Assembly (NCBI GenBank): GCA_028275775.1
Contig: JAPWTZ010000012.1
Coordinates: forward strand, 1 to 16,692
Direction of reading: 5' to 3'
From: Candidatus Nanopusillus sp.
GTDB taxonomy: Archaea > Nanobdellota > Nanobdellia > Nanobdellales > Nanobdellaceae
DNA: 16,692 nt
Part shown: positions 1 through 16,692 of the stretch, piece after piece
How the letters are laid out: each line of letters begins with the position of its first letter
How positions within the stretch are numbered: position 1 is the first letter of the stretch
Made by a program: the position numbers and the translations under genes
Notes under the pieces: model-generated
Seen by the model: the letters and a program-made list of their open reading frames with translations, nothing else
What the model was told of the DNA's origin: nothing
Database searches by the model: none

Positions 1-34
1 AAATATTCTGGATTAAAGATTGGATTTGTATAAA

Positions 35-505
35 ATGGGATTATTGGCAATTGTAAGAATAAAAGGAACTGTTAAAGCCAATAAAGAAATAAAAGATACA
101 TTATATTTATTAAGATTAAGAAGAAATAATTATGCAGTAATAATGAAAGATACAAAAGATATAAGGGGAATGATAAAAAAGGTTGAACCTTGGGTTGCAT
201 GGGGAGAAATAGATAAAGAAACATTAAAGGAATTATTATTAAAGAGAGGAAGATTGGAAGGAAATAAAAGATTAACAGAAGATTATATTAAGCAAACATT
301 AAATATAGATATTGATACATTAGTTGAAAAATTAATAAATAATGAAATAGATTTGGATTCAATACCAAAAATAAAAAAGATATTTAGATTAAAACCTCCA
401 TCAGGAGGATATCCAAGAAAAGGTATAAAGGTTCCATATAGTCAGGGTGGGGCATATGGATACTATGGAAAAGATATAAATATATTATTAAAGAAAATGA
501 TATAA
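35..505 (+). CDS. rpl30: 50S ribosomal protein uL30 (archaeal L30P)
   Basis: MGLLAIVRIKGTVKANKEIKDTLYLLRLRRNNYAVIM matches the archaeal uL30 N-terminal signature (LAVIRIRG...TL..LRL...N). Length is about 157 aa. The ORF track starts at TTG 20. I prefer ATG 35, which lies directly after a frame-1 stop (TAA 31-33) of an upstream ORF that runs off the window. Confidence 0.85.
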   Translation: MGLLAIVRIKGTVKANKEIKDTLYLLRLRRNNYAVIMKDTKDIRGMIKKVEPWVAWGEIDKETLKELLLKRGRLEGNKRLTEDYIKQTLNIDIDTLVEKLINNEIDLDSIPKIKKIFRLKPPSGGYPRKGIKVPYSQGGAYGYYGKDINILLKKMI

Positions 506-506
506 A

Positions 507-1064
507 ATGGCGAAGAGACCCTGGAGAATATTTAGGGAAATAGAAAGACCTTATACAAGATTTTCATATAGTAAATCATATAATAAAATTCCAGGTGCTC
601 CAGTACCAAAATTAAGGATGCAAATTATGGGAATGACAAACATACCAAAAAATCAATGGAAATATGCAGGACATTTAATTGCATTACATAATGTTCAAGT
701 ATCAGATTATTCTTTAGAATCTGTAAGAACAAATATATTAAAATATTTAGAAAGTGAAGTAAAAGAATTCTTGTTTATTGTAAGAAAATATCCTCATCAT
801 GTTGTAAGAGAACATGCATTGGTATATGGTGCAGGTGCAGATAGAATTTCACAAGGAATGAGGCATGCATTTGGTAAACCATATACAAGGGCTGCACAAG
901 TATTCTATAAAGATATTATTTTATCAATATATTATAACAAACCAGAATTTACAAATAGAATAAGTTTTTATTTAGATGTTGCAAGAAAAAAATTAGCAGG
1001 AAAATATAAGAAATATATAGGCGAAAATAAACCCGAAGAAATTATTTTATCATCTGTTGTCTAG
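507..1064 (+). CDS. rpl10e: 50S ribosomal protein uL16 (archaeal L10e)
   Basis: RPYTRFSY near the N-terminus and GAGADRISQGMRHAFGKPYTRAAQV match the L10e/uL16 core motif (GAGADRM..GMR.AFGKP). It starts 1 nt after the uL30 stop. Its 3' end overlaps the convergent vWA gene by 23 nt. Confidence 0.85.
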   Translation: MAKRPWRIFREIERPYTRFSYSKSYNKIPGAPVPKLRMQIMGMTNIPKNQWKYAGHLIALHNVQVSDYSLESVRTNILKYLESEVKEFLFIVRKYPHHVVREHALVYGAGADRISQGMRHAFGKPYTRAAQVFYKDIILSIYYNKPEFTNRISFYLDVARKKLAGKYKKYIGENKPEEIILSSVV

Positions 1065-2136
1065 ATATTTCATATTCTAATAATAATAGTTTTTTCAAAT
1101 CTTTTATATCTTTAGAAATAAATAATCTTCCTCTTCCATATTTTACTATTTCTTTCGCAATTTTTTCTCCTTCATTATTTAATTGTATTCCAATTATTGA
1201 TATATAATAATTTTGGCCTAATTCTTTAGCTAACCTTAAAGTTCTTTCTACAGGATTTTTTCCCTTTGTTGGTAATGCATCAGTTATTAATATTATATGT
1301 CCATTTTCTTCCTTATTTAATAAATAATTAAATGCTAAGGCAATATCTGTACTTCCATTTGGTATAATTCTTAATATATCTATTATATCTTTTAATCCCC
1401 TAACATTATTATATTCTCTAACAATCTTATCATTAAACAAAATTACATCTAATAGATTATTATCTTCTAATATCTTTGATACTAATAATATTAATGCTTT
1501 TTTTGCTTCAAATATTTTTTCTCCAATCATACTTCCAGATACATCTAATAGAATTATATATTTACCACCTTTATTTTCTCTTTTAACATTAACAATAAAT
1601 CTTGCAATATCTTTATCCTTTACATATTTTCTTATTGTTTCTTTTATATCAATTTTATTATATTTATCCCCTATACTAAAATATTTTTTATAAAATTCCT
1701 CATCATTTCCAATATAATATGATAAATATTTTCCATATTCAAATATCCCTTCAATTTCTTTTTCTATATTTCCTATTAAATATTTAGAATACTCCATTAA
1801 AGATTTTTCAGTTAGTTCTCCACTTTCATCTATATATCCTTCACTAGTTAATATTTCCTTTAATTTATTTAAAGATTTTCTAAATTCTTTATTAAACCTA
1901 TAATCTTTATCTTCCCTTATCCTTTTTTCGTCATATTCAGTTAATTTTGATAATATATCAGAATATTCTTCTCTGTTTTCCATAATTTTATCTATATCAA
2001 ATATTGGATATCCTTCTTTTATCATTTTTTCAATTAATTCATTTATATTTTTCTTAATATCTTTTGAACTATATTTAAAGGACTCTCCAGGTCTATTTAT
2101 TAAATTTTCTGAGTCAACTCCGAAAGTCTTTCCCAA
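1042..2136 (-). CDS. von Willebrand factor A (vWA) domain protein, partner of the upstream MoxR ATPase
   Basis: The C-terminal half carries a MIDAS-type motif set: YIILLDVSGSM (DxSxS), GSTDIALAF, IILITDALPT. The N-terminal part of about 190 aa is helical and charged. The ORF-track start is TTG and overlaps the MoxR stop by 23 nt. The true start is uncertain; the next in-frame ATG is at codon 38. Confidence 0.8.
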   Translation of the reverse strand: MGKTFGVDSENLINRPGESFKYSSKDIKKNINELIEKMIKEGYPIFDIDKIMENREEYSDILSKLTEYDEKRIREDKDYRFNKEFRKSLNKLKEILTSEGYIDESGELTEKSLMEYSKYLIGNIEKEIEGIFEYGKYLSYYIGNDEEFYKKYFSIGDKYNKIDIKETIRKYVKDKDIARFIVNVKRENKGGKYIILLDVSGSMIGEKIFEAKKALILLVSKILEDNNLLDVILFNDKIVREYNNVRGLKDIIDILRIIPNGSTDIALAFNYLLNKEENGHIILITDALPTKGKNPVERTLRLAKELGQNYYISIIGIQLNNEGEKIAKEIVKYGRGRLFISKDIKDLKKLLLLEYEISRQQMIK

Positions 2137-3154
2137 TTATAAAAGAATTCCATTCATTTTTTATATACTCTTCTTCATTTATTTCCATTTTATATGATGG
2201 TTTTAATCTTATTCTATGTGGTAATATTGATAATAAAGATTCAAATATATGTTGAATTTCAACATTTTCTTTTTTATCTATTATTGCCAATGCCTGTGCT
2301 TTTTCATAAATACCGATTGTAGATCTAACAGATGGTTTCTTTTCCAATTTATCATCTTTTCTTAATTTTTGTATAAATTCAATTGTTAATTCTAACAATT
2401 TTTCAGGAAAATTAACATCTAAACTTTTTCCATATTTTAATACAATTTTCTTTTCTTCTTCAACATCCTTTGGATAGTCTAAATTTATTATATCAAATCT
2501 ATCTAATAATACATCAGATATTTTTTCAGTTCCATAATAACTTTCAGGATTCATTGTAGCAATAAATATTATATCCAATGGTATTTGAAATTCATACGGT
2601 CCAATTGTTATTTTCTTTTCTTCTAATAATTCTAACAAACTATTTTGAACCTTTGGAGGTGCTCTATTTATTTCATCAAAAAATAATACACCATGTTGTG
2701 CCCTAAATATTTTTCCAGGTATAAAAGATTCTAAAGAATGTATTCCATATTTTAATGCTTTTGAAGGATCAATATCTCCAATTAAATCTTCTACAGATAA
2801 ATCATAAGAACCTTGAATTCTAATAAATCTATCTTCTCCTCTTATTTTTATAAAAGGACCTTCTTTCCATTTTCTTCTATATTCTTCAGAGACAAAAGGA
2901 AATTCTTCATAAGCCCATAATGGAATTCCTTCTGGAAAATCAATTTCTGGTAATATTTTTGCTATATTTTTTGCTAAAGTTGTTTTTCCAGTACCAGGAG
3001 GTCCTATTATTAATATATTTCTTCCAGAAATTAGTGAAGATAGCATTTGTCTCTTTCCATTTTCCTGTCCTATTATAGAATCAAACGGATCTTTTCCTTC
3101 CTTAATATAATTATTAATTATTATATCCTTTATTTGTTCCCTTATTTTGATCAT
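2114..3154 (-). CDS. MoxR-family AAA+ ATPase
   Basis: Walker A is IIGPPGTGKTTLAKNIA. The Walker B/sensor block VLFFDEINRAPPKVQNSLLELLEEKKIT...IFIATMNP is the MoxR signature (DEINRA.PK.Q..LLE.M.E). It lies directly upstream of the vWA gene and overlaps it. Confidence 0.87.
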   Translation of the reverse strand: MIKIREQIKDIIINNYIKEGKDPFDSIIGQENGKRQMLSSLISGRNILIIGPPGTGKTTLAKNIAKILPEIDFPEGIPLWAYEEFPFVSEEYRRKWKEGPFIKIRGEDRFIRIQGSYDLSVEDLIGDIDPSKALKYGIHSLESFIPGKIFRAQHGVLFFDEINRAPPKVQNSLLELLEEKKITIGPYEFQIPLDIIFIATMNPESYYGTEKISDVLLDRFDIINLDYPKDVEEEKKIVLKYGKSLDVNFPEKLLELTIEFIQKLRKDDKLEKKPSVRSTIGIYEKAQALAIIDKKENVEIQHIFESLLSILPHRIRLKPSYKMEINEEEYIKNEWNSFIIGKDFRS

Positions 3155-3191
3155 ATTAATTATTTTATATCTTTCTTTAAAATATTATAAT

Positions 3192-3881
3192 ATGGTTATA
3201 TTTTACAATTTAAAGGGGGTAATTATAGATCTGGATGGAACACTTATAAATAGCTTAAAAGTTTATGATGAGGCTCATAAAAAAATATTGGAAAAATATA
3301 ATATAAAGATAGAAGGATCATTAGATAATTCTGGAATGCCTTTAGAAGAAATAATATATAATATAATAAGAAAATATAACTTAAATATATCAATTGATGA
3401 TTTAAAGAAAGAATTTGAAAATATAATGATAAATGGATATATAGAAAAAATAAAATTTAATCCAGGGGCAAAACAAATATTAAATTATTTTAAGGATAAA
3501 AAATATAAGATGGCAATTTTTACATCAAATACTAGAAGATTAACAATGGAAATATTGAAACATCTGCATATAGATAACTTATTCGATGTTATAATAACTT
3601 CTGATGATGTAAAACAACCAAAACCAGATCCAGAAGGTTATATTAAAATAATAAAAGGATTTTCTTTATTGCCAAATGAAATATTGGCAATAGAGGATTC
3701 TATATATGGTATTATTGCTGCAAAAAGGGCTGGAATAAATGTAATAGGAGTTGCTAGTGGTGTAAATAAAAAGAGAGAATTGATTTCTGCTGGTGCTACA
3801 ATGGTATTTAAAAATTTAAAAGAATTATATAATTACCTTATAGAAGAAGATAATAAGAATAATCAAAATAATAATCAATAA
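3192..3881 (+). CDS. HAD-superfamily hydrolase, subfamily IA (phosphatase / beta-phosphoglucomutase-like)
   Basis: All four HAD motifs are present: I VIIDLDGTL, II IFTSNT, III KPDPEGY, IV IEDSIYGIIAAKRAG. I placed the start at ATG 3192 so that motif I sits about 10 residues from the N-terminus. The ORF-track start at 3147 would overlap the MoxR start codon. The C-terminal tail is low-complexity N/Q-rich. Confidence 0.8.
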   Translation: MVIFYNLKGVIIDLDGTLINSLKVYDEAHKKILEKYNIKIEGSLDNSGMPLEEIIYNIIRKYNLNISIDDLKKEFENIMINGYIEKIKFNPGAKQILNYFKDKKYKMAIFTSNTRRLTMEILKHLHIDNLFDVIITSDDVKQPKPDPEGYIKIIKGFSLLPNEILAIEDSIYGIIAAKRAGINVIGVASGVNKKRELISAGATMVFKNLKELYNYLIEEDNKNNQNNNQ

Positions 3882-4061
3882 AATAATTAATAATATAATT
3901 GATAATTGATAAGAATTTGATATTAATATTGGTATTGGGCCTATTAATATTAATCCAGCAAATTTTGTATTAGAAGAATTTGATAATGAATAAATAAATA
4001 ATAAAATAATTGAAATAAATAGAAAAATAATTGATAAAATTAAAAATATATTATTGTTCAT
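3825..4061 (-). CDS. small integral membrane protein, DUF131/TIGR00304-like
   Basis: 78 aa with hydrophobic segments flanking AGLILIGPIPILISNS. From memory this resembles the GG.I.IGPIPIVFG core of the archaeal DUF131 family. It overlaps the Dph2-like ORF by 11 nt and the convergent HAD gene by 57 nt. Confidence 0.45.
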   Translation of the reverse strand: MNNNIFLILSIIFLFISIILLFIYSLSNSSNTKFAGLILIGPIPILISNSYQLSIILLIILLIIILIILIIFFYKVII

Positions 4062-4326
4062 CTAACTTTAATTTATAAAATTTTGAATGGCCGAAATGAA
4101 TTATTAAATCAAATCCATATTTATCTAAATATATTGGTATATCGCATCCACCAAAATCTGATCCAAACCAAATATATATTTCAATATCTTTATATTTTTC
4201 CTTTATTTTATCGTATATTTCTTTTGAATATGGTTTTAATCCATCAGGAAATTGTAATAATATTTTCTTATATTTCTTTTTATCTAATGTTTCGAATATT
4301 TTATCCAATTCAAAATCTATTTCCAT
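4051..4326 (-). CDS. dph2: Dph2 (2-(3-amino-3-carboxypropyl)histidine synthase, diphthamide step 1), N-terminal domain only; split gene or remnant
   Basis: ILLQFPDGLKPYSKEIYDKIKE...IEIYIWFGSDFGGCDIPIYLDKYGFDLIIHFGHS aligns with the start of archaeal Dph2, recalled as VLIQSPEGL...YGACD...CDALIHLGHS. The ORF is only 91 aa, versus about 330-340 aa for full-length archaeal Dph2. The downstream DNA encodes an unrelated membrane ORF. Confidence 0.65.
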   Translation of the reverse strand: MEIDFELDKIFETLDKKKYKKILLQFPDGLKPYSKEIYDKIKEKYKDIEIYIWFGSDFGGCDIPIYLDKYGFDLIIHFGHSKFYKLKLDEQ

Positions 4327-5072
4327 TTAAATATTTTTAATATATTATCTATAAAACTATTTCTAATCTCTAATTCTTTTCCAGTTATTTTTTCTGCAAT
4401 TTTTATTATATCTTTAGATGCTATAGAATTTATATTATAATCTATTAAAGGTATACCATTATCCATTGAAATTTGTACATTTTCATCATAATGAATTATC
4501 CCAATTATTTGTCTTTTAAAAAATCTTTCAATTCTTAAATAATTTACTCTTCTTCTAACTTTATTTAAAACAATTCCAAGAGTTTTTATATCTAAACTAT
4601 CCAATACTTTTGTAACTCTATATGCATCAAATAATGATGATTTTTCAACATTTGTTATTAATATTGCCTCTTCAGAAGCTTTTAATGCCTCTATTGCTTC
4701 CTTACCAATTCCAGCAGCAGAATCTATAATAATATAATCAAAATCATCATATATTTCCATTATTCCATTATGTATTCTTTCTGTAGAAATATATATTAAA
4801 TCCTTTATATCTAAACTTCCAGGAATTATATAAAAATTTTCTTTATATTCCTTTATGCAATCTTTTATATCAATTTCCCCCCTTAGAAATTTATGTATAT
4901 TATTTTTTTCATTACCCAATCCAAGATTTATTGATACATTTGGTGTACTTAAATTAAAATCAATTAATAATGTTTTAAAATTTAATAATGATAGGGCTCT
5001 TGATAAGTTTATAGAAAAGAAAGTTTTTCCTACCCCTCCTTTTCCAGAAGATATTGTATATACCTTCGCCAT
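4317..5072 (-). CDS. MinD/ParA-family P-loop ATPase
   Basis: Deviant Walker A is SSGKGGVGKTFFSINLS. Walker B is YIIIDSAAGIG. The C-terminal FIDNILKIFKWK looks like an amphipathic membrane-targeting helix, as in MinD. The start overlaps the upstream stop by 1 nt (TAATG), and the stop overlaps the Dph2-like start by 10 nt. Confidence 0.85.
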   Translation of the reverse strand: MAKVYTISSGKGGVGKTFFSINLSRALSLLNFKTLLIDFNLSTPNVSINLGLGNEKNNIHKFLRGEIDIKDCIKEYKENFYIIPGSLDIKDLIYISTERIHNGIMEIYDDFDYIIIDSAAGIGKEAIEALKASEEAILITNVEKSSLFDAYRVTKVLDSLDIKTLGIVLNKVRRRVNYLRIERFFKRQIIGIIHYDENVQISMDNGIPLIDYNINSIASKDIIKIAEKITGKELEIRNSFIDNILKIFKWK

Positions 5073-5524
5073 TATATATATTTACTAATAATTGTAGAAA
5101 ATTTTTTAACAGATTCTGCAATATCTTTTAATGTTTTTATATTTATTTCAAATTCTTCTCCACTTAATGTCCTAAATTTTATAACCATACTCTTTCTATA
5201 TTCATTCATTATCCTTGCATCAGAATTTAAAGCAAGTTTTAATAGCTTATAATATTTTAATGATTCTTCCAGTTCCTTATCTTTTGTAATTTCAATTATT
5301 TTTCTATACCTTTTGATCGGACTATCTGGAATTTCATCAATCTTTTTATTTTCATATAATTTCTTAAAATATAATTCAATTGCATAATCATAATATTCAA
5401 TAACTGCCTTTATAAAACTTCTAACAGTTTCCAATCCTTTATTATTTTTCAATGAAACATTAAATATATGTAAAACCTCCTTATATCTTCTATTATATTC
5501 TAAATCTTCTTCTAAATTAGACAT
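5072..5524 (-). CDS. hypothetical protein (150 aa, mostly helical, no recognisable motif)
   Basis: A long ORF on the same strand as its neighbours and translationally coupled to the MinD-like gene. It has no Cys, no P-loop and no HEPN Rx4-6H motif, and I recognise no family. Confidence 0.55.
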   Translation of the reverse strand: MSNLEEDLEYNRRYKEVLHIFNVSLKNNKGLETVRSFIKAVIEYYDYAIELYFKKLYENKKIDEIPDSPIKRYRKIIEITKDKELEESLKYYKLLKLALNSDARIMNEYRKSMVIKFRTLSGEEFEINIKTLKDIAESVKKFSTIISKYI

Positions 5525-5670
5525 GATATATAAATATTTGCAATATATACTAGGGCCGCGAAAATAATTATAAATATTATTATTTTATTTCTATTTAATT
5601 TTATTTTTGATTTTTCTTTTCCAAATTTATATAATCCAAGATATGTAAATAGTGGTAGTTGGTCAGGCAT
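5512..5670 (-). CDS. 52-aa tail-anchored mini-protein, possibly Sec61 beta / archaeal SecG
   Basis: Hand translation of the minus strand from ATG (complement of 5668-5670) to TAG (complement of 5512-5514) gives MPDQLPLFTYLGLYKFGKEKSKIKLNRNKIIIFIIIFAALVYIANIYISCLI. It is below the size cutoff of the ORF track. It has one C-terminal TM helix. The GLYKF...SKIKL..N pattern resembles the archaeal Sec61beta pattern AGLIRY...KIRV.P followed by a TM, recalled from the Methanocaldococcus protein. A TTTATATA box lies about 22 nt upstream. It overlaps the next ORF by 13 nt. Confidence 0.4.
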   Translation of the reverse strand: MPDQLPLFTYLGLYKFGKEKSKIKLNRNKIIIFIIIFAALVYIANIYISCLI

Positions 5671-5702
5671 AATTTATATATTTATAAGAAATATATAAAA
5701 AA
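5671..5702. promoter_or_regulatory. bidirectional promoter: two inverted TTTATATA boxes
   Basis: TTTATATA at 5673-5680 (+) lies about 23 nt upstream of G5703, the start of the structured RNA. TTTATATA on the minus strand (complement of 5692-5699) lies about 22 nt upstream of ATG 5670. This spacing fits archaeal TATA-to-start distances and a leaderless mRNA. Confidence 0.5.
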
Positions 5703-5934
5703 GGTGGCCGTAGGAAGGTCTGCTTACCGATAAGCCACCGAGGAATCGGAGGGGGAAACCCCTGGCTACATAAAAAGAAATCACGGGCATATATCCGATG
5801 AAGATGAAGAGTTAATACCTGGAGGTAACTTCGGGTAAACTCGGAGAGGATATATGTACCTTGAGAAATATGTCCTGGCGGTACAAGGCCTGTCCGCTTA
5901 GAAAAATATATACTAAAAGCAGCCTACGGCCACA
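5703..5934 (+). ncRNA. rnpB: structured RNA, best read as a miniaturised RNase P RNA
   Basis: A G+C-rich island in A+T-rich DNA. The termini pair: GUGGCCGUAGG 5704-5714 with CCUACGGCCAC 5923-5933. GUAGGAAGGUCUGC resembles CR-I (GAGGAAAGUCCGGGC). ACUAAAAGCAGCCUA is in register with CR-V (ACAGAACCCGGCUUA). The two can form P4 (AGG-U-CUGC with GCAG-CCU) with the conserved bulged U. GCCA[CCGA-GGAA-UCGG]A[GGGG-GAAA-CCCC]UGGC at 5734-5766 looks like P7/P8/P9. GNRA-type loops occur only when the + strand is read. Confidence that this is a structured RNA gene is about 0.85. Confidence that it is RNase P RNA is about 0.6. Confidence 0.6.
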
Positions 5935-7617
5935 CTAATAACTTTTTCCTATATATACATAATATTTTGCATCTTTATTACAAAATATGCATTTTTTATC
6001 CTTCGCTTCTTCAGGTATAATATCAGTTCCCCTTACATCTAATGAATACTTTTCTTTAATATTCTTTGCGCATTCTTCTCTCATACAAAATGGAACTTTA
6101 AATGCTATATTTTTATCTAAATTATTTTCAAGATCTTTTAAATTATCTAATTTTAATATTTTATTTTCAAAATATTTTCTTGCCCTTTCCTTTATCTCTT
6201 TATCATATTCAACAATTAATTTATTTAGTTCATTTAATAAATTTTCTAATTTTACTTCATAATTTTTTGATTTATTATTATATTGTCTTATAGATATTGT
6301 AACTGTATTATTTTCCAATTCTTTTTTTCCAATAGATATTCTAAATGGTACTCCTAATAATTCATATTGATTAAATTTCCATCCAGGACTTTTTGTTTCA
6401 TCTTTATCAATTCTTACTCTATATTTTTCCTTTAATAAATTATATACTTTCTCACAATATTCTAATATTTTGTTCTTTTCATCTTCTGAATAATATATTG
6501 GGATAATTATTATTTGAATATTTGATATTTCAAAAGGTAATATTAAACCTTTATTATCTCCATGTATTGAAATTACTGCACTTAATGTTCTCATAGATAT
6601 TCCAAAAGATGTTTGCCAAGCAAATTTTTTATTAATTAATTTATTTTCGTTAAATTTATTTTTAATTATATCACTTATTTTATTTATTAAATCTTTATTA
6701 TCTTCAGATATTTCTCCATTAAATTCAATATTTCCTTCATATGATTTAATTAATTCATTATTATTATATAATCTTATTTTTATTTTATTCTCAATAATTT
6801 CTATTTCATATCTATAATTATTTTCATTAAATGCCTCAAATTTATTTTTATCTATTTTTATAAATGGATGCTCATCCTCGAAAATAATATTAAATGCTTT
6901 AGAGAAATTTCTTCCCAATAAATGGGTAGTTCCAATTTGTAAAAACCTTCCATCAGGTAATATAGTATCTGCAGCTAATGTATAATCCGCTCCAGCAAAT
7001 TTATCCCAATCAGGTCTTCTTACCCATATATGTGGTATTGATAAATGATCCCAAAATACTTTTGAATAAATTTCCATAGATTTTTTTATCATTCTTTCTG
7101 TATCATCCAAATCTTTATGCACAGTATGTGCTTCGTTCCATAAAATTTCTCTTCCTCTAATTAATGGTTTTGTTGCTTTTGTTTCATATCTATATACTGT
7201 ATTTGTCATATAAGTTAACAAAGGTAGATCTCTGTAAGATTTTATCCATAAAGAAAACATATAATACATTTCAGTTTCAGATGTTGGTCTTAATATATAT
7301 TTTATTTCTTTTTCTTCTTCTATTGGTTTTGATGGAGTAACATAAAATACTTCGGATTCAAAACCTTTTATATGTTCACTTTCTCTTTTAAATATATCAT
7401 ATGGAATTAATATTGGGAACCAGTATGGTTCAAATCCATTTTTTTCTAATTCATCTTCTAAAATACTTAATATTTTTCTAATTGCAAAATACCCATTTGG
7501 ATAATAAACAGGCATTCCTTTTACAGGATATCTATCATCAATAATCTTAGAAATTCTTACTATATTATTATACCATTCAGAAAAATTAGAATTCTTATCT
7601 AAATTGACTTCTTTCAT
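5935..7617 (-). CDS. proS: prolyl-tRNA synthetase, archaeal/eukaryote-like type, with an insertion
   Basis: Class II ProRS motifs are present: ILRPTSETEMYYMF, RGREILWNEAHTVH, WQTSFGISMRTLSAVISIHGDNKGLILP. There is an anticodon-binding domain and a C-terminal Cys cluster (CMREEC...CIFC). The protein ends in Tyr (GKSY), as is typical for this ProRS type. It is 560 aa because of a roughly 75-aa insert (see findings). Confidence 0.93.
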   Translation of the reverse strand: MKEVNLDKNSNFSEWYNNIVRISKIIDDRYPVKGMPVYYPNGYFAIRKILSILEDELEKNGFEPYWFPILIPYDIFKRESEHIKGFESEVFYVTPSKPIEEEKEIKYILRPTSETEMYYMFSLWIKSYRDLPLLTYMTNTVYRYETKATKPLIRGREILWNEAHTVHKDLDDTERMIKKSMEIYSKVFWDHLSIPHIWVRRPDWDKFAGADYTLAADTILPDGRFLQIGTTHLLGRNFSKAFNIIFEDEHPFIKIDKNKFEAFNENNYRYEIEIIENKIKIRLYNNNELIKSYEGNIEFNGEISEDNKDLINKISDIIKNKFNENKLINKKFAWQTSFGISMRTLSAVISIHGDNKGLILPFEISNIQIIIIPIYYSEDEKNKILEYCEKVYNLLKEKYRVRIDKDETKSPGWKFNQYELLGVPFRISIGKKELENNTVTISIRQYNNKSKNYEVKLENLLNELNKLIVEYDKEIKERARKYFENKILKLDNLKDLENNLDKNIAFKVPFCMREECAKNIKEKYSLDVRGTDIIPEEAKDKKCIFCNKDAKYYVYIGKSY

Positions 7618-7678
7618 AGTAGAAAAAGTCTAGTGATACATTTTTAAATATTATATTATTTAATATTATGTATATGAT

Positions 7679-7701
7679 CTTCTCTACCTAAGGTAGAGAA
7701 G
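7679..7701. repeat. perfect 10-bp inverted repeat with a 3-nt spacer
   Basis: CTTCTCTACC-TAA-GGTAGAGAAG. It lies between the divergent proS start (7617) and the 23S processing stem (7723). Confidence 0.6.
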
Positions 7702-7722
7702 TGAGCCTGATGATAAAGATGA

Positions 7723-10690
7723 GGGGGATGAGAGGGAATATATAGTCTCAGGAACCCGCCCGGTGGATGCCTGGGCTCGGAAGCCGAAGAAGGGCGCGGC
7801 AAGCTGCGAAAAGCCGGAGGGAGGTGCATGCAACCGTTGATCTCCGGATCCCCGAATGGGATATCCTGCTGAAAGGCATCCCGTAAGGGAGGGGAACGCG
7901 GGGAAGGGAAACATCCTAGTACCCGTAGGAATAAAAAACAAATTGTGATTTCCTGAGTAGGGGCGACCGAAAGGGAAGGAGCCTAAACCGAATCCTCTAA
8001 AGTAATTTAGAGGAGATGTGGGGTAAAGGAGCGGGAGCTTCCCGTTATTGTATTCCCAGAACTCCGGTGGAAGTCCGGGGCCGTAGAGGGTGACAGCCCC
8101 GTATGGGAATACAGTAACGGGATTTCCCGTTTCCGGAGTACCGGCGGTTGGATTTCCGTCGGGAAGTTGGGGGAAACTAGCCCCCAAGGCTAAATACTCT
8201 CCGAGTCCGATAGCGTATTAGTAGGGCGACCGAAAGGTGAAAAGAACCCTTGGTAGGGGGTGAAAAGAGCCTGAAACCGGGCGGGGATAGTCTGGTAGGG
8301 CTAGTTAAGCATCCTATCTGGGAAAATCTGGTGACAGATGAGTACCAGATAGGGTGCTAGCTAGTTCTACCGTGAGTTTTGAAGAACTTGCGGGGGAGTA
8401 TACCCGAGTGGCGAGGTTAAGGTTTATACCGGAGCCATAGGGAAACCGAAAGCCCGCAACCTGGGTTTTCCCAGGTGAGGGGCGCCGTCCCATAAGGGCG
8501 GTTTAGTCACTCGGGTATGACCGGAAACCGGGCGATCTACCCCGGGGCAGGGTGAAGCGGGTTTCCCGTGGAGGCCCGAAGAGGTGGAGCTTACTCCTCT
8601 CATGACCTTGGGGTAGAGGTGAAAAGCCACTCGGGCCCGGTTATAGCCGGTCCCCGCCGAAACTGACCCCAGCCAGGTCTCGGGTTAGGATCCCTTTGGT
8701 GTAGAGCGACGGATTCTGTACGGGTTTCCGTACAGAGTCCAACTCCGAAGCCATAGGGTCCGTAGCCCGGGAAACGGGGGTTGCGGGAAAGCCGCAACTC
8801 CGAGACGGGAACAACCGAGACCGAGGTTAAGGCCCCAAAGTGCTGGCTAAACGATGTTGAAGGAGTCTGCCCCCTAAGACATCGGGGATGTGGGCCTAAT
8901 AGTGGCCATCATCTAAGGAGTGTGTAACAACTCACCCGACGAGGGGGTAGGCTCCGAAAACGGACGGGTCTAAGCCAGCCGCCGAGACCTCGGTCCGCTG
9001 GCAAATGCCAGCGTGAGGTAGGCGGGCGTCCCGATGGCCTAGAAGGGTTCCCGAAAGGGAGCCTGGAGCCGTCGGGAATGAAGATCCCCGCGGTAGTAAG
9101 AATCAGACGGGTGAGAATCCCGTCGGCCGAAAGGGGAAAGGTTTCCCAGGCAATGAAGATCAGCCTGGGGTTAGTCGATCCTAATCCAGGCTCCGAGAGG
9201 AGTCTGGAGAAAGGGAAAGGGGTTAATATTCCCCTACCGCCCCGATAGATGCGGCAACGCAACGCCCTTTCCCGACCCGGAGGGCTAGGCGTACACGGGG
9301 GTGGGGTAAAACCCACTTACCGTGCCAAGGGGGATAGGACCGGGGAGTACCGTCATGGTGAGAACCGGTCTAAACCCTGATGGGCCCGAAAGGGTTATGC
9401 CGAGGCCTTCCAGCAATGAAAAGGGAAAGGGTGCGATTCGAGGCGATCGTACCGAAATCCAGCATAGGTCCCCTGGGTGAGAAGCCTAAGGCCGTGGGGG
9501 TCAAGCCGGTCTAGGGAACTTGGCAAATTGGTCCCGTAACTTCGGGAGAAGGGATGCCTGCGGTGTGGACCGCAGGTCGCAGTGACAAGGACGGGCGGAC
9601 TGTTTACCAAAAACATAGCTCCCAGCAAGCCCGAAAGGGTTTGTACTGGGGGTGACGTCTGCTCGGTGCCGGTATCTGAATCCCCCGTTCAAGGGGGGTA
9701 AGGACCGGTAAACGGCGGGGGTAACTCTGACCCTCTTAAGGTAGCGTAATGCCTTGCCAGTTAAATGCTGGCTCTGCGAACGACGTAACTAGCCCGCCAC
9801 TGTCCCGGGCCGGCGCCCCCTGAAAAGCTATCCTGGTGAGAAGGCCAGGGACTTCCGATGGGTAAGAAGGACCCCGTGAAGCTTAACCGCAGCCTGTTGT
9901 TGCTCTGAAGAACCTGGTGTGTAGGGTAGCGGGGAGCGATGAATTCCTGCCGCTAGGTAGGAAGGATGCGACGATGAAACACCCGCCTCCAGGTTCTTCA
10001 GGGCTAACCCGAAAGGGGACAGCGGCAGGTGGGCGGTTTGGCTGGGGCGGCACCTTGCCGAAAAGGTATCGGCAGGGTCCATAAGGTCAGCTCAGGCGGG
10101 TCAGAAATCCGCCGTAGAGGACAAGGCCAAAAGCTGGCCTGACTGTGCCCTGACCATCAAGGGGCACAGGGGGGAAACCCGGGCCTAGCGAACCCCGTAC
10201 TCTCACTAGTGGGGGTACGGGCTGGCGGAAAAGCTACTCCGGGGGTAACAGCGCCGTCGCGGGCGAGAGCCCCCATTGACCCCGCGGTTTGCGACATCGA
10301 TGTCGTCTCTCCCCATCCTGGTGGTGCAGAAGCCGCCAAGGGTGGGGGTGTCCACCCATTAAAGGGGATCGTGAGATGGGTTCAGAACGCCGCGAGGCAG
10401 TTCGGTTATAACTGTCGGAAGTGCTGGCCGCCTGAGGGGAAGGTCCGCCTAGTACGAAAGGAACGGCGGGCCGGGGCCTCTGGTATACGGGCTGTCCGTG
10501 AAGGGCATGCCCGGTAGCTACGCCCTAGGGGATAAGCCCTGAAAGCATCTAAGGGTGAAGCCCCCCTCAAAAATAGGCGGCCGTTAAGGGGTCGGATAAA
10601 AGATCCGACTCAGAGCGGCGGTGTAAGCTCCGAAAAGGAGTTCAGCCGACCGCTTGAAGTTCCCGTGAGACTATATATTCCCTCGACCCC
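7723..10690 (+). rRNA. rrl: 23S (LSU) rRNA including flanking processing-stem arms
   Basis: The plus strand carries GGUGGAUGCCUGGGC (5' domain), GCUGGGGCGG, GGGGUAACAG...AUCGAUGUCG...GGGUUCAGAACG..CAGUUCGGU (peptidyl-transferase region) and AGUACGAAAGGAAC (sarcin-ricin loop). The arm 7732-7749 (GAGGGAAUAUAUAGUCUC) pairs perfectly over 18 bp with 10667-10684. This is extended by GGGG 7724-7727 with CCCC 10687-10690, and by GGAAC 7751-7755 with GUUCC 10659-10663. The mature ends are probably near 7750 and 10665. Confidence 0.97.
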
Positions 10691-10695
10691 AAATT

Positions 10696-12189
10696 TTATT
10701 CAATATTATAATATTTCAAAACATTCTCTTTATTATAGTAATACATTTGTACAATTTTACTAAAAGTTTGAAAATCTGAAATATTTAGTTCAGATAATCT
10801 CTTTAATAATTTTACTCTTGTAATATATTCTTCATACAATTCTTTGTATCTTATTCCATAATCATTTTCAATCAATCTAAATAAATATTTTTTTGGATTT
10901 TCTAAATATTCTCTTTTAAAAGGATTCCATTTGTATGCAATATTAAATTTATTATATTTTATAATTTCATCAACTTCTTTTATTCTTCTTAGATTTGTTC
11001 CAAGAAAATTATCATGTTGCATTATTACAACGATATTTAATAATTCAATTAATGATGGAGATAAATTTATTGGAGGTGTTGTTAATCTGCTTATTAATGC
11101 CCTTGTACTTTCAGCATGCATTGTTGATAAAGAAGAATGACCAGAGGCCATTCCTTGGAACATTACATATGCTTCTTCTCCCCTTACTTCTCCAACAATT
11201 ACATAATCTGGTCTTTGTCTAAAGGACATTCTTAATAATTCAAACATATCAATTTCTCTATTTTTATCAGAAGAATATTTTACTACAGAAGGAATCCAGT
11301 TTGGATGATATAATTTTATTTCTCTTGTATCTTCAATTGAAACAATCCTAGCATTTGGTGGTATAAGCATTGATATTGCATTTAGCATTGTTGTTTTTCC
11401 AGAAGCAGTACCTCCTATTATAATTATATTTTTTCTAAATTCTACTGCTAACCATAGATATGCAAATATTTCTGGAGTTGCGCTTCCCAATCTTATTAAT
11501 TCTATTGGAGTCCATGGAATTTCCCTAAACTTTCTTATTGTAAATGTTGGACCATGTGTAGTAATTTCTTGTGAATATGTTGCATTTACTCTTGATCCAT
11601 CTGGTAATGTTGCATCTAGAATTGGTTCTGCATATGATATATGTTTTCCAGCCCTTAATGCAAATTTTTCAATCAAATCTCTAATTTCTTTATCATTTAA
11701 AATTATATTTGTCTTTAGATTTCCAAAATATCTATGAACAACAAATATTGGATAATTTGGACCAGAGCATTCAATATCTTCAATCAATGGATCTCTTAAT
11801 AAAGAATCTACTTTATTATATCCATAAAGATCCCTAAAAATATAATAAAATATTTTTTCATAAGAAGATTGTCCTAATTGTATTCCTAAATCTTTTAATA
11901 CAAAATCATATAGTCTTTGTAAATAATTTATAGCATCATTTAAATTATTAATTTCTGATAATTTAATATATAATAATTTTTCAATATAGAAAATTACATT
12001 TCTATATATTTTTTCTTCATTTTCAGTTAATTTTGGTTCTATTAATTCATAAACAAGATCATATGTATTTCTATCAAAATATATATGTGCATATGAAAAA
12101 GGTTCTACAATTGGATAAGTTATATTTGTTTCAAATTTATTCTTAGGTACATTTATTCTTATATCATTAATAAATTTAATGTCTATCAT
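10696..12189 (-). CDS. flaI: FlaI/ArlI-type (GspE/VirB11 superfamily) archaeal type IV filament assembly ATPase
   Basis: Walker A is IIGGTASGKTTMLNA. Walker B/Asp box is RPDYVIVGEVRGEEA. His box is GHSSLSTMHA. The N-terminal domain is typical of FlaI. Whether it serves an archaellum or a pilus cannot be decided from this window. Confidence 0.9.
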   Translation of the reverse strand: MIDIKFINDIRINVPKNKFETNITYPIVEPFSYAHIYFDRNTYDLVYELIEPKLTENEEKIYRNVIFYIEKLLYIKLSEINNLNDAINYLQRLYDFVLKDLGIQLGQSSYEKIFYYIFRDLYGYNKVDSLLRDPLIEDIECSGPNYPIFVVHRYFGNLKTNIILNDKEIRDLIEKFALRAGKHISYAEPILDATLPDGSRVNATYSQEITTHGPTFTIRKFREIPWTPIELIRLGSATPEIFAYLWLAVEFRKNIIIIGGTASGKTTMLNAISMLIPPNARIVSIEDTREIKLYHPNWIPSVVKYSSDKNREIDMFELLRMSFRQRPDYVIVGEVRGEEAYVMFQGMASGHSSLSTMHAESTRALISRLTTPPINLSPSLIELLNIVVIMQHDNFLGTNLRRIKEVDEIIKYNKFNIAYKWNPFKREYLENPKKYLFRLIENDYGIRYKELYEEYITRVKLLKRLSELNISDFQTFSKIVQMYYYNKENVLKYYNIE

Positions 12190-12230
12190 GATAAAAATTA
12201 ATATACTCCAGAATATATAAACTATTCATA
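12190..12230. promoter_or_regulatory. 41-bp divergent promoter region (flaI / flaJ-N)
   Basis: TTAATATA at 12198-12205 lies about 26 nt before ATG 12231. TTATATATT on the minus strand (complement of 12212-12220) lies about 23 nt before ATG 12189. There is no room for a 5' UTR on either side. Confidence 0.45.
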
Positions 12231-13610
12231 ATGATTAATAAAAATGTTCTAATAAACTTGGAAAGAGATATAGAAGAAATAGAAAGATATGTTAATAGAT
12301 TAAAAAATATTGTAAAAGAAATAAAAAGAAAGGAAGAAATGAAGAAATATTTTTATAAATTATATTTAAATGGATATTTTGATGAAAAAGAATATAAAAG
12401 AAGAATAATAATAATTGAAAAGAAAATAAAATATCTAGAAAGATCAAAATATTTAATATTATACGATTTAATTAATTTAATAAACAATAGTCAAAAAATA
12501 GTAGATTTTTTAAAGAATATAGAAGAAAAAAGTGAAGAAGAAAATAAAAATATTCAATATTATCAAATGAAGATAAATGATACAATAAATTATATTAATC
12601 AGATTTATCCAGAAATATTTAAGAAAGAAGAAATAAAAATTGGTAAGAGATTTATTGAAGCATCAAGTATACTATTTAGAAAAAAAGAAGAAAAAAAGAA
12701 AAAGACGAAAGTTAAATTAAGATTAACTGAAGAACATAAAATAAATTATTATGAAGAAATTAAAAATATTTTAATAAGATTTTCATATAAAATATTTGGT
12801 GGTTTATCTAGAAGAATTCTAAATAATAGCCCAAAACTATATTTTTATTTAAAATATTCATTAAAGGAAGCATATTATAATATAGAACCTGATGAATTAT
12901 TATCTATTGTATTTTTATTTTTATCAATTATTATTCTTATCTCAGTTTTCATTTCATTATATCTTTTAAATATCTTTTACTTAATTTATGGTTTATTAGC
13001 ATTTTTATCAATAATAGGATTAATTGTTTTATATTTTAATTATAAAAAGCAGAGTATAATAGAAGATATAAATAGGAATTTGCCATTTGCAATAATACAT
13101 ATGGCATCATTAGCAGATGCTGGAATAGAAATAAAGTATATAATAAAAATAATAAGTGAAACTGAAGAATATGGATATTTATCAAAAGAATTTAAAAAGA
13201 TATATGATAAAATAAGTTTGGGAGAAGGACTGGTAGAATCATTAAGATCTGTTGCTGATGATACATTATCAAAAGATCTAAAAGATTTTTTAGAAGAATT
13301 AATATTAACAATAACATCTGGAAGAAAAATATCAGAATTTTTAATATTATATTCTCAACAAGAAATGATTAGATATAATTCTTTTTTAAAGAAAATTAAT
13401 CAGGTAATGAAAACATTTTCAGATTTATATGTTGGGATGGTATTAACAATTCCAATGATAATAATATCAATTGGAGTAATGTTGTTATCAATATTACAAC
13501 AAACATATAATATAAATATTCAGGGAATATTAGAAATAATTACATATATAGGATTACCTGCAATTAATATTGGCTTTATAGTTCTATTTGATAAATTAAC
13601 AAAGGAATGA
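12231..13610 (+). CDS. FlaJ/ArlJ-PilC-type platform protein, first T2SSF half, with an N-terminal coiled-coil extension of about 175 aa
   Basis: Residues from about 180 onward (IRFSYKIFGGLSRRIL, TM segments, LPFAIIHMASLADAGIEI..., GEGLVESLRSVADDT...ELILTITSGRKISEFL) look like the first GspF/T2SSF repeat of FlaJ. Residues 1 to about 175 are K/E/I-rich and heptad-like. The stop overlaps the next start (ATGA). Confidence 0.75.
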   Translation: MINKNVLINLERDIEEIERYVNRLKNIVKEIKRKEEMKKYFYKLYLNGYFDEKEYKRRIIIIEKKIKYLERSKYLILYDLINLINNSQKIVDFLKNIEEKSEEENKNIQYYQMKINDTINYINQIYPEIFKKEEIKIGKRFIEASSILFRKKEEKKKKTKVKLRLTEEHKINYYEEIKNILIRFSYKIFGGLSRRILNNSPKLYFYLKYSLKEAYYNIEPDELLSIVFLFLSIIILISVFISLYLLNIFYLIYGLLAFLSIIGLIVLYFNYKKQSIIEDINRNLPFAIIHMASLADAGIEIKYIIKIISETEEYGYLSKEFKKIYDKISLGEGLVESLRSVADDTLSKDLKDFLEELILTITSGRKISEFLILYSQQEMIRYNSFLKKINQVMKTFSDLYVGMVLTIPMIIISIGVMLLSILQQTYNINIQGILEIITYIGLPAINIGFIVLFDKLTKE

Positions 13611-14431
13611 AGGAAGAAATAATTGATATATTTGTTATTATAATTTTAATATTTTTATTTTATTTCATATTTAACTTTAATATTTTAAATTCAATTGTAA
13701 CTGGAATAATTGTTGGTATATTTCCTTATTTAATTTATCAAACAATTATTAATAATATAGAAAAAGAAAAAGAAGAGCAATTTATTAGATTTTCAATTGA
13801 TTTAATTGGATTATTAAAATCTGGATTATCATTACCAATTGCATTAAAACAATTGGAAAAGAATGATTATGGAAGAATTAATGAATTAGTAAAAAATTTA
13901 TCATCAAGAATTGATTGGGGTGTTAGTATTGAGGATTCATTTACACAATTTGCAGAAGAAAGTAATAATAGAATGATAAAGAGAACAATACAATCTTTAA
14001 TTGATATATATAAAGAAGGTGGAAATCTTGAACAAGGTTTGGAAGCAATTATAAATAGTATAATGGAGATTAGAAAAATAAAAGAAGATAAAAAGGCAGC
14101 AATACATGAAAATATAATTCATTCTTATATTGTATTTGCCTTCTTCTTAGGTATAGTATTTACATTCCAAGTATTTTTATTACCATTTTTACAAATTTCA
14201 TTACCCGGACAAACTTCAAATGTTAATTTTGATTTTATTAATAATTTAATGTATTATATGTCAATAATTCAGGCAGTTTTTGCTGGATTGTCAATGGGAA
14301 AAATGTATGATGATTCATATAAAGCTGGAGCAAAATATATAGCAATATTTCTATTTATGGTTATAATATTATTTAATATTATAATCCCAATTGTTCCAAA
14401 AGGAATGTTTTTAATAAATATAAATATATAA
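13607..14431 (+). CDS. FlaJ/ArlJ-PilC-type platform protein, second T2SSF half
   Basis: An N-terminal TM is followed by FIRFSIDLIGLLKSGLSLPIALKQL...GVSIEDSFTQFAEES...IQSLIDIYKEGGNLEQGLE and C-terminal TM helices. Together these form a second GspF-like repeat. Confidence 0.75.
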   Translation: MKEEIIDIFVIIILIFLFYFIFNFNILNSIVTGIIVGIFPYLIYQTIINNIEKEKEEQFIRFSIDLIGLLKSGLSLPIALKQLEKNDYGRINELVKNLSSRIDWGVSIEDSFTQFAEESNNRMIKRTIQSLIDIYKEGGNLEQGLEAIINSIMEIRKIKEDKKAAIHENIIHSYIVFAFFLGIVFTFQVFLLPFLQISLPGQTSNVNFDFINNLMYYMSIIQAVFAGLSMGKMYDDSYKAGAKYIAIFLFMVIILFNIIIPIVPKGMFLININI

Positions 14432-14433
14432 AA

Positions 14434-14844
14434 TTATTTCTTTGCTTTCATAAACTTAGAAGATTTAGATGCTCCAATACCTGGTGCTGAATGCTGAACT
14501 TTCTTTGTTGTATGTACAAATTCTCCCAATCTTCTTCCAATCATTTCAGGTTTTATTTCAAATTCAACAAATTCTTTTCCATTATATACTCCAACTCTTG
14601 CACCAACAATTGAAGGTAATATAACAATTTCCCTTGCATGTGTTTTTACTGTTTTATTATATTTTCCTTGTAATTGTAAATAGCATTTTCTATAGAAGTT
14701 TTCCCATTCTGGTGGAAATCCAATTTTTAATCTTCTTAATAATGTTCTTCTTATCCTACTATCTGCAACTTTTTTAGCAAATTCTTCAATACTCATACTT
14801 TTTAATTGATCCAATGTATATCCTCTAATCATGAATTCTGGCAT
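14434..14844 (-). CDS. rps19: 30S ribosomal protein uS19
   Basis: GARVGVYNGKEFVEFEIKPEMIGRRLGEFVHTTKKVQHSAPGIGASKSS matches the archaeal/eukaryotic uS19 core (NGK.F..VEI.PEMIG..LGEF..T.K.V.H..PG.GA..SS). Confidence 0.9.
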   Translation of the reverse strand: MPEFMIRGYTLDQLKSMSIEEFAKKVADSRIRRTLLRRLKIGFPPEWENFYRKCYLQLQGKYNKTVKTHAREIVILPSIVGARVGVYNGKEFVEFEIKPEMIGRRLGEFVHTTKKVQHSAPGIGASKSSKFMKAKK

Positions 14845-14867
14845 TATTTATATTTAATGTATAATTT

Positions 14868-15365
14868 TTATAAATAATATTTTGAAAGGTATTCTAAAAT
14901 ATTTTTTATTCCAAAAACATATTTTTCTTTCATAGAAATTATTTCATATATAAAATTTAGCATATCTTTATAATCTGTAAATATATAAGGTTCTTTATTT
15001 AAATATTTTGATATATAATATTCTGAAACATTATATCCAATATTATAGAAATATTTGTTATTTTTTTGGATTAAATATTTATATTTTTCCTCTTTTTTAT
15101 AATTGTATAATAAAAAAGATAAAAATACTCCTTCTATTGGTAATATTAATATTGAATTTTCCTTTATTTCAATTTCTTCAACTTTTTTATATATATTTAA
15201 ATTAATTTTAAATCCCATATTGAATTTTTTATCTATTTTATTTATTATATCTAAAACAAAATCTTTTGTATTTGATTCTAATGCAATTATATTTATATTA
15301 GAATTTCTTTTGAATTTTTTTGAATTTCTAATCTCCCTTTTTGTCAATTTTTCATATATATTCAT
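14868..15365 (-). CDS. hypothetical protein (165 aa)
   Basis: A long same-strand ORF whose start overlaps the TGT stop (ATGA). I recognise no motif. Confidence 0.5.
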   Translation of the reverse strand: MNIYEKLTKREIRNSKKFKRNSNINIIALESNTKDFVLDIINKIDKKFNMGFKINLNIYKKVEEIEIKENSILILPIEGVFLSFLLYNYKKEEKYKYLIQKNNKYFYNIGYNVSEYYISKYLNKEPYIFTDYKDMLNFIYEIISMKEKYVFGIKNILEYLSKYYL

Positions 15366-16570
15366 TTTACATTTTTAAATGAATTAAATGGATATACATA
15401 ATCAAATATATCTTCAATATCTTTTTTATCAACCCTTTCATTTATCCTTTCTAATGCTCTTTTAACATCTATCCTAATTTCATTTAATTCCCCTCCATAA
15501 AATATTCCAGATCTCTTTCTTATTGGTTCTAAAGATTTTAAATAATTATAATATTTCTCTAAAATTAATCTTGTTGCTTTATATAATGAATAATGGGTAT
15601 GTGCCTTAATTAATATTAAATCTGTTAAATATTCATTTTTTATTGCATCTTTTGAAATTTCGATTTCTTTAATTAAACTATATAAATTATGTTCTGCTAA
15701 TATTTTTATTAATTCTTCATTATTATAATCTTTTATTTCTTCTATATGATATATATTGTTTTTTGTTTCAATATAAAAGTCCTTTATTTCATCATATCTA
15801 AATGTACCATATGGTGTTAATATTCTTTTATCTTTAGCAAATAATATATATGAAGCAGAATCAAATATATCAAAACCTAAATATATTGATAATGGAATTA
15901 TTAATGTATGACCCATTCCAAATAAATGTACAGGTTTATTAAATGGTAATAAAATCTTTGGTTCAAGTGAAAGTTCTAATAATTTATAAAAATTATAATT
16001 TATCATATATGGGACAATTGTACCAATTGCGAATATATCTACATCTAAATTTTTTACATATTCAGCAGCTTTTCTTCTTAGATCAATATATATTCCACCT
16101 TGTATTGCTCCATTAATTAATTTATCTCCTTTTAATTTTATTCCTTCCTTTATCCTTTCAATTGTAATATTTAATTCTTTTTCAGCTTCTTCTTTTGATT
16201 TATCAATATCTGTTGGTATATCTAAAACATTTAATATATCAGAATTTATTTTTATTTGATATTCAATAATTTCTTTATTTGTTATTTCTAAATCTTTTTT
16301 ATAATGCAACATTTGATATGCTCCAGAATCAGTTTCAATAATTCCATCAAAATTTAGGAATTTATGTATATCTCCATCAAATTTTTTTCTATATAAAATA
16401 TATGCATTTGTAATTATTGCATTAATTCTATATTTTTTTATTATATCTATTGGTAAAATATTTTTATATGGATTTATAACTGGTAAAAGTAGAGGTGTTT
16501 CTATTTTTTTATTTTTATATTTAATAATTCCTATTCTTCCAGCTCCATCTCTATGTTTTATTTCAAACAT
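15362..16570 (-). CDS. tgtA: archaeosine-type tRNA-guanine transglycosylase, catalytic domain only (no C2/PUA domains), cysteine-free
   Basis: MFEIKHRDGAGRIGIIKYKNKKIETPLLLPVINP, ETDSGAYQ, HLFGMGH and FDIFDSASY match ArcTGT catalytic-domain motifs, including both catalytic Asp contexts. It is 402 aa, versus about 580 aa for full-length ArcTGT. Confidence 0.88.
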   Translation of the reverse strand: MFEIKHRDGAGRIGIIKYKNKKIETPLLLPVINPYKNILPIDIIKKYRINAIITNAYILYRKKFDGDIHKFLNFDGIIETDSGAYQMLHYKKDLEITNKEIIEYQIKINSDILNVLDIPTDIDKSKEEAEKELNITIERIKEGIKLKGDKLINGAIQGGIYIDLRRKAAEYVKNLDVDIFAIGTIVPYMINYNFYKLLELSLEPKILLPFNKPVHLFGMGHTLIIPLSIYLGFDIFDSASYILFAKDKRILTPYGTFRYDEIKDFYIETKNNIYHIEEIKDYNNEELIKILAEHNLYSLIKEIEISKDAIKNEYLTDLILIKAHTHYSLYKATRLILEKYYNYLKSLEPIRKRSGIFYGGELNEIRIDVKRALERINERVDKKDIEDIFDYVYPFNSFKNVK

Positions 16571-16598
16571 TATTTTATAATATAAGAAAATTTTATTT

Positions 16599-16692
<94 letters not shown>

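Follow-up and report, generated by a model that had tools for sequence, protein, structure and literature searches.

The locus described here raises a question in two parts: does the G+C-rich segment at positions 5703–5934 of a Candidatus Nanopusillus contig (JAPWTZ010000012.1) encode the RNA subunit of RNase P and, if so, what kind of RNase P RNA has a terminal helix that runs almost directly into its first conserved region? The window—the whole stretch of DNA analysed, 16,692 nt in length—had been read once before, and the earlier note proposed a miniaturised RNase P RNA with no space for helices P2 and P3. The analysis below leads us to conclude, with high confidence, that the segment is the RNase P RNA (RPR) gene of a member of the Nanopusillaceae and an orthologue of the RPR of Ca. 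Nanobsidianus stetteri Nst1, in which P1, P4, P5 and the specificity domain are kept, P2, P3 and everything beyond the base of P15 are lost, and the platform for POP5 is gone.

The identity of the RNA follows from a scan of positions 5600–6050 in E-value mode, in which the archaeal RNase P model of Rfam (RF00373) matches positions 5702–5936 of the plus strand with 68.8 bits (E = 4.1e-19). The match spans model positions 1–288, end to end, and bears out both the identity and the coordinates first proposed. It falls below the curated gathering score of 84 bits, and the RPR gene gives no match in a gathering-mode Rfam scan; the score is low because ~65 model positions, belonging to both strands of P2, to P3 and to the P15/P16 insert, are deleted. 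That the segment encodes a different structured RNA (SRP RNA, for example) with a superficial likeness to RNase P RNA can draw on this sub-threshold score, but is scarcely credible: at E ≤ 10, neither SRP RNA nor any other Rfam family matches within 5600–6050 save for two chance-level matches (E ~10), the conserved regions lie in order along a full-model match, and RNase P-specific helices covary, including P4 with its bulged U. As a separate observation, the only gathering-mode Rfam matches in the window are an archaeal 23S rRNA (7739–10677, plus strand) and a 16S rRNA truncated to its 3' end (16613–16692, minus strand).

Base composition and folding agree with this assignment. The gene forms an island of 48.5% G+C (5700–5899) in flanking DNA of ~19–29%, and lies, as the earlier note had described, behind an upstream box. 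The plus strand of 5703–5934 folds with a minimum free energy of -90.2 kcal/mol, against a mean of -59.2 kcal/mol for shuffled sequences (z = -6.56; 0 of 200 shuffles as good). The minus strand was rejected as the RNA strand, since it folds much less well (z = -3.7 versus -6.6). Judged by its sequence, then, 5702–5936 encodes the RNA subunit of RNase P. Its parts, together with the flanking signals, are as follows.

5673–5680, plus strand: TATA box TTTATATA, from sequence; 30 nt before P1
5702–5936, plus strand: RNase P RNA gene (RPR), ~232–235 nt; RF00373, folding z, 14 orthologues 65–97% identical
5703–5710, plus strand: P1 5' strand GGUGGCCG; 5704–5710 pairs with 5927–5933, and in relatives compensatory changes turn G-C into A-U or C-G
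5711–5724, plus strand: CR-I GUAGGAAGGUCUGCU, made up of J1/4 and the P4 5' strand (A5716–G5718, bulged U5719, C5720–U5724); aligned to RF00373 AGGAAAgUCCcCC
5725–5728, plus strand: P5 5' strand UACC; pairs with 5880–5883 (GGUA), 100% paired, A-U to G-C in two sequences
5734–5737, plus strand: P7 5' strand GCCA; pairs with 5876–5879 (UGGC), 100% paired, 4 of 4 pairs covary
5738–5749, plus strand: P8 hairpin CCGA-GGAA-UCGG; 100% paired, 2 of 4 pairs covary
5750–5763, plus strand: P9 hairpin AGGGG-GAAA-CCCCU; 100% paired, 4 of 5 pairs covary
5764–5772, plus strand: P10/11 5' strand; pairs with 5869–5875, 96.9% paired, 3 of 7 pairs covary
about 5773–5784, plus strand: CR-II (J11/12) AAAAGAAAUCAC; aligned to RF00373 ACAGAAACGAcA, AGAAA conserved in relatives
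5785–5860, plus strand: P12; proximal stem 5785–5796/5848–5860, distal stem-loop 5809–5842 with a GUAA loop
about 5859–5872, plus strand: CR-III CCUUGAGAAAUAUG, from the Rfam alignment
5861–5868, plus strand: CR-III core (J12/10) UUGAGAAA; aligned to RF00373 UGAAAC, CTTGA-AA invariant in relatives
5884–5895, plus strand: J5/15 (conserved CAAGG), a variable 4–5 nt linker and CC, the remnant of P15; RF00373 alignment
5896–5907, plus strand: CR-IV GCUUAGAAAAAU; aligned to RF00373 GCuuAGucGAAU, near-invariant in relatives
5908–5926, plus strand: CR-V AUAUACUAAAAGCAGCCUA, with the P4 3' strand at 5918–5925; RF00373 alignment
5927–5934, plus strand: P1 3' strand CGGCCACA; covariation model
5943–5947, plus strand: oligo-T run TTTTT, likely archaeal terminator; 9 nt past P1, within the 3' end of the prolyl-tRNA synthetase gene

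The centre of the TATA box TTTATATA lies ~26–27 nt before G5703 which, given typical archaeal promoter spacing, suggests that transcription of the RPR probably starts at or beside this first base of P1. In the relatives where one was scored, a TATA-like box precedes P1 by 29–34 nt, and the other two carry CTTATATA. At the other end, the TTTTT run is likely to act as an archaeal terminator; a T-run is present 8–11 nt past P1 in 12 of 15 loci.

The gene downstream, which converges on the RPR (5935–7617, minus strand), encodes prolyl-tRNA synthetase (ProRS) and places the host. Its closest homologues, from metagenome and genome assemblies, are 90–98% identical, and the next tier includes proteins named as Nanopusillaceae or Nanoarchaeota; the Nanoarchaeota-like host that had been suspected thus belongs, by its ProRS homologues, to the family Nanopusillaceae. 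A 93%-identical ProRS is encoded on contig OBNano_10002 of an Obsidian Pool nanoarchaeon assembly and a 75%-identical one in the complete genome of strain YN1 (AP031373.1), and at both loci the RNA again sits in the intergenic region next to the ProRS gene.

Orthologues were sought across the genome collection with the pattern GGAARGTCYNC-N{175,205}-ACTAAARGNNGCYTA, which constrains CR-I and CR-V and leaves the sequence 5' of CR-I free; its gap would still admit an RNA that carries the P2 3' strand. Eighteen matches were obtained. Fourteen are from Nanopusillaceae, including Ca. Nanopusillus acidilobi (CP010514), Nanobdella aerobiophila MJ1, YN1 and two Ca. Nanobsidianus stetteri assemblies, while four bacterial matches (L015, L017, L020 and L027) have neither P1 nor CR context around them and were set aside as fortuitous. 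The window RNA and the Nst1 locus (APJZ01000002) share 95.8% identity over the aligned RNA and a few flanking bases, and the most distant orthologues are 65–80% identical to the window RNA. Length is near-constant, at 236–240 nt with the same flanks, and the order ProRS, RPR, 150-aa open reading frame (ORF), ParA-like block is syntenic in 14 of 14 genomes. Synteny does not extend to the ProRS neighbourhoods of Nanoclepta (L008) and of a relative whose ProRS is 58% identical (L009).

The 14-sequence alignment was used to score covariation under an explicit canonical model comprising P1, P4 with its bulged U, P5, P7, P8, P9, P10/11 and P12. Under this model, which has neither P2 nor P3, 96.6% of 923 cells are paired and compensatory double changes are seen in 38 of the 66 pairs. 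Not one of 500 column shuffles came up to the real alignment on any of the measures, and pairing drops to 31–42% in a control in which the 3' partners are slid by 1–3 columns. RNAalifold proposed two other pairings: (i) a UAGG/CCUA extension of P1, in competition with P4, and (ii) a GGCGG/CCGCU hairpin in place of P5 and P7. The first leaves three cells unpaired and shows no double changes; the second leaves two cells unpaired, versus 100% pairing in the canonical P4, P5 and P7. Between them, the two proposals show next to no double changes. P4 and P7 thus outperform their rivals. The same comparison settles the length of the terminal helix, originally given as 8–11 bp: the helix is real, but P1 is 7–8 bp long, the 11-bp version being the one with the three broken cells.

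Two sets of elements are retained. Firstly, the part of the catalytic domain that is kept is the P1/P4/P5 stack with CR-I, CR-IV, CR-V and the bulged U of P4. P4 itself (AGG-U-CUGCU with AGCAG-CCU) is 100% paired in the register first recognized, with covariation in four of its eight pairs, among them a diagnostic switch from AGG/CCU to AAG/CUU; U5719 is invariant, and J1/4 stands in for the conserved A-rich J3/4 of other RNase P RNAs. Secondly, the specificity domain is complete and type-A-like, consisting of P7, P8, P9, P10/11, CR-II, P12 and CR-III. The GCCA/UGGC stem and its two tetraloop hairpins, compared with P7, P8 and P9 from the outset, are supported by covariation as these very helices. 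The previously assigned CR-II (GAUGAAGAUGAAG) and CR-III (GGGUAAACUCGGAGAGG) did not hold, as both lie inside P12; the true sites are at ~5773–5784 and ~5859–5872. With these placed, CR-I to CR-V all align to RF00373 in canonical order, and no other stretches are as well conserved across the 14 relatives. Apart from its deletions, the RNA keeps the order of the model throughout: CR-I, P5, P7, P8, P9, P10/11, CR-II, P12, CR-III, J5/15, CR-IV, CR-V, P1.

P12 is well supported in both of its stems, the proximal (91.6% paired, 7 of 12 pairs covarying) and the distal (97.4% paired, 11 of 14), giving 18 covarying pairs out of 26. The 9-bp helix 5788–5796/5848–5856, part of the proximal stem, carries the K-turn-like end that had been pointed out: a bulge of G5797–U5799 followed by G5800–A5801 opposite G5846–A5847 (CC-GAU-GA opposite GA-GG). 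This signature is kept in 13 of 14 relatives, Nanobdella having potential A-U pairs on both sides instead, and may be where L7Ae binds.

What has been lost is equally well delimited. The RF00373 alignment shows deletions at model positions 12–34, which make up the distal P1/P2 5' strand and the P3 hairpin, and at all six positions for the 3' strand of P2, between 5907 and 5908. The distance from P1 to the GGAA of CR-I is exactly 2 nt (U5711–A5712 in the window) in 15 of 15 loci, so the earlier observation that nothing is available there for P2 and P3 applies family-wide. P15/P16 is represented by a single nucleotide where RF00373 has a 37-nt insert. The slot of P15 is a variable linker of 9–10 nt in all 14 sequences, no L15, P16, P17 or P6 is found in the 5884–5895 region, and no P15/P16 hairpin fits the 28 nt (5884–5911) between the P5 3' strand and CR-V. 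Where the earlier reading had P15/P16 as tiny or absent, everything beyond the base of P15 (L15, P16, P6) is lost. With P2 and P6 gone, P4 is nested within P1, and the secondary-structure model contains no pseudoknot; as modelled, the RNA is apparently pseudoknot-free.

How does this architecture compare with the known classes? Type A RPRs (RF00373; Pyrococcus, Methanothermobacter) share with the window RNA the order of CR-I to CR-V, P1, P4 with its bulged U, P5, P7–P12 and the K-turn-like P12, and differ from it in having the P2 pseudoknot helix, P3, L15 and P16 with their 3'-CCA-binding loop and the P6 pseudoknot, and in length (~290–320 nt, versus ~232 nt for an RNA that scores below the gathering threshold). 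Type M RPRs lack L15, P16 and P6. The window RNA resembles those of Methanococcales, Archaeoglobus and M. jannaschii in this respect, and by this likeness would have no site for the tRNA 3'-CCA tail, would be unable to read it, and would depend on protein. It is nonetheless no type M RNA, as it has P8: type M RNAs lack P8 and keep the P2/P3 that seats Pop5 and Rpp30 (PMC6565675), and the window RNA does the reverse. With type T (Pyrobaculum; RF02357) it shares miniaturisation and a reduction matched by protein loss, that of RPP21 in type T. The two reductions are complementary: type T has an intact catalytic domain and a specificity domain cut down to a hairpin, whereas in the window RNA the specificity domain is whole and the catalytic one is pruned. 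The mitochondrial RPR of ascomycetes (S. cerevisiae RPM1) likewise lacks P2 and P3 and keeps P1 and P4. Unlike the window RNA, RPM1 has also lost most of its specificity domain, and its protein partner is the unrelated Rpm2. RPM1 and the Nst1 RNA have been shown side by side before, in a 2026 study (PMC12974513).

The Nst1 RNA is the closest comparison of all. It is an orthologue in the same ProRS–RPR–150-aa ORF–ParA-like arrangement, also without P2 and P3, from what is a separate population or species (ProRS 93% identical). The gene was found with Infernal by Podar et al. in 2013, who described it as much shorter than other archaeal RPRs and could not fold it into a typical structure (PMC3655853); in 2016, Samanta et al. 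put forward a remodelling of its catalytic domain (PMC4919917). 'Coevolution of RNase P and the ribosome' (PNAS, 2 March 2026) reports the deletion of P3 and P2 within Nanoarchaeales (Nanopusillaceae), models the Ca. Nanobsidianus stetteri RPR without either helix (SI Fig. S12), and argues from the P2-less RNA that P4 is a primary helix and P2 a dispensable tertiary one (PMC12974513). The form without P2/P3 is therefore not the new intermediate for which it had been taken: for an orthologue 96% identical to it, the gene has been in print since 2013 and the architecture since 2026, and nothing of a new kind is found in the window. Neither PMC3655853 nor PMC12974513, in the text consulted, mentions covariation, the 2-nt junction shared by the family, the missing P15/P16 or the K-turn-like motif. 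What is added here is incremental: covariation across 14 species, an invariant junction, the loss of P15/P16 and a suggested link to the contacts of POP5 and RPP30.

Podar et al., after their failure to fold the Nst1 RNA, raised 'partial degradation' as a reading (PMC3655853): the RNA would be a relic heading for complete loss and, transcribed or not, would have ceased to be catalytic. The large deletions in the catalytic domain would suit such a reading, as would the sister lineage Nanoarchaeum equitans, which has no RNase P, and the failure to detect POP5 in Nst1 (PMC4919917). We consider it very unlikely. The double changes and near-complete pairing described above have accumulated among 14 species at 65–97% identity; CR-I, CR-IV and CR-V are near-invariant among them, and U5719 is invariant; length varies by only a few nucleotides; promoter and terminator are conserved; and three or four protein subunits are retained (PMC3655853, PMC4919917). 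Covariation largely refutes decay. Taken with catalytic regions that do not vary, a promoter that is conserved and a length that hardly changes, it indicates that this is no decaying remnant: the RNA is a conserved RNase P RNA whose structure is under selection, one for which catalysis is predicted.

The remaining question is which proteins such an RNA works with. None of POP5, RPP30, RPP21, RPP29 and L7Ae is encoded within the window, and the window contains no tRNA genes; the 17 related loci hold one, a tRNA-His (L016) with an AT-rich upstream region and no clear TATA spacing. RNase P protein genes were expected to exist in the genome, and for the closest relative this agrees with the literature: Nst1 encodes RPP21, RPP29 and a divergent RPP30 (PMC3655853), and L7Ae is present while POP5 was undetected (PMC4919917). 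In the M. jannaschii holoenzyme, (i) Pop5 is seated at the P2/P3 junction, from where it holds CR-IV, (ii) Rpp30 contacts P2–P3 of the partner RNA, giving a dimer, and (iii) Rpp21–Rpp29–L7Ae bind the specificity domain (PMC6565675). Transferred to the window RNA, this would have the specificity domain, with RPP21–RPP29 and L7Ae, reading the tRNA elbow, and the P4 core cleaving the 5' leader of the pre-tRNA, as its conservation and the proteins reported in Nst1 suggest. The platform for POP5/RPP30 docking and for dimerisation would be gone, along with POP5. The absence of a P2/P3 platform would fit the reported absence of POP5 from Nst1, and predicts a holoenzyme without a P3-mediated dimer contact.

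Against this stands the possibility that the holoenzyme is canonical: a diverged POP5, or a lineage-specific substitute, binds CR-IV and RPP30, and only the RNA scaffold has changed, with protein inventory and oligomeric state as elsewhere. The conservation of CR-IV, the very region that Pop5 grips in M. jannaschii, speaks for it. Type T POP5 proteins, at merely 95–98 aa, are hard to detect, and Samanta et al. themselves caution that missing RNase P proteins (RPPs) may have diverged beyond detection (PMC4919917). The absence of POP5 from Nst1 rests on the sequence searches of others, and a diverged POP5 could exist; full conservation of CR-IV, together with AUAUAUACUAAA (5906–5917), a linker that replaces the P2 3' strand and is invariant in 14 of 14 sequences, leaves room for it or for another ligand. 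Yet two groups found no POP5 (PMC3655853, PMC4919917), and the junction that seats it is gone. The unannotated ORFs of the window do not supply a candidate either. The 150-aa ORF beside the RPR (5072–5524, minus strand) has no Pfam, NCBIfam or RPP match and is not supported as POP5 or as a novel subunit: the last base at its 3' end is shared with the beginning of the ParA-like gene directly downstream, making it probably a member of the ParA operon, and its position next to the RPR carries no specific signal, because the whole block is syntenic in all 14 genomes. The 165-aa ORF (14868–15365, minus strand) matches no protein family, those of the RPPs included, and has only chance-level PDB matches. 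On balance, we regard a canonical holoenzyme as rather unlikely.

The POP5-free arrangement can be stated more fully, as a tentative proposal in which our confidence is somewhat short of even: the RNase P of the Nanopusillaceae may be naturally free of POP5, with an RNA that lacks a pseudoknot. The enzyme would have no P3-mediated dimer contact and so be monomeric or differently assembled, and the invariant, single-stranded AUAUAUACUAAA linker and the divergent RPP30 would scaffold the complex instead of P2/P3. Unlike the published architecture of the RNA, the co-loss of the protein and its mechanistic consequences are not established.

For the Nanopusillaceae, these results have several implications. 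Covariation from 14 species places the reduced RNA under structural selection rather than in decay. The RNA is an unusual ribozyme variant, one that keeps P4 without P2 and whose model has no pseudoknot. If the POP5-free proposal is true, the enzyme would mirror type T, with its reduction in the catalytic domain, and would offer a naturally minimal setting in which to study what P2/P3, POP5 and dimerisation do for catalysis. The loss of the P2/P3 platform goes together with the absence of POP5 that has been reported, so that this cultivable clade (N. acidilobi, N. aerobiophila, YN1) is well suited to the biochemistry of RNA–protein co-reduction.

The RNase P RNA gene (positions 5702–5936, plus strand), which lacks P2 and P3, contains a conserved single-stranded segment:

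5906–5917: AUAUAUACUAAA, linker between conserved regions CR-IV and CR-V

The linker occupies the place where the 3' strand of P2 would be expected, and it is identical in all 14 species of Nanopusillaceae compared, despite free variation in the nearby helices. No covarying pairing partner was noticed by eye in the 14-species comparison.

An alternative pairing is possible: UAGG (5711–5714) can pair with CCUA (5923–5926), giving a longer P1 that would compete with the AGG/CCU pairing of P4 (formed by CR-I and CR-V). The alternative is available in 11 of the 14 sequences, but no compensatory change maintains it. Rather than a switch, the UAGG/CCUA pairing is probably incidental, a consequence of AGG occurring repeatedly in CR-I.

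Helix P12 differs in one relative:

L018 (related locus) 2757–2967, minus strand: RNase P RNA of Nanobdella aerobiophila MJ1

Here, the K-turn-like GAU-GA opposite GA is replaced by GAA-AA opposite UU; both strands have changed, and two A-U pairs could form. Judged by sequence, the genus Nanobdella may have lost the L7Ae site proposed for P12, or may carry it elsewhere.

Several protein-coding features of the window also merit description:

4051–4326, minus strand: 91-aa ORF, partial match to a diphthamide synthase profile
4317–5072: ParA/MinD-like ATPase gene
5072–5524, minus strand: conserved, lysine-rich 150-aa ORF
14868–15365, minus strand: 165-aa ORF, flanked by genes for tRNA-guanine transglycosylase and ribosomal protein S19

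The 150-aa ORF adjoins the RNase P RNA gene in divergent orientation, and at its 3' end it shares one base with the start of the ATPase gene. It has no family match in Pfam or NCBIfam. The ORF–ATPase gene pair is syntenic in 14/14 Nanopusillaceae genomes (44–99% identity), and the ORF product, rather than being an RNase P protein, probably partners the ATPase. The 165-aa ORF, called in every syntenic relative, likewise has no match in Pfam or NCBIfam, and its PDB hits are at chance level only. The match of the 91-aa ORF is confined to positions 1–58 of the 302-position profile. This ORF has an 89-aa counterpart called at the equivalent place in relatives, and looks like a piece of a split gene; DPH2 is listed among the split genes of the closest relative, Ca. 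Nanobsidianus stetteri Nst1 (Podar et al. 2013, PMC3655853).

The rRNA genes are unlinked:

7739–10677, plus strand: 23S rRNA gene
16613–16692, minus strand: 16S rRNA gene (part in window)

They lie on opposite strands ~5.9 kb apart, separated by genes for a type IV pilus/secretion ATPase, membrane proteins, ribosomal protein S19 and tRNA-guanine transglycosylase. No 5S rRNA or tRNA genes were found within the window. The 3' end of the 16S rRNA contains ...CUGCGGCUGGAUCUAGUU.. (16613–16640, minus strand), the counterpart of which is GGAUCACCUCC in nearly all prokaryotes. Within this 3' end, GGAUCUAGUU does not vary between the window and four relatives (alignment A4: L002, L003, L005 and L006), and it is followed, a few nucleotides downstream, only by a conserved UCC. 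The Nanopusillaceae thus appear to lack the canonical anti-Shine-Dalgarno sequence or to have it displaced.

Follow-up and report, generated by a model that had tools for sequence, protein, structure and literature searches.

The stretch of DNA analysed here (the window, 16,692 nt) is contig C40 of a 40-contig genome bin (536 kb, 24% GC, 79.7% complete), whose nearest named relatives are Candidatus Nanopusillus and Nanopusillaceae. The window carries an archaeal 23S rRNA gene (57% GC), the 3' end of a 16S rRNA gene and, on the minus strand, a 402-aa open reading frame (ORF) assigned below to the tRNA-guanine transglycosylase TgtA (ArcTGT), followed by a second conserved ORF and the uS19 gene (Table 1). 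This second ORF has no Pfam or NCBIfam match and gave no match in an N. equitans-like locus (L022), but the order tgtA, 165-aa ORF, uS19 is kept in 17 Nanopusillaceae loci, in which identity of the ORF falls to 32%; it encodes a family-specific protein and is transcribed together with tgtA and the gene of a ribosomal protein. Elsewhere in the bin, reverse gyrase is split over two contigs into a helicase half and a topoisomerase half, and the same split has been reported in N. equitans and Nst1 (PMC3655853). Together, the GC content of the 23S rRNA gene and the split reverse gyrase fit a thermophilic nanoarchaeal symbiont.

Table 1. Features of the window and of other contigs of the same genome (G000); positions given without a contig are those of the window.
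Feature	Position	Strand	Remarks
23S rRNA gene	7739-10677	+	stands alone
Conserved 165-aa ORF	14868-15365	-	overlaps the tgtA stop by 4 nt; uS19 follows
tgtA N-terminal half (TIM-barrel catalytic domain, former zinc subdomain, C1 domain)	15362-16570	-	402 aa, no Cys
His294 codon (P. horikoshii fourth zinc ligand His307)	15689-15691	-	retained here; no longer constrained in the clade
Residues 264-280, DFYIETKNNIYHIEEIK, in place of the CxCxxC zinc knuckle	15731-15781	-	1iq8 and family alignments
Asp237 codon (P. horikoshii Asp249, catalytic nucleophile), in the FDIFDSASY motif	15860-15862	-	1iq8 alignment; invariant
Asp117 codon (P. horikoshii Asp130, base recognition)	16220-16222	-	1iq8 alignment; invariant
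Asp81 codon (P. horikoshii Asp95, catalytic)	16328-16330	-	1iq8 alignment; invariant in 69 sequences
C2-PUA tail ORF	C2:823-1320	-	165 aa (152 aa from the likely start); TGT_C2 2e-17, PUA 1.5e-18
Reverse gyrase, helicase half	C26:50542-52290	-	model positions 3-556 matched
Reverse gyrase, topoisomerase half	C5:33877-35733	+	model positions 562-1170 matched
Archaeal Nre gene (Nre_N and Nre_C)	C20:331-1476 (locus L035)	+	adjoins the 96-aa PUA ORF
Stand-alone PUA-domain ORF, UPF0113-like	C20:1456-1746 (locus L035)	-	96 aa; at the contig end

Profile searches assign the 402-aa ORF to the archaeal enzyme. It matches the Pfam TGT domain (PF01702) at 1.1e-56 and 192.9 bits (cut-off 26.3) and the TgtA equivalog TIGR00432 at 386.7 bits (cut-off 350), with only 103 bits for the bacterial Tgt equivalog (cut-off 306.75). 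Using phmmer, residues 2-382 aligned to the Pyrococcus horikoshii ArcTGT (PDB 1iq8) with an E-value of 3e-84 and 41% identity over the catalytic and C1 domains, and the C1 domain is covered by two alignments, the first reaching chain residue 397 of 1iq8 and a Foldseek structural alignment covering 390 columns. The catalytic Asp pair and base pocket of the P. horikoshii enzyme (1iq8, 1j2b) are the same in the 402-aa ORF, with D95, S96, D130, Q169, F229 and D249 corresponding to D81, S82, D117, Q157, F217 and D237, and all six columns are invariant in 69 aligned homologues. The position of P. horikoshii Gly196, at which the backbone alone is thought to matter, is occupied by Thr184. Judged by these profile scores, domains and residues, the 402-aa ORF is a genuine TgtA/ArcTGT.

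Unlike the 402-aa ORF, P. horikoshii ArcTGT is a single chain that includes the C2 and PUA domains, and it binds zinc through C279, C281, C284 and H307. In the phmmer alignment to 1iq8, residues 264-280 face F-P-C279-S-C281-P-V-C284-S-K-Y-T-P-Q-E-L of Pyrococcus and the four ligands fall on I267, T269, N271 and H294, so that the CXCX2CX22H zinc site is absent and only the fourth ligand is kept (LAEHNL, compared with LALHNL in Pyrococcus). A reading made earlier from the DNA letters alone (the sequence-only reading) had described a TGT entirely without cysteine, in which residues 264-280 lie opposite the zinc knuckle while the catalytic contexts and the downstream His are retained, and all of this was borne out: the translation contains zero Cys in 402 residues, the 1iq8 alignment places the segment as proposed and agrees with the Pyrococcus sequence that this reading had given, and the six catalytic and pocket residues align together with H294. 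The same reading had raised a sequencing or assembly error as a possible cause of hidden Cys codons. Neither TGT nor TGC occurs as a triplet in any of the reading frames across 15680-15800, so a frameshift conceals no Cys codon there, and the segment is likewise Cys-free in ~30 independent orthologues from other assemblies; an assembly or frameshift artefact is therefore rejected.

A Cys-free protein is in itself unremarkable in this genome, with a proteome Cys content of 0.59% and no Cys at all in 41 of the 151 ORFs of at least 350 aa, and the specific part is the loss at the ligand positions. A general purge of Cys or Zn was considered as a cause and rejected: although Cys is rare, ~35-40 ORFs still carry CxxC pairs of the zinc-ribbon type (a motif count, without individual annotation), which makes the loss of the zinc site gene-specific.

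An AlphaFold2 (AF2) model of the 402-aa ORF, built from a 69-sequence alignment, had a pLDDT of 92.1 and a pTM of 0.92, and Foldseek superposed it on 1iq8 chain A with a TM-score of 0.89 and an rmsd of 1.8 Å. Where the sequence-only reading had left it to structure prediction to show what stands in place of the zinc knuckle, the model places an ordered β-hairpin (residues 266-268 and 273-275) followed by a short helix, with a local pLDDT of ~90-93. A control run, with an alignment restricted to 31 zinc-less nanoarchaeal sequences, returned the same local structure (pLDDT 89-93 at residues 251-290). Since the structures used to train the AF2 network include 1iq8, the ordered hairpin is supportive but not fully independent evidence.

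The remainder of the enzyme is encoded in trans. The sequence-only reading had reasoned that the C2 and PUA domains must be absent or located elsewhere, and had noted that the N. equitans arcTGT is split; a search of the genome for a PUA-domain ORF found the missing tail on contig C2, and the split is the same. This C2-PUA ORF shares 36% identity with residues 437-578 of Thermococcus TgtA (E 1e-25), also aligns to 1iq8 at 440-578, and was found in all 12 genomes of the genus, with the N-half and the C-half of tgtA lying hundreds of kb apart in the three closed ones (G001, G004 and G006). The arrangement is thus of the split type, with two non-adjacent genes and a break between C1 and C2, as known from NEQ124 and NEQ305 of N. 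equitans and Nst096 and Nst232 of Nst1 ('Nanobsidianus'), in which the break site is the same (Podar 2013, PMC3655853). The small PUA ORF on contig C20 was also considered as the missing tail and rejected, as it has no TGT_C2 domain and resembles a universal archaeal PUA protein. This 96-aa ORF is unrelated to TgtA, though it is the cause of a weak TGT match nearby.

We surveyed TgtA sequences using 120 close matches and 150 representatives of 50%-identity clusters. The C.C..C motif was absent from the aligned region in 52 of 264 near-full-length sequences, and in the 268-sequence set no zinc-less sequence covering the catalytic domain had lost any of the three Asp residues. Outside Nanoarchaeales, the named zinc-less sequences belong to Thermoplasmata and Thermoplasmatales, Poseidoniales and Altiarchaeota. 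In the column of the fourth ligand, His is present in 212/212 motif-bearing sequences as opposed to 34/52 zinc-less ones (A, N, V, I, Y or F in the others), and this relaxation is what a true abandonment of zinc predicts, and speaks against a motif that has simply been misaligned. At the first Cys position, zinc-less TgtA as a whole mostly has a hydrophobic residue, and at the second mostly Thr or Ser; the zinc-less nanoarchaeal sequences have only I, L, V or F at position 267, with E268, T269 and Y274 at least 90% conserved.

For the history of the loss, a maximum-likelihood tree was built after removal of the columns bearing the zinc-site trait. The zinc-less Nanopusillaceae have as their sister, at 100/99 support, a zinc-bearing split-type sequence from a 5-kb metagenome contig (P0032; identity to the query 58-60%), and the zinc-less N. 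equitans clade branches outside this pair. The AU test rejected one common clade of the zinc-less nanoarchaeal sequences at p = 0.0045, for a group named after the first tree had been seen. Nanopusillaceae and the N. equitans clade have therefore probably lost the site independently. The first branch within the Nanopusillaceae clade, P0033, has two Cys left (SFICGFKEC) and looks like an intermediate. Other nanoarchaeotal sequences of ~400 aa and split type (P0037-P0042) retain the zinc motif, which argues that the gene split predates the loss of zinc. The zinc-less Thermoplasmata sequences P0127, P0138 and P0146 form a separate clade far from Nanoarchaeales, so the two groups share the trait and not its origin. 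In total, the zinc trait changes state at least 4 times on a 41-row tree and at least 12 times on a 264-row FastTree.

Zinc-less ArcTGT is already published as a class, to which this enzyme is a thermophilic split-type addition. The Thermoplasma acidophilum enzyme Ta1493 does not contain CXCX2CX22H and restores archaeosine at 60 °C in T. kodakarensis lacking arcTGT; the same work cites the Ferroplasma acidarmanus ArcTGT as well, places the zinc site opposite the catalytic pocket and states that some ArcTGTs lack it (Kawamura et al. 2016, NAR 44:1894, PMC4770233). Like the 402-aa ORF, Ta1493 is a bona fide ArcTGT without the zinc motif and with the catalytic residues kept. However, Ta1493 consists of one long chain, carries three insertions in C1 and C2, shows multisite specificity (G13 and G15) and was lost at 85 °C (PMC4770233), whereas the enzyme described here is split, has no insertions and comes from a thermophile bearing reverse gyrase. 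Because Thermoplasmata branch far away on the tree, the 402-aa enzyme lost its site independently of Ta1493.

The zinc subdomain contributes to ArcTGT homodimerisation, and two of the four zinc ligands are missing from the phage 9g protein DpdA (Hutinet et al. 2017, PMC5699537). DpdA resembles the 402-aa ORF in having the TGT fold and a zinc site that is not conserved, but its substrate is DNA, it lacks a PUA partner and the relationship is distant. The view of the sequence-only reading that the zinc site is a constant of TGTs does not hold in the face of Ta1493 (PMC4770233), DpdA (PMC5699537) and the 52 of 264 surveyed TgtA without the motif. Much closer to the present case is the N. equitans N-half (P0036, 410 aa), which is 51% identical to the 402-aa ORF and likewise free of both Cys and the motif; the N. 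equitans clade differs from Nanopusillaceae in a 5-residue deletion in the hairpin and in its separate loss of the site on the tree. Searchable published descriptions of the split ArcTGT of N. equitans and Nst1 give the split only, with no mention of zinc-site loss, and a literature search thin on subscription-journal papers found no report of zinc loss in nanoarchaeal TgtA specifically.

We consider it likely, with a probability of about 0.8, that the 402-aa ORF is the catalytic subunit of a split-type archaeosine tRNA-guanine(15) transglycosylase that has lost its zinc site, in a thermophilic Nanopusillus (Nanoarchaeota) symbiont. The N-half and the separately encoded C2-PUA subunit would together exchange G15 of tRNA for the 7-deazaguanine base preQ0, by what homology suggests is the usual two-Asp mechanism. 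The small zinc subdomain appears to have been kept as a fold with its metal binding gone: with a hydrophobic residue (I/L/V/F) at the first Cys position and a conserved Thr at the second, side-chain packing and hydrogen bonds probably replace the zinc clamp in holding the hairpin. Comparable exchanges are known in the ribosomal proteins S14, L31, L33 and L36 and in the adenylate kinase lid, of which the Cys-less forms swap a Cys4 or Cys3His zinc clamp for packing and hydrogen bonds with function kept. Those C+/C- zinc-ribbon proteins have unrelated folds and are often paralogues switched by zinc supply; the TgtA of this genus, unlike the C+/C- ribosomal proteins, is a single gene. The zinc loss would have followed the gene split, and probably occurred separately in Nanopusillaceae and in the N. 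equitans clade.

The proposed substrate is present throughout, as all 35 of the 35 tRNA genes found by ARAGORN have A14-G15. The 12 genus genomes (G000-G011), which all carry both TgtA halves, contain no ArcS above cut-off, so that the search for ArcS suggested by the sequence-only reading came back empty in the window's own genome as in its relatives. No genuine QueC was found in these genomes, only PP-loop motif matches in unrelated ORFs of 340-510 aa, and no QueF either, for which the Pfam model is a weak probe that was silent in archaeal control genomes too. The pathway search covered ArcS, QueC and QueF, and its QueC part is expected to catch GAT-QueC fusions as well. With no recognisable QueC, QueF or ArcS in the genus, the host is the probable source from which the preQ0 base is salvaged, and position 15 of the tRNA may remain at preQ0 instead of reaching archaeosine. 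The absence of the enzymes that make preQ0 and finish archaeosine provides a testable prediction on salvage of the base from the host and on the final modification state of nanoarchaeal tRNA.

The same gap in the pathway could point to an enzyme that is functional but repurposed, using another salvaged base (e.g. the host archaeosine base), extra positions or other substrates, in the manner of the multisite T. acidophilum enzyme or the DNA-modifying DpdA. That the other characterised zinc-less ArcTGT modifies both G13 and G15 (PMC4770233) fits such a reading, as do homology models in which some ArcS-less Crenarchaeota might accommodate the G+ base, but canonical ArcTGT does not use this base (PMC5485725 for both). 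Moreover, the ORF exceeds the cut-off of the TgtA equivalog, its substrate pocket has the canonical residues D81, S82, D117, Q157 and F217, all genomes of the genus keep the C2-PUA partner that binds tRNA, and no dpd DNA-modification context is seen, the neighbours being 16S rRNA, the conserved ORF and uS19. We regard repurposing as improbable.

Less probable again is that a structural metal is still bound through a new set of ligands, with His294 joined by Glu268, His275 or further carboxylate and imidazole groups in its vicinity. This protein does retain His294, E268 is among the residues conserved in at least 90% of the clade, and His275 sits in the hairpin. However, His294 is replaced by N, V or A within the same clade, residue 275 varies (H, E, D, Y, R) as does position 271 (N, K, H, Y, S), and five hairpin residues are missing altogether from the N. 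equitans clade, leaving no constant set of three or four ligands.

All indications are that the gene is intact. Of 40 related genomes, 29 have an orthologue; among them are the 12 genomes of the genus (three closed), each of which yielded one tgtA match, and no full-length orthologue has an internal stop. Nei-Gojobori dN/dS against 14 orthologues was 0.08-0.21 when taken over the entire gene, and residues 255-300 gave 0-0.40. A second TGT was not found in the window's own genome (79.7% complete), in which the only other PF01702 match is an 11-bit, stop-containing fragment on contig C20; this fragment adjoins the Nre gene and the unrelated PUA ORF, and with one match per genus genome a second canonical tgtA is rejected. 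The sequence-only reading had offered either a zinc-independent TGT in a thermophile or a decaying gene, and had named a second, Cys-containing tgtA together with relaxed selection on this copy as evidence against its own proposal. The first alternative stands and the second falls on the low dN/dS and the single copy, no such second gene having been found in this genome or across the 12 of the genus. A decaying or inactive relic, with Cys lost through relaxed selection, is the least credible reading of all: the genome is extremely reduced and Cys-poor and the archaeosine pathway around the gene is absent, but dN/dS is low, stops and frameshifts are absent from the orthologues of 29 genomes, the catalytic residues are invariant without exception, 12/12 genus genomes have kept the partner ORF too, and genomes of such small size rarely keep dead genes. 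By all sequence criteria the gene is functional, and the loss of the zinc site is, from the pattern of substitution in its orthologues, a fixed lineage trait under purifying selection.

Taking the catalytic subunit of a split, zinc-less ArcTGT as the preferred reading, TGTs can do without the zinc site, and its loss has recurred: the site is missing in Nanopusillaceae, the N. equitans clade, Thermoplasmatales, Poseidoniales and Altiarchaeota. Among these, the nanoarchaeal ones suggest that zinc loss is compatible with life at high temperature, whereas the sole zinc-less enzyme studied so far was lost at 85 °C, and the nanoarchaeal zinc-less TgtA offers a natural test of packing in place of a metal clamp. 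The picture of the enzyme family is extended by this, not changed. A bolder version, which we put forward tentatively and think somewhat doubtful, is that two sister lineages of host-attached Nanoarchaeales independently dropped the TgtA zinc clamp while (hyper)thermophilic, and that their enzyme, split and free of metal, acts on host preQ0 at 80 °C or above and leaves the tRNA at preQ0-15, because no ArcS, QueF-like or GAT-QueC enzyme exists to take it further. If true, this would be the first natural lineage with preQ0 as the end product at position 15, and it would provide a thermostable metal-free TGT scaffold and a hint of selection against Zn or Cys dependence in ectosymbionts.

Two further observations concern the neighbourhood and the length of the gene. 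In the window, the 16S rRNA ends ~30-40 nt upstream of the tgtA start, on the same strand (window 16570-16692, minus strand), and relatives have the same 16S-tgtA layout (loci L011 and L012), in which the open frame upstream of tgtA runs through 16S sequence. One Nanopusillaceae homologue (protein P0024, 622 aa; locus L018, 648-aa open frame) is far longer than its 400-aa relatives, and this long frame could be a fusion, upstream read-through or a mis-called start.
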